Assembly: GCA_963805625.1 (NCBI GenBank)
Contig: CAWDVE010000010.1
Span: forward strand, 704,001-768,000
Reading direction: 5' to 3'
Source: an uncultured Candidatus Rokubacteria bacterium
GTDB taxonomy: Bacteria; Methylomirabilota; Methylomirabilia; Rokubacteriales; DASRDR01
Length of the DNA: 64,000 bases
This document shows positions 1-64,000 of this stretch, in pieces. The notes beneath the pieces were generated by a model. That model did no database searches. It was not told where the DNA came from and saw nothing but the letters and a program-made list of their open reading frames with translations. Within the stretch, counting starts at the first letter, position 1; each line of letters opens with the position of its first letter. A program made the position numbers and the translations under genes.

Positions 1-935
1 GGGTCGACCCGGCCCGCCTCGACGTCGACCAGGACCCGCTCGAGTGCCCCGCCGTCCGCGAGCGCCCTGTCCACCTCCTGGCGCAGCTCGGCCAGGATGA
101 GGGCACGCAGCTCCCGCGCGCGGCGCGCCTGTCGCCGGTGCTCGAGGACGCCGCTCGATTCGAGCACCGCGCGGTGGCGCCCGATCGCCTCCAGGAGCTC
201 GACGACGCCCACGTCGTGAATGGCCTCCGTCGAGAGGATCGGCACCTCCCAGTCGAGGTCCCGCGAAGCCTGCTGGCCTTCCCGGTGCACGTGGACCATG
301 TACTTGAGCTCGGTGAGGAGCCGCGGCGCGCCTTCCCGGTCGGCCTTGTTGACGACGAGGAGGTCCGCCGCTTCGAGCAGGCCCGCCTTCATGGTCTGGA
401 TGCCGTCACCGGATTCGGGCACGAGCACCACGACCGTCGTGTCCGCCAGCCTGACGATGTCGAGCTCGGTCTGGCCGACTCCCACGGTCTCGACGAGGAC
501 CCAGTCGAAGCCGGCGGCGTCGAGGAGCTTCTGCGTCTCGGCGGTGGCGCGGGCGAGGCCCCCGAGGCTGCCCCGCGTGGCCATGCTCCGGATGAACACG
601 CCCGAGTCGAGCGTGTGGGCCTGCATCCTGATCCGGTCCCCGAGGACTGCGCCGCCGGTGAACGGGCTCGTCGGGTCGACCGCGATGACGCTGACCGTGG
701 CGCCGCTCTTCCGGATCGCCGCCGTCAGCCGGTCGACCAGCGTGCTCTTCCCCGCTCCCGGAGGCCCGGTGATGCCCACCGTGTAGGCGCGGCCCGTCCG
801 CGGGTGCGCCCGCCGCATGATCTCCGGCACATCCGGCTCGCGGTTCTCGACGCGCGTGATGAGCCGGGCGAGCGCCCGGCGGTCCCCCGCGAGCATCCGG
901 TCGACGAGGAGATCCGCCCGGGTCTCGCCTGTCAC
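1..935 (-). CDS. meaB: Methylmalonyl-CoA mutase-associated GTPase MeaB/ArgK, 3' end runs off the window
   Basis: Not in the ORF track; translated by hand from GTG at 935 (GTGA overlap with the upstream stop). Motifs GITGPPGAGKST, AVDPTSPFTGGAVLGDRIRM, FIRSMATRG, ETVGVGQ, VNKAD. Confidence 0.93.
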   Translation of the reverse strand, partial: MTGETRADLLVDRMLAGDRRALARLITRVENREPDVPEIMRRAHPRTGRAYTVGITGPPGAGKSTLVDRLTAAIRKSGATVSVIAVDPTSPFTGGAVLGDRIRMQAHTLDSGVFIRSMATRGSLGGLARATAETQKLLDAAGFDWVLVETVGVGQTELDIVRLADTTVVVLVPESGDGIQTMKAGLLEAADLLVVNKADREGAPRLLTELKYMVHVHREGQQASRDLDWEVPILSTEAIHDVGVVELLEAIGRHRAVLESSGVLEHRRQARRARELRALILAELRQEVDRALADGGALERVLVDVEAGRVD

Positions 936-2119
936 GCGACCACACCATCCCGCCGGAACGCCGTGATCGTCACCCCGTCGTACCCGAGACCGTGGAGCAG
1001 CTCGTCGGTGTGCTCGCCCAGCTCCGGGGGAGGCGTGACCACGCGCGCGGGCGTTCCGGACATCTGGACCGGGAAGGCGACCTGGCGGACCGGGCCGAGC
1101 TTCGGATGCGCCACCTCCGTGAAGAGGCCGCGGTGGGCCAGCTGGGGGTCCCGGAGGACCTCGTCGAGCGCGAGCACCGGACCCGCGCAGACGTCGGCCT
1201 GATGCAGAAGCTCGACCCACTCGGCACGGGTCCGGGTCCGGAACAGCTCGCGAAGCTCCGCGTCGACCCGATCGCGGTCCGCGCCCTCGACGTGGTGGAG
1301 CGGGCGAAGATCCTCCCGCCCAGCCAGCCGGCAGAAGTTCGCCCAGAATTGAGGCTCGAGCGCCCCCAGCGTCACGTGGCCGCCGTCCGCGGCCTCGTAC
1401 ACGCCGTAGCAAGGCCACCCGCCGTTCAGCCGCTCGCGGGCGCGCTCCGGCACCCGCCCCGTGGCGAAGTAGGCCGCCAGGTGCGGGATCAGCCAGGAGA
1501 CGACGCCGTCCGTCATCGAGACGTCGATGAACTGCCCCTGACCGGACTCATGCCGGTAGTGAAGCGCCGCGCCGATCGCGAACGCCGCCATCAGGGCCCC
1601 GCCTCCGAGGTCGGCGACCTGGACCCCCGGCGTGAGTGATGACCCGTCCCTCGGTCCGCTCACCGACAGGGCGCCCGCGTAGCCCATGTAGTTCACGTCG
1701 TGGCCCACTAGGTTCCGGTACGGGCCATCCTGGCCGTAGCCGGAGATCGCGCAGTAGACCAGCCTCGGGTTCTCCGCCCGGAGCGTCTCCCAGCCAAGCC
1801 CGAGACGGTCCATGACACCCGGCCGGAAGCTCTCGAGGAGGACATCGGCCGTCCCGACGAGCCGGCGGAAGACCGCCTTGCCCGCCTCGGCCTTGAGGTC
1901 GATCGAGATGCTCTTTTTGTTCCGGTTGAGGAGGAGGAAGGTCGCGCCGACATCGGACTCGCCCCAGAAGGGCCGCGTCCGCCGAGCGTAGTCCCCGCGG
2001 CCTGGCTCCTCGACCTTGATCACCTCGGCGCCGAGATCCGCGAAGAGGAGCGAGCAGTACGGACCGGGCAAGAGACGCGAGAGGTCGAGGAACCGGAGGC
2101 CCGCGAACGCGCCCGCCAT
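932..2119 (-). CDS. CaiB/BaiF family III CoA-transferase (alpha-methylacyl-CoA racemase-like)
   Basis: LDLSRLLPGPYC, ADLGAEVIKVE, NRNKKSI, ESFRPGVMDRLGL, GHDVNY, PPELGEHT. Confidence 0.93.
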   Translation of the reverse strand: MAGAFAGLRFLDLSRLLPGPYCSLLFADLGAEVIKVEEPGRGDYARRTRPFWGESDVGATFLLLNRNKKSISIDLKAEAGKAVFRRLVGTADVLLESFRPGVMDRLGLGWETLRAENPRLVYCAISGYGQDGPYRNLVGHDVNYMGYAGALSVSGPRDGSSLTPGVQVADLGGGALMAAFAIGAALHYRHESGQGQFIDVSMTDGVVSWLIPHLAAYFATGRVPERARERLNGGWPCYGVYEAADGGHVTLGALEPQFWANFCRLAGREDLRPLHHVEGADRDRVDAELRELFRTRTRAEWVELLHQADVCAGPVLALDEVLRDPQLAHRGLFTEVAHPKLGPVRQVAFPVQMSGTPARVVTPPPELGEHTDELLHGLGYDGVTITAFRRDGVVA

Positions 2120-2160
2120 GAGGGTGATTATAGGGTCAGGCTTTGACTTTCCGACAACTC

Positions 2161-2328
2161 GGCCCGGCGTCCGCGAGACACGCGCATCTCGTGCCGAACC
2201 CGAAAGCTGGAGGTGGCTCGTACACAGGTGAAGGCCCGGTTCCGAGGATCGCGGCCCTCAGGACTCCGGCAGGTTGAACTGTGTAGAAGCGGGGGCCCTG
2301 GTGGTTACGATCGCCGGGGTGCCGGACC
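2161..2328. ncRNA. Candidate structured RNA (long imperfect hairpin, loosely 6S-like)
   Basis: Nested complementarity found by eye: 2221-2227/2279-2285, 2236-2239/2266-2269, 2241-2247/2256-2263, and possibly 2164-2172/2317-2325. Family not confirmed. Confidence 0.3.
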
Positions 2329-2344
2329 AGCGCCCCGGCGATCG
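2308..2344. terminator. GC-rich hairpin downstream of the cytochrome c' gene
   Basis: cgatcgccgggg (2308-2319) and ccccggcgatcg (2333-2344) form a perfect 12-bp inverted repeat; no clear U-tract. Confidence 0.55.
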
Positions 2345-2363
2345 CGGGAAGGCGCTGAAGCGT

Positions 2364-2834
2364 CTAGTTGATCGGCTTCCGGAATGTCGTGTGGCAGGTG
2401 GCGCACGTCGTGCGGCCGAAGTCCTTCATCAAGGCCTCGACCTTCGGCTGATCCTTGGCCCGGGCGGCGTCGCGAATTTCCTCGGCCTTCGCTTGCAGGG
2501 TCTTGGCCACTTCCTCGAACTCGGACCGCTTCTCCCAGATCTCGGGCTTGGCGTTCGACTTGTCCGTCATGGAGCCCTGCGGAAAGAGCGACGGGATGTG
2601 CTGGGCGTTGATCGCGATCGTTTCGGCGTTGACGGCGATCGCCTCGATCTGCCCGGCCTTGAGCTTGTCGTTCATGTCCCGGGCGCTGGCACCGTTCAGC
2701 TTCATCAGCCGCTGGCGATCGGCGACCAAGTCGCCGGAACCAACCTTCATCTGAGCCTGGCTGACCGCGCTCCCGGCGAGCAGAACGGCCAGACCCCCGA
2801 CCACGATACTGACACGAGCGGCAACGCGCTTCAT
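2364..2834 (-). CDS. Cytochrome c' (class II, c556-like)
   Basis: Signal peptide MKRVAARVSIVVGGLAVLLAGSAVSQA, RQRLMK, AKPEIWE and C-terminal CATCH; GGAGG SD before ATG 2834. Confidence 0.92.
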   Translation of the reverse strand: MKRVAARVSIVVGGLAVLLAGSAVSQAQMKVGSGDLVADRQRLMKLNGASARDMNDKLKAGQIEAIAVNAETIAINAQHIPSLFPQGSMTDKSNAKPEIWEKRSEFEEVAKTLQAKAEEIRDAARAKDQPKVEALMKDFGRTTCATCHTTFRKPIN

Positions 2835-2887
2835 TGGGCCTCCTTCGCGGGACACACTCGGTCCCGGCCGCGTGTGAGGTGCACTCG

Positions 2888-3820
2888 TCATTGCGGGACG
2901 ATCTTGTTGCGCACGGCGGGGATGGTCTTCAGATACCGGGCGATCGCGAGCCGGTCCGGTTTCGTGAGGTGCTTGTAGCCAGCGGCCGTGCCGTCGATCA
3001 TCTCTGCCATCAGCCCTCCGGCGACGTCGCCGTCGGGCTTGTTCCCGGTCTCGAGGAAGTCCGCGATCTCATCCTCGGACCAGGTGAGCCCTGTGTCCTT
3101 GTCCGGGGTGATGTTGGGAACGGGATCGCCTTCCGGGCCCTTTTGACTCCCGCCCAGGAATCGCGAGTTATCCGTGGCGTGCGTCGCCCCGCGCGGCGTG
3201 TGGCACTCGCCACAGTGGCCCACCGCCCGCACGAGGTACTCGCCGCGCGCCAACCCCGAGGTCGGCGCTCTTGGCGGCGGTGCCTCCCGGGGCGCGAAGG
3301 CCGCGAGCCAGGTCGGCAGGAACACGCTCTCGAACAGCGGCACGGTGATCTTCTTCGGGGTGTTCACGCGGTTGACCGGGGGGAGGCTCCGGAGGAACGC
3401 GACCAGGGCGCGCAGGTCCTCCTCGGCCATCCCGTTGAACACGGTGTAGGGATGGACCGGGACCAACCGCTCGCCGTTCGGCCGGCGGCCGAGCCGGATG
3501 GCCGTGATGATCTGGTCGTTCGTCCAGCCCCCGATCCCCGTTTGCCGGTCGGGCGTGATGTTCGAGGAGTACACGGTGCCGAACGGCCCGTCGTACTTCC
3601 GGCCGCCGCTGTTCAGGGGCCGGTCCTTCTCGGTGTGGCAGCCACAGCCGCCCGCCGCCCCGAACACGTACTTCCCGCGGGCCACGGGGTCGGAGGCGGG
3701 TGGGCCCTGCGCCGAGGCCGGCGAACACGCCAGCACACCCAGCAGAAGCGAGAGGAGCGAGGTCGACACCAGGCCCAGTTGCCACCGTACGTATCCCCGA
3801 GGGGTCATGACCCTATCCAC
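2888..3820 (-). CDS. Diheme cytochrome c (gluconate/alcohol dehydrogenase cytochrome subunit-like)
   Basis: Two heme motifs CGCH and CGECH; FGTVYSSNITPD..TGIG and PNITPD; signal peptide. Start could be 3808. Confidence 0.88.
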   Translation of the reverse strand: MDRVMTPRGYVRWQLGLVSTSLLSLLLGVLACSPASAQGPPASDPVARGKYVFGAAGGCGCHTEKDRPLNSGGRKYDGPFGTVYSSNITPDRQTGIGGWTNDQIITAIRLGRRPNGERLVPVHPYTVFNGMAEEDLRALVAFLRSLPPVNRVNTPKKITVPLFESVFLPTWLAAFAPREAPPPRAPTSGLARGEYLVRAVGHCGECHTPRGATHATDNSRFLGGSQKGPEGDPVPNITPDKDTGLTWSEDEIADFLETGNKPDGDVAGGLMAEMIDGTAAGYKHLTKPDRLAIARYLKTIPAVRNKIVPQ

Positions 3821-3829
3821 TAGAACGCG

Positions 3830-4381
3830 TCAACCGGTGGACGGGTTCCAGTGACTCGATGCGTCCGCCTGGGTCTCGGCCGCGAACAGCCCCTCGTCGA
3901 GGCGAGCCTCCAGGAGCAGCGCATCCTCGCCCGTATCGATGTAGTATCCCCGGCGCCTGCCCACCTCCTGGAATCCCAGGCTCCGGTAGAGCCGACGCGC
4001 CTGGACGTTACCCGGGCGCACCTCCAGGAACGCGCGGCGGGCACCGCTCGCGCGATGGTGCACGAGCAGGGTGCCGAGCAGGAGCCGGCCAATTCCTTCA
4101 CCGCGCCACGCCGGGTCGACGGCGAGGTTCGTCACGTGGACCTCGTCGGCAACCGCCCACAAGCAGAGGTAGCCCACCACCGGAGCCGGCTCACCCGACT
4201 CCCCGGTTCGCCCGCCACGGGCCACCCAGAGGCCTGCGACCCGGTTCCGCTCCAGCTCGTGGAGGAACGCGTGCCGGGACCACGGCGTGTGGAAGGACGC
4301 GCGCTCGATCTCGAGCACCGCCTCGAGATCGGCGGTCCGCATCGGCTCAATCCGGACGTCCGGCACTCTGTCGTCGCGCAC
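3830..4381 (-). CDS. rimI: Ribosomal-protein-alanine N-acetyltransferase RimI
   Basis: EIERASFHTPWS, HVTNLAVDP, FLEVRPGN, RRRGYY..TGEDA; follows tsaB. Start is GTG 4381 or ATG 4342. Confidence 0.9.
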   Translation of the reverse strand: MRDDRVPDVRIEPMRTADLEAVLEIERASFHTPWSRHAFLHELERNRVAGLWVARGGRTGESGEPAPVVGYLCLWAVADEVHVTNLAVDPAWRGEGIGRLLLGTLLVHHRASGARRAFLEVRPGNVQARRLYRSLGFQEVGRRRGYYIDTGEDALLLEARLDEGLFAAETQADASSHWNPSTG

Positions 4382-5066
4382 GCGTGAGCTCCGCCTCCGA
4401 GGGGCGCAAGTACAGGGGTACGAGGCTCGCCGCGTCCACAGTCTCGCCGCGGTCAAGCGCCCGGCCGGCGAGCTCTCCGACCGTGACGGCCGAGGGCCCC
4501 CGGAGGTCGGCCGGCGCCAGACAGGCGCGTGTCCCGAGAATCTTGCCGAGGACCGCCGCGAAGGGCCCGACCCCGTCGCCCACGAAGACGACAGGACCAT
4601 CCGTCGTGGCCCGGAGCTCCTCCGCCAGAGTCGCGGGGGCCACGGCACGCGGGGCCTCCAGGAGCTCGAGCCGCCCGTCGCGCGTCCGGTAGAGCGCCGC
4701 GTACACTTCGTTCTTCCTCGCATCGAGGACGGGACACACGGGGTAGGCGCAGTACGGCAGCCGCCAGGCCAGCGCGTCGAGTGTCCCGACGCCGACTGCC
4801 GGCTTGCCGGTGGCGAACGCAAGGCCCTTGACCGTGCTGAGCCCGATCCGGAGGCCGGTGAACGACCCAGGACCCCGCGCGACGGCGAAAGCGTCGACGT
4901 CGGCGAGCTCCCACCGGGCCGCTCGGAGCACGCCGTCGATCGCCGCCATCAAGCGCTCCCCATGCGTGACCGCCACGCTCACCCGGAACTCGGCCACGAC
5001 ACCTCCTGCCTCGAGGAGCGCGACCGCGCCCGTCAACGTCGACGTCTCGACCGCGAGGAGTCGCAT
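4347..5066 (-). CDS. tsaB: tRNA threonylcarbamoyladenosine biosynthesis protein TsaB
   Basis: LLAVETST, GPGSFTGLRIG, LDARKNEVY, PLYLRPSEAE. Confidence 0.95.
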   Translation of the reverse strand: MRLLAVETSTLTGAVALLEAGGVVAEFRVSVAVTHGERLMAAIDGVLRAARWELADVDAFAVARGPGSFTGLRIGLSTVKGLAFATGKPAVGVGTLDALAWRLPYCAYPVCPVLDARKNEVYAALYRTRDGRLELLEAPRAVAPATLAEELRATTDGPVVFVGDGVGPFAAVLGKILGTRACLAPADLRGPSAVTVGELAGRALDRGETVDAASLVPLYLRPSEAELTRARRQSAGRPD

Positions 5067-5194
5067 CACGCCAGTCTAGCGACCCCTTGGAACGAGCGTC
5101 AAGGAACGACCCGCAACCCCACGTCCCAGTTGACACGCCGACCCTCGCGGGCCAGGATAGTCGGGCCACCACAGTCGCGATCACCGGCGGGGAG

Positions 5195-5407
5195 ATGCTG
5201 CGGCGCCCGAGCGGAGCGGTCCGGTTCTGCAACAACCCCGCGTGCGAACGTTGTGACCAGCATCTCCGCCCGGGGGAGATCCTCCGGAAGGACGGGTGCG
5301 AGGTATGCCCCGCATGCCACGAGGAACTGGTGACCCAGGAACCCCGGCCCCGTCCCGCGGTGCGGGCGATCCGCGCCGCCCGCCCGAGCGGGCGACCCCG
5401 GCCCTGA
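5195..5407 (+). CDS. Small Cys-rich protein (70 aa), possible zinc ribbon
   Basis: ATG 5195 follows GGGGAG; contains CNNPACERC...CEVCPACHEEL and an Arg/Pro tail. Confidence 0.6.
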   Translation: MLRRPSGAVRFCNNPACERCDQHLRPGEILRKDGCEVCPACHEELVTQEPRPRPAVRAIRAARPSGRPRP

Positions 5408-6141
5408 CGGACCGTCGAAGCCTGCCCCCTCGCTCCCGCCCCACAGCATCGCCGGGAGGGGCCGCCGCGGGCGTCGCCGGGCCCGATTCCGGCGCGCGGG
5501 AGAAGATCCACCTCGAGATCCTCCGGCGGACCGGTGCCTACCGGACGGGCGATCACTTCCTCCTGCCCTCGGGCCACCACGCCCCGGAGTTCATCGACAA
5601 GGCGCTGGTCACCACCGAACCGTCGTTCACCGAGGGCCTGGGCGACGTCATCGCGACGCACTTCGCCCCCTGGCCGGCGGACGTCGTGCTCTCAACGGGG
5701 CCGGGCGCTCTGATCCTCGCCCACTGCGTGGCCCGGGTCCTGCCGTCCCGACCCATCCTCGTCTACGCGACCAAGGGATTCACCGGGCAAGGGCGGCGGG
5801 TACGGCTGCCCGACGAGTTCACGCGCTTCGTCCGCAAGGGCAGCAAGGTCCTCATCGTGGAGGACCTCATCACGACGGGCGAGACGATCCGCCTCCTGAT
5901 CCAGATGGTCGAGCAGGCGGGAGGCACGGTTGTCGGCATCGGGTGCCTCTGGCAGCGTGCGACGAAGGTCGACCTGGGGAAGGACGTCTTCAGCCTGGTC
6001 AAGCGGGACTTCCCCACCTACGAGCCGGGAAGCTGCCCGCTGTGCGCGCGGAGCCTGGCGCTCAACGTCGAGTTCGCGCGCGCCGAGCCCCCGACCGAGG
6101 AGCCGCTCGAGCCGCCGCGCCCGCGGCGGCGCTCGTCCTAG
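5404..6141 (+). CDS. pyrE: Orotate phosphoribosyltransferase-like type I PRTase (start uncertain)
   Basis: GDHFLLPSGHH, PRPP loop VLIVEDLITTGET, C-terminal YEPGSCPLC. Only upstream ATG/GTG codons (5296-5314) or CTG 5404 are available as starts. Confidence 0.72.
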   Translation: MTDRRSLPPRSRPTASPGGAAAGVAGPDSGAREKIHLEILRRTGAYRTGDHFLLPSGHHAPEFIDKALVTTEPSFTEGLGDVIATHFAPWPADVVLSTGPGALILAHCVARVLPSRPILVYATKGFTGQGRRVRLPDEFTRFVRKGSKVLIVEDLITTGETIRLLIQMVEQAGGTVVGIGCLWQRATKVDLGKDVFSLVKRDFPTYEPGSCPLCARSLALNVEFARAEPPTEEPLEPPRPRRRSS

Positions 6142-6202
6142 ACCCGGAGCCGGCTCGCGGCCGCCGGGGCGACCCCGCGGGGGCGCCGCTGGGCGCGGTA
6201 CG

Positions 6203-8326
6203 TCAGGACGGGATGGGCTCCGACGAGCGGACCGACTGTGACGCCGGCACGAGTGCTGCGTCCACGGCCGTCTCGAACGCCTGCCGCAGCCGCTCGAGCC
6301 GCCGCGTGAAGGTCAATCCGATCCGGGCAAAGGCCTCGAACACCGCCTCGCGTCCGCCGTCGATCGAGAGATGGACGACGCGGGGCAGCTTGTCCAGGTC
6401 CGCCTGGACGCGCTCCTGGAGCTGCTGGACTACCTGGTGCAGCTCCTCCTTGCCCTTGCGAACCGACCCGAAGATCGGCAGGACGAAGAGGTCCGCACGG
6501 TCCTTCAGCCGCGAGAGCGCCGCGGTGGCCACGGGAATGACCTCGACGCCGAGCTCGTCCAGGTAACGGCGGAGACATTCCCCCACCTTGTCGGTGAGGA
6601 ACGCCTCGGGGACCGCCACCGCGCGGCGGAGACCCGGCCGGAACCAGGCAAGACCCGGGGCGAGCCACGGCCGTCCGGCCCCCGCCTCGCGCCGAAGGCT
6701 CTCCAGGTAGGCCGGGCCGAACTCGCCCTCCCACCACCGCTCGAGCGACCTGTCCGCAAACGGCGACTGCGGCGCCACCGTCTCCGGATCCCCATGGACC
6801 TCGGTCACGTACTCGTGGAAGTGCTTGTGGGCGATCATGTACGAGATCGCGTCCACGAGCCGCTCGGTGGACCATTTCTCGCCCATGGAAGCCCGCATCG
6901 TCCGGATGAAGGCCCGGCGACGGACGCTGTCGGTCGTCAGAAGGAAGTGCCGCGCCACCTTGAGGGCGATCCGCGCGAGGTCCCAGTCGAACCGGTTGGC
7001 CGCCCGCGTCTCCCGCTCCGGCCGCGGCTGGAAGGGCCGGAGGGCCTGGACCACGCGCGCGGCGTAGTTGTCGTAGCGGTAGAGCGACCGGATGAGCCAG
7101 TTGTAGCCGCGCTGGACCTCCGGGACGGTCATGAGCTTCGGGGTGAAGTTGAGGTCGGCGGCACCATGACCCATCACCGAGGCCGAGTCGTACGGCAGCA
7201 GTCGCCCCTCCTTCTCGAGCCGCGCGTGGAGCGGCGTTTTCTCGATCGCCGTCAGGACCCCGCACGTCGTGAAGGGGATGCCGGCCTCCATCAGGAAGTC
7301 GAACTGCTCCTCGAAGATCCGATGGTCGTCGTGGTCGAAGCCGACGATCATGCCGGCGACGATCATGAGGTTGTGCGACTGGATCAGCCGGATGCTGTCG
7401 AGCAGCGGCCGGTGGGCGTTCTGCCGCTTCTTCGACTCCATCAGGCTGTCGATGCGCGGGGACTCGATCCCGACGAAGATGCTCGTGAAGTTCGCGTCGC
7501 GCAGGAGCTCGAGCAGCCGGGGCCGTTCCGCCACCGTGATGGTCATCTCGGCCGAGAACTGGATGGGATAGTTGTTCTTCCGGCCGAAGTCCCCGAGGGC
7601 CTCCAGGAGCTGCTCCGCGAACTTCTGGTTCCCGATCAGGTTGGCGTCGGAGAAGCTCACGTACTTCCCGCCGAGCGCCGCGACCGTCTCGATCTCCTTG
7701 AGGATCTGCGGAATCGACTTCAGGCGCGGCACGCGGCCGTCGGTGATGATGATGTCGCAGAACTCGCACGCGAACGGGCAGCCGCGGGTCGTCTGCACGA
7801 AGTAGTAGAGGTAGTCGCCCTTGCGGATGAGATCGAACCGCGGCACCGGCGAGAGGCGCATGTCGATGTTGCCGACCTGCTTGTAGACGGGCTTGGGAGT
7901 TCCGGCCCGGAGGTCTTGGCAGAACTGCGGCCACGTGATCTCGGTCTCACCGTCGAACACGACGTCGAACGTCCCGTCCGTGAACCGCTCCGGGCAGAGC
8001 GTCGGATACGGCCCGCCCACGACGACCATCTTCCCGCGGCGGCGAAACTCCCTCGCCAGCTCGTGGGCCCGGTGGTACTGGACGTTCCAGCACCCGATCG
8101 CCACCACGTCGGCGTCGGTGTCGAGATTGATCGTCTCGACGTTCTCGTCCTGGAGCTCCACCGGAAAGTCGAGCGGCGTCATGCCCGCCACCGTCGCCAG
8201 CCCGAGCGGCGCCTGGCCGCAACGCACCCCGACGATCTCGTGGATCCCCTGGAAGCCCCAGAGCGACCGCGGGAACCGCGGATTGACGAACAGGATCTTC
8301 GGGGTCTTTTCGGCCAAGGAGATCAT
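6203..8326 (-). CDS. Cobalamin-binding radical SAM protein (HpnP/DUF4070-like) with an extra C-terminal domain
   Basis: B12-binding N-terminus (PLGLATVAG, VVVGGPYPT, FDGETE), QTTRGCPFACEFCD, FVGIESP, GMIVGFDHD. Confidence 0.9.
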   Translation of the reverse strand: MISLAEKTPKILFVNPRFPRSLWGFQGIHEIVGVRCGQAPLGLATVAGMTPLDFPVELQDENVETINLDTDADVVAIGCWNVQYHRAHELAREFRRRGKMVVVGGPYPTLCPERFTDGTFDVVFDGETEITWPQFCQDLRAGTPKPVYKQVGNIDMRLSPVPRFDLIRKGDYLYYFVQTTRGCPFACEFCDIIITDGRVPRLKSIPQILKEIETVAALGGKYVSFSDANLIGNQKFAEQLLEALGDFGRKNNYPIQFSAEMTITVAERPRLLELLRDANFTSIFVGIESPRIDSLMESKKRQNAHRPLLDSIRLIQSHNLMIVAGMIVGFDHDDHRIFEEQFDFLMEAGIPFTTCGVLTAIEKTPLHARLEKEGRLLPYDSASVMGHGAADLNFTPKLMTVPEVQRGYNWLIRSLYRYDNYAARVVQALRPFQPRPERETRAANRFDWDLARIALKVARHFLLTTDSVRRRAFIRTMRASMGEKWSTERLVDAISYMIAHKHFHEYVTEVHGDPETVAPQSPFADRSLERWWEGEFGPAYLESLRREAGAGRPWLAPGLAWFRPGLRRAVAVPEAFLTDKVGECLRRYLDELGVEVIPVATAALSRLKDRADLFVLPIFGSVRKGKEELHQVVQQLQERVQADLDKLPRVVHLSIDGGREAVFEAFARIGLTFTRRLERLRQAFETAVDAALVPASQSVRSSEPIPS

Positions 8327-8386
8327 GCCGAGCCTCCGTGGGAGAGTCACGCCGAGCGTGCTGAAACGTCGGTTAACAACTGCCAC

Positions 8387-8416
8387 ACCGTAGCATCCAG
8401 CTTCGCGCCCTGTCAA
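8387..8416 (-). promoter_or_regulatory. Sigma70 promoter of the radical SAM gene
   Basis: Minus strand TTGACA (8416-8411), 18 bp, then TACGGT (8392-8387) preceded by TGC. Confidence 0.5.
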
Positions 8417-8536
8417 CGCCGCCGCGTCCGCGCGGGGTGGTTTGGCGCGTCTTTCTGTCGCCGGACCCTCAGCTGGGCAATATACCACCCGTAGGGGGCA
8501 TTGGCGGTCTCCCCCTCTGCCCGTTGCATTTTCCGC

Positions 8537-8566
8537 TTGACAGGGCTGTACCCCCTCCCCTAGGAT
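8537..8566 (+). promoter_or_regulatory. Sigma70 promoter of the Lys-rich micro-gene
   Basis: TTGACA (8537-8542), 18 bp, TAGGAT (8561-8566). Confidence 0.6.
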
Positions 8567-8626
8567 CCCGCCAGAGACGCGCCGCACGTGAACGACGCGG
8601 GCGGCAGAGGAAGGAGGTGACGATCG

Positions 8627-8662
8627 GTGGCGAAGAAGAAGGCGACGAAGAAGAAGAAGTAA
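8627..8662 (+). CDS. Lys-rich micropeptide MAKKKATKKKK (11 aa)
   Basis: SD AAGGAGGTGA (8611-8620), 6 nt, then GTG GCG AAG AAG AAG GCG ACG AAG AAG AAG AAG TAA; flanked by a promoter and a hairpin. Confidence 0.65.
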   Translation: MAKKKATKKKK

Positions 8663-8682
8663 GCGCGGTACCCATTCCACCT

Positions 8683-8721
8683 CGGAGGCCCCGCGGTCGC
8701 ACGGCGGGGCCTCCGCGCTTT
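8683..8721 (+). terminator. Intrinsic terminator-like hairpin after the micro-gene
   Basis: cggaggccccgc (8683-8694) pairs with gcggggcctccg (8704-8715), followed by cgcttt. Confidence 0.65.
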
Positions 8722-8777
8722 CGCGGAAGGCCGGGCACCGCCGGCGAGCCAGTAGGAGCCTCTGGTAGGGTAGCCCC

Positions 8778-9707
8778 GTGGCCCAGACGGAACGCGAGCT
8801 CCACGAGCACGAAGCCTACGCGCTCCTCTTCCTGACCAGCCTCATCTGGGCCGGGAACTTCATCGCTGGCAAGATCGCGCTCGAGGTCCTCGGCCCGATC
8901 ACGCTGACGGCCCTCCGGACCGTCCTCGCCCTGGGCGTCCTGCTCTGGTACGTCCGCTTTACCTATCAGACGTGGCCGAGCGTGGGGACAGGCGACTTCC
9001 GCATCTTCCTGACGTTAGCCCTCACGGGCCTCGTCACCAACACGACACTCTGGTATTACGGCCTCCACCGGACGTTGGCCATCAATGCTGCGATCCTCGG
9101 CGCGATGGGGCCGGTATTCGTCGCCCTGCTCTCGGCGACCTGGCTCCGCGAGCGGCTCTCTCGTCTGAACGTCCTGGGAATCCTGGTTTCCTCGGCGGGC
9201 GTCGTCCTGACGGTGACGCGGGGGTCACTCCGGGCCCTCTTGGACCTCGATCTCCACCCGGGCGACTTCTTCATCCTGGCCGGCCAGACCATCTGGGCGT
9301 TCTACTCCGTCTACGCACGCCAGGTGTCCCGCCGGTACCCCCCGACCGTCATTACGGCAGGCACCTACATCGTCTCGGCCGGCTTCCTGGTCCCGCTCTC
9401 GCTGATCGAACGTCCCTGGACGGCGATCCCCCACATGACGCTCGGCACGGTGCTGGCCGTCCTCTACGCGGCGACGCTGGTCACCGTCTCGCACATCTGG
9501 TTCTACTGGGGGATCCGCGTTGTCTCCGCGGCGGTGGCGTCTCTCACGGTGAACCTCATCCCGTTCGAGGTGCTGGCCGTGTCGTGGCTCCTCCTGGGCG
9601 AGGCCGTGACCTGGGCCCACGTGGTCGGCGCCCTGGTTGTCATCGCCGGCGTCGCCCTGGCCACCCGCCGCGGGGATCCCTCCCCGGAGCCGACAGACCG
9701 GCGTTAG
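8778..9707 (+). CDS. DMT/EamA family transporter
   Basis: LIWAGNFIAGK, about 10 hydrophobic helices, duplicated EamA pattern, LLLGE. Confidence 0.9.
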   Translation: MAQTERELHEHEAYALLFLTSLIWAGNFIAGKIALEVLGPITLTALRTVLALGVLLWYVRFTYQTWPSVGTGDFRIFLTLALTGLVTNTTLWYYGLHRTLAINAAILGAMGPVFVALLSATWLRERLSRLNVLGILVSSAGVVLTVTRGSLRALLDLDLHPGDFFILAGQTIWAFYSVYARQVSRRYPPTVITAGTYIVSAGFLVPLSLIERPWTAIPHMTLGTVLAVLYAATLVTVSHIWFYWGIRVVSAAVASLTVNLIPFEVLAVSWLLLGEAVTWAHVVGALVVIAGVALATRRGDPSPEPTDRR

Positions 9708-11467
9708 GAGCGAGACTGGCGGGATCCCGGCGGCGCCGGGCGGACGAGCGCCTCGAGCGCCCGGCCGAGAGCCGCCCGACCGCGAAGCCGCCGCACGTAG
9801 GGTCCCTCGCCACGACCGCCCTTCGCGCGAATCATCCCGACGAGACGCGCCCGGCTCGCCACTGACCACCGGTCGAGGTCGGGCACCAGCGCGAGCACGA
9901 GAGCCCACTGGCGGAAGGCCCGGCGCTCGGCGTCCGTCCACCCGGCGAGCCGCCGCAGCCCGAGGGCCCGGGTCACCCGGCGTATCGCGTCGCGCGTGGC
10001 AGCCTCGCGGTCCCCACCATGACGCCGCGCGACGTCCCGCGTCACCAGCGCGGCCAGATCGCGTGCCCGCAGACGGCGCTCCGGCTCGGGGCTGCCGCCG
10101 GGCAGCGTGAGGCAAGTCTCCTCCCGCGCGAGGCGCCGGAGCATCGAGAGGGGCGAGCGGTACCGCCGGTCGCGAGCGATCTTCCCGAGCTCTTCCTCAA
10201 GGACGCGCCGGACCGCCTCGGTCCGCGGGCGGAACCCCAGGTGCTGGTAGAAGTAGAAGGCCCCGGACCGGAGCGCTTCGGGGTTGCCCTCCCCCAGCTG
10301 GTAGGGATCCACCACCACCGTGCGCATGCCGAAGACCTGGTGATACGCGCGGAGGGCCTGGCCGAGGATCCACGCGGACTCCCCCTGCCGGAAGGACTCG
10401 AAGACATTGAACCCGAACTCCAGCGTTTCGAAGAGGCACCACCCGCCGCCGTAGCTCACCGGCACGCCGTTCCGAATCGCGAGGAAAGCGTAGTAGCCCT
10501 CGAACGGCAGCCGGAATGCCGGCTCGAGCCCGATCAGCACCACGCGCAGCCCGCGCCCCGCCTCCCCCACCAGCACGTCCTCGACGTTTGGATACGAGAA
10601 GGCGTGGAGCTCCCGCGAGCGGGTGACCATGGCGACGCGCGCGGTCTCGATCAGCTCCTCGGCCACGGCCGGCGAGGCGCGGCGAAGCGACGGGAGCGGC
10701 CGCGTCGCCTCTCGGACGACGTCCACGCCGGCGCGCCGGAGCGGCGTCCGCTGGAAGACCGGGCGCTCCACCGGGCGCTTGGCCATGGTTCGCGAGACCC
10801 CCGGGGCCGCCAGGCGGATCCGCACCGGCAACCCGAGACTCTCGTACAGCCAGTCCCGCAGTCTCGGGTCGAGCGGTGCGCGATCGAAGGCCTCGACCAG
10901 CACCTGGAGATCGGTGAGCCGCCGCCCGGCTCGCGCCACCTCGAGCCATCGGCGCACCGTGAAGCCGCCCTCGCTGAAGGCGTCGCTCTCGGACGGGGTG
11001 ACCACGAGGTCCAGCGCGTCCGCGATTTTTTCCGCGTCCGGGATCCCCGCCCAGCCGATATCGGCATGAATGCCGAGCCGCGCCGCCAGCCAGCGGCTCA
11101 GCGGAAGGCCGTAGGGATACTCGAGGATCGAGCCGGCGATGCCGGAGTCCTGAAGGCGCGCCTCGCCTCGGGGCCCGAGCCTCCGGGTGCGCGCGGAAAA
11201 ATCGCGCAGGAGGCCGTCTACACGGCCGAGGATCTCACGGTCGTCCGGGTACGCCTGGAGAAAGCAGAGCGTCTCGTGGAGCCGGACGAGCGCGGCGGGC
11301 TCAGCGATGGGCGTGGCCGCGATTGCCGCGAGAAGCCGCCGCTTGGCGACCCGGACTTTCGGTGAGAACTGTGAGGCGACGACCGCCAGGGCCGCCACGA
11401 GCCCGGCGCCACCCGGTGCAGCCCCCGGTCCTCTCGCCGGCCTCCGGGAGTCGCCCGCGTGAGCCAT
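9704..11467 (-). CDS. Hypothetical protein (about 587 aa)
   Basis: Long ORF in line with glyA-nrdR; protein-like motifs NGVPVSYGGGW, PYQLGEGNPEALRSGAFYFYQHLGFRP; function not recognised. Confidence 0.75.
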   Translation of the reverse strand: MAHAGDSRRPARGPGAAPGGAGLVAALAVVASQFSPKVRVAKRRLLAAIAATPIAEPAALVRLHETLCFLQAYPDDREILGRVDGLLRDFSARTRRLGPRGEARLQDSGIAGSILEYPYGLPLSRWLAARLGIHADIGWAGIPDAEKIADALDLVVTPSESDAFSEGGFTVRRWLEVARAGRRLTDLQVLVEAFDRAPLDPRLRDWLYESLGLPVRIRLAAPGVSRTMAKRPVERPVFQRTPLRRAGVDVVREATRPLPSLRRASPAVAEELIETARVAMVTRSRELHAFSYPNVEDVLVGEAGRGLRVVLIGLEPAFRLPFEGYYAFLAIRNGVPVSYGGGWCLFETLEFGFNVFESFRQGESAWILGQALRAYHQVFGMRTVVVDPYQLGEGNPEALRSGAFYFYQHLGFRPRTEAVRRVLEEELGKIARDRRYRSPLSMLRRLAREETCLTLPGGSPEPERRLRARDLAALVTRDVARRHGGDREAATRDAIRRVTRALGLRRLAGWTDAERRAFRQWALVLALVPDLDRWSVASRARLVGMIRAKGGRGEGPYVRRLRGRAALGRALEALVRPAPPGSRQSRS

Positions 11468-11498
11468 CACCCGAGTCGGAAGCCTCCGGAGCCGCGCC

Positions 11499-11996
11499 CT
11501 ACGCGCGGGCCTTCCGACGCTTGACCTTCTCGGGTTCCTTCGGCTCCTTCTTGATGAGCCCCTTCACCTCGTCCATGAACTGGGTCACGTCGTTGAACTG
11601 GCGGTAGACGGAGGCGAAGCGGACATAGGCGACCTGGTCGAGTCGCTGGAGGCGCGCCATCACGAGCTCCCCCAGCTCCCGGCTCGATACTTCCTTCTCA
11701 GCCCGCTCGTGAAGCTTGCCCTCGATGTCGCTCACCACGTCGTCGACCGCCTGCACCCCGACCGAGCGCTTCTCGCAGGCCTTCAGGACCGAGTTTCTCA
11801 GCTTGGCGCGGTCGAAGGGCTCCCGCCGCCCGTCACGTTTCACGACCATCGGCAGGATGTCTTCGATGTACTCGTACGTCGTGTAGCGCCGGTTGCACTT
11901 CAGGCACTCGCGGCGGCGGCGGATGAACTCCCCTTCTCGGCCGACCCGGGAGTCGACGACGCGATCCTCCGTGTGGCCGCAGAACGGACACTTCAC
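11499..11996 (-). CDS. nrdR: Transcriptional repressor NrdR
   Basis: [27 protein letters not shown] cone, [11 protein letters not shown]; GTGA overlap with glyA. Confidence 0.97.
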
Positions 11997-13246
11997 GCGA
12001 GACGCTCCAGGTAGAGCGGAAAGCGACCCGCGAGGGACGCCACATCCACCCGTACCGAGGCCTCGGCCTTCTGGTCGCCGCGCGCCCTGAGGACGCGGTC
12101 GATCAGACCCGCGATGGCGTCCATCTCGGGCTCCTTCATGCCCCGCGTGGTGACCGCCGGCGTGCCGACACGGATCCCGCTCGTGACCATGGGGCTCCGC
12201 GTCTCGAACGGGATCGTGTTCTTGTTCACGGTGATCCAGGCGCGGTCGAGCGCCTCCTGGGCCTCCTTGCCGGTGAGCCCCGTCGCGGTGAGGTCGACCA
12301 GCATGAGGTGGGTGTCCGTCCCGCCCGTCACCAGGCGATGACCGCGCCGCATGAGCGCGTCGGCCAGCGCCCGGGCGTTGGCGGTGATCTGCCGCTGGTA
12401 CGCCCGCCAGTCGGGCGTCAACGCCTCGCGGAGGCCGACGGCCTTCGCGGCAATCACGTGCATGAGCGGCCCGCCCTGCATGCCGGGCATCACGACCTTG
12501 TCGAGGGCCTGCGCATGGGCAGCCCGGCACATGATCATTCCACCCCGGGGTCCCCGGAGCGTCTTGTGGGTGGTCGTGGTGACGAAGTCGGCGTGGGGAA
12601 TCGGCGTCGGGTGGAGCCCTGCCGCGACCAGCCCCGCCGGGTGCGCGATGTCCGCCATCAGGAGGCACCCGAACTCGTCGGCGATCTCGCGGAACGGCTT
12701 GAAGTCGATGGCCCTCGGGAAGGCCGAGCCGCCGGCGACGAGGAGCTTCGGACGATGCTCGCGGCAGAGGTCGCGCACCTGCTCGAGATCGATCCGCTCG
12801 TCCTCACGACGGACGCCGTACGGCACGATCCGGTAGAGCTTGCCGGAAAAGTTCACCGGGCTACCCATGGTCAGATGACCGCCGTGCGCGAGATTCGGTG
12901 CGACAATCGTGTCGCCGGGCGACAGCACGGTGAAATAGACCGCCATGTTGGCCTGGGACCCCGAGTGCGGCTGGACGTTCACGTGCTCCGCGCCGAACAG
13001 CTGCTTGGCGCGCTGGATGGCCAGCTCTTCCACCGTGTCCACGTTCTCGCACCCGCCGTAGTACCGGCGGCCCGGATAGCCCTCGGCGTATTTGTTCGTC
13101 ATGACGGAGCCGACGGCCTCGAGCACCGCCTCGGAGACGAAGTTCTCGGAGGCGATCAACTCGAGGTTCCGCGACTGGCGCTCCGTCTCGAGCCGGATCG
13201 CCTTGGCAACCTCGGGATCGGCCTGCTCGAGCCATCGCATGGGCAT
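11993..13246 (-). CDS. glyA: Serine hydroxymethyltransferase
   Basis: [40 protein letters not shown]. Confidence 0.98.
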
Positions 13247-13279
13247 TCTTCTCCTCTGGCGGGGTCGCTGATCGCCCCC

Positions 13280-13308
13280 ACCCTACTGGGCGGTCTCGGG
13301 AGTGTCAA
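13280..13308 (-). promoter_or_regulatory. Sigma70 promoter of glyA-nrdR
   Basis: Minus strand TTGACA (13308-13303), 17 bp, TAGGGT. Confidence 0.5.
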
Positions 13309-13357
13309 GGCGCGCCCAGTCACGCGACTATACAGTCACGCCGCTATAATAGACGAC

Positions 13358-13669
13358 GTGTCGCGCCTGGTTCGTGTCGCGTCGGTCGGAGAGATCCCGG
13401 TCGGCCGGGGCAAGTCTCTGGAGGTCGACGGCGTTCCGCTCGCCGTTTTCAACACCGGTGGCGGCTACTACCAGGTCCTGTCGGGCTCGTGCCCTCACGA
13501 GGGTGGCCCCCTGGGCAACGGGGTCCTCCTCGGAAACAGCGTCGTGTGCCCCTGGCACGGCTTCGACTTCGATGTTCGCACCGGCGCCTGCAACGTCACG
13601 CCCGATCTGTCCGTGACAGTGTACCCGGTATGCGTCGCGGGCTCCGACGTCCTCGTCGAGCTACCCTGA
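13358..13669 (+). CDS. Rieske [2Fe-2S] ferredoxin
   Basis: CPHEGGPL...VVCPWHGFDFD; GTG lies 7 nt after TATAAT. Confidence 0.92.
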   Translation: MSRLVRVASVGEIPVGRGKSLEVDGVPLAVFNTGGGYYQVLSGSCPHEGGPLGNGVLLGNSVVCPWHGFDFDVRTGACNVTPDLSVTVYPVCVAGSDVLVELP

Positions 13670-13677
13670 GCCGACCG

Positions 13678-14928
13678 GTGCGCCGCCGTCTCTTGCCCAT
13701 CGGCATTACGCTCGCGATCCTCGCCGCCGCCGCCTACGGCACCTGGGTCTGGCTCGCCGGGCGCCACCAGGTATCCACCGAGGATGCGTACGTCGAGGGC
13801 GCGGTGGTGGTGATCAGCGCGCGCGTCCCCGGTCCGGTGGGGAGGGTGCACGTGCGTGACAACGAGAACGTGCAGGCGGGCCAGCTCCTCGTCGAGATTG
13901 ATCCCCGTGACTCTCAGATCCGCGTCGAGCAGGCACGGGCCGCCGTCGCCATGGCAACGGCCGAGGCGCGGGGTGCCCGCTCCGAGGTCCCTCTGGCTCG
14001 CGAGAGCACCGAGAGTCGTCTCCAGCAGGCTCGGGCGACCCTCGCCGCGGCCCGGGTTGCCGTGGACGTCGGCCGCGCCGAGGAGGAGGAGGCCCGGGCG
14101 CGCGTACACAGCCGCCGGGCGGCCGCCGCGGCCGCCCAGGCCGACGTCGCCCTCGCCGAATCCACGGCCGACCGGACGAAACTCGACCTGGACCGTTCCA
14201 GCCGGCTGGCGATCGGGGGCCTCATCGCCCAGCAGGAGCTCGATGCGATCCGAACCTCCCATCGCTCGGCGCTCGCCATGCTGGACGCCGCCCGCCGAAG
14301 ACTGGCCCAGGCGGAGCGCGACACGGAGGCGGCAGAGGTGGAGACGCGCCGGCGGGCGCTGTCCGTCCAGCAGGCCGAGCGCCGGGTCGACGAAGCCGAG
14401 GCCCTGGTGGCCGATGCGCAGTCCCAGCAGACCCAGGTCCCCGTCAAGGAGGCCGCAGCGGGCCGCGCGGGGGCGAGCATCGAGCAGGCGCAGGCGGAGC
14501 TGGCCGCCGCGGAGCTCCAGCTGGCCAAGACCCGGATCGTGGCCCCGGTCGCGGGAACGGTCTCGAAGAAGACCGTCGAGCCCGGTCAGATGGTCCAGGT
14601 CAGCCAGCCGCTCCTCGCCATCGTCTCGCTCGAGGGAGTCTGGGTCGTTGCGAACCTCAAGGAGACCCAGGTCGGCCGTGTCCGCTCCGGGCAGCCGGTG
14701 ACCATCCGAGTGGACACGTTTCCCGACCGCGTCTTCCGCGGCCGCGTGGACTCGATCAGCGCCGGGACCGGCGCTCGCTTCAGCCTGCTGCCCCCCGAGA
14801 ACGCCTCGGGCAACTGGGTGAAGGTAGTCCAGCGGGTGCCCGTCAAGATCCTGCTGGAGGATTACCATGCGAACCCGCATCTCTTGCGGGCCGGCATGTC
14901 CGCCCTGGTCACGATCGACGTCCGGTAG
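13678..14928 (+). CDS. emrA: EmrA/HlyD family efflux membrane-fusion protein
   Basis: STEDAYVEG, long coiled coil, FSLLPPENASGNWVKVVQRVPVKI. Confidence 0.9.
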   Translation: MRRRLLPIGITLAILAAAAYGTWVWLAGRHQVSTEDAYVEGAVVVISARVPGPVGRVHVRDNENVQAGQLLVEIDPRDSQIRVEQARAAVAMATAEARGARSEVPLARESTESRLQQARATLAAARVAVDVGRAEEEEARARVHSRRAAAAAAQADVALAESTADRTKLDLDRSSRLAIGGLIAQQELDAIRTSHRSALAMLDAARRRLAQAERDTEAAEVETRRRALSVQQAERRVDEAEALVADAQSQQTQVPVKEAAAGRAGASIEQAQAELAAAELQLAKTRIVAPVAGTVSKKTVEPGQMVQVSQPLLAIVSLEGVWVVANLKETQVGRVRSGQPVTIRVDTFPDRVFRGRVDSISAGTGARFSLLPPENASGNWVKVVQRVPVKILLEDYHANPHLLRAGMSALVTIDVR

Positions 14929-14955
14929 CCGCCCGACCCCGCGCCGGCGCGCGCC

Positions 14956-16530
14956 ATGACCGCCGAACGCCCCGGGCAGCGTTGGGGCATCACGATCGCC
15001 GTCATGCTGGTGGCGACGATGCAGATCCTCGACACGAGCGTGACCAACGTCGCCCTGCCCCACATGCAGGGCAGTCTGTCCGCCTCCCTGGACGAGATCA
15101 CCTGGGTCCTCACGTCGTTCATCGCGGCCAACGCGGTCATCCTGCCGGCGACGGGCTGGCTGGTCGCGCGTCTGGGTCGCCGCCGCTTCTTCCTGCTCGC
15201 GACCGCAACGTTCATGGTGAGCTCGCTCCTCTCCGGAGCGGCCCCCAGCCTCGAACTCCTGATCGGCGCCCGCCTGCTCCAGGGCCTGGGTGGGGGTCCC
15301 CTAATCCCACTCGCCCAGGCCATCCTGCTCGAGATCTTCCCGCCGCGTCAGCGCGGGACGGCCATGGCCATCTGGGGTCTCGGCATCATGGTCGCGCCCA
15401 TCGTGGGCCCGACCGTCGGCGGCTGGATCACGGAGAACTACTCGTGGCGCTGGATCTTCTACGTGAACCTGCCCTTCGGCGCCCTCGCGCTGGCTCTCGG
15501 GAGCGCCTTCCTGGAGGACCCGCCGAGATCGGCGCCCGACTCCGGAGCGTCCCGCCTCCGGTTCGACGGGGTCGGTCTCGCGCTCCTGGTGGCCGGCATC
15601 GGATCGCTCCAGATCGCCCTGGATCAGGGCGAGCGGCTCGACTGGTTCGACTCGTCCGCGATCACAACCCTGGTCATCGTGGCTGTCGTCGCGCTCACCG
15701 GCTTCGTACTGTGGGAGCTTCGCGTCCCGCACCCGCTCGTCGATCTGCGGGTCCTCGGGAACCGAACGTTCGCGCTGGGAACCTTCCTGATCACCGTCGT
15801 CGGCTTCGGGCTGTACTCGAGCTTCCTGCTCCTCACCTTCTACACGGAGCACCTTCTGCGATACGACGCGCTCACTGCCGGGTGGGTGCTGGCGCCGGGC
15901 GGAATGGGCTCGCTCATCTCGCTGGCGATCGGCGGCCGTCTGGTCGATCGCATCGATCCCCGGTGGCTCGTCTCCCTCGGAACGGGCATCATTGCCTACT
16001 CGCTCTTCCTCATGGGCACGCTGAGCCTCGGCGCCGACTTCTGGGCCGTCCTCTGGCCGCGCTTCGTCCAGGGGTTCGGCATGGGGCTCGTCTTCGTCCC
16101 GCTGACCACGATGGCGCTGACCGCCGTGTCCCCGGCCGAGCTGCCGACCGCGAGCGGGCTCTTCAACGTCGTGCGGAACGTCGGGGGAAGCGTCGGGATC
16201 GCGGTGACCACGACCTGGCTCTCCCGCCAGACGCAGGTGCACATGGCCACGCTGATCGGTCACGTCACGCCCTGGAGCGCCGCGACGGCGGATCGCCTCG
16301 CCCGCCTCCAGGACGTCTACCTCGCCGCCGGAGCCGACGCCGACACCGCCCGACGTCAGGCCCTCCGGCACCTCTATGAGGAGGTGCAGCGCCAGGCTTC
16401 GATGAACGCGTTCGCCGACGACTTCCTGCGTCTGGCGGCGCTCTTCGCCGTGATGGTCCCGCTCGTGTGGGTGATGCGCCGCCCGTCGGACGTGCCGCAG
16501 CCTCAGCCGGTCGAGGTCGAGGCCGTCTGA
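14956..16530 (+). CDS. emrB: EmrB/QacA DHA2 family MFS efflux permease
   Basis: MQILDTSVTNVALPHM, SWRWIFYVNLP, LDQGERLDWF. Confidence 0.92.
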   Translation: MTAERPGQRWGITIAVMLVATMQILDTSVTNVALPHMQGSLSASLDEITWVLTSFIAANAVILPATGWLVARLGRRRFFLLATATFMVSSLLSGAAPSLELLIGARLLQGLGGGPLIPLAQAILLEIFPPRQRGTAMAIWGLGIMVAPIVGPTVGGWITENYSWRWIFYVNLPFGALALALGSAFLEDPPRSAPDSGASRLRFDGVGLALLVAGIGSLQIALDQGERLDWFDSSAITTLVIVAVVALTGFVLWELRVPHPLVDLRVLGNRTFALGTFLITVVGFGLYSSFLLLTFYTEHLLRYDALTAGWVLAPGGMGSLISLAIGGRLVDRIDPRWLVSLGTGIIAYSLFLMGTLSLGADFWAVLWPRFVQGFGMGLVFVPLTTMALTAVSPAELPTASGLFNVVRNVGGSVGIAVTTTWLSRQTQVHMATLIGHVTPWSAATADRLARLQDVYLAAGADADTARRQALRHLYEEVQRQASMNAFADDFLRLAALFAVMVPLVWVMRRPSDVPQPQPVEVEAV

Positions 16531-16574
16531 GGATCGCCCGGGCCGCGGCCGCGAGGCAATTGGTTCACGCCCTC

Positions 16575-16868
16575 TTAGACCGGGCCCCGGCGGGTCAGGA
16601 TCGCCCAGGCGCCGTCACCCGTCGACGCGACCGCGAGGACGGCATGGCCGGCGCCCGTGAGGCTCCGCGGCACGTCGCGAGCCGACGCCTCGTTGTCGAC
16701 GACCACGCGCAGGACCGCGCCCGAGGCGAGCGACTCGAGCGCGAGACGCGCCTTCAGGAACGTGTAGGGACACACCTCACCTCGGAGGTCCAGCTCCTCG
16801 GCGGTGCCGCCGTCGGAAACGGACCCGGTCCCTATTCCTCGACCGGCAGGGCGGGCGTGCTCCCCCAT
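16575..16868 (-). CDS. TusA/SirA family sulfur carrier (start uncertain)
   Basis: LDLRGEVCPYTFLKARLALE motif; nearest ATG (16868) lies inside the upstream rhodanese gene. Confidence 0.8.
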   Translation of the reverse strand: MGEHARPAGRGIGTGSVSDGGTAEELDLRGEVCPYTFLKARLALESLASGAVLRVVVDNEASARDVPRSLTGAGHAVLAVASTGDGAWAILTRRGPV

Positions 16869-17752
16869 TCCATCCACGAGCCGTCGTAGTTCCGGACGCG
16901 CGCGCCGAGGAGCCGGAGCGCCAGGTAGTCCTGGGCAGCGCGCATCCCGCTCCCACAGTACACCGTCGTTGTACGGTCTGGCCGGAAGCCGGCCGCCTCG
17001 AAGACTGCCCGGAGCGTGTCCGGATCCTTGAACGTGCCGTCCGCGTTCATGGTGGATCTCCACTCGACGTTCGCCGCGCCCGGGATGTGGCCACCCCGCG
17101 CCGACCCCTGGTCCCGCGCGGTGAACTCGGCCGGGCTCCGCGCGTCGATCAGGCACGCGTCCGGCTTTCCGAGGCTCGCGCGGACCTCCGCGGCCGTCGC
17201 GACCAGGTCCCGGCGTGCGCGCGGCTCGAAGCGGCTCGGTGCAATCGTCGGAGCGGCGGACTCGAGCGGGCGGCCCTCGCGTCGCCACTTCCCCAGGCCG
17301 CCGTTCAGGACCCGGATCCGCTCGTGGCCGTAGTACTCGAGGACGAAGAAGAGTCGCGCGGCCAGCACGCTGCCTCCATCGTCGTAGGCCACGACCGTCG
17401 TGTCATGGTCGATGCCGAGCCGCCCGAACAAGGCCGCCGCCGCATCGGGACGGATCGGGAAGCCCTCCGCGTTGGCGGCTGGGTCGTCGAGCTCGCCCGC
17501 GTCGAGATGGACGGCTCCCGGCACGTGCCCGACGCGGTAGGCGGCCCCGCCCAACATTCCGCTCCGAACGTCTACGAAGCGCACGCCGGGCGCGCCGAGC
17601 ATCCGCGCCACCTCGTCCGTCTCGATCAGGAGTTGGGGATTCGCGTAGCGTCCGACACCGGCGCCAGGGACCGGAGCGCCGACGGCTCCGAGGACGGCGA
17701 GGACCGGGACTACGCAGAGAACAGCGTGGCGGGGCATCAGGACTCGCGGCAT
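16832..17752 (-). CDS. Tandem-domain rhodanese/thiosulfate sulfurtransferase with a predicted signal peptide
   Basis: YANPQLLIET, GHVPGA, GGHIPGA, active loop YCGSGMRA, YDGSWMEW; hydrophobic N-terminus; start uncertain (17737-17779). Confidence 0.9.
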   Translation of the reverse strand: MPRVLMPRHAVLCVVPVLAVLGAVGAPVPGAGVGRYANPQLLIETDEVARMLGAPGVRFVDVRSGMLGGAAYRVGHVPGAVHLDAGELDDPAANAEGFPIRPDAAAALFGRLGIDHDTTVVAYDDGGSVLAARLFFVLEYYGHERIRVLNGGLGKWRREGRPLESAAPTIAPSRFEPRARRDLVATAAEVRASLGKPDACLIDARSPAEFTARDQGSARGGHIPGAANVEWRSTMNADGTFKDPDTLRAVFEAAGFRPDRTTTVYCGSGMRAAQDYLALRLLGARVRNYDGSWMEWGSTPALPVEE

Positions 17753-17926
17753 TCCGGCCTCCAGGGCATCCGCTGGCACGCCAGCGAGACCTCGGTCATT
17801 CTAGCACCGCGCTCCGTCCCGCCGGCGCCGTGAGGCGCCGTGAGGCAGACTGGCAACACCACCCCCCGGCGACGTAAGATAGGTGGGTCGGTGCCGACCC
17901 TGAGCGCCACCAAAAGGAGATCCCGC

Positions 17927-19147
17927 GTGAGCACCCAGCATTGGCGACGAGGACTCGACCGCCCTATCCTGATGATCCCCGGCCCGACCGAGGTTCCCTG
18001 GCGCGTCATCCGCGCCATGGCGCAGCCGGCGATGATCCAGTACGAGCCGCCGTTCGACGACGAGATCCTCGAGCCGGCGTGCCTGGACCTCCGCCAGGTG
18101 TTCCAGACCTCGGGCGAGGTGATCGCCATGCCGGGATCCGGCCGCACCGGGCTCGAGGCCGCGGCGATTTCCCTCATCGAGCCGGGCGACCGCGTCGTCG
18201 TGGTCGTGGCGGGCGTCTTTGGCAGCCTGATGAAGGAGGTCATGGAGCGCGCGGGCGCGGCGGTGACGGCCTTCGACGTCGAACTGGGCCGGCCCATCGA
18301 CCTGGAGGGCCTGGAGCGGATCGTGGCGAAGGTCCGGCCGAAGATCGTGACCCTCGTCCACAACGAGACATCGACGGGCGTGACCTACCCCGCGGCCGCG
18401 GTCGGAGAGATCACGCGACGGCACGGGGCGCTCTTCCTGCTCGACACGGTGTCGTCCCTCGCCGGACTCGACGTCCAGACGGACGCGTGGGGCGTCGACG
18501 TCAACATGACGGGCTCCCAGAAGTGCCTGGCCCTGCCCCTCGGCCTCGCCATCGTCTCGGTGTCCCCGCGGGCGTTCGAGGCCATGGAGCGGCGAGCCCG
18601 CCCGTCGGCGAGCTATGCCAACGACCTGATTCGCTGGAAGCGCCAGTGGGTGCCGGCCTCCCGCGGCGGCGGAGTGCCTGAGGGTGGCCGCCGCAACCAG
18701 CCGGTGTCCATGCCAACCCACCTCACGCAAGCGCTCCGGGAAGGCGTGAGCCTCATCCTCGAGGAAGGCATGCCCAATCGAATCCGGCGCCATCGGATCG
18801 CCGGCAAGGCCTTCCGGGCAGGGCTCGCAGCCCTCAAGGTCGATCTCTTCGGCGACCCGTCGATTGCCTCCGACAGTGTCTCGGCCTTCCGCGTGCCGGC
18901 CGGGCTCGCGGCCACCGCCGTCGTGCGCCGGATGCGGGACGCCTACGGCATTCTGATCTCGACGGGGATCGAGAAGATGCGCGAGACCATGCTCCGTGTG
19001 GGCACGATGGGAATGACGGCCAGCCCGCTCTACGTCCTCCCGACCCTGTCGGCGCTCGGCATGTCACTCCGGGACTTGGGGTACCGGGCGGAGACGGGCG
19101 AAGCCCTGGGCGCGGCGCAGGCTGTCTTCGATGCCGAGACGCCCTGA
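17927..19147 (+). CDS. Class V PLP aminotransferase (alanine-glyoxylate/serine-pyruvate family)
   Basis: LMIPGPT, VHNETSTG, DTVSS, GSQKCL; AAGGAG SD before GTG 17927. Confidence 0.92.
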   Translation: MSTQHWRRGLDRPILMIPGPTEVPWRVIRAMAQPAMIQYEPPFDDEILEPACLDLRQVFQTSGEVIAMPGSGRTGLEAAAISLIEPGDRVVVVVAGVFGSLMKEVMERAGAAVTAFDVELGRPIDLEGLERIVAKVRPKIVTLVHNETSTGVTYPAAAVGEITRRHGALFLLDTVSSLAGLDVQTDAWGVDVNMTGSQKCLALPLGLAIVSVSPRAFEAMERRARPSASYANDLIRWKRQWVPASRGGGVPEGGRRNQPVSMPTHLTQALREGVSLILEEGMPNRIRRHRIAGKAFRAGLAALKVDLFGDPSIASDSVSAFRVPAGLAATAVVRRMRDAYGILISTGIEKMRETMLRVGTMGMTASPLYVLPTLSALGMSLRDLGYRAETGEALGAAQAVFDAETP

Positions 19148-19201
19148 CCCGGAGGTCGGGCGCACGTTCTCTTCTGCGTCAGGTGCGCGACCGGAGCTCG
19201 A

Positions 19202-20035
19202 CTACGGGGTGCGCGGGAGCTGACCGGCCTGAAGGTTGACCAGGCGGGCAGCGAGGAATGACGCCCGCGCGGCGCCAGGGCTGAGGGCGGAGGCGTAGAC
19301 GGCCTGGATCGCCGCGATGTCGAGCCCGGTGAGGCTCGACGCGCCAGAGCCGGGGCTCATCCCAAGCCCCCCGCTCATCAGAGAGTTCTCCGCGCCGCCG
19401 ATCAGGCGCGCGTCGATGTGGCAGAGGCCGAGTACCGCGTGGCCCACCACATCGTGGACGGTAGCGGAGACGCTTCGGTCTCGGGGCTCCACCACCCGCG
19501 CTCCCATCAGGAGTCCCCGCCCCGCGAAGCGGTACTGGACGCACCCCGCGTCCGAGGGGCACCCGGCTGCTCGCGGTAGCGCCACCTCGGTCACCGTCAC
19601 CTCGTTGACTCCGGGCTGGGGATCGAGCTCGGGCGTCACCTGGAGGTTGACCGTCAGCGCGCCCGCCGTCGCTCCCGCGAGTGCCTCCGCGGCTTCGGCG
19701 AGACCGGCCTGTACGGGAGCCGGCACGCTTCTGGCGACGCGCATCCGAACGAGGGTCCCCCGGGGGTAGCCGCTCCAGAAGCCCTGGAGCGGACAGTCGG
19801 TCGAGCCGCCCCGGGGAATGAGGGGACCTGATCCGACGAAGAGGGCGTCCACCCAATCAGGCGTCTTCAGACTCTCCGCCTCGGCGCGGCGGGACTCGGC
19901 GAGCCGCGCCGCTTCGGTCGGCGACTGACCGCTCCCGCAGCCCGCCAGGAGCCAGACGACGGCGACTCCGGCGCCGAGCTGACGTGCCAGGATGTCGGTC
20001 CGGGCCACGCCGATACCCCGCCCAGTTAACAACAT
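19202..20035 (-). CDS. Lipoprotein with a variant metzincin-like zinc motif
   Basis: Lipobox LLAGC; HDVVGHAVLGLCH, downstream SLM (Met-turn-like) and DIAAIQAVY. Confidence 0.65.
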   Translation of the reverse strand: MLLTGRGIGVARTDILARQLGAGVAVVWLLAGCGSGQSPTEAARLAESRRAEAESLKTPDWVDALFVGSGPLIPRGGSTDCPLQGFWSGYPRGTLVRMRVARSVPAPVQAGLAEAAEALAGATAGALTVNLQVTPELDPQPGVNEVTVTEVALPRAAGCPSDAGCVQYRFAGRGLLMGARVVEPRDRSVSATVHDVVGHAVLGLCHIDARLIGGAENSLMSGGLGMSPGSGASSLTGLDIAAIQAVYASALSPGAARASFLAARLVNLQAGQLPRTP

Positions 20036-20219
20036 GACTTCTGATCATACCTCAAAGCGCGCCGTCACTGAATCGGGGAAGTGCCGGTCCGCTCCGGTCG
20101 GGGCTCGGAGTAGGATGCTGGACAGGCCTGCGGAGTGTCCTCCTCGAGAACGAGGGCCCCGCCCTCCTGTCGGGTTCTGGTCACTGACGTGACGGCACGC
20201 GCAGCGGGGAGAGGAGGCG

Positions 20220-20396
20220 ATCCTACACGAAGAGCCGCAGTACACGGTGGACCGGGTGACGCTGGGTGACTCAATGCACGCGAAGGGATATAGGTTCGTC
20301 GTGCTCAGCCCGGGGAATGTTCCCATCGCTCACTTCACGACCGACAAAGAGGCAGAGCACGACGCGGACGCGCACAACGTGCGACACCACGGTTGA
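20220..20396 (+). other. Short ORF without a canonical start near the SD (58 codons)
   Basis: GAGGAGG at 20211-20217, then ILHEEPQYTVDRVTLGDSMHAKGYRFVVLSPGNVPIAHFTTDKEAEHDADAHNVRHHG*. Confidence 0.35.
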
Positions 20397-20462
20397 CCCG
20401 TGGGTACGACGCCCGGGCACCATCTATCTGACGGACCCGACCGGCGTGGGGGGGGGTGGGAG

Positions 20463-20948
20463 ATGACCGGACTCACCTTCGATCAGTGGCTGAAGTTCTT
20501 CTCCATCGCCGGCGCCATCGGCTCCTTCGTCTGGGGCGTGTGGGTGTGGCAGGACAAGGCGGACAAGGAGCGCAATCAGGCCCGCCTCGAGGCGGCAAAG
20601 TACGCGGAGACGCGACGCGTCGAGGCGGCCAAGCCCTTCCTGGACAAGCAGCTCGCGCTGTTCACGGAGGCCACCCAGGTGGCCTCTTACATCGCCAACG
20701 CTCCCTCGCGAGCGACCGCGGCCCGCAAGATCGAGCGCTTCTGGCAGCTCTACTGGGGAGAGCTCGCCCTCGTCGAGCGCGGCGGCGTGGCGAAGGCCAT
20801 GATCGCCTTCGGTGAAGGGCTCAACGCTCAGCAATCCCCGCCAGTGCTGAGGGGGCTGGCACTCGATCTCGCGCATGCCTGCCGCGACGAGCTGGCCGTC
20901 TCCTGGGGGACGGACGCGTGGAGACGAGCGTCACCCTCGTCGCCCTGA
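20463..20948 (+). CDS. Hypothetical single-pass membrane protein
   Basis: N-terminal TM segment (FFSIAGAIGSFVWGVWVW) and a helical domain with RFWQLYWGELALVE; GC3-rich codons. Confidence 0.8.
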   Translation: MTGLTFDQWLKFFSIAGAIGSFVWGVWVWQDKADKERNQARLEAAKYAETRRVEAAKPFLDKQLALFTEATQVASYIANAPSRATAARKIERFWQLYWGELALVERGGVAKAMIAFGEGLNAQQSPPVLRGLALDLAHACRDELAVSWGTDAWRRASPSSP

Positions 20949-21092
20949 CGGAATCCGGCGAGACCCTGGGACCGCCTCGTCCCGGGGCCTACGAGGATTG
21001 CCGTCGGCCGCCTGGACGAGCGCTCGGCCGGGCTCGCTACGCAACCGCTGTGGTTTCGCGCTAAGATGCCGGCTGGACAAGGGGGGCTAGAA

Positions 21093-21842
21093 GTGCCCGA
21101 CAAGAAAGCGGTTCTCTACCACCGCCCCGGCTGAAGCTCCTGCGCCAAGACGAGAGAGTTGCTCTCGTCGTGGGGAGTGCCGTTCGACTCGGTCGACATC
21201 GAGGCCGAGCCGGCCGCGCGCGCCGACCTGAAACGCCTCGGCGTGCCGGCGGTCCCCGCCGTCGTCGCGGTCGGAGGCGTGGTCCACGGCTGGAATCCGG
21301 GCGCGCTCGCAGAGCTGGTCGGCGTCCGGTACGAAGGCGCTCAGCGGCTCTCCCCGGCCGCGCTCGCCGAGCGCCTCGACCGGGTCCTCGCCGCGGTGGG
21401 CCGGGTGGTCCAGACCGTCGCGCCCGAGCACCTGAGTCTCCAGCACCCCGGCCGCGATCGCTCGCTCCACCAGCTCGCCTACCACCTCTTCCGGCTGAGC
21501 CTCGCCTACCGGGACGCCATGCTCGAGCGCCGCCTCCCCGAGACCTGGCTCCAGGAGATGGCACCCGCGGGGCTGCCCGACGGTCCCGCCCTCGCAGGAT
21601 ACGGTGCGGCCGTGCGCGTGGCGTTGCAGGGTTCGTTCGGCACCGAGGCGGCGACCGTCGGGACCGTCGAGACGTACTATGGTGCCCAGAGCGCCCACGA
21701 GCTTCTCGAGCGCACGGTCTGGCACGCGGCCCAGCACCTACGCCAGATCCACGCGCTCCTCGAGGACGCCGGGGCGCCGCCGCCGGAGCCGCTCGACCGG
21801 TCGCTCCTCGTGGGACTCCCGCTCCCGCAGTCGGTCTGGTAG
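21093..21842 (+). CDS. Predicted selenoprotein: glutaredoxin-like (UxxC) domain fused to a DinB-like domain
   Basis: GTG 21093 reads PDKKAVLYHRPG-TGA(21132-21134)-SSCAKTRELLSSWGVPFDSVDI in frame with the track ORF 21159..21842; VPAV cis-Pro motif; DinB His residues in LAYH and WHAAQH; SECIS-like hairpin follows. Confidence 0.85.
21149..21169 (+). promoter_or_regulatory. Putative bacterial SECIS element
   Basis: gacgagag-AGTTG-ctctcgtc, a perfect 8-bp stem; loop G (followed by U) is 24 nt after the UGA. Confidence 0.75.
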
Positions 21843-21927
21843 TCCTCGCCATTCCCGCGGCCCAGGTCAGCGCGTCGCCGCCAATCAGGTCGGATCGAGC
21901 CGATGCGAGCGCAGCGCCATCACGGCG

Positions 21928-24819
21928 CTATCGTGCGAGGGCCTCCCAGAGAAGCTCCGCCGGGTGCTTCGGCACGCGCCCCGTCGTGTGCTCCACCTGC
22001 TGGCGGCACGAGATGCCCGGCGCGCAGACGGCGACGTCGGGCTCCGCCGCCCGCACGGCCGGCGCCAGACGCCGCTCGGCGATCTTGACGGAGAGGTCGT
22101 AGTGCTCCGCCTCGAACCCGAACGACCCCGCCATGCCGCAGCAGCCGGCGTCCACCTCGGTCACCTGATAGCCCGCCGCCTTGAGGACCGCGATCGTGGG
22201 AGCCGTCCCCACCAGCGCCTTCTGGTGGCAGTGGCCGTGGAGCAGCGCTCGCCGGCCGTTCGCTGCGAACGTCGGCCGGTCGCCCCGCGCCCACTCGCGC
22301 TGGAGGAACTCCTCGAGGAGCAGACTCTGTCGTGCCACGATCCGAGCATCCTCGGTGCGCACCAGCTCCGGGTACTCGTCCCGGAGCGTGAGGAGACACG
22401 AGGGCTCGAGCCCGACGATCGGCCGGCCCTGGCGTGCCGCTCCGGCGAGCCGCGCGATGTTGTCGGCCGCCACGGTGCGCGCCTCGTCGAGCATACCCTT
22501 GGAGATCATCGGCCGCCCGCAGCACCCGCGGTCGGCGAGAACCACCCGATACCCGAGGGTCTCCAGGAGACGGGTCGCCGCAATCGCGACGCCCGGCGTC
22601 TGGTAGGTGTTGAAGGTATCGTGGAAGAGCACGATCTCGCCGCGCGCCCCACTCCCCTCGGGCTGCCGGCGGCCGAACCACCGCTCGAAGGACTCGGCCG
22701 CGAACGAGGGGAGCGGACGCCGCCGATCGATGCCGGCCACGCGCTCGAGGAGCCACCGGTGGGGCGCCGAGCGCGCGATCCAGTTCGAGACGGGTGCCAG
22801 GGCGGATCCAATCCGGGCCAGCGCGTGGATCTGGCCGAAGAGCCGGTTGCGGAGGGGGAGCCCGTTGGCCCGGTAGTAGTGGGCGAGGAACTCGTACTTG
22901 ATCTTGGCCATGTCGACGTTGGCCGGGCATTCGGCCTTGCACGCCTTGCACTCGAGACAGAGGTCGAGCACCTCGTACATCCGCCGGCCGGTGAATTCCG
23001 ACCGCGGCATCTTGCCCGACAGCACCGCGCGGAGGGCGTTGGCGCGCCCGCGGGTCGAGTGCTCCTCGTCGAGCGTCGCCATGTACGAGGGGCACATCGT
23101 CCCCTCGAGCTTCTTTCGGCACACGCCGATCCCGTTGCACATCTCGACCGCGCCCGCGAATCCGCCCTGCCCCGAGAAGTCGAGAAGCGTGTCCGGCTCC
23201 CACGTGCGGTAGCCCGGCCCGTAGCGGAGATGCTCGGTCATCGGCGGGGCGTCGACGATATTCCCCGGATTGAGGATTCCCTTCGGGTCGAACGTGCGCT
23301 TGACCTGCCGGAACGCGTCGTAGAGCCGCGACCCGTAGAGCGTCTCGTTGAAGGGGCTGCGCGCCCGGCCGTCCCCGTGCTCGCCCGAGAGCCCGCCGCC
23401 GAACTCCATCACGAGGGCCGTGATCTCCTCGGCGATGGCCTGCATCTTCCGGATCTCACCCGCGTCCTTCAGGTTGATCAGCGGACGGATGTGGAGGCAC
23501 CCGACCGAGCAGTGCCCGTAGTAGCCCGCCTTGGCCCCGTGGCGTCCGAGGATCTCGCGGAAGCGCCCGATGAACGGGCCCAGCTTGGCCGGCTCGACCG
23601 CCGTGTCCTCGACGAACGCGATGGGCTTCCGGTCGCCCTTGGTCCCGAGGAGGAGGCCGAGGCCGGCCTTTCGGAGCTTCCAGATGGATTGCTGCTCGGC
23701 GGGATCGTAGGCGATGTGGGCGACGTAACCGATCCGCTTCCGCGCGCGGAGTGTCTCCAGCGCGTCGACCTTGGCGCGCACCTCCGCCTCGCTCTCGCCG
23801 GAGTACTCGACCATCATGATGGCCGCGGGATCGCCCTGGACGAACCCCATGCGCGCGCGCTGCTCGATGTTTTCCCGGGCGAGATCGAGGATCATCTTGT
23901 CGGTGACCTCGACCGCGTACGGCCCGGTGGTCAGGAGGTCGACGGACGACTCGAGCGCCGCCTGGAGGTCGTCGTAGTGGATCACGTCGAGAGCCGTGAA
24001 CTTGGGTCGGGGGACCAGCCGCATCTTCATCTCGACCACAGCGACGAGCGTGCCCTCGGAGCCCACGGCCAGCCGGTGGAGCCCGAACGGCTGGGGCTTC
24101 ACGAGCTCGTCGAGGTTGTAGCCGGAGACACGGCGCATGAGCTTCGGGTACCGCGCGCGGATCTCGTCCGCGTGCTGCCCCACCAGCCGCCGCACCTCGC
24201 GGTAGATCTGCCCCTCCAGCCCGTCCGCCCGGCACTTGGCCTCGAGCTCGACCGGCGTCAGGTCCCGGAGGGTGATCTCGGATCCGTCGGCCAGGAGGCA
24301 CCGGAGCTCGAGCACGTGATCGATCGTCTTCCCGTAGGCGATCGAGTGGGAGCCCGCGGAGTTGTTCCCCGACATCCCGCCGATGGTCGCGCGGTTCGAG
24401 GTCGAGGTGTCGGGCCCGAAGAGAAGGCCCATCGGCCGCACGTGGGCGTTCAGCTCGTCCTGGATCACGCCGGGCTGGACGCGGCACCAGAGCTCCTCCC
24501 GGTTCACTTCCAGCACCTGGTGCATGTACTTCGAGAAGTCGAGCACGACGGCGTGGTTGACCGTCTGACCGATGAGGCTCGTGCCCCCGCCGCGCGGCAG
24601 GACCGGGACGTTGTACCGGTTCGCGAGCTCCAGCACCGCCTGGACGTCGTCCTTCGAGCGCGGCAGCACGACGCCGATCGGCTCCACCTGGTACATGGAG
24701 GCGTCCGTCGAGTATAGGAGGCGGGAGTAGTCGTCGAAGCGGACCTCGCCCTCGACGACACGCCGGAGCTCCCGCTCGAGATCGTTGCCGACCGGGGTCA
24801 GACTGTGACTGCCAGACAC
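21928..24819 (-). CDS. FAD-binding and Fe-S-binding oxidoreductase (GlcD/GlcF fusion, YdiJ-like)
   Basis: PRGGGTS, SGEHGDG, CNGIGVC, CLECKACKAECP, CCG motifs, HGHCHQKA. Confidence 0.93.
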   Translation of the reverse strand: MSGSHSLTPVGNDLERELRRVVEGEVRFDDYSRLLYSTDASMYQVEPIGVVLPRSKDDVQAVLELANRYNVPVLPRGGGTSLIGQTVNHAVVLDFSKYMHQVLEVNREELWCRVQPGVIQDELNAHVRPMGLLFGPDTSTSNRATIGGMSGNNSAGSHSIAYGKTIDHVLELRCLLADGSEITLRDLTPVELEAKCRADGLEGQIYREVRRLVGQHADEIRARYPKLMRRVSGYNLDELVKPQPFGLHRLAVGSEGTLVAVVEMKMRLVPRPKFTALDVIHYDDLQAALESSVDLLTTGPYAVEVTDKMILDLARENIEQRARMGFVQGDPAAIMMVEYSGESEAEVRAKVDALETLRARKRIGYVAHIAYDPAEQQSIWKLRKAGLGLLLGTKGDRKPIAFVEDTAVEPAKLGPFIGRFREILGRHGAKAGYYGHCSVGCLHIRPLINLKDAGEIRKMQAIAEEITALVMEFGGGLSGEHGDGRARSPFNETLYGSRLYDAFRQVKRTFDPKGILNPGNIVDAPPMTEHLRYGPGYRTWEPDTLLDFSGQGGFAGAVEMCNGIGVCRKKLEGTMCPSYMATLDEEHSTRGRANALRAVLSGKMPRSEFTGRRMYEVLDLCLECKACKAECPANVDMAKIKYEFLAHYYRANGLPLRNRLFGQIHALARIGSALAPVSNWIARSAPHRWLLERVAGIDRRRPLPSFAAESFERWFGRRQPEGSGARGEIVLFHDTFNTYQTPGVAIAATRLLETLGYRVVLADRGCCGRPMISKGMLDEARTVAADNIARLAGAARQGRPIVGLEPSCLLTLRDEYPELVRTEDARIVARQSLLLEEFLQREWARGDRPTFAANGRRALLHGHCHQKALVGTAPTIAVLKAAGYQVTEVDAGCCGMAGSFGFEAEHYDLSVKIAERRLAPAVRAAEPDVAVCAPGISCRQQVEHTTGRVPKHPAELLWEALAR

Positions 24820-24829
24820 TTCGGGCGCC

Positions 24830-25291
24830 CTACTTCTTCGCCTTGTCGATCGCGGCCCTGAGCTCCGCCGCCTCCTTCTTGTCGAGCGGCTCGAGTCGCC
24901 CGAGCACCGCGCGCGCGTCGTCGAGCTTGCCCATCTTCACGTATGCCTCCCCGAGGTACTCGAGAGCCTCCGCGTAGTCCGGCCGGAGCTTGAGCGCACG
25001 GTCGTAGGCCTTGATCGCCTCCGGGTACTTCCCCTGCTGGCGGAGCGTGAAGCCGAGGCCGTTCCACGCCTCCGGGAAGGCTTCGCGCTGCTTGATCGCC
25101 GCCTCGTAGGCCTGGGCCGCCCGCCGCCAGTCCTTCTTGTTCTGGGCGTCGAGGCCCTCCTGAAAGAAGCGCTCGGCCGACGCCGGGACGCCCGGCGGCG
25201 GGGCCGCCGGCGTCGGGCCGTCCGCCCACCCCGTCACCGCGAAGAGGAGAAGTCCCGCCCCGATCGCCCGCCCGATTCCTACCCTCTGCAT
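24830..25291 (-). CDS. Exported tetratricopeptide repeat protein
   Basis: Signal peptide; TPR units EAWNGLGF and AEALEYLGEAY. Confidence 0.85.
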   Translation of the reverse strand: MQRVGIGRAIGAGLLLFAVTGWADGPTPAAPPPGVPASAERFFQEGLDAQNKKDWRRAAQAYEAAIKQREAFPEAWNGLGFTLRQQGKYPEAIKAYDRALKLRPDYAEALEYLGEAYVKMGKLDDARAVLGRLEPLDKKEAAELRAAIDKAKK

Positions 25292-25368
25292 CCTTCCGCC
25301 TCCCGATCGCCTTGCTGGCGCCCACCTGGTGTCCCGCCGGCCGCGTTCGCGCCCCGGCAGCTCGGCCG

Positions 25369-26589
25369 TCATTGTCGCACAGCCTCGGCGGCGCCTCCTG
25401 CCACCGTGGCATATCCGACGAGCTCGACGTACCCGGAACCCTCGAGAGGGCGTCCGTCCGCGGTCCCCTCCACGCGTACCGCGCCTTCCCAATAGCGGAC
25501 CGCCAGATCGAGCTCCTGGTCCCGCAGAAGCGGTGTCACCACAACGTCGAGACTCGCCGACGGGATCCGGAGCCGCCACCGAGCCGGGTACCGCACCCCG
25601 CCCCGCGGGCTCGCCCAGTGATCGAGGACGAGGACCTCGACCGCGTCCCGGTCGAGGGAGCGCGCCGTGCCGTCAGCCGCGACGAGGGTGCCCTGGCTCG
25701 CCGGGGAGATTCCTCCGTCGCGCTGGCGGAGGCGGTACAGCATGAGCTCACGGCCGTCGGCGAGCTGGAGCGCGAACCAGTCCCAGCCCACCTGGTCCGG
25801 GCCAAGGGCGCTCGTGCTCCACTCCCGGTCCATCCACGCGAGTCCTTCGACCGGGAGCTCACGTCCGCTAGCCTGCACCTCTCCGGAAACCGGCAACCGC
25901 GTCAGCGAGTAGTAGTAGGACGCGTTCCCCGGTTCGGCGCCTTTCCGCGAGAGCCCGCGCTCGCCGTGGAGCACCGGCGGCTTGCCCCCCGAGAGCGTGA
26001 GGTCGATGCGGAGATCACCCTCGCCCGCGCGGAGGCGGAGCGGCCACCCGGCCCGCGCTGGGGCCTCGGCAACCCAGTCGCCGATCCACACGCGGAACGG
26101 GTCGCCCGCAGCGCCGGCGAGGTCGAGCGCGCCCCGCGCCCAGCGGTCGCGCGCGTAGAACCGGCCCGCGTCCACATCGGTCAGCGCGAGGTGAGCCATG
26201 TACACGTCGCGCGTGCTCCAGGCCGATCCCCGCGACGCCGCCGCCGGGACGAGTGCCGTGCGGAAGAACGTCAGCTGGAATCCGAAGCGCCGGCTGGCCC
26301 CCCCCTCCGCGGCGCGGAGGTTCCCGGTCCAGTACCACCACTCCGTGCGAAAGGTCGGGTGCGGGCCGTGATCCGCCGGAAACGCGAGCGGACGCGGAGC
26401 GAGCGCCCGCTCGAAGCCCTCGGCGCTCGTCGCCCCGAGCGCCTCGGCCACGGAGAGCGTCGCCCCGAGGCTCGGCGGCGAGGACTCTTCCCCATCCAGA
26501 CGGATGATGAACGCAAGTCCGACGGCCAGGGCTGCCACGGTGGCGAGCACGCCGAGGAGCAGACCCGTGCCGGGACCCGATCGCCTCAC
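25369..26589 (-). CDS. AttH/CrtC-like lipocalin-fold secreted protein
   Basis: FPADHGPHP, TEWWYWTGNL, ASYYYS, WMDREWS, WDWFALQL, YWEGAV, GYVELVGY. Confidence 0.9.
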   Translation of the reverse strand: MRRSGPGTGLLLGVLATVAALAVGLAFIIRLDGEESSPPSLGATLSVAEALGATSAEGFERALAPRPLAFPADHGPHPTFRTEWWYWTGNLRAAEGGASRRFGFQLTFFRTALVPAAASRGSAWSTRDVYMAHLALTDVDAGRFYARDRWARGALDLAGAAGDPFRVWIGDWVAEAPARAGWPLRLRAGEGDLRIDLTLSGGKPPVLHGERGLSRKGAEPGNASYYYSLTRLPVSGEVQASGRELPVEGLAWMDREWSTSALGPDQVGWDWFALQLADGRELMLYRLRQRDGGISPASQGTLVAADGTARSLDRDAVEVLVLDHWASPRGGVRYPARWRLRIPSASLDVVVTPLLRDQELDLAVRYWEGAVRVEGTADGRPLEGSGYVELVGYATVAGGAAEAVRQ

Positions 26590-26595
26590 GCCCGG

Positions 26596-29157
26596 TCACT
26601 CCTCCCGCAGCGCCGACGCGGGCGGAGTCCGCGCCATGCGCCAGGCCGGATACGCCCCCGCGACCAGGGCTGCCAGCACCGCCAGCCCCACGGCCTGGAG
26701 CAGGACGTCCACGGGAACCGTGGTCTCGATCGACCACCCGAACGCCCGGCGGTTGATCACGCGGATCAGGACCAGCGCGAGCCCGATGCCGACGGGTACG
26801 GCGAGCACCCCCGCGATCCCGCCGAGGAGCCCGCTCTCCGCCAGCATCAGCCGCCACACCTCGAGCGGCGTGAGCCCCTGGGCCCGCAGGACTCCAAGCT
26901 CCCGGGCCCGCTCAAGCTGGAGCGCCATCAGCGCGCTCAGGATCCCGATCACGGCCACCCCCGTCGCCAGGACACGCAGCACCGCGGTGATCGCGAACGT
27001 GCGGTCGAAGATCTCCAGCGAAGCTTCCCGGAGCGCCCGATTCGAGCGGATCAGGAGGTCCTGGCCCGGGCCCGCGCGGGCGCGAAGCGTGTCCACGGCC
27101 GCCTGCGGGTCGGTGCCCGGAGCGAGCACGAGCCCAACGGAGGAGACACCGCGATCCTCCCAGCTGGCCTCGTAAGTGCGGCGGCTCACCATCACCACAC
27201 CCTGGTCCGAACCGTAGTCCGCGAAGATGCCGGCGACCGGGAAGGCCCGCTCGCCACGGTCGGTGCGGAGCCGGAGCGTGCTGCCCACGCCGAGGCCATG
27301 CCGGTAGGCGTACGGCTCCGAGACGATTGCCGCACCTCCGTCCTGGAAGGCCGGCCACACGCTCTCGGGAGCTCCCGCCAGGAATCGGAACTGACGGTAA
27401 CTGCCGGGGCCGACGCCCAGCGCTACGAGCTGGGTCGGCCCGAACTCCGAGGCAACGCGCGCGCCCCGGTAGGTGCCAACGGCCTGGACGCCGGGCGCAT
27501 CTCGGAGCCGCGCGATCACCGCCGGATCGAGGGTGGACTCACCTCCGCGGCCCGTGCGGAGTGTCGGGGCGGAGACGTACACGTCCGCGACCAGCGAGGT
27601 CTCGAGCCATCGCACGACCGTCGCGCGAAAGCTCCGGATCATGACGCCGACCCCGACGGTCGCCGAGACGGCCACCATGAGCGCGGCCACCGCCACCCCG
27701 GTCCGCGAGAGCTTCGCGACGACGCCCCGCGCCGCCATGCGGCCCGGTAGCCCGAGAAGCCACCCGAGTCCGGGGCTCGCCGCCCGGGCCGCGCCGATCA
27801 TCGCGAACGGCGTGAGGAGCGCGGCGCCCAGGATCATCGCGAAGAGCCCCGCGTAGCTCCAGGCGAGGCTCCGGCCGGCGCCCGCGACGAGGAGCGTCCC
27901 CACCGCGAGCACCGCCAGGCCGGCCAGCGCCGCGCGGGGCGCCCCGCGGCGCGCGCGGGCCTCCAGCACGATCCGCTGGATCGCGGCGCCTGGGGGCGCC
28001 GCGCTGGCCTCGGCCGCCGGAACCAGCCCGGCGAGCAATGTCGCTCCGATCCCGAGGGCCGCGCCCTTCGCCAGCACCGCCGGCGACACCGCCAGGTCCC
28101 GCACAACCACAACGAAGTACAGGTCGTTGATGGTCCGGGTGACGAGTGTGACGAGTCCGCCGGCGAGGCCCACACCCGCGCCGAGACCGAGAGCCGTCGC
28201 GGCGAGCCCGAGGAAGAGTGCCTCGGCGAGGACGGTCGCGACGATCTCCGCGCGCGTGACGCCGAGGGCCCGCAGCATCCCGATCGTCGCGCGGCGCTGG
28301 ACCACGGAGAACGTCATCGTGTTGTACGCGAGGAAGAGCCCCACCATCAACGCCAGAAGCGACAGGGCCGTCAGGTTCACGTCGAACGCGTGCGTCAGCT
28401 CCCCGACAAACTCGCTCCGTGCCCCGGCCGGGACCACTTCGACTCCTGGGGGGAGCGCCGCCCGAACGCGGGTCAGGACCTCCTCTCCCCGCGGTCCTAG
28501 CGGGAGAACGAGGTCGACGCGAGAGAGCCGGCCCGGCTGGCCGAGAACCTCCTGGGCCGTCGTCAGGTCGGCCACGACGAGGCCGCGGAGCGCCTGCTCG
28601 CTCCGCGCATCCTCCGGCTCGATCAGGCCTACGACGCGCACCGGACGCAACCGCCCGCTCACCCGCAGCACGAGGGTGCCCGAGACGCCCACGCGGAGCT
28701 CGGTCGCTGTCTCGCGGCTCACCAGCACCGCGCCCGGCTCGGTGACGAGTGTCCCCAGCGCGCGTGTCCCGGCCCCCGCCCCGCGCCCTCCTCGCCCAAG
28801 ATATGGGCGAAACGGCGCCTCGCTGAACGGGTCGATCCCGAGAAGCTGGAGCGCGCGGCCAGGCGCCCCTTCGACGCTCACCCACGCCTCGACCACCGGC
28901 GCCACGGGATGAACCCCCACCTCCCGGGTGAGCCGCGGAACCACCCGCTCGTCGACCCCCGCTGACCCGCCGACCACCTGGTGGGTCGCTCGCCCGGTCA
29001 CCCCTTCTGCCGACAGGGCGAACGCCCGCCGGGCGCTCACACTCGCGAGGTCCACCGACACCACCATCGCTACACCGAGCGCGATCCCCAGGACGGACAG
29101 AGCCGCCTGCCACGGATGCCGAGCGAGATGGCGGACGCTGGCGCGGAGGAGGATCAT
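26596..29157 (-). CDS. FtsX-like ABC transporter permease (AttF/G-type)
   Basis: Duplicated FtsX/MacB permease halves; LSVLGIALGVA, IGMLRALG, INRRAFGW. Confidence 0.9.
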   Translation of the reverse strand: MILLRASVRHLARHPWQAALSVLGIALGVAMVVSVDLASVSARRAFALSAEGVTGRATHQVVGGSAGVDERVVPRLTREVGVHPVAPVVEAWVSVEGAPGRALQLLGIDPFSEAPFRPYLGRGGRGAGAGTRALGTLVTEPGAVLVSRETATELRVGVSGTLVLRVSGRLRPVRVVGLIEPEDARSEQALRGLVVADLTTAQEVLGQPGRLSRVDLVLPLGPRGEEVLTRVRAALPPGVEVVPAGARSEFVGELTHAFDVNLTALSLLALMVGLFLAYNTMTFSVVQRRATIGMLRALGVTRAEIVATVLAEALFLGLAATALGLGAGVGLAGGLVTLVTRTINDLYFVVVVRDLAVSPAVLAKGAALGIGATLLAGLVPAAEASAAPPGAAIQRIVLEARARRGAPRAALAGLAVLAVGTLLVAGAGRSLAWSYAGLFAMILGAALLTPFAMIGAARAASPGLGWLLGLPGRMAARGVVAKLSRTGVAVAALMVAVSATVGVGVMIRSFRATVVRWLETSLVADVYVSAPTLRTGRGGESTLDPAVIARLRDAPGVQAVGTYRGARVASEFGPTQLVALGVGPGSYRQFRFLAGAPESVWPAFQDGGAAIVSEPYAYRHGLGVGSTLRLRTDRGERAFPVAGIFADYGSDQGVVMVSRRTYEASWEDRGVSSVGLVLAPGTDPQAAVDTLRARAGPGQDLLIRSNRALREASLEIFDRTFAITAVLRVLATGVAVIGILSALMALQLERARELGVLRAQGLTPLEVWRLMLAESGLLGGIAGVLAVPVGIGLALVLIRVINRRAFGWSIETTVPVDVLLQAVGLAVLAALVAGAYPAWRMARTPPASALREE

Positions 29158-29867
29158 CCGGCAGCCGGCTCCAGCGTCTCCACCAGACGGCCCTCCTGCA
29201 GGCGGAAGATGCGGTCAGCGAGCCCCACGACCTCGCGGCTGTGAGTCGCCATCACCAGCGTGCGCCCCGCCCGCCGGGTGAGGCGGTCGAGCAGATCGAG
29301 CACCTGCCGGCCCGTGTCGAGATCGAGGTTTCCCGTCGGCTCGTCGGCGAGCACGAGCAGCGGCTCGTGGACCAGCGCCCGCGCCACCGCCACCCGCTGC
29401 TGCTCGCCGCCGGAGAGTTGCTCGGGGAATGCCGGCCCCCGGTCGGCTAGCCCGACCTCGGCGAGAAGTGCGCCGGCCCGTGCTCGCGCGGCGTCACGCG
29501 GCCGCCCGTTCAGCTCGAGCGGAAGGCGGAGGTTCTCCTCCACCGTGAGCGTCGGAATCAGGTTGAAGAACTGGAAGACGAACCCCACGTGGTGCCGGCG
29601 AAACAACGTGCGCCTCGCCTCGGTCGCCCGTGCGAGCGGGAGCCCGTCGACCACGATCTCGCCGGCGGTCGGCACGTCGATCCCGCCGATCAGGTTGAGC
29701 AGCGTGGACTTGCCCGAGCCGCTCCGCCCGATCAGGACACACAGCTCTCCGCGACGGATCGTCGCGTCCACACCGCGAAGCACCACGCGTTCGGCGTCGC
29801 CCTCACGGTACGCCTTCGTGACGCTGCGCAGCTCGACGAGCGGGGTCTCGGTGGCCGGCGCCCTCAT
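29154..29867 (-). CDS. ABC transporter ATP-binding protein (LolD/AttE-like)
   Basis: GRSGSGKST, LSGGEQQRVAVARA, ADEPTGNLD, ATH. Confidence 0.93.
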   Translation of the reverse strand: MRAPATETPLVELRSVTKAYREGDAERVVLRGVDATIRRGELCVLIGRSGSGKSTLLNLIGGIDVPTAGEIVVDGLPLARATEARRTLFRRHHVGFVFQFFNLIPTLTVEENLRLPLELNGRPRDAARARAGALLAEVGLADRGPAFPEQLSGGEQQRVAVARALVHEPLLVLADEPTGNLDLDTGRQVLDLLDRLTRRAGRTLVMATHSREVVGLADRIFRLQEGRLVETLEPAAG

Positions 29868-30646
29868 CCGGCCGCGTCGAGCGCGCCGAAGTGGCAGAGC
29901 CGGATGTCGAGGCGCTCGACGGTCGCGCGCGCCTCGGGATCGCAGAGCGCCGCCAGCTCGACCTCGCGCTGGCGCCCGTAGCGACTGTAGGCGAGGGTCT
30001 CGTCGAAGACGCCCGGATGGCACATGAGCTCGGTGACACCGAGCGGCAGCGTGGCGAGCTGGTCCAGCAGGCGTTCGGTCGTCCAGTAGGGCTCGGCCTG
30101 CGCGTCGCCGACAAACGAGTCCGTCGTGGCGATGCCGTGGCGGCGAAGGCCGTCGCGGAAGCCCGCGTCCTGGCTGCGAAGCGGAACCCGCGCGGTCACG
30201 ACCACGTCCACGACGGCGTCCATCACGCGGGGCACCCGATGGGCGTGATGATGGCTGTCGAGGTGGGTGGGCCCCCGCCCGAAGCGGCGCGCAAACGCCT
30301 CGATCTGGGCCTCGCACTCGCGCCGCACCTCGTCCGGACGCGCCCGCTCCTGGAGCGCCGCCAGATCGCGCCCGAACCGCCCGTCCGCATCAACGAGGGA
30401 TGCGACCGTCTCCGCCGGTGACACGGGCCGCCCCCACGTCAGGTTGAAGTGGAGACCGAGCCCGAGACCGGGCGAGGCGGCAGCCGTGGCGTCCAGCTCC
30501 GGCTGGGCTGGCAGACTCGCCAGAACGGTCGTGCTGGTCACCAGGCCCTCGCGATGGGCGCGAAGGATGCCGCGGCTCACGCCGCCCGTCAGCCCGAAAT
30601 CGTCCGCGTTGACGATGAGCCGTCGCGCCGCCGGTCCCCCGCTCAT
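29864..30646 (-). CDS. YdjC/ChbG/HpnK family carbohydrate deacetylase
   Basis: LIVNADDFG, GLHFNL, HLDSHHH, ELMCHPG. Confidence 0.92.
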   Translation of the reverse strand: MSGGPAARRLIVNADDFGLTGGVSRGILRAHREGLVTSTTVLASLPAQPELDATAAASPGLGLGLHFNLTWGRPVSPAETVASLVDADGRFGRDLAALQERARPDEVRRECEAQIEAFARRFGRGPTHLDSHHHAHRVPRVMDAVVDVVVTARVPLRSQDAGFRDGLRRHGIATTDSFVGDAQAEPYWTTERLLDQLATLPLGVTELMCHPGVFDETLAYSRYGRQREVELAALCDPEARATVERLDIRLCHFGALDAAG

Positions 30647-30672
30647 CGCACCAGATCCTCCTCTACTGAAAC

Positions 30673-30984
30673 CTACTGACCGAGGGTGCGCCGGACGTAC
30701 TGGCGCACCTCCTCCGTCAGGAGCGCCTGTCGCCCGCTGTCCGTCCCCGCGTCCTCGAGCAGCTCGAGGTCGAGCACGAGCGGAGTCGGCGCCTTCTTCC
30801 CCGCGTCCAGCTCGACCGTGAACACGCACTGCTCGTCGGACTCGGTGAACACGGCCTTCGCGCGCGTGAAGGAGCTGTCCTCGAGCGCGACCGTCTCCAG
30901 TGCGTGCCGCAGCACCCGGAGGATGCCCTCCTGGGCATCACCGGGCACGGTGCCGAACGCGCTCATCATCCGGATGTCCGCCAT
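30673..30984 (-). CDS. Hypothetical protein (103 aa)
   Basis: GGAGG SD, then MADIRMMSAFG...; fills the gap within the operon. Confidence 0.7.
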   Translation of the reverse strand: MADIRMMSAFGTVPGDAQEGILRVLRHALETVALEDSSFTRAKAVFTESDEQCVFTVELDAGKKAPTPLVLDLELLEDAGTDSGRQALLTEEVRQYVRRTLGQ

Positions 30985-31000
30985 CCCGGGCCTCCTCCGA

Positions 31001-32716
31001 TCAAAATCCCATGGCCGTCGCGGGACGCAGGTGGTCGACGCCGGCGGCAAGCCCCCGGTGCGTGACCTCGATGACTTGCGGCCGGGCGAAGTAGAAGCTC
31101 GAGTACGTCTCGGTGAGTGGCACGATCCGGTGCCCGCGCCGCCGGAGCTCGGAGACGGTCGCCGCCCCCATCCGGTCGTCCACCTGGACCGGGCCGCCCT
31201 CGGTGTGGAGCCGAGGCGCCTCGACGGCCGCCTGCGGGCCCAGCCCGAAGTCTATCAGGTTCGAGAGCACCTGGGGAACCGCCGACACGATCTTCCGGCC
31301 GCCCGGCGCGCCCACGGCCAGGTACGGCGCGCCGTCACGGAGCGCGAGGAAGGGCGTCATGTTCACCAGGGCGCGCTTACCGGGCTCGATGGAGTTCGGC
31401 CGCCCGGGCTCCGGATCGAACCAGATCATCCCGTTCGAGAGAAGGAGCCCCGTTTCTGGCACGACGACCTTGGAGCCGAAGAGGCTGACCGCGGTGTGTG
31501 TGAGCGACACCAGCATCCGGTCGCGATCGACCGCGCAGACCTGCGTCGTGCACTCGCCGGTCGAGCCGGCCGTCGGGGCCCGGGCCGGCTTCGCCCGGCC
31601 GCGCTCGAAGCGCCACGGATCGACTCGCCGCCGCGCGTGGCGCCGGCCGTCGTGGCGGATCCCGGCGGCCACCGCACGGGCATAGGCCTTTCCCCCGAGC
31701 GCGGCCCACGGCGCCCGGATCCGAGCCGGATCCCCAAGCCAGCGGAGGCGATCCTCGAACGAGACCCGGATCGCCTCCGCGCGGAGATGTGCCGCGCGCG
31801 CGCTCGTCGGCCCTCCTGACCCGCCGGACCCGGCCTCGAAGCACTCGAGGACGTTCAGCATCTCGAGCGCGGTCACGCCGCCCGTGGCGCCCGGCATCCC
31901 GAGGAGCGTCACGCCGCGGTACTCACCCGCGAGAGGCTTGGTCACCCTGACGCGATATCGCGCCAGGTCCGCGCGATCCAGGATGCCCTCGCCGCGCCGG
32001 ACCTCCGCCTCGATGGCCTGCGCGAGCTGCCCACGGTAGAAGACGCTCGGGCCCTCCTTCCCGATGAGCTCGAGGCTACGGGCGAGCGCCGGATACCGGA
32101 CACGGTCCCCGCCCCCGAGGTTCTCCGGCCGCGGCGGCCACCGGCCCCCGCGAAGATAGGTCCTCGCGGCCTCGGGAAACCGCGCGAGATCCTCCGCGTA
32201 CATCGCGGTGACGCCCGCGAGATACCAGTCGACCGGCACTCCGAGGCGCGCGAGCCGCGCCGCCGGCGCCACCGCATCGCGCAGATCCAGTGTCCCCCAC
32301 CGCTCGAGCGCGAGGGCCAGGCCGGCCACCGATCCCGGCACCGCGACGGCGAGATGGCCGTGCACGTTCGCGTCGCCTTCCACCGCCCGCCACGGGAAGA
32401 GATCGCCGCTTCGCCCGTGCCCGAGCCGGTACATCCGGGCATGCGCCCGCTGCGGAGCCTCCACGTTGAAGTCGAGGGCCACCGAGGCGCCCGTGCGCGG
32501 GCGGTGGATCAGCATCGAGCCGCCGCCCGCGAGGCAGGACATGAACGGCTCCACGACGGCCATCGCGAACGCGGTGCCGACGGCGGCGTCCACGGCGTTC
32601 CCTCCGCGACGGAGGATCTCCGCACCCACACGAGCGCCGAGAGGATGGCCCGCCGTCACGCAGGCGTGCGGCACCGCGAGCTGGCTCTTCGTGACGGTGA
32701 GACGCGAGGCCTTCAC
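31001..32716 (-). CDS. ggt: Gamma-glutamyltransferase family protein
   Basis: GGNAVDAAV, AVPGSVAG, autocleavage Thr in ECTTQVCAVD, GAPGGRKI, APRLH. Confidence 0.9.
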   Translation of the reverse strand: MKASRLTVTKSQLAVPHACVTAGHPLGARVGAEILRRGGNAVDAAVGTAFAMAVVEPFMSCLAGGGSMLIHRPRTGASVALDFNVEAPQRAHARMYRLGHGRSGDLFPWRAVEGDANVHGHLAVAVPGSVAGLALALERWGTLDLRDAVAPAARLARLGVPVDWYLAGVTAMYAEDLARFPEAARTYLRGGRWPPRPENLGGGDRVRYPALARSLELIGKEGPSVFYRGQLAQAIEAEVRRGEGILDRADLARYRVRVTKPLAGEYRGVTLLGMPGATGGVTALEMLNVLECFEAGSGGSGGPTSARAAHLRAEAIRVSFEDRLRWLGDPARIRAPWAALGGKAYARAVAAGIRHDGRRHARRRVDPWRFERGRAKPARAPTAGSTGECTTQVCAVDRDRMLVSLTHTAVSLFGSKVVVPETGLLLSNGMIWFDPEPGRPNSIEPGKRALVNMTPFLALRDGAPYLAVGAPGGRKIVSAVPQVLSNLIDFGLGPQAAVEAPRLHTEGGPVQVDDRMGAATVSELRRRGHRIVPLTETYSSFYFARPQVIEVTHRGLAAGVDHLRPATAMGF

Positions 32717-32776
32717 GGCGCGCTCATTCTCCCACGGCCCCCGCACCGCTGCCAGCGCGGGGCCGGCGCCGCCCGC

Positions 32777-33328
32777 TCAGAACCGGACCTGGGGGACCGA
32801 GCGCTCGGCGTGGTCCTCGAGCTCGAAGAACTCGCGGCGCGTGAAGCCGAAGGCACCGGCCAGGAGATTCGTCGGCACGCTCTCGACGCGCGTGTTGAGA
32901 TCGCGGACGGCGGCGTTGTAGCCCTGCCGCGCCCCGGCGAGCATCCCTTCCGTGTCGGCAAGAGCCTGCTGGAGGGACAGAAAGTTCTGGTTGGCCTTGA
33001 GGTCCGGATAGCTCTCCGCGACCGCGTAGAGTCCGCGGAGGGCCTGGGTCAGGAGCCCCTCGGACTGCGCCACCTGCCCGGGCGTCGTGGCTCCCATGGC
33101 CCGGCTCCTGAGCTCCGTCACCTTCTCGAGGACGCCCTTCTCGTGACCGGCATACCCCTTCACGGTCTCGACGAGATTCGGAATGAGGTCGTGCCGGCGC
33201 TTGAGCTGCGTCGAGATGCCGGACCACGCCTCGTCCACCCGTACGCGTGCCCGGACCAGGCTGTTGTAGAGCCCGACAACCACCAGTGCGAGGACCGCGG
33301 CGATCCCCAGGACGACGAGTCCCGTCAT
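32777..33328 (-). CDS. lemA: LemA family membrane protein
   Basis: YNSLV, QLKRRHDLIPNLVETVKGY, AESYPDLKANQNF. Confidence 0.95.
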   Translation of the reverse strand: MTGLVVLGIAAVLALVVVGLYNSLVRARVRVDEAWSGISTQLKRRHDLIPNLVETVKGYAGHEKGVLEKVTELRSRAMGATTPGQVAQSEGLLTQALRGLYAVAESYPDLKANQNFLSLQQALADTEGMLAGARQGYNAAVRDLNTRVESVPTNLLAGAFGFTRREFFELEDHAERSVPQVRF

Positions 33329-33484
33329 TCCGATTCCCCTTCGGGCCCGGCCCGTCCCGCGCGGGTGACCGCGGCAAGGCCGTTCTCGACCCACTCCGTC
33401 CGATGGTAGCCGAAGCGCGCGAGCGCCGGAAGCGCCGATTCTGCTACCATGAAGGTCAAGACCGGCGCGCAACGCGGGATTCCC

Positions 33485-34861
33485 ATGCGTCAACGTGTAC
33501 TGATCGTCGAGGACGATGCCCCCGCTCGGAAGGGCATGGCCGACCTGCTCTCCCTTTGGGGATATGAGGTCGCCACCGCCGGCGACGGGGCCGAAGCCCT
33601 CGAGCGGGTGTCGGAGGAGTCGCCCGCGGTCGTGGTGAGCGACCTCGTGATGCCGGGCATGGACGGTCTCGGCCTCCTGTCCGCTTTGCGGGTCGATCAC
33701 CCCGACGTCGCCGTCATCATGCTCACGGGCCAGGGCTCGATCGAGAGCGCTGTCCAGGCGATGAAGGAAGGCGCCTACGACTACCTCACCAAGCCGCTCG
33801 ACCCGGCCCGCCTCCAGGTTCTCCTGGAGAGGGCGCTCGACCGAGCCGAGAGCGCCCGCGAGGTCCATCGGCTCCGGCGGGAGCTCCGCAATCGCGGCGC
33901 CTTCGGCCGTCTGGTCGCAGGCACGCCAGCGATGCAGGAAGTCGCCCGCCAGATCGAGCAGGTCGCACCGACCGACGCGACGGTCCTCGTGCTCGGTGAG
34001 AGCGGGACGGGAAAGGAGCTGGTGGCGCGCACGATTCACGACCACTCCAGACGCCGCCGCGGGCCGTTCGTCGCCGTGAACTGCGCGGCGATCCTGGAGA
34101 CCTTGCTCGAGAGCGAGATCTTCGGGCACGAGAAGGGCTCGTTCACCGGCGCCACCGGACGCCGACCCGGCTGCTTCGAGCTCGCCGATGGCGGGACGCT
34201 CTTCCTCGACGAGATCGCGGAGATGAGCCCGGCCACCCAGGTGAAGTTCCTTCGGGTTCTCCAGGACGGACGGTTCCGGCGGGTCGGGGGCCAAGCGGAG
34301 ATCACGGTGGACGTCCGGGTGATCGCGGCCACCAACAAGAGCCCGGTGAAGGCGCTCCAGGACGGCGCGCTCCGCGAGGATCTCTACTATCGCATCGCGG
34401 TCTTCACGCTCACGCTGCCCCCGCTCCGCGAGCGCCCCGAGGATCTCGGGGAGCTGGTCCGCGTTCTCCTCGAGGAGCTCAACGAGCGCCACGGGCGGGC
34501 CGTGCGGGGCGTTGACGAGGCGACCCTCGCGGTCCTTCGCCGCTATACGTGGCCGGGAAACGTGCGCGAGCTCCGGAACGTCCTGGAGCGCGCCCTCATC
34601 GTCTGCCCGGGCGACCTGATCGGCCTTGCCCACCTGCCTTCGCCCCCGTCGGCGACGACGTCCCCGGTCGAGCCGGTGACGGACCAGGAGGCCAGCGATG
34701 TCCGTCTCAGCGTCGGCACGACCGTGGACGAGGCCGAGCGACGTCTCATCCTCCGCACGCTCGCGTACACGGGCAACAATAAAACCCGCGCGGCCGAGAT
34801 CCTCGGCATCAGCCTCAAGACACTCCACAACAAGCTGAACCGCTACAACCGGCCGCCGTGA
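33485..34861 (+). CDS. Sigma54-dependent response regulator (NtrC family)
   Basis: Receiver domain, [31 protein letters not shown], Fis-type HTH. Confidence 0.95.
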   Translation: MRQRVLIVEDDAPARKGMADLLSLWGYEVATAGDGAEALERVSEESPAVVVSDLVMPGMDGLGLLSALRVDHPDVAVIMLTGQGSIESAVQAMKEGAYDYLTKPLDPARLQVLLERALDRAESAREVHRLRRELRNRGAFGRLVAGTPAMQEVARQIEQVAPTDATVLVLGESGTGKELVARTIHDHSRRRRGPFVAVNCAAILETLLESEIFGHEKGSFTGATGRRPGCFELADGGTLFLDEIAEMSPATQVKFLRVLQDGRFRRVGGQAEITVDVRVIAATNKSPVKALQDGALREDLYYRIAVFTLTLPPLRERPEDLGELVRVLLEELNERHGRAVRGVDEATLAVLRRYTWPGNVRELRNVLERALIVCPGDLIGLAHLPSPPSATTSPVEPVTDQEASDVRLSVGTTVDEAERRLILRTLAYTGNNKTRAAEILGISLKTLHNKLNRYNRPP

Positions 34862-34898
34862 CGCCGAAACCCGCCCGTCCACGCAGGCTGTCCGCCTC

Positions 34899-36701
34899 AT
34901 GGCTCTGAGCGCCCGGGCGCGCGAGCTGCTCGGCCTCACCCTCGTCGTCCTCCTCGTGGTCGCCGTCGCGACCGCCGCGCACCTTGCCACGCTCGCGCGG
35001 CTCACGCTCGGGAGCGCGGCGGACGAGGGGCGGCTCCTCTCCCGCCAGCTCCTCCACCAGGCCGCCTACGTCCTGCAGGCCGCGGGTGCCGCGGGTCCCG
35101 TTGCCTTCCGCGAGGATCCGAGCCTCCGGGCGCTCCTCGACGGGCTCGTGGGCTATTCGCGCGTCGTCGTCTACGGCGCGATCGTCGACGCGAACGGGCG
35201 CACCCTCCTGCACAGCGATGCGACCCTCCAGGGACAGACGCTCCCGGAACGCCCGCTCCTCGACGACGTGCTCACGGCGGGACTCCCGCAGCTTGCGCGG
35301 ATGCTGCTGGGCCCTCCGCAGATCTACGAGGTCCGGCTCCCCGTCCGCATCGGGGACCAGCCCTTCGGCACCGTGCAGGTGGGCGTGTCGACGAGCCTCG
35401 TCAGGCAGACCCTTCGCGACGCCCTCCTGCGAAGCGTGGCGTTCGGCGCGGGCGCCCTCGCCTTCGCGATCGCGCTCGGCCTCGGTACCGGGCGCGTGCT
35501 CCTCGGCTACCTCCGGCGAATCGCGCGCCAGGTCGAGCGCCTCGCCCGTGGCGACGCCGCCGTCGAGTTCGGACCCGGCGACGATATGGGGCGTCTCGCC
35601 GCGCGGATGCAGGGCCTCGGCGAGCGCATCCAAGCCACCACCGGAGGCGCAAGTGACCCGGGTCCAGCCGGAGCGGAGCGGCTCCAGAACGCCGTCATGC
35701 TCCTCGGCCCCGACGGCGCCGTGGCGTTCGCCAACGCCACCGCCGAGCGGCTGCTCGGCCGGACGCTCGCTGGCCGCTCGCTCGCTGATGTCCTCTCCCC
35801 CGGACACCCCCTTGCAACCCTGGCCGCCACCGTTCTCAACGGCAGTGTCGCGCCGCTCCACGACACAGTCACCCTCCCGGGAAGCACGGGAGAGCCGCAC
35901 GAGTGGGCGGTCTCGGGATATCCTCTCCGCACGGACGCCCAGCCCCGAGGTGGCCTGCTCGTCTTGCGCGATCTCGAGCCCGCGCGGGCCGTCGAGTCCC
36001 TCCTGAGCTACTCCCAAAAGCTGGCGGCGCTGGGCCGCCTCACATCCGGTGTCACCCACGAGGTCAAGAACCCGCTCAACGCCATGCGCATTCACCTCGA
36101 GCTCCTGCGCGCACGGCTCGCTCAGGCCGGACGGCCGCCGCCGCCCGAGATCGCCGAGAACATCGACGTCATCGCGCACGAGATCCAGCGGCTGGACCGC
36201 GTGGTGCAGGGCTTCCTCCGGTTCGTCCGGCCGCAGGATCTCCGCCTCGCGCCCGTCGACGTCAATGCGGTCCTGTCGAACGTGGCGCGGGTCGCGCGGC
36301 CCGAGGCCGCGAGGGCCGGTGTCGAGATCGTCCTCGAGCCCGGACGGGACCTGCCCCGCGTCACGGCGGACTCGGGGCTCATCGCCCAGGCCAGCGCCAA
36401 TCTCGTGAGCAACGCCATCCAGGCGATGCCGGGCGGCGGCACGCTGGTCGTCGCGAGCCGGCGCGCCGCGCCCGACGGGGTGGAGATCCGCGTGGCCGAC
36501 CAGGGGATGGGCATCGCGCCCGAGAACCTCGAGAAGATCTTCCGCCTCTACTACACGACGAAGGCGGGCGGATCGGGCATCGGTCTCGCCATGGTATACC
36601 GCATCGTGCAGATGCACGACGGCCGGGTCGACGTGGAGTCGACGGTGGGCAAGGGCACCACCGTGATGCTCACGCTCCCCGCGGCCCCGGACGCACGATG
36701 A
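34899..36701 (+). CDS. Membrane sensor histidine kinase with HAMP and PAS-like domains
   Basis: Two TM segments, THEVKNPL, NLVSNAIQA, DQGMGI, GSGIGL. Confidence 0.93.
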   Translation: MALSARARELLGLTLVVLLVVAVATAAHLATLARLTLGSAADEGRLLSRQLLHQAAYVLQAAGAAGPVAFREDPSLRALLDGLVGYSRVVVYGAIVDANGRTLLHSDATLQGQTLPERPLLDDVLTAGLPQLARMLLGPPQIYEVRLPVRIGDQPFGTVQVGVSTSLVRQTLRDALLRSVAFGAGALAFAIALGLGTGRVLLGYLRRIARQVERLARGDAAVEFGPGDDMGRLAARMQGLGERIQATTGGASDPGPAGAERLQNAVMLLGPDGAVAFANATAERLLGRTLAGRSLADVLSPGHPLATLAATVLNGSVAPLHDTVTLPGSTGEPHEWAVSGYPLRTDAQPRGGLLVLRDLEPARAVESLLSYSQKLAALGRLTSGVTHEVKNPLNAMRIHLELLRARLAQAGRPPPPEIAENIDVIAHEIQRLDRVVQGFLRFVRPQDLRLAPVDVNAVLSNVARVARPEAARAGVEIVLEPGRDLPRVTADSGLIAQASANLVSNAIQAMPGGGTLVVASRRAAPDGVEIRVADQGMGIAPENLEKIFRLYYTTKAGGSGIGLAMVYRIVQMHDGRVDVESTVGKGTTVMLTLPAAPDAR

Positions 36702-37324
36702 AGGTCCTGGCGCTCGCGACGCTGATCCTGGCCCTGTCTGGATGCAGGGCGCTCGGCCCGGATGTCCCGCCATGGGCGCGGCCCGTCCCCGGAGCGACCA
36801 GCCCCGCGGCGTCGGTCTCCTTCGAGGATGCGGCAAGCGAGGATGCGGCAAGCATCACGCCCGCGTCGCCGCCCATTCCCGCGCCCCCCGATCTCTCGGC
36901 TCCCGCCGCGCTGCCTCCTCCGGTCGCCCCACCGGCCCCCACCGCGCCCACGCCCCCCGCTCCGTCCCGCGCGGTCTCCCATCCGCCCGCACCACACGCA
37001 TCCCCGCCGGCCCCGGCTCCTGCGCCGCCCCCCGCTCCCCTGCCGCCTCCGGCCGCGCCCAGCCCGCCGCTGACTGCGAGCTTGCCTCCCACCGAGGTGC
37101 GTCGGCTCCAGGACGAGGCTCAACGGGGAATCGAGGACACGGAGCGCCTCCTGCGCCAGCTCGACGGCCGACCGCTGGCCGCGAAGGACCTGGAGACGCT
37201 TCGACTCGCCCAGGGCTTGGTCGAGCAGGCTAGGAGGGCTCTCGGCGGGCAGGAATACGAGCGGGCGGCGAACCTGGCGACGAAGGCTCGCACCCTCGCG
37301 GACGACCTGAGCACACGCCGCTAA
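36698..37324 (+). CDS. Pro-rich lipoprotein with a C-terminal helical domain
   Basis: ATGA overlap with the kinase; MKVLALATLILALSGC lipobox; poly-Pro linker; AANLATKARTLADDL. Confidence 0.82.
   Translation: MKVLALATLILALSGCRALGPDVPPWARPVPGATSPAASVSFEDAASEDAASITPASPPIPAPPDLSAPAALPPPVAPPAPTAPTPPAPSRAVSHPPAPHASPPAPAPAPPPAPLPPPAAPSPPLTASLPPTEVRRLQDEAQRGIEDTERLLRQLDGRPLAAKDLETLRLAQGLVEQARRALGGQEYERAANLATKARTLADDLSTRR
36824..36853 (+). repeat. 15-bp tandem duplication (encodes EDAAS twice)
   Basis: gaggatgcggcaagc occurs twice in tandem. Confidence 0.85.
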
Positions 37325-37333
37325 ACCCGCCGT

Positions 37334-37390
37334 CCGGCAAGGTAACTTTTTACATCTTGCCGGCGAGACCTCCGTGGTAACTCTTACATC
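37334..37390. promoter_or_regulatory. Putative enhancer-binding-protein sites
   Basis: ggtaactttttacatc (37341-37356) and ggtaactcttacatc (37376-37390) are near-identical GTAA..TTAC dyads about 115-160 bp upstream of the sigma54 promoter. Confidence 0.6.
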
Positions 37391-37502
37391 GCGTCAGGGC
37401 TGCGCACGCCCAGACGGGACGGGCAGGATCCACTCGGTGGTGGCCCAGCCGCCCGAGAAATCAGGCTGAGCGCGTCCCGGGCAGGCCACAGCGGGAGATG
37501 CC

Positions 37503-37517
37503 CGGCACGCCCCTTGC
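37503..37517 (+). promoter_or_regulatory. Sigma54 -24/-12 promoter of the OmpA gene
   Basis: cGGCAC-gcccc-TTGC matches TGGCAC-N5-TTGC. Confidence 0.7.
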
Positions 37518-37581
37518 GTGGGCGATCGACGGACTGATCCGTCACCTAGCGGGGACTGTCCCGCACAGAGGAGGAAGTCGC

Positions 37582-38334
37582 ATGCGGATACGCTCGTTGG
37601 CCATCCTGGTGGCCTCCCTGTCCCTCATGACCGTCGGTTGCGCAACCAAGAAGTTCGTCCGCGAGGAAGTCAGCAAGAGCGAGGCGAAGCTTGGCGCGGA
37701 CGTGGGCCGCGTCGAGGGCTCTCTGACCGAGGAGAAGGCGCGGACGACCGCGCTCACCGACGAGCTGGGCCAGACGAAGGTCGCGGTCCAGCAGGCCGAC
37801 ACCCGCGCTGGTGAAGCCGCCAATCTCGCCCGGACGGCCCAGGGCCGCGCCGACGAGGGGGTGACCAAGGCGACTCAGGCTCAGACCCGCGCCGACGAGG
37901 CTCACGCCGCCGCTGGCCAGGCGATGGCCAAGGCGGACGAGACCAGCTCTCGTCTGACCCGGCTCTGGACCAACCGCAACAAGCGCGTCCCGGGCGACAC
38001 GGTCGCGATCCTCTTCCGCTTCGACAAGTGGGAGCTGGACGACCGCGGCCAGACCGCGCTGCTCGACGTCGCCAAGCAGCTCCAGGACAATCCGAACCTC
38101 GTGGTCGAGCTCGAAGGCTTCACGGACAGCGTCGGTGCCATGCCGTACAACGTCCAGCTGAGCCAGCGGCGCTCGGAGGCGGTGCGTCGCTTCCTGGTGG
38201 AGAAGGGCATCGAGATGCACCGGATCCACTCGATCGGCCTCGGTGACATCAAGCCGTCCGCCGACAACGGAACCGCCAAGGGACGCGAGCAGAACCGCCG
38301 GGTGATGGTGCGGTTCTTCGCGCCGGCCGAATAG
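37582..38334 (+). CDS. OmpA-family lipoprotein with an Ala-rich coiled coil
   Basis: Lipobox TVGC; FRFDKWEL, EGFTDSVG, NVQLSQRRSEAV, NRRV; GAGGAGG SD. Confidence 0.93.
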   Translation: MRIRSLAILVASLSLMTVGCATKKFVREEVSKSEAKLGADVGRVEGSLTEEKARTTALTDELGQTKVAVQQADTRAGEAANLARTAQGRADEGVTKATQAQTRADEAHAAAGQAMAKADETSSRLTRLWTNRNKRVPGDTVAILFRFDKWELDDRGQTALLDVAKQLQDNPNLVVELEGFTDSVGAMPYNVQLSQRRSEAVRRFLVEKGIEMHRIHSIGLGDIKPSADNGTAKGREQNRRVMVRFFAPAE

Positions 38335-38358
38335 AGCAGCAGTAGCGCGAATCCGGGC

Positions 38359-41064
38359 TCAGATCAGCGCGGATTCCAGCACGATCCCCCGGTCCAGTAC
38401 CCGGGCGGCGGCACCGGCTGCACTGGCGACGCCGCCCGGGACCTCCGGTCCCTCCGCGAGTTGACGCAAGAGATCGATCAGCCGTCGCATCGCGCGGATC
38501 AGATCGCCCTCGTGGCCGCCGAACGAGTGGGTGACGATTCGCGCCCAGTCGTCGTCTCCCGACGCCCATCGGAAGACCGCCGCGACGAACCCGCTCTGCA
38601 CGCGCGCTGGCCGATGCAGGCCCACCCGCCGCTGAACAGCCTGGATCGCTTCCGCCGCCTCCTCCATCTGCCGGACCCGGCTCCGGAGCCGCGGCCGCTC
38701 TCGCAGGAGGCGGCGTGAGGGCTCGTCCTCGGCGGATCGCGCGTCCTCGATCAGGCACGAGACGAGCGCGGCGACCTCGGCGGGAGGGGCATCGTCGAAC
38801 ACACCCCGGTGGACGACCTCGGCGATCAGGAGCTCATGGTCGTGCCGGAGGGATGCCACCAGCTCTCCCTTCGGCCTGAGCACGCCCCGCTGGACGGCGT
38901 CGAACGCATCCAGGACCTCGAGAACTCGCCGATACTCCTGCCAGATCGCGTCCCGGATGCTTTCGAGCGCGGTGCGCCGATGTTCCAACCGGCCTCGCTC
39001 CTTCTCGAGTGTCTTCCAGGCGGCTTCGCAGCGCGGTCGCGCCTCCCACGGGCAGGCGTGGCACTCGATCCGCTCGAGGGCGTCCGCGGGGTCTCCGCGG
39101 CGCTCCCCTTGGACGAGCGCGTGGAGGTCGAGTTCGCCCAGGCGCGCGAGGAGCGCGCCACCATCACGCGCGAGCGTCTCCCTCACGTCGCGCCCCCATC
39201 CGTGATGGTGGGCCGCGAGGTTCCGGATGGCTGGCGGCAGCAGAAGCGGCGGAGTCGCCCAGAAGACCCGCTTGACGTTCCCCGCCTTGGTCCGGACGAG
39301 CGAGCCGTGCGGGAGAAGCGTGTCGAGGAGGACGCGGTTGCCTCGCAGCCGGTGCACCCCGACGACCACTCCGAGCCCGCCGCCGTTTCCCCGCTGCCGG
39401 AGCAGGACCACGCGGCCGGGCTCGACGTCGTCGAGCGCCCGGGCCCGGGCCGGCCGCGAGCGCGAGCCCGCCGCCCGCCGGCGCGCGTCCACCTCGGCGC
39501 GCAGCTGCCGGTAGCGCCCGATCCGGTCGAACTCGCCACACGGCGCCTCATACCGCTCGGCCCCGGCCAGCGCCTCTTGCGCCTCGGCCACCTCGCGCTC
39601 CAGGTGGCGGACCTGACGGAGGCTTTGATACTGGCCGAACGAGGATTCGACCACGTGGCGAATCGCCGCCTCGTCCCTAACGTTCTCGACCAGGAGCGCC
39701 ACCGAGCCGAAGCCCAGACGGAACTGGCTCACGATCGGCTCCGGGGCGCCGTCGACCACCGAGAGCGTCTCCTCCAGGCTGTCCCGGGCGTCGAGGGCGA
39801 TCACACACTGGCCCTCGGGATCGATGCCCCGCCGGCCGGCCCGGCCCGCCATCTGGGTGAGCTCGTTCGTCGTCAGCGCCCGGAATCCCCGGTCGGTGCG
39901 CTTTGTGAGCCCCTGGAGCACGACGCTCCGGGCGGGCATGTGAATACCCAGACTCATCGTCTCGGTGGCGAAGACCACCCGCACCAGACCTCGCTCGAAG
40001 AGCACCTCCGTCAGACGCTTCAGGCTCGGCAGGATCCCCGCATGGTGGAGCCCGACGCCCGCCCGGAGCGCCCGGAAGATGGTCTGGTTGAGCGCGGAGG
40101 CGCCCAGCGTGGGGCTCTCCTCGATCGCCTCGGCAATCGCCCGCTCGACCTCACGCCCCTGGGCGCGGGTGAGGAGCGTGCGGCCTTCCTCGAGGACGTC
40201 GTCCATCGCCCGCTCGCACCCGGCGCGGCTGAAGATGAAGTAAATGGCGGGCAGCCAGCCACGCCCCTCCAGCTCCTCGATCATTGCCGGCACTGCGGCC
40301 ACCCGGCGGGCGTAGAAGCGGCCTCGCCCCTCGTCCCGGCCGCCCTCGATCCCGACGATCTTGGCGCGGCCGGCTCGTACGGCCTCCAGCGAATGAATCT
40401 CGGCCGCCAGATCGGCGACGTGGTACCGGAGCGGTACTGGGCGATGCGGGTGGACCACGGCCTGGATGGGCCGGTGGACCAGCCCAATCCAGTCGGCAAT
40501 CTCGCGCACGTTTGCCACGGTGGCCGACAGGGCCACGAGCGTCACGTCCTTGGGCGCGTTGACGATGATCTCCTCCCAGACCGTGCCGCGACCCTCGTCC
40601 CCCATGTAGTGACACTCGTCGAGCACGACGTGGCGGAGCCCCTCCAGGGTCCCCGTGTAGAACATGTTCCGCAGGATCTCGGTCGTCATGACCAGGACAG
40701 GCGCGCGCGAGTTGACCTTGACGTCGCCGGTCAGGATACCCACCTCGGCGACGCCGAACTGGCGGCAGAAATCCGCGTACTTCTGGTTGGAGAGGGCCTT
40801 GAGCGGCGTCGTGTAGGCGACCCGCCGCTTCGCGGCGAGCGCGTCGTGGATCGCGAACTCGGCGACCAGCGTCTTGCCCGCGCCCGTCGGCGCGGACACG
40901 ATCACCGAGGAGCCCTCGAGAATGGCGAGGATCGCCACAATCTGGAAGTCGTCGAGGGGAAAGGCGTACCGGCGGGCGAACGCCCGGAACAGGTCGACAG
41001 CGTCCTCGGAGATACGACCGGCGTCGAGGGCGGTCTGGATCGCAGCGGGGGGTTGGTAGGGCAA
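38359..41064 (-). CDS. Ski2-like DEAD/DEAH-box RNA helicase (HelY-type)
   Basis: APTGAGKT, TPLKALSNQKY, DECH, LSAT, QMAGRAGRRG, C-terminal EGDLIR. Start is TTG 41064 (SD GGAGGGG) or ATG 41091. Confidence 0.92.
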   Translation of the reverse strand: MPYQPPAAIQTALDAGRISEDAVDLFRAFARRYAFPLDDFQIVAILAILEGSSVIVSAPTGAGKTLVAEFAIHDALAAKRRVAYTTPLKALSNQKYADFCRQFGVAEVGILTGDVKVNSRAPVLVMTTEILRNMFYTGTLEGLRHVVLDECHYMGDEGRGTVWEEIIVNAPKDVTLVALSATVANVREIADWIGLVHRPIQAVVHPHRPVPLRYHVADLAAEIHSLEAVRAGRAKIVGIEGGRDEGRGRFYARRVAAVPAMIEELEGRGWLPAIYFIFSRAGCERAMDDVLEEGRTLLTRAQGREVERAIAEAIEESPTLGASALNQTIFRALRAGVGLHHAGILPSLKRLTEVLFERGLVRVVFATETMSLGIHMPARSVVLQGLTKRTDRGFRALTTNELTQMAGRAGRRGIDPEGQCVIALDARDSLEETLSVVDGAPEPIVSQFRLGFGSVALLVENVRDEAAIRHVVESSFGQYQSLRQVRHLEREVAEAQEALAGAERYEAPCGEFDRIGRYRQLRAEVDARRRAAGSRSRPARARALDDVEPGRVVLLRQRGNGGGLGVVVGVHRLRGNRVLLDTLLPHGSLVRTKAGNVKRVFWATPPLLLPPAIRNLAAHHHGWGRDVRETLARDGGALLARLGELDLHALVQGERRGDPADALERIECHACPWEARPRCEAAWKTLEKERGRLEHRRTALESIRDAIWQEYRRVLEVLDAFDAVQRGVLRPKGELVASLRHDHELLIAEVVHRGVFDDAPPAEVAALVSCLIEDARSAEDEPSRRLLRERPRLRSRVRQMEEAAEAIQAVQRRVGLHRPARVQSGFVAAVFRWASGDDDWARIVTHSFGGHEGDLIRAMRRLIDLLRQLAEGPEVPGGVASAAGAAARVLDRGIVLESALI

Positions 41065-41107
41065 CGGGTGGGCTCCCCTCCCGTGACGCATTGTACACTG
41101 AGGCGTG

Positions 41108-41539
41108 ATGCACGCGGTTCGTGCGCTCATGCGCTCGGTCGTCCCGATGCTCGCGCTCGCCCTCGTCGTCGACGCCCTGCCCGCGGAGGCGACCCACCTG
41201 CCCGACCACCGCTTCCTGGTGCTCGGCTTCGTCACCGACGGGGAGGGCCGGCCAGTCGCCGGGGCTCGCGTAGTCGTGACCCGGCTCAAGACCGGCCTTG
41301 AGTATCCAACGACCACCGAGCGGGACGGCTTCTTCCTCGTCGTCCTCCATCTTCACGACGAGAACCAGGGTGAGCCGCTGGGACTGGACGCGAAGGGTGT
41401 GAAGGGAGAGGTGCGCGCTCGGTTCGACCCGCACGATAAGAAGGTCGAGCGAGGCACGCGCGTGGACGTGCGCGCCAACCGCCTGGTGGAGAACCGTTCG
41501 GCCTTCGCGGAGACGCTCCGATCCTACCTGAGCCGCTAG
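41108..41539 (+). CDS. Exported protein with a carboxypeptidase-regulatory-like beta domain
   Basis: Signal peptide ending AEA; GFVTDGEGRPVAGARVVV...TTERDGFF. Confidence 0.75.
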   Translation: MHAVRALMRSVVPMLALALVVDALPAEATHLPDHRFLVLGFVTDGEGRPVAGARVVVTRLKTGLEYPTTTERDGFFLVVLHLHDENQGEPLGLDAKGVKGEVRARFDPHDKKVERGTRVDVRANRLVENRSAFAETLRSYLSR

Positions 41540-41629
41540 CGCAAAGGCGCCGCGCCTGATTCCTTGACAGCCCCGCAGGGCCGAAGATGTAATACGCGCG
41601 TGGGCCAAGCTCGAGGGCGAGGAGGTGTC

Positions 41630-41878
41630 ATGATGAAGGCGTACGTGCTCGTCGAGACCAATGCGGGGAAGACCAAGGCCGTCAAGAAGTCGCTCGGAAA
41701 GCTCAAGCCCGGCAAGTGCCGGATCGACTCCCTCGACGCGGTGACGGGGCCGTTCGACTACATCGCGGTGGTCCAGGGTCCGACGCTCGACGATATCGGG
41801 CAGCTCGTGACGGAGGGGATCGGAGCCATCGAGGGCGTCACGCGCACGACAACCTGTCTCGCGGTATCGATCGGATGA
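41630..41878 (+). CDS. Stand-alone Lrp/AsnC ligand-binding (RAM) domain protein
   Basis: KAYVLVE, AVTGPFDYIA, IEGVTRTTTC; GGAGGT SD. Confidence 0.88.
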   Translation: MMKAYVLVETNAGKTKAVKKSLGKLKPGKCRIDSLDAVTGPFDYIAVVQGPTLDDIGQLVTEGIGAIEGVTRTTTCLAVSIG

Positions 41879-42288
41879 GGAGGGGCGGGCGCCTCCTGAT
41901 CGGCCTCCTGGCAGGGCTCGCTGCCCTCGCCGGCCCCGGCGCGAGGGCGCAGGCCCCTCAGGCCCCGCGCCCACAGTATCTCCCGTTCGCGGAGTTCGCG
42001 GCCGAGGACTCCGCCCCACAAGTCTCCGCCAAGCAGGCGTACAACGACATCATCGGCCGTTACAACAAGGCGCTGTACGACTATCACGTGACGCTCAGCC
42101 AGCACGACCAACTGGTCGACGCCGGCAATCGCGCCGGAACGCCCGCGGAGCAGGAGAAGGCGCGCGCCGAGGCCGCCCCCCTCCGGGCAAAGCTCCAAAC
42201 CCTCCGCCGCGACGTCATGGCGCTGGCTGCGTCCGTCGACCAGGCGCGTCGGGCGGCCAGTCAGGCAGGGGTCACCCTCACCCGCTGA
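41875..42288 (+). CDS. Exported helical hypothetical protein
   Basis: ATGA overlap; signal peptide MRRGGRLLIGLLAGLAALAGPGARA. Confidence 0.7.
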   Translation: MRRGGRLLIGLLAGLAALAGPGARAQAPQAPRPQYLPFAEFAAEDSAPQVSAKQAYNDIIGRYNKALYDYHVTLSQHDQLVDAGNRAGTPAEQEKARAEAAPLRAKLQTLRRDVMALAASVDQARRAASQAGVTLTR

Positions 42289-42415
42289 TACGGCGCCGTC
42301 CGGAGTGCTCTGGCTCCGCCGCGACCCCGCCGAATCCGGCCGGAAACGGGCGGTTGGCCGTTTCGTGACACTTTCTGCGTGGTTAGCCACGTCCCCCGTG
42401 CTATCATTCGTTTCA

Positions 42416-43366
42416 ATGCCTCCGAAGGGTCCGGTCTCTGTCCTGGTCTACCACCCGGACGAGGCCCAAGCCTATGCGCGGCTGGTCCGGGCCCCGCGCG
42501 GGCAGGTTCGACTGAGAGTCGCTGCGACCCCGGAGACGGCGCTGCCCTTCGTGGAGGAGATGGACGTCCTCTACACGTGGGGCTTTCCGGCCGAGCTCCT
42601 CCCCATGGCCCGGCGTCTCCGGTGGGTCCAGGTCATGGGAGCAGGGGTCAACGCCTTCCTTGACGTTCCCTTCCCTCCCAAGGTGGTCCTCACCCGCGTC
42701 GAGGGGGTCTTTGGGCCCTGGATGGCGGAGTACGTCTTCGGCTGGCTCCTCTGGGCCTCCCAGCGAACCGAGGTCCTGCGGGCAGGTCAGCGCTTGCGCC
42801 GGTGGGAGCCGATCAACCCCGTCCTGCTGCGTGGCAAGACTCTGGGCATCGTGGGGGTGGGATCCATCGGGCGGGTGATCGCGTCCATCGGGCACGCGTT
42901 CCAGATGCGTGTCCTCGGCCTATCCCGCACCGGCCGCCGGGTCCCGGAGTGCGACCGCGTTTACCGTCGCCCGGCTTTCCACGAGTTCCTGGCGGCGAGC
43001 GACTACGTGGTCCTGGTTGCGCCGCTCACTCCCGAGACCCGGGGAATGCTGGGCGAGCCCGAGCTCCACGCGATGCGGCCGGAGTCCTGGCTCGTGAACC
43101 TCGGCCGCGGCTCGCTCATCCAGGAGCCGGCCCTCGTCCGGGCCCTCCAGGAGCGCTGGATCGCCGGCGCCGTCCTGGACGTCTTCTCGGAGGAGCCGCT
43201 GCCGACGGAGCACCCATTCTGGGGGATGCCCAATGTGGTGGTGACGCCGCACATCTCGGGTCCGAGCCTCCCCGAGGAGATCGCCCCGATCTTCAACGAG
43301 AACCTGCGGCGCTTCCTCAGCGGCCGGCCGCTGCGGGCCCGCGTGGACATCCGCAGAGGGTACTGA
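42416..43366 (+). CDS. D-2-hydroxyacid dehydrogenase family protein
   Basis: GIVGVGSIG, VNLGRG, LDVFSEEPL, TPHISG. Confidence 0.93.
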   Translation: MPPKGPVSVLVYHPDEAQAYARLVRAPRGQVRLRVAATPETALPFVEEMDVLYTWGFPAELLPMARRLRWVQVMGAGVNAFLDVPFPPKVVLTRVEGVFGPWMAEYVFGWLLWASQRTEVLRAGQRLRRWEPINPVLLRGKTLGIVGVGSIGRVIASIGHAFQMRVLGLSRTGRRVPECDRVYRRPAFHEFLAASDYVVLVAPLTPETRGMLGEPELHAMRPESWLVNLGRGSLIQEPALVRALQERWIAGAVLDVFSEEPLPTEHPFWGMPNVVVTPHISGPSLPEEIAPIFNENLRRFLSGRPLRARVDIRRGY

Positions 43367-43394
43367 CCGCGGGGGCCCCGAGGGGCCCCCGCGG
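43367..43394. terminator. Hairpin between convergent genes
   Basis: ccgcgggggcccc-ga-ggggcccccgcgg, a perfect inverted repeat. Confidence 0.7.
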
Positions 43395-43399
43395 CCGCA

Positions 43400-43924
43400 T
43401 CACCGCTTCGCGAGCGCCTTCACGATCTCCCGGCAGAACGCCGGCAGGTCGTCGGGCTTCCGCGACGTGATCAGGTTTCCGTCCACGACGACCTCCTGGT
43501 CGACCCAGGTGGCCCCGGCGTTCACCAGATCGTCCCTGATCGAGAAGAAGCTCGTCGCGCGCTTCCCCTTGAGGATGCCCGCCGACACCGGCACCCAGCC
43601 TGCGTGGCAGATCGCCGCCACGACCTTGCCCTCGCCGAAGGCGTCCCGCACCAGCTTCACCATGGCGGGCGACCGTCGCATGAGGTCCGGCGCGAAGCCG
43701 CCCGGAATCACCACCGCGTCGTACTCGACGGCGTTCGCCTGCTCGGCCTGAACGTCCACGCTGACGGGGTAGCCGTGCTTCGAGGCGTAGCCCTTGGCAC
43801 CGCCGCTCCCCACGATGTGGACGTCGGCTCCCTCTTCCTTCAACCGGTAGTAGGGAACCCAGAGCTCCATCTCCTGGTAGAGGTTCTCGGCCAGGATCGC
43901 CACCCGCTTACCCGTGAGCTGCAT
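43400..43924 (-). CDS. PfpI/DJ-1 family protein (type 1 glutamine amidotransferase-like)
   Basis: YQEMEL, IPGGFAPD, AAICHAG, TSRKPDDLPAF. Confidence 0.93.
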   Translation of the reverse strand: MQLTGKRVAILAENLYQEMELWVPYYRLKEEGADVHIVGSGGAKGYASKHGYPVSVDVQAEQANAVEYDAVVIPGGFAPDLMRRSPAMVKLVRDAFGEGKVVAAICHAGWVPVSAGILKGKRATSFFSIRDDLVNAGATWVDQEVVVDGNLITSRKPDDLPAFCREIVKALAKR

Positions 43925-44044
43925 CGCTTCCCCCTCGTCGGGCGGGCCGAAGCCCGCGCATTTGCCTTCGTCCGGAAGGATACACGCAAGTCGGATTCAA
44001 CGCCCACGGGGACGACGAAGGGGCCGAACCGACGCGGACGGAGG

Positions 44045-44446
44045 TCAGCGGGACTGGACTACGCCCAGGGCCTTGGCCACGACCGCCTCGAGGCGCTCAG
44101 GGTCCGCCGGCTTCTGCGCGTAGTGAAGGATGCCGATCTGGCGGGCACGAACCTCGAACTCCGGCCGGTAGTCACCGGAGGTCATAAGGACGTGCACCCG
44201 GGGATCGATATCTTTGAGCCGGGACACGAGGGCGTGCCCCGACATGTCCCGCAGGATCACGTCGACGATCGCAGCGCGGAGGCGGCCCGCGTGAGCCAGA
44301 TCGAGCGCATCCTGCCCCAGCGCGGTGTGCGTGGAGCGGAACCCTCGCTGGGTGAAGTGGTCGGCTAGCGCCCGCCCTGCCTCATCGTCCGTGTCGACCA
44401 CGAGGAGAAGCGCATCATCCCGCCCTGCCCTTAGCGCGTAGGCCAT
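44045..44446 (-). CDS. Stand-alone response regulator receiver protein
   Basis: LVVDTD, AIVDVILRDMSG, LMTS, QKP. Confidence 0.82.
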   Translation of the reverse strand: MAYALRAGRDDALLLVVDTDDEAGRALADHFTQRGFRSTHTALGQDALDLAHAGRLRAAIVDVILRDMSGHALVSRLKDIDPRVHVLMTSGDYRPEFEVRARQIGILHYAQKPADPERLEAVVAKALGVVQSR

Positions 44447-44459
44447 GCGGGATGGTCGA

Positions 44460-44475
44460 TGCAAGGGCGGTGCCA
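44460..44475 (-). promoter_or_regulatory. Sigma54 -24/-12 promoter of the receiver gene
   Basis: Minus strand TGGCAC-cgccc-TTGCA, a full consensus match. Confidence 0.78.
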
Positions 44476-44607
44476 CGGGGACTGACGGCCGCCGGCCTGG
44501 CGAAACACCGATTCAATAGGGCACTCCCGGACATACGAGACACGGCTGCCAATAGATTCCGGCGCGGAGTCAATCCGGCGCTCCCTCGACTGCCCCCTCG
44601 GCACGCT

Positions 44608-44630
44608 TGTCCTGTCACTTTGGCAGGACA
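44608..44630. promoter_or_regulatory. Dyad, possible enhancer site or terminator
   Basis: tgtcctgtca-ctt-tggcaggaca, about 135 bp upstream of the sigma54 promoter and just after the activator stop codon. Confidence 0.5.
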
Positions 44631-44635
44631 TGGCG

Positions 44636-46024
44636 TCAGTTGATCCCGTACTCCTTCAGACGTCGATAGAGCGTGCGACTCGAGAGCCCGAGAGCGCGCG
44701 CCGCTTTGGCACGGTCGTTACCGTGAATGTCGAGCGCCCGCAGGATGAGATCGCGCTCGGCCTGAGCGAGCGTCGGCACCACGCCGCCGGATGTAACCAG
44801 CGTCGGCGGTACCGCAGCCGCCACCGCCGCCGCCGGCTCGGCCGGACGTGCCCCGCCTAGCGCAGGCAGGTCCACGAGCCGGATCTGATCGCGGGCGCCG
44901 AGAGCGTACGCGCGCTCGATCAGGTTCTCCAGCTCCCGCACGTTGCCGGGGAACTCGTACGCGAGCAGTGCCGCCATGGCGTCCGGGGCGATGCCCTTGA
45001 TCTCGCGGCCGAAGCGCTGGTTGAACTGGCGGACGAACGCGGTGACGAGCGCCGGAACGTCCGGCTTCCGGTCACGCAGGGCGGGAACGTGCATCCGGAC
45101 GACGTTCAGACGGTAGAACAGGTCCTGCCGGAGACTCCCGTCCTTGATCGCGCTCTCGAGGTTCTTGTTCGTCGCGGCGATGACCCGAGTGTCCACGGAG
45201 TAGCTTCGCGCCGACCCCACCGGGCGCACGTCCTTCTCCTGAAGGACGCGCAGCAGCTTGACCTGGAGCGTGGGCGGAAGCTCCGCCACCTCGTCGAGGA
45301 AGATCGTCCCGCCATGGGCGGAGCGGAACAGGCCGAGCGTGTCGGCCACCGCTCCCGAGAACGCCCCGCGCATGTGGCCGAAGAACTCGGACTCCAGGAG
45401 CTCGGACGGCACCGCCCCACAGTTCACTGTGATGAAGGGCCCGCTGGCTCGCGCGGAAAGCCGGTGAATCGCCGCCGCCACCAGCTCCTTCCCGGTACCG
45501 CTCTCGCCCTCGATCAGCACCGGCGAGTCCGCCGGCGCCACGCGGACGATCATCCCCTTCAGCGCTTCCATCGCTGGCGAGACGCTGACCAGCTCGCTCA
45601 TGCGGAGCTGCTCGCCCAGACGGCTCCGTAGCGCGTTGACCTCCTGGCGAAGCAGGCGCCGCTCCAGGATGTGGTCCAGGAGGTGGCGGAGCTCCTCGAG
45701 GACCAGGGGCTTCGTGAGGTAGTCGTACGCGCCCAACTTCAGCGTCTCCACCGCAGTCGCCACGGTGGGATCGCCCGTCATCATGAGCACCTCGATCGAC
45801 GGATCGTGCCGCTTGAGGTGCCGGAGGAGCTCCACGCCATCCATCTCCGGCAAGTGGATGTCCACGATAGCGACCTCGAAGAGCTGGGTCTCGAGCAGCT
45901 CGACGGCCCGGGCGCCGGACGGCACGATCACGGCCTGGTAGCCCCACCCGCGAAGCACCTCAGCGAGGAGTTCGCGAAGTGTGTCGTCGTCCTCCACCAC
46001 CAGGATGTGGAGACGCTTTATCAC
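44636..46024 (-). CDS. Sigma54-dependent response regulator (AtoC/ZraR-like)
   Basis: Receiver domain, [34 protein letters not shown]. Confidence 0.94.
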
Positions 46025-46758
46025 CGGCTCACCGGCTGCGCAGGCGGCAGGGTGAGAACGAGGGACGCGCCCTCGCGCTCGACGCGGAGCCTGACCGTGT
46101 CGCGAAGGTAGAGATCTTGAACCCGCGCGCGAAACTCCTCGACCGTCTGGACCGCGGCGTCGTTGACGGTCAGGATCCGGTCACCCGCGCGAAGTCCTCC
46201 CTGCGCGGCCGAGCTCCGCTCGGCGACGCCCGCCACCACGGGAACTCGAGCCTCCGGGACACCTGCGGTCCGCTCCTCCGTCGCGTCCCGGACGTAGAAC
46301 CCGAACTCGAACGCGACCCGATCGGCAACGACCTCCGCGGGCATGCGTCCAACCCGAACCCGGACTTCCTGGCGGTCCCGCTCGCGGAGCACGATGAGGC
46401 CGAGCTCGCGGCCCGCCGGCGTGGCGCCAACCAGACGCTGGAGGGCTCGCGTCTCCACGATGGGCCGCCCGTCGATGGCAACGACCAGGTCGCCCTCGCG
46501 CAGGCCCGAGGATGCCGCCGGAGTCTCCTTCATGACCTGGGCGATCAGCACGCCGTAGCCCTCGCGAACCCCGACCTTCTTCGCGATCTCCTCCATCTCC
46601 TGCTCGGTGAGGTCCCGGATTCGAACGCCGAGCCACCCCCACTGCTCTCCCGCAGCCACGCCGCTCGAGAGAAACGTGAGCGCGAGCACCGAGACCACCG
46701 CGATCCGGCTCGCTGCCTGCCAGCGCCCACGGCCGGCGCATCCCGGCTCAGGCGTCAT
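46021..46758 (-). CDS. Exported tandem-PDZ protein with no protease domain
   Basis: Signal/TM segment, then [37 protein letters not shown]. Confidence 0.85.
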
Positions 46759-47419
46759 CGGACTCCTCCTCTTCCTCCTCACCTTCCCGGCCGGCCACCA
46801 TGGTCAGGAGCTCTCCGAGCGCACCCGCCGCGAGATCCAGGCGCTCGCTCACGTCGACCGCCTCGAGCAGTCGCTGCCGGACCTCCGCGTCCGGCACCAC
46901 CGCCGAGACGATGCGATCGATCGCGGCGCCGGGGGACGCCCCCGCAACCGTGAGGCGACCCACGACGTCGGGATGAGACTGACCGAGAGCCATCAGGAGC
47001 CGCGCATGGGCCGTCCGGAGCTCTTGCAGGCGTCCCGCGAAGGTACGGTCGTTCGGGCTCGGCCCGCGATTCTCGATCCGCTCCGCTCGGGCCACGCGGT
47101 AGAGACGCCCGTCCAGCGGCTCCTCCTCCAGGATCCGGACCCGCGCGCGACCGTCGAGCAGGATGTTGTAGCGCCCGTCGGCCAACATCTCGGCCTGGAT
47201 GATCTCCCCCGCCCCGGCGACGCCGTGCACCGGCGGACAACCCTGGTAGTCCTTCTCCCACCCGGCACGCAGCATGACCACGCCCAGCCATCGATCCCCC
47301 GCCAGGCAATCCGCCACCATCTGGCGGTAGCGGGGCTCGAACACGTGGAGCGGGAGGACGGTCTCCGGGAAGAACACGACCTCGGGCAACGGGAAGATGG
47401 GGATGCGGAGCTCGTGCAC
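46748..47419 (-). CDS. Lon protease N-terminal substrate-binding domain protein
   Basis: IPIFPLPEVVFFP, PLHVFEPRYRQMV, DGRYNI. Confidence 0.92.
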   Translation of the reverse strand: MHELRIPIFPLPEVVFFPETVLPLHVFEPRYRQMVADCLAGDRWLGVVMLRAGWEKDYQGCPPVHGVAGAGEIIQAEMLADGRYNILLDGRARVRILEEEPLDGRLYRVARAERIENRGPSPNDRTFAGRLQELRTAHARLLMALGQSHPDVVGRLTVAGASPGAAIDRIVSAVVPDAEVRQRLLEAVDVSERLDLAAGALGELLTMVAGREGEEEEEESDDA

Positions 47420-47483
47420 CGATCACCGGCCTACGTCGGACGGGCCCGGCTCGGAAGATTCCTCCGCTCCGCGGGTCCCTGCA

Positions 47484-48614
47484 TCAGCTGATGAGCGGCA
47501 GCCTCGGCGCCGCGGCCTCGGTAAGGCGGCTCCGGACACCTGCCGCCACCCGCCGGAAGGCGTCCGCCTGGGGGGATGATGGGCGCGCGACGACGATCGG
47601 TTCGCCCGTGTCACCGCCGATGCGTGTCTCGGGGTCGATCGGGATGGAGCCCAGGACCGGCACGTCGAACTCCCGCGCGAGCTTCTCTCCGCCGCCCTCA
47701 CCGAAGATCGCCGTGGCGTGACCGCAGTGGGGGCACGCGAACCCCGCCATGTTCTCGACGATGCCGAGGATGGGCACGTTCATCTTCCGGAACATCTGTA
47801 GGCCCTTCCGGACGTCCAGCAGCGACACTTCCTGGGGTGTCGTGACCATGATCGCGCCCGACAGGGGAAGCGTCTGGGAGAGCGAGAGCTGAGCGTCACC
47901 GGTCCCGGGTGGCATGTCGAAGACCAGGTAGTCGAGCGGACCCCACTCGACGTCCTTCAGGAACTGCTGGACCGCCGAGTGAATCATCGGCCCCCGCCAG
48001 ATCACGGGGTCCCCCTCCTTCACGAAGAATCCGATCGACATGACCTTCACGCCGTAGGCCTGGACGGGCACGATGCGGTTCGCCACCATCGCCGGGCGCC
48101 CGCGAGCCCCGATCATCAGCGGGACGTTGGGGCCGTAGACGTCCACGTCCACGATGCCGACCTCCGCGCCTTCACCACGGAGTGCCAGCGCCAGGTTGAC
48201 GGCCACGGTGGACTTGCCGACACCACCCTTGCCGGAGGACACGGCGATGGTGTGCTTGACCTCGGGGATCAGCTCCTCCGCCGTGGGCGCCGCCGGGCGC
48301 GCGGGGCCGTGACCGTGCCCCGCCCCGTGGCCCCCGGGGGCGCGCGAGGCGATGCCCGCCTTGACCTCGGACACGCCGGGAAGCGCCTGCACAGCCTTGC
48401 GAGCCCGGCTGTGGATCTCGGCGCGGGCGAGCGGCGGCTGCTCGCCGGTGAACTGGAGCGTGAAGGAGACCTGACCGGCCTCGACCGTCAGCCCGTCGAC
48501 GAGCCCGAGGGTCACGATGTCCTTGCCGACGTTCGGATCGAGCACGCCGCGGAGCACCGCCAGCACGGCATCCTTCGTGAGCCCGGTCGCCTTGCCCCCG
48601 CCGAAAAGACCCAT
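47484..48614 (-). CDS. mrp: Mrp/NBP35 (ApbC) Fe-S cluster carrier ATPase
   Basis: N-terminal DUF59-like domain, SGKGGVGKST, WRGPM, DMPPGTGD, ENM..FACPHC. Confidence 0.93.
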   Translation of the reverse strand: MGLFGGGKATGLTKDAVLAVLRGVLDPNVGKDIVTLGLVDGLTVEAGQVSFTLQFTGEQPPLARAEIHSRARKAVQALPGVSEVKAGIASRAPGGHGAGHGHGPARPAAPTAEELIPEVKHTIAVSSGKGGVGKSTVAVNLALALRGEGAEVGIVDVDVYGPNVPLMIGARGRPAMVANRIVPVQAYGVKVMSIGFFVKEGDPVIWRGPMIHSAVQQFLKDVEWGPLDYLVFDMPPGTGDAQLSLSQTLPLSGAIMVTTPQEVSLLDVRKGLQMFRKMNVPILGIVENMAGFACPHCGHATAIFGEGGGEKLAREFDVPVLGSIPIDPETRIGGDTGEPIVVARPSSPQADAFRRVAAGVRSRLTEAAAPRLPLIS

Positions 48615-48622
48615 CGCGCCTC

Positions 48623-48651
48623 ACTATACGGAAGGGGTCAGAGGGGGTCAA
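48623..48651 (-). promoter_or_regulatory. Sigma70 promoter of mrp (leaderless-type spacing)
   Basis: Minus strand TTGACC, 17 bp, TATAGT, 8 nt, ATG. Confidence 0.65.
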
Positions 48652-48701
48652 GCAACGCAGCCCCGGACGGCGGGCTCATCGCTCGATTGTCTTGGCCAGA
48701 A

Positions 48702-49454
48702 TCACTGGAAGTCGAGGTCGCGCAAGTGGTCGGGATCGAGCGCCTCCAGGGCCGCAAGCTCAGCCGCTGTCGGCGGCGCGAGGAGCTCGATCTCCCCGAG
48801 CGCCTCGACCGCGAAGCCCGTTTGGCGCGTCACCTCCTCCAGCGTGGCGTCCGGCTGGAGCGCTTCGAGCCGCAACCCCGCCGGCGTCGCGCGGAACACG
48901 GCGAGCGGCGTCACCACGCGGTCGAGATTCCCGGTCGCGGTAACGAAGTCGACCGAGGACACGAGCGAGGCAAGGTCGTGCCGCGTCCGGAAGACGATCA
49001 CACGCCGGACGACCTGGAACAGCACAGCCGCGCCCCCACCCCCGGGCAGGCGGACCCGAGGCCGGGTGAAGTCCCCGATGACGGTGGAGTTGACGCGGCC
49101 CCGGCCGTCGACCTGTACGCAGCCGAGCAGCATCACGTCAATCCGGCCGCGCAGCGCCAGCTGGTAGACGTCGACGTTCGAGAGCACGACGGGCGATCCG
49201 GTCAGCCAGCCGGGACCCGATGATGAGCGCGGGAGCGTGTCCGGAGCACCGTCCAGACCGCCCCCGATCGAGATGTGGCGAAGCCGCGGGGCGTGGAGTC
49301 GCCGGGCAAGGGCCAGCGCGAGCGACGGCAGGACAGAGTTCACACCGTGGCACGCCACCTCGCCGTCACGGACCAGACGGGCGAGGGTGACGGCCATCAT
49401 CTCGGGAACGCCCACCACCCCGGCGGCCCGCCCCTCGGACTTCCCCACGATCAT
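48702..49454 (-). CDS. Family I CoA-transferase-fold beta subunit (GctB-like)
   Basis: LARRLHAP, LGCVQVDGRGRVNST, RLPGGGGA, VDFVTA, VVTPLAVF. Confidence 0.85.
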   Translation of the reverse strand: MIVGKSEGRAAGVVGVPEMMAVTLARLVRDGEVACHGVNSVLPSLALALARRLHAPRLRHISIGGGLDGAPDTLPRSSSGPGWLTGSPVVLSNVDVYQLALRGRIDVMLLGCVQVDGRGRVNSTVIGDFTRPRVRLPGGGGAAVLFQVVRRVIVFRTRHDLASLVSSVDFVTATGNLDRVVTPLAVFRATPAGLRLEALQPDATLEEVTRQTGFAVEALGEIELLAPPTAAELAALEALDPDHLRDLDFQ

Positions 49455-49497
49455 GGGCGCGCCCTGGGGTTGCTCGGACGGCCCTGGGTCGGTGGGC

Positions 49498-50301
49498 TCA
49501 AGGGGTCGACTCGAGGTACGCGCGGAGCCCTTCGAGTGTTCGTGCAGCCTCGAGGTACCGGCGCACGCTCGCCTCGTCGATGTCGTAATACCCCGGGCAA
49601 CCGCCCGGCCGGGCGCCTCCGGGCAGCTCGACCACGGACGCAACGGACAGCTCGGAAATTCGCGTCAGCTCGGGGATCCGGGCCAGCTCCTCCGGCGGAA
49701 CGATGCGCTCCGCCGTGAGGATCACCTCATCCGCCGCCTGGGCCATCAACACGTCGTAGCCGGGCGACCCGACGATACGGGCGTTCCCGGCGGCATCCGC
49801 CTCCTGGACGTGGAGAATGGCCCAGCGTGGCCGGAGCGCTGGCACCACGTAGATCTCGTCCCCCGTCCACGGATCCTTCACGGTCCGGAAATCCGCCGTG
49901 GCTGGCAGGTCGGTATCCCGGAAGCCGGGGACCGGCTCGAACGGCACGCCCAGGGATGCGGCCCGCAGCCCCGCCATCACGCCCACTCAGGAGAACTCGC
50001 GCACCCGGATGAGCCCGGCCTCGACAGCCCGGCGGTAGTTCGGGAGGGCACCGCCAAAGGCTGACTCGAGGGACGCGACACCGGCGTCCACCTCCGCAAG
50101 GCACCCGGAGGCGCAGAGAAGGTCGAGGTCGTAGGAGGGTGAGGGCTTGGACAGGCGGAGATTCCGCCGCCCCTGGCGAGCGAGTTCCCGGACGAACGCC
50201 GCCGGGATGCGGTGCAGCATCACGCCGCCGATAGTGATGTGGTCCCCGTCCGCGACGAGCGACGCCGCCCGTGCCAGCGAGACGAGCTTCCCTTCACTCA
50301 T
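49498..50301 (-). CDS. Predicted selenoprotein: family I CoA-transferase-fold alpha subunit (GctA/IpdA-like)
   Basis: Track ORFs 49987..50301 and 49498..49986 are contiguous and in frame across one TGA (49989-49987): ...VREFS-U-VGVMAGLRAASLGVPF...; HVQEADAAGN; SECIS-like hairpin follows. Confidence 0.8.
49952..49972 (-). promoter_or_regulatory. Putative bacterial SECIS element
   Basis: Minus strand gggg-c-tgcg-GGC-cgca-t-ccct; first loop G is 24 nt after the UGA. Confidence 0.55.
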
Positions 50302-50435
50302 CGCAGCGATCTGGTCTCGACAGTGTCAGCCATTCATCCAGCCGGCCTTCGGCTGGCATCACGAAGATCCGGGGCAGACCCGAGGCGACGAGGACCAGGG
50401 ACATCGCGTTCCCCAGTCCGCCGAGGGGCCAGCGG

Positions 50436-52172
50436 TCACCGCCGGCGGGCTTTCGGCGGAGGCCGCTTGGCGAGGCGGAGATCGGCCAGCACCGCCCGGG
50501 CCGCCCGCACGCCCTCGGCGGCCGCCCCCTCCATGAACCCCTGGAACTCCGTCGACGTGTGCTCCCCTGCGAAGTGAACGTTGCGCTGCCGGACGGCCTC
50601 GTAGCCGCCGAACGCCTGATATTGCCCGACCCGGTAGTACGAGTACGACCCGTTCAGGTTGGGGTCGAGGAAGGGCACGGACAGGGTCGCCAGCCCATTC
50701 CACTCGGGTGTGACCCTGGGCCACACGGTCTCGAGGGTCGCCAGTGTCGATCGCGCCACGTCCGCCACGTGCGAGTGGGCGCCCGCATCCCCCCAGGGCA
50801 GCGGGGCCGCCAGGGCTCCGGACGCCTCGTCGAGCCCGTAGCAGACGAGGAGGCCGCTCCCGCCGGACTGACCGCGCGAGGACTCCCAGGTCACGAGGGG
50901 TCCGCGATCTGTGGCCACGACGCCGGTCCCCGGCGGCGCGGCGTCCGGCCTGCGCCAGGAGCGGCTGGCCAGCTGGAGGTGGAGCTTCGAGTTGCGCCCC
51001 ATGCCCAGTTCCTCGATGGCGCGCCGCTTCAGCGGGTCGAAGCCGGCCCGGGCGTAGTCGAGACCGCGGAGAACGGCGAATGGCAGCGCCAGGATCACAT
51101 GATCGGCCCGGACGCTCTTCGACCCCTCGGGTGTCTCGAAGTCCAGGGCAACGCGGCCATCGGCTTCGCGCCCGAGCGCCCGGAGTCGCGAGTGAAGCCG
51201 CACCGTATCCTTCGGGAGGGCTGCCGCGATGGCCCGAGGCAGCCGGTCGTTGCCGCCCGCGATTCGGAAGCGCTCGTCGGACATGCCGGTGAGGGACAGC
51301 CGTCCTCCGGGCGGCTGCTCCCCGAGGAGGTATACGAGATTGAGCGCCGACTGGTCGGTCGTCGGAGCGCCGTACTCGAGCGCGTAGGCCACGTCGAGAA
51401 GCCGGCCGAGCCGCGACGACGTACCGCCAGCGACGCGCGCCTCGATCCACTCCCGGATGCTCATGCGGTCGAGCGCCACCCCCGCCGGCGTTCGGGTCTT
51501 GTGAGTCGTCTCGTCGCCCGCCGCGGCGAGATCTCGCCGGAGGAGCGGATACATCGCCTGGAACTCACGATCGGCGTCGGCCACCGGGTAGAGACCACCC
51601 AGCACGTGGAACGCGTCCTCGGAGCCGGGCGCCTGGGCGGCGTGAAGATCAAGCGTCCCGAGACTGAAGCGCCGGGCGAGTCGAAGCATGGTCTGATGAT
51701 CGGTGTTGATGAGCTCCCCGCACCACTCGCTGACCTGGCCGTCCCGCCAGTAGCCTGTCGCGTTCGAGTGAACCCGGCCACCGACCTGTCCCGCGGCCTC
51801 GTAAACGGTGGCGGGGATGCCGGCGTCGTGAAGGGTCAGGGCAGCGCAGAGGCCGCCCAGCCCCGCCCCGACGATGGCCACCGTGGCCGGCGGCTTTCGC
51901 GGAGGCGCCTTCTTCGCCAGCGGAGGCGCCTGCGCGGCCTCGAGCCGATCGGCGCCGAGCGCCATCCAGGCCGCCACCGCGCCCCCGCTGAGGAGGAAGG
52001 CACGCCGCGAAACCGGGCACGAGCCGTCGCCCCGGACCGGCTCCGGACGCCGCCCTTCCCGCGCTCGGGCCCACTCGGCCCGGATCATGGCGGCCGGGAC
52101 GCCCCGCCGGTGAGCGACGAACTGGACGGCGGCAAGGGTCACGACCGCTTGTCCGAGTGGCGTCCTGGTCAT
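50436..52172 (-). CDS. Flavin monoamine oxidase family protein with a Tat-like motif
   Basis: SRRAFL, IVGAGLGGL, EAAGQVGGR, FAGEHTS..FQGFMEGA. Confidence 0.9.
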   Translation of the reverse strand: MTRTPLGQAVVTLAAVQFVAHRRGVPAAMIRAEWARAREGRRPEPVRGDGSCPVSRRAFLLSGGAVAAWMALGADRLEAAQAPPLAKKAPPRKPPATVAIVGAGLGGLCAALTLHDAGIPATVYEAAGQVGGRVHSNATGYWRDGQVSEWCGELINTDHQTMLRLARRFSLGTLDLHAAQAPGSEDAFHVLGGLYPVADADREFQAMYPLLRRDLAAAGDETTHKTRTPAGVALDRMSIREWIEARVAGGTSSRLGRLLDVAYALEYGAPTTDQSALNLVYLLGEQPPGGRLSLTGMSDERFRIAGGNDRLPRAIAAALPKDTVRLHSRLRALGREADGRVALDFETPEGSKSVRADHVILALPFAVLRGLDYARAGFDPLKRRAIEELGMGRNSKLHLQLASRSWRRPDAAPPGTGVVATDRGPLVTWESSRGQSGGSGLLVCYGLDEASGALAAPLPWGDAGAHSHVADVARSTLATLETVWPRVTPEWNGLATLSVPFLDPNLNGSYSYYRVGQYQAFGGYEAVRQRNVHFAGEHTSTEFQGFMEGAAAEGVRAARAVLADLRLAKRPPPKARRR

Positions 52173-52420
52173 GAACCGCTCCTCGTCGTTCGCCCGGCGG
52201 ATCAGTTCGCGGGACGAAGCTTTCGGCTTCCGCGGAAGATGGCTCCGCCGCTCGGCGGAATCGTAGCACAGGGAGTCTGCGCTCCCCACAGCACGCGCTT
52301 GATCTCGGCCAGGAGCCGGTCACCCTTCCCCGCGCCCTCATGGGGCGCGACCGCAACACGATCAGGCCATCCCCACGAGTTCCATGACAGAACCTCGCCA
52401 GGATTGCTATAGTGCGCGCC

Positions 52421-52984
52421 ATGCTGGAGCGTCTGCCGGGCTGGCTCAACTGGGCGCGAGACACGGAGCATGCGCGCCGCGTCGCCATCCTGGGGCGCAC
52501 CCCTGTCTTCGCGGGTCTCTCGCGCCGGCTGCTCGCGCGCCTCGCAGTGCAGCTCTTCGAGAAGGCCTACGCCCCCGGCGAGACCGTGTTCTCGGAGGGC
52601 GATCCCGGGAAGGGCCTGTTCATCGTCCTGGACGGCGAGATCGAGGTCGTCCGCGACACCGGCCAGGGCCCGCAACGGATCGTGACCTTCGGCCCCGGTA
52701 CCGCGTTCGGCGAGCTTGCCCTGATCGACGACCTCCCGCGCTCCGCCACCGCGCTCGCAACGTCGCCAACCCGCCTCCTGATCCTCTACCGGAGCCACTT
52801 CGAGGACTTGGTGGCCGGGGACCGCGTCATCGCGCTGATGGTCTCGAAGAACCTCCTGCGCCTCCTAGCCGGCTACGTGCGCGCCGCCAACGTGACGCGC
52901 GCCAAGGTCGAGGCGGCCGCCGGCCCAGCGGCCAGCGCCCCGGCGCCCGTCGCCGCCGGCAGCGCTCCGGCGGCGGTCCGGTGA
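52421..52984 (+). CDS. Cyclic nucleotide-binding domain protein
   Basis: VFSEGDPG, FGELALIDDLPRSATA; no HTH seen. Confidence 0.9.
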   Translation: MLERLPGWLNWARDTEHARRVAILGRTPVFAGLSRRLLARLAVQLFEKAYAPGETVFSEGDPGKGLFIVLDGEIEVVRDTGQGPQRIVTFGPGTAFGELALIDDLPRSATALATSPTRLLILYRSHFEDLVAGDRVIALMVSKNLLRLLAGYVRAANVTRAKVEAAAGPAASAPAPVAAGSAPAAVR

Positions 52985-54141
52985 GCGAAGGCTCCGTCCC
53001 TCCCGAGTCCCCGCAAGCGCCGCCACCGCCGCCACCGGCTGTGCCGGCGGCGCCCCCGCGTGGCGCGTCGCCGCTCGCGTGGCTCGCGGTCATTACGGCC
53101 GCCGTCGGCCTCGGCTTCCTACTCCGGGGCCTCGTGATCCCGATCGCGCTAGCCGCCCTCCTCGCGTATTTCCTGAATCCCCTCGCCGCGCGGATCCAGG
53201 GCTTCGGGATCCGCCGGACCGTGGCCGTGACCACGCTCTTCGCGGGCTTCGGCCTGCTCGGGGTCCTCCTCGCCACCGTGGTGGCCCCGCGCTTCCGCGC
53301 GGAGGGCGCGGCGTTGATGTCGAACCTCCCCTCGCTCGCCCGGACACTCGAGGTGGGGATCGACGGGCTCCAGGTGGAGCTCGCCCGGACCTACCCCCAG
53401 ACGCAGCGCTTTCTCCCGAAGGAGCCGCGACACGAGGGCTGGCTATTCGAGATGATCGAGGAACGCATGGGCAACGCCTCCGAGCTCCTGGCCCATGTCG
53501 GGCTGATCGCCTTCATCGTCGCGCTCACGCCCATCTTCGCGTTCTTCTTTCTCCGCGACGGGGGAGCCATCGTCGCGTACCTCATCGACCGCCTGCGACC
53601 CGTCCACATCGAGACGACCGTCGCTGTCTGGTGCGAGATCGACCGGATCATCGGTCGCTACCTCCGCGGCCTCGCCCTCGACGCGCTCGTGATCGGCGCC
53701 TTGACCACGGTGGGCCTCTGGCTCGTGGGCGCGCCGTACCCGTGGCTACTCGGCGCGTTCACGACCCTCGTGAACCCGCTGCCCTACCTCGGGACCGTCC
53801 TGAGCGTGGGCATGGCCGCGATCGTGTCGATCGCCAACGGGCAGCCGTTCCGCCAGATCGGCTGGATCGTCGCGGTCTACGTGATCATCCGGATCCTCGA
53901 CGACCTCGTCGTGGCGGCGGTCACGATCGGCGGCAGCGTCCACATGCACCCCATGCTGGTCATGGTATCGATCCTGGTCGGGGAGCAGACGCTCGGGCTC
54001 CTCGGCATGGTGGCTGCCGTACCCCTGGTGACCGTGGTCAAGGAGAGCGCGCGCCTCCTCCTCGAGCACCGCCGGAATCTCGCGCGGCCCCACGTGCCGA
54101 CGGGCGGACGGGCGGGACGCATCCCCCAGTATGTCTGCTGA
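52981..54141 (+). CDS. AI-2E (PerM) family transporter
   Basis: GTGA overlap; LLAYFLNP, FFFLRDG, YLRG, PYLG, MHPMLV, GMVAAVP. Confidence 0.9.
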   Translation: MSEGSVPPESPQAPPPPPPAVPAAPPRGASPLAWLAVITAAVGLGFLLRGLVIPIALAALLAYFLNPLAARIQGFGIRRTVAVTTLFAGFGLLGVLLATVVAPRFRAEGAALMSNLPSLARTLEVGIDGLQVELARTYPQTQRFLPKEPRHEGWLFEMIEERMGNASELLAHVGLIAFIVALTPIFAFFFLRDGGAIVAYLIDRLRPVHIETTVAVWCEIDRIIGRYLRGLALDALVIGALTTVGLWLVGAPYPWLLGAFTTLVNPLPYLGTVLSVGMAAIVSIANGQPFRQIGWIVAVYVIIRILDDLVVAAVTIGGSVHMHPMLVMVSILVGEQTLGLLGMVAAVPLVTVVKESARLLLEHRRNLARPHVPTGGRAGRIPQYVC

Positions 54142-55327
54142 CCTCACGCTCCCCGCCCGGCTGCTCATGGGCTCGGGACCGACGAACCCCGACCCCCGGG
54201 TCCTCCGCGCGATGGCAACTGGGCTCGTCGGGCAGTTCGACCCGGCGTTCACTGCCCTCATGACGGAAACGCAGGATCGACTCCGGCAAGTCTTCCGGAC
54301 GCGGAATCGCTCGACGTTCCCGGTCCCCGGAACCAGCCGCGCCGGCATGGAGGCGGCGGTCGTGAGTCTCGTCGAGCCGGGAGAGCGAGTCGTCGTCGTC
54401 GAGAATGGCCGTTTCGGGCTCCTCTTCGAGGAGATCGCCCGCCGCGCGGGCGCTGACGTCACGGTGGTGCGGGCGCCCTGGGGCGAGCCCGTGGACCCGG
54501 ACGACGTAAGGCGAAGCCTCGACACCACGCCGGCGGCGGCCGTGCTCGTCGTCCACGCCGAGACCTCGACCGGCATCATGAATCCCGTGCGGGAGGTGGC
54601 GGCTGCGGCCCGCCGGCAGGGAGCGGTCGTGATCGTGGACGCGGTGTGCTCCTTCGCGGGAGCGCCGCTCGAGACGGACGCCTGGGAGCTCGACGTCGTG
54701 GTGGCCGGCACCCAGAAGTGCCTGGGCTGCCCGTCAGGCCTCGGCCCCGTCACCTACTCGGATGCGGTCGCCGCCCGGATGGCGCGGCGCCGGAGCCCCA
54801 TCCGCTCGAATTACCTCGACCTCACTCAGATCGACCGATACTGGAGCCCCGAGCGCCTGAATCACCACACGGCGCCGACCACGATGGTCTACGGGCTCCG
54901 GGAAGCGCTCGGGATCGTGCTGGAGGAGGGCGTCGACGCTCGCATCGCGCGGCACCGGGGCGCGGGCGCGGCGATGGCGGCGGGGCTGGCGGCCCTCGGT
55001 CTCGAGCTCTACGGCCAGCCGTCAGGCCCGGGCAAGATGCCGATGCTGGCTCCCGTCCGCGTGCCGGATGACGTCGACGACGCGGCGTTCCGCTCCCGGC
55101 TGCTCGAAACGTACGGGGTCGAGATCATGGGCGCGTTCGGCTCCCTCGCCGGCCGGATCTGGCGGATCGGCACGATGGCCGGGAACGCCCGGCCCGCGGC
55201 GGTCTCGCGGACCCTGGGCGCCCTCGCGGACCTCCTCGGGCCGCGTGCACGCGGGGCGCTCCGCGACGCGCTCGCGGCAGCGGACCAGCACTTCGCCGCG
55301 CTGGCCCGCGCCGCGGCCCCCGCCTGA
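54131..55327 (+). CDS. Class V PLP aminotransferase (PucG/ureidoglycine-glyoxylate aminotransferase-like)
   Basis: LLMGSGP, GQFDP, HAETSTG, GTQKCL, SNYLDL, RLNHHTAPT. Confidence 0.9.
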   Translation: MSADLTLPARLLMGSGPTNPDPRVLRAMATGLVGQFDPAFTALMTETQDRLRQVFRTRNRSTFPVPGTSRAGMEAAVVSLVEPGERVVVVENGRFGLLFEEIARRAGADVTVVRAPWGEPVDPDDVRRSLDTTPAAAVLVVHAETSTGIMNPVREVAAAARRQGAVVIVDAVCSFAGAPLETDAWELDVVVAGTQKCLGCPSGLGPVTYSDAVAARMARRRSPIRSNYLDLTQIDRYWSPERLNHHTAPTTMVYGLREALGIVLEEGVDARIARHRGAGAAMAAGLAALGLELYGQPSGPGKMPMLAPVRVPDDVDDAAFRSRLLETYGVEIMGAFGSLAGRIWRIGTMAGNARPAAVSRTLGALADLLGPRARGALRDALAAADQHFAALARAAAPA

Positions 55328-55415
55328 CCCGGGGCATCTCCACCGCAACGAGCGCGCCCGCCCGCGGCGCGCTGAACACCACGGCCAGCGCGGTGTACCG
55401 CACGGGCTGATGGGG

Positions 55416-56321
55416 TCAGGATTCGCCGCGGAGCGTCGGATCGAGAAAGTCGCGTAGCCAGTCCCCGGTCCGGCTGACCACGAGCGAGGTCAGCATCAGC
55501 AGCACACCGGGGCACACCGAGATCCACCAGGCCGAGTCGAGGTATTCGCGACCCTCGTGAATCATCCCGCCCCAGGACGGCGTCGGAGGCTGGATCCCCA
55601 GTCCGAGGAAGGAGAGGGTCGCCTCCAGCACGATCGCCCGCGCCAGCTCGAGCGTTGCGATCACCATGAACGTCGACGTCACGTTGGGCAGCACGTGGCG
55701 GACGAGCACGCGAGGCACCGATCCGCCGAGGGCGAGGATCGCACTCACGAAGTCGCGCTGGCGGAGCGACAGGACCTGCGAGCGGAGCACCCGGGCGTAC
55801 GTCACCCAGCCCGAGAGCCCGACGACGATGATCAGGTTGGGAAACGACGGGCCCAGCACCGCGATGATCCCGATGGCGAGCAGGATGAACGGAAACGCGA
55901 GCTGGGCGTCCGCCACCGTCATCACGACCTCGTCCACCCACCCGCCGCGGAAGCCTGCGACGAGCCCGAGCAAGCCCCCCACGGCACCCCCGACCGCCAC
56001 CGCGGCGAAGCCGATGGTCAACGATACCCGCGTCCCGAACACCATGCGGGAGAGCACGTCGCGGCCGAGCTGGTCGGTGCCGAGAAGATACGCCTTGCCA
56101 TCGGAGGCCTCGAGGGTCGGCCCCTTGAGCCGCGCACGGAGTGAGCCGCGCTCCGGATTGTGCGGCGCGAGCAGTGGCGCTGCAAGCGCCACTGCCACGA
56201 GCAGCGCGACGAACACGCCCGAGGCGTAGAGCGGCCATGGAACGCGCGCCCGTCGCGCGGCGGGAGGTGCCGGCAGCGCCAGGGCCAGGGTGTCGGACGA
56301 CACGGTCCCCGCCTCCTTCAC
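55416..56321 (-). CDS. Peptide/nickel ABC transporter permease (DppC-type)
   Basis: LGTDQLGRDVLSR, HVLPN, LSFLGLGIQPPTPSWG. Confidence 0.93.
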   Translation of the reverse strand: MKEAGTVSSDTLALALPAPPAARRARVPWPLYASGVFVALLVAVALAAPLLAPHNPERGSLRARLKGPTLEASDGKAYLLGTDQLGRDVLSRMVFGTRVSLTIGFAAVAVGGAVGGLLGLVAGFRGGWVDEVVMTVADAQLAFPFILLAIGIIAVLGPSFPNLIIVVGLSGWVTYARVLRSQVLSLRQRDFVSAILALGGSVPRVLVRHVLPNVTSTFMVIATLELARAIVLEATLSFLGLGIQPPTPSWGGMIHEGREYLDSAWWISVCPGVLLMLTSLVVSRTGDWLRDFLDPTLRGES

Positions 56322-57241
56322 GCCCGCGCCCGCGGGTCGAGGATCCCGTAGAGGACGTCCAGCACGAGGTTGATCGCGATGAAGAGCACCGCTGCGATGA
56401 AGACGGTCGACTGCACCACCGGATAGTCGCGGTTGTAGATGGACTGGATCGCGAGGCGCCCGATGCCGGGCCAGGCGAACACCGTCTCTGTCACGACCGC
56501 GCCGCCGAGCAGCGTGCCGAACTGGAGGCCCGTGATGGTGAGGATCGGCAGCGCGGCGTTCCGCAGGGTGTGCTTCGTCACGACCCAGAGCTCCGACACG
56601 CCCTTGGCCCGGGCCGTCCGGACGAAGTCCGCGCGGAGGACCTCGAGCACCGCCGATCGGGTGATCCGCGCGATCGAGGCCATCGTGAAGGCGCCGAGCG
56701 TGAGCGCGGGGAGCACGAGGTTCCGCCAGTCCCCTCGCCCGGAGGTCGGGAACAGGTCGAGCCGGAGCGACAGCACCAGGATGAAGAGGATGCCGATGAA
56801 GAAGGTCGGCGCCGACTGTCCGACGAGGGCCAGACCCATCGCGGCATGGTCGAGGAGAGAGTTCCGCCGCACCGCCGACAGGACGCCGACCGGAAACGCG
56901 ACCAGCACCGCCACCACAAACGCGACGAGTCCCAGCTCGAACGTCGCCCGCAGGTAGGACCGTGCCACGTCCATCGCAGGCTGCCGGAAGTGGATCGAAC
57001 GCCCGAAGTCGCCCCGGAGCACGTTCGCAAGAAAGACCCCGTACTGGACCGGCAGGGACCGGTCCAGGCCAAGGTCGTGCCGCACGCGTTCCATCTCGGC
57101 GATCGGAGCATCGGGCGGCAGCAGGAGGGGCACCGGGTCGCCCGACAGGCGCATCACGACGAAGACGACCGTCGAGACGAGCCACAGCGCGACGAGGGTC
57201 CTGAAGAACCGGTAGGCGAGGAAGCCGCCGAAGCCGCGCAT
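56318..57241 (-). CDS. Peptide/nickel ABC transporter permease (DppB-type)
   Basis: GDFGRS, RTARAKG, TETVFAWPGIG, RDYPVVQ. Confidence 0.94.
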   Translation of the reverse strand: MRGFGGFLAYRFFRTLVALWLVSTVVFVVMRLSGDPVPLLLPPDAPIAEMERVRHDLGLDRSLPVQYGVFLANVLRGDFGRSIHFRQPAMDVARSYLRATFELGLVAFVVAVLVAFPVGVLSAVRRNSLLDHAAMGLALVGQSAPTFFIGILFILVLSLRLDLFPTSGRGDWRNLVLPALTLGAFTMASIARITRSAVLEVLRADFVRTARAKGVSELWVVTKHTLRNAALPILTITGLQFGTLLGGAVVTETVFAWPGIGRLAIQSIYNRDYPVVQSTVFIAAVLFIAINLVLDVLYGILDPRARA

Positions 57242-57253
57242 GGGCGGGAGCGG

Positions 57254-57283
57254 CCGGTCCCGGAGCGGACGCCCCGGGACCGG
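57254..57283. other. Intercistronic stem-loop after the binding-protein gene
   Basis: ccggtcccgg-N10-ccgggaccgg, a perfect 10-bp stem. Confidence 0.6.
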
Positions 57284-57301
57284 CGAGCTACCGTCGCGGC
57301 G

Positions 57302-58930
57302 CTAGGCGCGCCGCAGCTTCATGTTGAAGCGCCGGACCTCGAACTGCTGATTCGGGTTCGGCGTGAAGTCCAAGTGCTTCTGCAGCCCGTAGTCCTCGTA
57401 GGGCTGCATGATGATGACCCAGCCAAACGCCTTGTCCAGCATGATCTTCGTCATCTTGCGATAGGCCTCGGCCCGGAACTTCTCGTCGAGCGAGAAGCGC
57501 GCGGCGTTGCCGAGCTCGTCCCACTCGGCGTCCCGGAAGTAGTCTTGGGGGCCGTTCGGCGCGAGCAGGCGCCACATCATCCCGTCAGGATCGCGGAGCG
57601 TGGAGGTGGGATCCGTCCACCAGAGACCCTTGAAGGTCCTGTTGCGGTTCTTCTCGGCGCGCACAGAGTACTCGACCACCTCGACGGCGGCGTTCAGACC
57701 CACGTCCTTCCACATGCTCGCGACCGCCTCGGACATCGCCTTGTCCTGGGCGACGTAGCCGATCGTCGTCTCGATGATGATCGGCTCGTTCTTGTACCCC
57801 GACTTCTTCACGAGCTCTCGCGCCTCCTTCGGGTCGAAGCGGAGGGGTGGGAGGGACGAATCGTAGTGCCGGTCGCCCTGCGCGATCGGCCCGTTGGGGA
57901 CGATCGCCCGACCCCGGTACATCTCCTTCACGATGGACTCGCGGTCCACGGCGAGCGCCATCGCCCGGCGGACGAGCTCGTTGTTCAGCGGCGGGTTCTT
58001 GGCGTTGATCCCGAGGCAGTACAGACCCGCGTAGAGGGCGCCGACGCCGCGCGTCGTCGCGTTCTGGTTCACGCGATCCCAGTGGTCCGACGGGAGCTGC
58101 GTGATCGCGTCGACCTCGCCCTTGAGCAGCGCGGCCACGCGAGGCGCCGTCTCCGGAATCGGACGGAACACGACCTGGTCGACCTCGATCTTCCCGCCCC
58201 AGTAGTCCGCGTAAGCCTCGAAGACGGCCTTGTCGTCCTTGACCCAGGACGAGAGCCGCATCGGCCCCGTCCCCACGGGCTTGGCATTGAACGTGTCCGG
58301 CCCGACGTTCTCCAGGTACTTCTTCGGAACGATCTGTCCGCCGTAGAACGCGAGCCGGTCCGGGAGCAGCGGATCCGACTTCTTCGTGTGGACCACGAGC
58401 GTGTACGGGTCCGGAGCCTCGATCCGGTCGATCGTCGTGAAGACGGTCGCCACCATCGTCTTGGCCGCCGGATCGAACGTCCGCTCCAGGCTGAACTTGG
58501 CGTCCGCCGACGTGAAGGGGTCGCCGTTGTGCCACTTCACCCCCTGGCGGAGCTTGAACGTCCATGTCGTGGACGTGGTCGCCTTCCACTCGGTGGCGAG
58601 CCCCGGATACACCTTCTGGTCAGGATGCCGGCTGGTCAGGTTGTCGAAGACGTTGAAGGAGACCCGGATGTCGTTCGAGGACGTCGAGAAGTGCGGATCG
58701 AACTTCGAGACGTCACCGCTCTGCGCGACCACCAGGTCGCGCTTCTGCGTCATCTGCGCTCGCGCCCGCGCCGGAGCCGCCGCGTCGGCCAGCGTGCCCG
58801 CCCCGGCCGCGGTCAGCCCGAGCAGCCCTGCGCGGCGCAGGAAGTCGCGCCGCGACACGGCACCTCTCTCGAACGCGTTCACGAGCGCCTCGACCGTCGG
58901 AGTTTCCGCGTTCCGCCTCTCATGCTCCAT
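57302..58930 (-). CDS. Family 5 ABC substrate-binding protein, Tat-exported
   Basis: SRRDFLRR Tat motif, FKLRQGVKWHNG, PVGTGP; AGGAGG SD. Confidence 0.93.
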   Translation of the reverse strand: MEHERRNAETPTVEALVNAFERGAVSRRDFLRRAGLLGLTAAGAGTLADAAAPARARAQMTQKRDLVVAQSGDVSKFDPHFSTSSNDIRVSFNVFDNLTSRHPDQKVYPGLATEWKATTSTTWTFKLRQGVKWHNGDPFTSADAKFSLERTFDPAAKTMVATVFTTIDRIEAPDPYTLVVHTKKSDPLLPDRLAFYGGQIVPKKYLENVGPDTFNAKPVGTGPMRLSSWVKDDKAVFEAYADYWGGKIEVDQVVFRPIPETAPRVAALLKGEVDAITQLPSDHWDRVNQNATTRGVGALYAGLYCLGINAKNPPLNNELVRRAMALAVDRESIVKEMYRGRAIVPNGPIAQGDRHYDSSLPPLRFDPKEARELVKKSGYKNEPIIIETTIGYVAQDKAMSEAVASMWKDVGLNAAVEVVEYSVRAEKNRNRTFKGLWWTDPTSTLRDPDGMMWRLLAPNGPQDYFRDAEWDELGNAARFSLDEKFRAEAYRKMTKIMLDKAFGWVIIMQPYEDYGLQKHLDFTPNPNQQFEVRRFNMKLRRA

Positions 58931-58998
58931 CGTCAGCCTCCTCGCCTGCGGGTTGACACACCGATGCCGTCTGGATCGCGCCGTTGCGGGGTACGCCA

Positions 58999-59027
58999 AA
59001 GGTAGAGAATGGCCGAACCCTTGTCAA
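58999..59027 (-). promoter_or_regulatory. Sigma70 promoter of the ABC operon
   Basis: Minus strand TTGACA, 17 bp, TACCTT. Confidence 0.55.
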
Positions 59028-59063
59028 GCCGAGGAGCCGCATGGTAGGGTCGCCGCGGGCCTG

Positions 59064-59576
59064 ATGGCGCTCACCCCGGCCGAGTTCCGCACCGCGCTCC
59101 GCTCCTTCGCGACCGGCGTCACCGTCGTGACGACTCGCGATCGGGAGGGACACCCCTCGGGCCTAACCGCCAGCGCCTTCACGTCCGTCTCGCTGGATCC
59201 GCCGCTCGTCCTCATCTGCGTCGATCACGCGGCCACGGCCCACCCCGATCTCCGCGAGCGGGGCTGGTTCGCCGTCAACATCCTGCGCCGCGAGCAGGAG
59301 ACGTTGTCGCGCCGGTTCGCGGTGTCGGGCGGTGATAAGTTCCGCGGCGTGGCGTGCCACGACGGCCGGGCGGGCCTACCGCTCCTCGATGGCGCCCTGA
59401 CGACCCTCGAGTGCCGGATCGTCGAGGCGCACGAGGCGGGGGACCACACGATCTTCATCGCGCAGGTGGAGGCCGCCTCCGTCACGGGGGGGAGGCCGCT
59501 CGTGTACTTCCACGGCAGTTACCACGGCCTCACGGCGGGCGGTGAAGCCCCGGCTGGCGGTGGGGGCCAGCCCTGA
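59064..59576 (+). CDS. Flavin reductase family protein (HpaC/RutF-like)
   Basis: FATGVTVVT, SVSLDPPLV, GDHTIF, PLVY. Confidence 0.94.
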   Translation: MALTPAEFRTALRSFATGVTVVTTRDREGHPSGLTASAFTSVSLDPPLVLICVDHAATAHPDLRERGWFAVNILRREQETLSRRFAVSGGDKFRGVACHDGRAGLPLLDGALTTLECRIVEAHEAGDHTIFIAQVEAASVTGGRPLVYFHGSYHGLTAGGEAPAGGGGQP

Positions 59577-59719
59577 CGACGGGTCGGACCGGCGCGACGC
59601 GTCAACCCGGCCAGCAGGCACTCTCACCTGGAAGGTGTCGGCTCGCCGCTGTCGGGAAGCGTCGCGCTGCGCCCGCCGTCGATGCGCCGTATCACGGTCA
59701 AGAACCGAGGGGGGGTGTC

Positions 59720-60364
59720 ATGCCACAGCATCCCGCGCCTCTCCGCCTCGAGCCGCGCGATCTCGACGATCGGCTGTCGGCCGGCGCCGTCCTCGTCGAT
59801 ACCCGTGATCCGCGAGTGTTCGGCGCCGGACACGTCGCCGGCAGCCTGAACGTCTGGATCGACGGACCCCAGTTCGCGGAGCGAGTCGCCTGGTTCGTTC
59901 GGCCACGTGCCTCGCTCGCCCTCCTCGTGGAGACCGAGGCCGACGTTGCCCGTGTGGTCCCTCCCCTCGTTCGGGTCGGGCTGGACGACATAGCTGGGTA
60001 CGTCGTCGGCACCGCCGCGGTGCGCGCCTGCGGGCTGCCGGTCGCGACTCTGGCCAATATCACCGTCCAGGAGCTGGCCCATCGCGTCGCTCACGAGCCC
60101 GATCTCGTCGTCCTCGACGTGCGGGAGCCAGCCGAGTGGATGGACGGGCACATGCCGGGCGCGCGTCATATCCCGATGCGACAGGTTGGGGAGCGGATCG
60201 CCGAGATCCCGCGGGATCGCCGGGTCGCCCTCACCTGCGCCGGCGGCACCCGCTCGAGCCTCGTCGCGAGCCTGCTCCTCGCGCGCGGCTTCACGGATCT
60301 CGTCAAAGTCTGGGGCGGGATGAACGGGTGGGCGCAGGCAGGGCTGCCGATCGCCCGCGACTGA
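59720..60364 (+). CDS. Double rhodanese-like domain protein
   Basis: DTR..FGAGHVAGS, DVREPAEW..GHMPGA, CAGGTRS, GGMNGW. Confidence 0.88.
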   Translation: MPQHPAPLRLEPRDLDDRLSAGAVLVDTRDPRVFGAGHVAGSLNVWIDGPQFAERVAWFVRPRASLALLVETEADVARVVPPLVRVGLDDIAGYVVGTAAVRACGLPVATLANITVQELAHRVAHEPDLVVLDVREPAEWMDGHMPGARHIPMRQVGERIAEIPRDRRVALTCAGGTRSSLVASLLLARGFTDLVKVWGGMNGWAQAGLPIARD

Positions 60365-60462
60365 GGAACCGCGTGAGCCGAAGCGCACGCGTCGGCCCAT
60401 GAGCCAATCCGAGTGACACGCGCCGGGCTCCGCGGCCCGGGCAGGGGGCCGGCGAGCTTCCC

Positions 60463-61572
60463 GTGAATCTCCTCGAGATCTACCCCAAGGGTGACTTCTA
60501 CACCGGCGCGGCCATCCAGCTCCGCGATCTCGCGCGCGGGCTCGCCCTGCACGGGCACCGCGTGTCCGTGGTGACGCGGGCGAGCGAGCGGTGGGCCGCC
60601 GAGGCCCGCGCCGCCGGCTTCACTCACCTCGGGTTCTTCCGTGGACCCGTAGATCCCGTCGGGGCCGCGCGCCTCGCCGGGGTTCTCCGCCGTGAGCGGA
60701 TCGAGGTCGTGCACGCCCACAAGGGCGGAGGGCGGACCCTCACGCTCTTCGCGCGAGGTCTCGGGCCGCGACCGCCCCTCGTGGTCAATCGCGGCGTGAG
60801 CTTCCCCATTGCGCCACTGAGCCGTTGGGTAGACGGAAGCCGCGCCGTGGCGCGCATCGTCGCCGTGTGCCAGGCGATCAAGGACGATCTCGTCCGCCAG
60901 GGGCTCCCGGCGGCGAAGATCGACGTCGTCTACTCCGGAACCGACACCGACTGGTTCGACCCCGGCCGCGCGAGCGGTGCCGGCGTCCGCCAGGAGCTCG
61001 GCCTCCACCCCGGCGCACCGCTCATCACGCAGATCGGCGTCCGGGAGCCCAAGGGCAACGACGACCTCCTGCGGGCGTTCGCGCGGATCCGCGCGGCGCG
61101 GCCGGACGCCCGCCTGCTTCTCGTGGGGGCACGCCCCGAGAAGCTGGCGCCTCTCGAGATCCTTGCCCGGGCCGGTGGCCTGGGCGATGCGGTCACGATC
61201 TGGGGCTACCGGGACGACGTGCCCGAGGTGCTCGCCGCCACGCAAGTCTCGGTCGACGCCTCCTACGAAGGGCTCGGCATCACCGGCACGCTCCGCGAGT
61301 CCCTGGCCATGGAGACACCGGTGGTGGCGACCCGGGCGATGGGTAACCCGGAGCTCGTCGGCCACGAGGAGCATGGCCTCCTCGTCCCGGCCCGGGACCC
61401 CGAGGCGCTCGCGGCCGCCGTTCTCCGGCTCCTCGCTGACCCGGCGTGGGCGCGGACTCTCGGACAGGCCGGCCGCGTCCGAGTCGTGGCGGGCTTCTCA
61501 ACCCGGGCAAAGATCGAGCGGCTCGAGACCCTGTACGCTCGCGTGGCCCGCGCCGGTTCGTGCCAGAGCTGA
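60463..61572 (+). CDS. GT4 family glycosyltransferase
   Basis: GT-B motifs EPKG, EGLGITGTLRESLAMETPVVAT, GLLVP. Confidence 0.92.
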   Translation: MNLLEIYPKGDFYTGAAIQLRDLARGLALHGHRVSVVTRASERWAAEARAAGFTHLGFFRGPVDPVGAARLAGVLRRERIEVVHAHKGGGRTLTLFARGLGPRPPLVVNRGVSFPIAPLSRWVDGSRAVARIVAVCQAIKDDLVRQGLPAAKIDVVYSGTDTDWFDPGRASGAGVRQELGLHPGAPLITQIGVREPKGNDDLLRAFARIRAARPDARLLLVGARPEKLAPLEILARAGGLGDAVTIWGYRDDVPEVLAATQVSVDASYEGLGITGTLRESLAMETPVVATRAMGNPELVGHEEHGLLVPARDPEALAAAVLRLLADPAWARTLGQAGRVRVVAGFSTRAKIERLETLYARVARAGSCQS

Positions 61573-61704
61573 TCGCTCAGCTCTCGACCCGCCGGCCCCC
61601 GCGGCCGCCAGGGGCGCCCTGACCCCGATCTGGGCGCGTCTCCCGCGCACCAGAATCGCGCCGCCGAACCCACGCCGCTGCTACAATACGCGCACGGACT
61701 CGCC

Positions 61705-63459
61705 GTGAGCGTCTTCAAGCGCCTCCTTCCGTACGTCCGTCCCTATTGGTCCTGGCTCGTCGCCGGGGGTCTCCTGGCCATCGTGGTCTCCGGCGCCGAC
61801 GGGCTCATCGCCTGGCTCGTGAAGCCGGCCATGGACGAGATTTTCATCCGGCGCGACCTGACGATGCTGAAGCTCCTCCCGCTCCTCATCCTCGGGGTGT
61901 ACGTCGTCAAAGGCGTGGGGCGGTACGGCCAGTCGTACATGATGGCCTCCGTCGGCGAGCGGGTGATTACGGCCCTCCGGCGCGACCTCTACGCGCACAT
62001 TCAGGCCATGCCGCTTGCGTTCTTCCAGGGCCGGCACTCCGCCGACCTCATGTCCCGCGTCGTGGTCGATGCCAGCCGCCTGGCCCGTCTGTCGTCCGAG
62101 GTCCTGGTCATGGCGTTCCGGCAGGTCTGCACCGTGGTCGCGCTCCTCGCCGTCATGCTGACGCAGGAGACGCGGCTCACACTCCTCGCCCTGATCGCCT
62201 TCCCCCTGGTCGGGCTCACGATCCGCTCCATGGGCCGGCGGCTCTACTCCATCAACCGCCGCACACAGGAGCAGATCGCCGCGCTGAACACAGTCCTCCA
62301 GGAGGCGCTGGCCGGCACTAAGATCGTCAAGGCCTTCGGTCGCGAGGCGCACGAGCAAGCCCGATTCGACCTGGTCAACCGCCGGTTGCTCGAACTGTCG
62401 CTGAAGGACCGCCGAGTCGATGAGCTGTCCGAGCCCATCATGGAGATCCTCGCGGCCCTCGGACTGATGGCCATCCTCTGGTACGGGGGCTTCCGCGTGA
62501 TCCAGGGGGCCATGACGCCCGGCACGCTCTTCTCCTTCGTGACGGCCACCCTGATGCTCTACGGTCCCGTGCGCAAGCTCTCCCGGATCGCGAACCTCGC
62601 CCAGCAGACCACGCCCTCTGCCGAGCGGATCTTCGAGATCCTCTCCCTCCAGCCCGCGGTCTCGGATGCACCGGACGCGCTCACGCTGGACGATTTCCGT
62701 CAGGCGATCGAGTTCGACCACGTCTGGTTCCGCTACGAGAACGGCGAGATGGCGCTCAAGGACATCTGTCTGACCGTCCGGCGCGGCGAAGTGGTCGCGC
62801 TCGTGGGAATGAGCGGTGGCGGCAAGTCGACCCTGACGGACCTCATCCCGCGCTTCCACGACGCCACGCAGGGCCAGATCCTCGTCGACGGCATCGACAT
62901 CCGGCGCTACACGCAGGCGTCGCTCCGGAACCAGATCGCGATCGTCACCCAGGACACCTTTCTGTTCCACGACTCGATCGAGGAGAACATCGCCTATGGC
63001 AAGGTGGGCGCGACGGCGGAGGAGATCGAGCGCGCCGCCCGGGCCGCCTACGCCCACGACTTCATCGTCGCGATGCCCGACGGTTACCAGAGCCTCGCCG
63101 GGGAGCGCGGCGTGAAGCTCTCCGGGGGGCAGCGGCAGCGGATCGCCCTCGCGCGGGCGTTCCTGAAGGATCCTCCGATCCTCATCCTGGACGAGGCCAC
63201 CTCCGACCTCGACGCCGAGAGCGAGTACATCGTGCAGCAGGCTCTCGCCGACCTCACCAAGGGGCGGACCGTCGTCCTCATCGCGCACCGCCTGTCGACC
63301 GTCCGTCTTGCTCACCGGATCGCCGTATTCCACGAGGGCCGCATCGTGGAGGAAGGCACCCACGACGAGCTCCTGGGCCAGGATGGTGTGTACCGGCGCC
63401 TCCATGCGCTCCAGTTCGCGACCTCCAGCGCTGGCGGTGCCGGTGACGCAGGCAGCTGA
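61705..63459 (+). CDS. msbA: MsbA-like lipid ABC exporter
   Basis: TM domain plus GMSGGGKST, LSGGQRQR, LDEATS, IAHRLST; LPS-gene context. Confidence 0.8.
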   Translation: MSVFKRLLPYVRPYWSWLVAGGLLAIVVSGADGLIAWLVKPAMDEIFIRRDLTMLKLLPLLILGVYVVKGVGRYGQSYMMASVGERVITALRRDLYAHIQAMPLAFFQGRHSADLMSRVVVDASRLARLSSEVLVMAFRQVCTVVALLAVMLTQETRLTLLALIAFPLVGLTIRSMGRRLYSINRRTQEQIAALNTVLQEALAGTKIVKAFGREAHEQARFDLVNRRLLELSLKDRRVDELSEPIMEILAALGLMAILWYGGFRVIQGAMTPGTLFSFVTATLMLYGPVRKLSRIANLAQQTTPSAERIFEILSLQPAVSDAPDALTLDDFRQAIEFDHVWFRYENGEMALKDICLTVRRGEVVALVGMSGGGKSTLTDLIPRFHDATQGQILVDGIDIRRYTQASLRNQIAIVTQDTFLFHDSIEENIAYGKVGATAEEIERAARAAYAHDFIVAMPDGYQSLAGERGVKLSGGQRQRIALARAFLKDPPILILDEATSDLDAESEYIVQQALADLTKGRTVVLIAHRLSTVRLAHRIAVFHEGRIVEEGTHDELLGQDGVYRRLHALQFATSSAGGAGDAGS

Positions 63460-63487
63460 ACGACCGTGAACTGAGCGCCGGTCAACC

Positions 63488-64000
63488 GTGGATCTCGCCG
63501 CGCCCCGCCCCCTCCCACTCGGTCGCTCGCGCGACTGGCCCGCCCTCGCCCGGGATGGCGTCCTCATGGGGTTCTTCGTCGCCATGGCGTGCTCGATCAG
63601 CCTCACCCAGGGACTGCTGGCCCTCCTCTGCCTGCTCGTCCTCACCCCGGCGGGCTTGGCGGGACGCCTCGGCGCAGCCGAGACGCACGCCGCGACCGTA
63701 CCGGCTGCCGGGGCGTGGAGCGACCTCGCCTCGCTGCGCCGGCATCCCCTCACGCCCCCATTCCTGACCTTCGCCGGGTTGACTCTCCTGTCCGCCGCGT
63801 TCTCGGGCAACCCGGGGTGGAGCTTCTGGATCGCGCGGGATCTGCTCCGGATCGCGACCTTCTACCTGGTCCTCCTGTGCACGCGGGACAGCCGCCACGC
63901 GATGCGGCTGTGGCAGGCCTTCCTGGCGACCCTGACCCTCATGGCCGCCTACGGCCTCGGGCAAGCCTTCCTGTGCGGCACACGCCCGGCCTCCGTGTCG
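63488..64000 (+). CDS. Membrane protein, probably O-antigen ligase family (runs off the window)
   Basis: Not in the ORF track; open from GTG 63488: MDLAAPRP...LMGFFVAMACSISLTQGLL...LLSAAFS...AAYGLGQ; follows GT4 and MsbA. Confidence 0.6.
   Translation, partial: MDLAAPRPLPLGRSRDWPALARDGVLMGFFVAMACSISLTQGLLALLCLLVLTPAGLAGRLGAAETHAATVPAAGAWSDLASLRRHPLTPPFLTFAGLTLLSAAFSGNPGWSFWIARDLLRIATFYLVLLCTRDSRHAMRLWQAFLATLTLMAAYGLGQAFLCGTRPASVS

What the first reader, a model, noticed from the sequence alone, without database searches (positions are those of the whole stretch)
48702..50301. CoA-transferase-fold alpha/beta enzyme with a probable active-site selenocysteine and no canonical catalytic Glu
Seen: the alpha gene is one reading frame broken only by TGA at codon 105 (VREFS-U-VGVMAGLRAASLGVPF), followed by a hairpin with a loop G at +24, the same offset as the other Sec gene in this window. 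Seen: in the beta subunit, the segment after HAP reads RLRHISIGG with no Glu. Established: family I transferases such as glutaconate CoA-transferase use a beta-subunit Glu there, and Glu-less members do other chemistry (IpdAB ring hydrolase, AibAB/LiuB decarboxylase). From my recollection of IpdA (REMD-E-GMLRCGLQAA), the Sec aligns gap-free with its catalytic alpha-subunit Glu; this alignment needs checking. Inference: a repurposed acyl-CoA enzyme using Sec as nucleophile or base, a non-redox type of selenoenzyme.
Basis: partly seen in the sequence, partly recalled or inferred. Interest (0 to 1): 0.85.

Follow-up and report, generated by a model that had tools for sequence, protein, structure and literature searches.

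The report
Selenium enzyme that strips thioether sulfur
Two adjacent genes encode a CoA-transferase-shaped enzyme that lacks the usual catalytic glutamate and has a conserved in-frame UGA likely read as selenocysteine; the genes found beside its relatives suggest it likely cuts sulfur off CoA-bound thioethers, which would make it an uncatalogued selenium enzyme family.

Summary
The alpha gene (50301-49498, minus strand) is broken only by TGA at codon 105. All 65 full-length hits among the 120 best homologs have Cys there, and TGA recurs at that column in three separate lineages. A downstream hairpin is kept in TGA genes and not in Cys genes. The genome has selA, selC and selD; its selB frameshift is an assembly error. 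Column 105 is IpdA Glu105, and the beta subunit has Ile at the GctB catalytic Glu. No CoA-transferase is in the 2026 list of 119 prokaryotic selenoprotein families.

The 'non-redox' reading is doubtful. Cys/Sec relatives sit beside heterodisulfide-reductase-like or CoA-disulfide reductase genes (9 of 11, against 0 of 9 non-thiol paralogs; related genomes). They also occur in ethene/coenzyme-M clusters and in a methylthioribose operon. Best model (0.55): Sec105 reductively cleaves R-S-CH2-CO-SCoA to acetyl-CoA through a selenenyl-sulfide, and a disulfide reductase recycles it. The window's own neighbours give no substrate and include no reductase. Selenoprotein status: about 0.97.

The parts
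49498..50301 (-). Alpha subunit gene, Gct/IpdA/AibA-like CoA-transferase fold, 267 aa with U105
   Evidence: PF01144; pLDDT 93.5; TM 0.86-0.92 to AibA, GctA, IpdA
49987..49989 (-). In-frame TGA, codon 105, predicted selenocysteine; first residue of helix 105-117; same column as IpdA Glu105
49951..49973 (-). SECIS-like hairpin, +14..+36 after the TGA, loop GGC at +24..+26
48702..49454 (-). Beta subunit gene, 250 aa from the first ATG (many homologs are called from a later start, 231-239 aa); begins 43 bases after the alpha stop
49266..49268 (-). Beta Ile63, the column of the GctB catalytic Glu and of AibB Cys56

Best explanation
The two genes encode a CoA-transferase-fold alpha/beta pair that lacks the catalytic glutamate, whose in-frame UGA is likely read as selenocysteine-105, and which is predicted to cleave the carbon-sulfur bond of sulfur-substituted acetyl-CoA (R-S-CH2-CO-SCoA) reductively. 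Shown: the fold, the missing beta Glu, Cys/TGA conservation, the hairpin and the Sec machinery. Inferred steps: (1) SelB/tRNA-Sec decode UGA105. (2) An acyl-CoA ligase, an ordinary CoA-transferase or an acylating aldehyde dehydrogenase supplies R-S-acetyl-CoA (R = methyl, coenzyme M or another group). (3) The selenolate at the N-terminus of helix 105-117 attacks the thioether sulfur, and acetyl-CoA leaves as its enolate, giving enzyme-Se-S-R. Attack at the alpha carbon, glycine-reductase style, would give the same net result. (4) CoA or another thiol releases R-S-S-CoA. (5) A CoA-disulfide reductase or an HdrABC-like complex reduces it to RSH. The R group used by the window's own enzyme is not known.
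For: Thiol column: 65 of 65 full-length hits among the 120 listed have Cys, and the other 55 are fragments called downstream of the UGA. Of 137 locus alignments covering the column (duplicates included), 83 have TGA, 51 Cys and 3 other. Across 150 distant representatives the column is Glu 63, Cys 32, Asn 19, Gly 11, His 6, other or gap 19, so it is a function-defining site. Beta column: 55 Ile, 9 Val, 4 Leu and 0 Glu in 68 partners. Reductase link: in 20 regions fetched from the 23 matching genomes of a 401-genome Bacillota sample, 9 of 11 Cys/Sec loci have HdrABC-like genes (7) or a CoA-disulfide-reductase-like gene (2) within about 10 kb, against 0 of 9 Glu/Asn loci (Fisher p=3e-4, overstated by kinship). 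Four Hdr loci also hold an Asn-type paralog pair whose beta carries a Glu near the canonical site, and two hold a 3-oxoacid-type CoA-transferase. Substrate link 1: Acetoanaerobium L149 puts the Cys pair in one run of genes with methylthioribose kinase, MtnA, a class II aldolase, an aldehyde dehydrogenase, a phosphate propanoyltransferase and a CoA-disulfide reductase; this route would give methylthioacetyl-CoA. Link 2: L011/L182 have a dehydratase, an aldolase, an acetylating aldehyde dehydrogenase, a GntP permease and a CoA-disulfide reductase directly upstream. Link 3: 4 of 4 'CoA-transferases' from alkene/coenzyme-M clusters (Nocardioides JS614, Mycolicibacterium NBB4 twice, Xanthobacter Py2) have Cys105, next to an acyl-CoA ligase and an FAD oxidoreductase. 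Three other plasmid hits checked have Glu, Asn or His and no such genes within 6 kb. The window's lineage lies in a tree set with the Hdr-linked Sec group and the CoA-disulfide-reductase-linked Cys group (support 84).
Against: No activity is shown. No disulfide reductase, ligase or sulfur gene lies in window 40-60 kb or in any fetched Methylomirabilota locus, and most metagenome loci lack one too; G000 has reductase-like genes only elsewhere (33-37% identity). The 7 Hdr loci and L187 belong to one clade, so the link rests on about three independent lineages. The tree set joining them to the window is unstarred, and the coenzyme-M Cys group falls apart from it. Two clade-B Sec loci (L195, L197) have no reductase. 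The one out-of-sample Cys locus, G660, has none within 9 kb downstream, and its contig ends about 0.5 kb upstream. Three of four alkene-cluster beta subunits keep a Glu within one residue of the canonical site (LLVEG), so they could still be transferases. An earlier unchecked note (e1-9562779) places a Cys member in a B12-mutase operon. That Sec105 touches the substrate is inferred from the IpdA alignment; no heterodimer-CoA model was run.
Confidence: 0.55

Rival explanations
1. Non-redox covalent or base catalysis: Sec105 attacks a beta-keto or enoyl carbon of a sulfur-free acyl-CoA (thiolase-like retro-Claisen cleavage, isomerisation or thioester hydrolysis), much as IpdA uses Glu105.
For: Same column as IpdA Glu105. 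Acyl-CoA ligases lie next to several Cys members, and family III transferases, a crotonase and a thiolase next to others. The window has no reductase neighbour. A Cys member in a B12-mutase operon is reported in an unchecked note.
Against: It does not explain why three unrelated disulfide-reductase types follow Cys/Sec members and not Glu/Asn paralogs, nor the methylthioribose and coenzyme-M contexts.
Confidence: 0.25
2. Other sulfur chemistry: beta-elimination of a thiol from 3-thio-propionyl-CoA, or persulfide or thiol transfer to CoA (CoAlation or de-CoAlation), rather than reductive cleavage at the alpha carbon.
For: A CoA-disulfide reductase fused to rhodanese lies beside L187; a cysteine-dioxygenase-like gene and a family III transferase lie beside L115, and a rhodanese beside L104. 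The L092-type ligase has a lower-scoring match to 3-(methylthio)propionyl-CoA ligase, under cut-off.
Against: Elimination needs no reductase. The aldolase plus acylating dehydrogenase routes (L149, L182) and the ethene route would yield two-carbon acyl groups.
Confidence: 0.11
3. It is still a CoA-transferase, using an acyl-selenoester (or acyl-cysteine) intermediate in place of the glutamyl anhydride.
For: Fold and database names. The ethene literature assigns a 'CoA transferase' step. Some alkene-cluster betas keep a Glu.
Against: 0 of 68 beta partners have the Glu. Ordinary transferases or ligases sit in the same loci, which would be redundant, and G000 has a separate Glu-bearing paralog.
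Confidence: 0.07
4. The TGA is a true stop, an error or a pseudogene mark, and the gene is split or dead.
For: The window's own hairpin has p=0.07. selB is frameshifted in this assembly. One 98%-complete genome (G170) has the TGA but neither selA nor selB was found.
Against: TGA sits at one column from 36% to 94% identity and alternates only with Cys codons. The hairpin is kept in TGA genes. selB is found in 24 of 25 and 10 of 10 TGA genomes. Contigs of independent runs confirm the TGA and show the base missing from selB.
Confidence: 0.02

Closest known systems
IpdAB, COCHEA-CoA ring hydrolase (PDB 6CO6, 6CO9, 6COJ, 6CON)
   Same: Fold (TM 0.90-0.91); residue 105 is the same column. The lack of a beta Glu and the catalytic role of Glu105 are recalled; the paper was not held.
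   Different: Sec or Cys instead of Glu; about 30% identity; no steroid-catabolism genes among the neighbours annotated; predicted redox, not hydrolytic, chemistry.
AibA/AibB (LiuB) 3-methylglutaconyl-CoA decarboxylase (PDB 5MZW-5N03)
   Same: Best sequence match (E 4e-38 alpha, 8e-35 beta); a Glu-less repurposed transferase fold.
   Different: AibA has Gly at column 105 and AibB has Cys56 where this beta has Ile63: the thiol is on the other subunit.
Glutaconate CoA-transferase GctAB (PDB 1POI), family I
   Same: PF01144 alpha and beta genes; TM 0.92.
   Different: GctB Glu is Ile63 here; GctA has Gln at column 105.
Unassayed 'CoA-transferase' of ethene/coenzyme-M clusters (JS614, NBB4, Py2)
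   Same: Cys at column 105 in 4 of 4; 37-40% identity.
   Different: Cys, not Sec; a separate tree group; three of four keep a beta Glu near the canonical site; the pathway steps are largely unconfirmed (PMC11507031, passages).
2-ketopropyl-CoM oxidoreductase/carboxylase, omega-class glutathione transferases/LigG, glycine reductase GrdB (chemical analogues)
   Same: Thiolate or selenolate attack that removes a heteroatom alpha to a carbonyl and is recycled by reduction. The first two mechanisms are recalled; glycine reductase is described in PMC13188914 section 7.
   Different: Unrelated folds; none acts on a CoA thioester in a transferase scaffold.

Membership tests
Bacterial selenoprotein | In-frame UGA conserved in homologs and aligned with Cys | tested here: met
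Bacterial selenoprotein | SECIS hairpin just downstream of the UGA | tested here: met
   Pairs +21:+29, +22:+28, +18:+32 in 53 of 53 TGA sequences versus 30, 38, 26 of 47 Cys; mean z -1.49 versus -0.34; the window alone p=0.07. bSECISearch was not available.
Bacterial selenoprotein | selA, selB, selC, selD in the genome | tested here: met
   selB is split in the assembly and contigs of runs X1 and X2 show the missing base
Bacterial selenoprotein | Selenium shown in the protein | not testable with these tools
   needs 75Se labelling or mass spectrometry
Family I CoA-transferase (GctAB type) | PF01144 alpha/beta fold | tested here: met
   under the NCBIfam cut-offs of named transferase families
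Family I CoA-transferase (GctAB type) | Catalytic Glu in the beta subunit | tested here: not met
   Ile63; bridged to the GctB Glu through the genome's own paralog; 0 of 68 partners have Glu
Family I CoA-transferase (GctAB type) | CoA transfer activity | not testable with these tools
   enzyme assay needed
IpdAB | Alpha Glu105 | tested here: not met
   TGA/Cys at that column
IpdAB | Steroid-catabolism gene context | tested here: not met
   window neighbours are a flavin amine oxidase and Mrp/ApbC
AibA/AibB | Beta Cys56 at the canonical site | tested here: not met
   Ile63
Any of the 119 listed prokaryotic selenoprotein families | Matching domain in the 2026 table | tested here: not met
   no PF01144 or CoA-transferase row in Table 1 of PMC13188914; no seleno-family hit in NCBIfam June 2026

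The most novel reading that the evidence does not exclude
A widespread, uncatalogued Sec/Cys enzyme family has turned the CoA-transferase fold into a reductive thioether lyase. It frees coenzyme M in ethene and vinyl-chloride assimilation, releases methanethiol from methylthioribose, and feeds CoA heterodisulfides to bacterial HdrABC-like complexes. Selenocysteine occurs in three separate lineages of the family.
Probability: 0.45. Interest if true: 0.9.

Novelty: new variant of a known kind. Interest (0 to 1): 0.8.

Why it matters
It adds a selenoprotein family on a fold not yet listed as using selenium. It is hidden in databases as two truncated 'glutaconate CoA-transferase' pieces (55 of the 120 best hits are such fragments) and occurs in Methylomirabilota, Bacillota and unassigned metagenome contigs, with Cys forms in cultured bacteria. 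If the mechanism holds, it names a candidate enzyme for the unconfirmed step that removes coenzyme M in ethene assimilation, suggests a route from methylthioribose to acetyl-CoA and methanethiol, and offers a substrate for some bacterial Hdr-like complexes. All of these can be assayed with cultured strains.

Tried and rejected
TGA as Trp or error: rejected; the column alternates only with Cys codons and independent contigs agree. Dead Sec system: rejected; the selB frameshift is an assembly error. Loop G at +24 as a discriminator: rejected; 39 of 53 TGA but also 25 of 47 Cys genes have it, and 14 TGA genes have a shifted loop. Operon context in the window: uninformative; the upstream flavin amine oxidase is kept in 3 of 13 close loci and the downstream Mrp in 10 of 13. 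Ligase specificity: most neighbouring ligases score under all curated cut-offs, and the best solved match of one is oxalyl-CoA synthetase, which is not diagnostic. Single origin of Sec: an AU test rejected clades A+B as one (p=0.02), but the groups were named after seeing a tree; the all-thiol test did not finish. Expression: no RNA holder listed. A genome-wide SECIS scan with strict filters gave 8 hits and missed selD and the window's UxxC gene, so it is not a selenoproteome. The VIA-align search for alpha and the fold search of the beta model were not obtained. No heterodimer-CoA prediction was run. A class-level search gave only 6 genomes and nothing new; a second phylum draw gave one new member, which was inconclusive. 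The primary papers on IpdAB and on the CoA-transferase superfamily were not held, and the AibAB paper was not looked up, so their catalytic assignments are recalled.

Full report
Observation. The alpha gene runs from 50301 to 49498 on the minus strand, 267 codons, with TGA at codon 105 as its only internal stop. The beta gene starts 43 bases later (49454-48702). Both match PF01144 and fall under the cut-offs of named NCBIfam transferase families. Close relatives are titled Rokubacteria/Methylomirabilota. Contigs of runs X1 and X5, from different studies, bridge the TGA with no difference; X1 may be the source sample.

Selenocysteine, conservation. Of the 120 best protein hits listed, 65 are full length and all 65 have Cys at column 105; the other 55 are 149-160 aa fragments called downstream of the UGA. 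In 137 locus alignments covering the column (window and duplicate fetches included), 83 have TGA, 51 a Cys codon, 2 Glu and 1 His. Ten more TGA genes came from 20 Bacillota regions.

Selenocysteine, hairpin. Among distinct downstream sequences, pairs +21:+29, +22:+28 and +18:+32 hold in 53 of 53 TGA genes against 30, 38 and 26 of 47 Cys genes. The +21:+29 pair is G-C in 43 and C-G in 10. Against synonymous resampling the mean z is -1.49 (TGA) versus -0.34 (Cys); kinship inflates the p of 9e-7, and the window alone gives p=0.07.

Selenocysteine, machinery. G000 has tRNA-Sec, selA and selD. selB is in two frames, but contigs of X1 and X2 that are otherwise identical carry one extra base there, so this is an assembly error. 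selB was found in 24 of 25 and selA in 23 of 25 TGA-bearing Methylomirabilota genomes tested, and selB in 10 of 10 TGA-bearing Bacillota genomes but not in the one Cys genome. G170 (98% complete) is an unexplained exception, with neither gene found.

Anatomy. The alpha model (pLDDT 93.5) puts residue 105 at the start of helix 105-117 and matches AibA, GctA and IpdA at TM 0.86-0.92. Column 105 is Gly in AibA, Gln in GctA, Glu in IpdA and Ala in 6COJ, the E105A-substrate complex; that Glu105 is catalytic is my recollection. Over 150 distant representatives the column is Glu 63, Cys 32, Asn 19, Gly 11, His 6, other or gap 19. Beta Ile63 aligns with the varied AibB Cys56 and, through the genome's own Glu-bearing paralog on C16, with the GctB Glu; 0 of 68 partner betas have Glu there. 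Trees built without the Sec and SECIS columns show Sec in three supported groups (99, 99, 100), each mixed with Cys members.

Function, reductase link. The window's neighbours (flavin amine oxidase upstream, Mrp/ApbC downstream) give no substrate, so I used relatives. In a 401-genome draw from the phylum of G251, 23 genomes matched and I fetched 20 of them. Nine of 11 Cys/Sec loci carry HdrABC-like genes (7; the HdrA/B scores are under the methanogen cut-offs) or a CoA-disulfide-reductase-like gene (2), against 0 of 9 Glu/Asn loci. Six Hdr loci also hold an ordinary-looking CoA-transferase pair, and five an MFS transporter.

Function, substrate link. A plasmid search gave 33 records, of which I opened 9. 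Acetoanaerobium L149 joins the Cys pair to methylthioribose kinase, MtnA, an aldolase, an aldehyde dehydrogenase, a phosphate propanoyltransferase and a CoA-disulfide reductase, plus small proteins I read as microcompartment shells from recalled motifs. L011/L182 join it to a dehydratase, an aldolase, an acetylating aldehyde dehydrogenase and a CoA-disulfide reductase. All four alkene/coenzyme-M cluster 'CoA-transferases' opened have Cys105, three other records have Glu, Asn or His, and Caballeronia NK8 has Cys beside a ligase, a family III transferase and a crotonase. The common denominator is an acetyl-CoA bearing a thioether, plus a disulfide reductase. Hence the model: Sec/Cys105 removes the sulfur reductively through a mixed selenenyl-sulfide or disulfide and yields acetyl-CoA. 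Every chemical step is inference.

Against the model. No reductase lies near the window or near any fetched Methylomirabilota locus, and most metagenome loci lack one. The link rests on about three lineages. The tree set that joins the window to two of them has support 84, and the coenzyme-M group lies apart. L195, L197 and the truncated G660 locus show no reductase. Three alkene-cluster betas keep a nearby Glu. I give 0.97 to selenocysteine, about 0.9 to 'not a classical CoA-transferase' and 0.55 to reductive thioether cleavage.

Literature. Ten searches listed no paper describing a Sec-containing CoA-transferase-fold protein or this reaction; I saw listings and abstract starts only, and the library lacks most subscription journals. 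Read: PMC13188914 section 7, parts 1-2 with all of Table 1 (119 families, none PF01144); PMC12013277 passages including Table 3; PMC13326102 word search of the main text (0 hits) and of one supplement that was cut when stored (hits shown were species names), so its family list may bear on novelty; bioRxiv 10.1101/2022.07.06.499078 passages; PMC6678751 passages (IpdAB is a retro-Claisen hydrolase); PMC11507031 and PMC6440738 passages (ethene goes to acetyl-CoA by steps mostly unconfirmed, with a 'CoA transferase' assigned). The IpdAB, AibAB, 2-KPCC and omega-GST mechanisms are recalled, not read.

Earlier scan notes. Eight of 11 listed notes from other genomes report the same family, seven of them with Sec; they are unchecked and are not independent support. 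Word searches for a disulfide-reductase or thioether reading found none, and searches by sequence, place and a longer word set were blank.

Verdict. This is a real selenoprotein family on the CoA-transferase fold that is absent from the catalogues I could read. It is not a member of GctAB, IpdAB or AibAB by their defining residues, and it is most likely a redox C-S lyase rather than a non-redox enzyme. Interest 0.8.

Noticed in passing
window 21132-21134 (+): Second in-frame TGA, in a UxxC frame (YHRPG-U-SSC) that looks glutaredoxin-like (recalled motif), with a strong hairpin and loop G at +24; probably a known kind of selenoprotein.
   Followed up: partly
G000:C21 near 224981 (L002:1485): selB is frameshifted in the assembly; contigs of runs X1 and X2 show the missing base, so it is an assembly error.
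   Followed up: yes
G000:C10:1705164 (-): Another candidate selenoprotein outside the window: a CxxU motif followed by an 8-pair hairpin.
   Followed up: no
L018 / L007 (G242): A same-genus relative has TGC at codon 105, keeps most of the hairpin and has selA and selB: a likely recent Sec-to-Cys reversion.
   Followed up: partly
L056 (G170:C81): TGA plus hairpin in a 98%-complete genome where neither selA nor selB was found; unexplained (assembly gap or misbinned contig).
   Followed up: partly
L147 (G000:C16:565819-567487): The genome has a separate pair with alpha Asn at column 105 and the canonical beta Glu, likely its true Gct-type CoA-transferase.
   Followed up: partly
L050-L059: Beta subunits of the second Methylomirabilota Sec lineage lack much of the loop after the canonical-Glu strand, which implies a different pocket and perhaps a different substrate.
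   Followed up: no
L195:7428-8738: A Sec member lies beside spermidine synthase and SAM decarboxylase, on the opposite strand; these enzymes make methylthioadenosine.
   Followed up: no
L149:961-15693: Acetoanaerobium noterae has what looks like a microcompartment operon for methylthioribose catabolism; I did not find it described in the searches run.
   Followed up: partly
P0244-P0393: Glu is the commonest residue at alpha column 105 among distant representatives (63 of 150), so many proteins labelled glutaconate CoA-transferase may be IpdA-like non-transferases.
   Followed up: no
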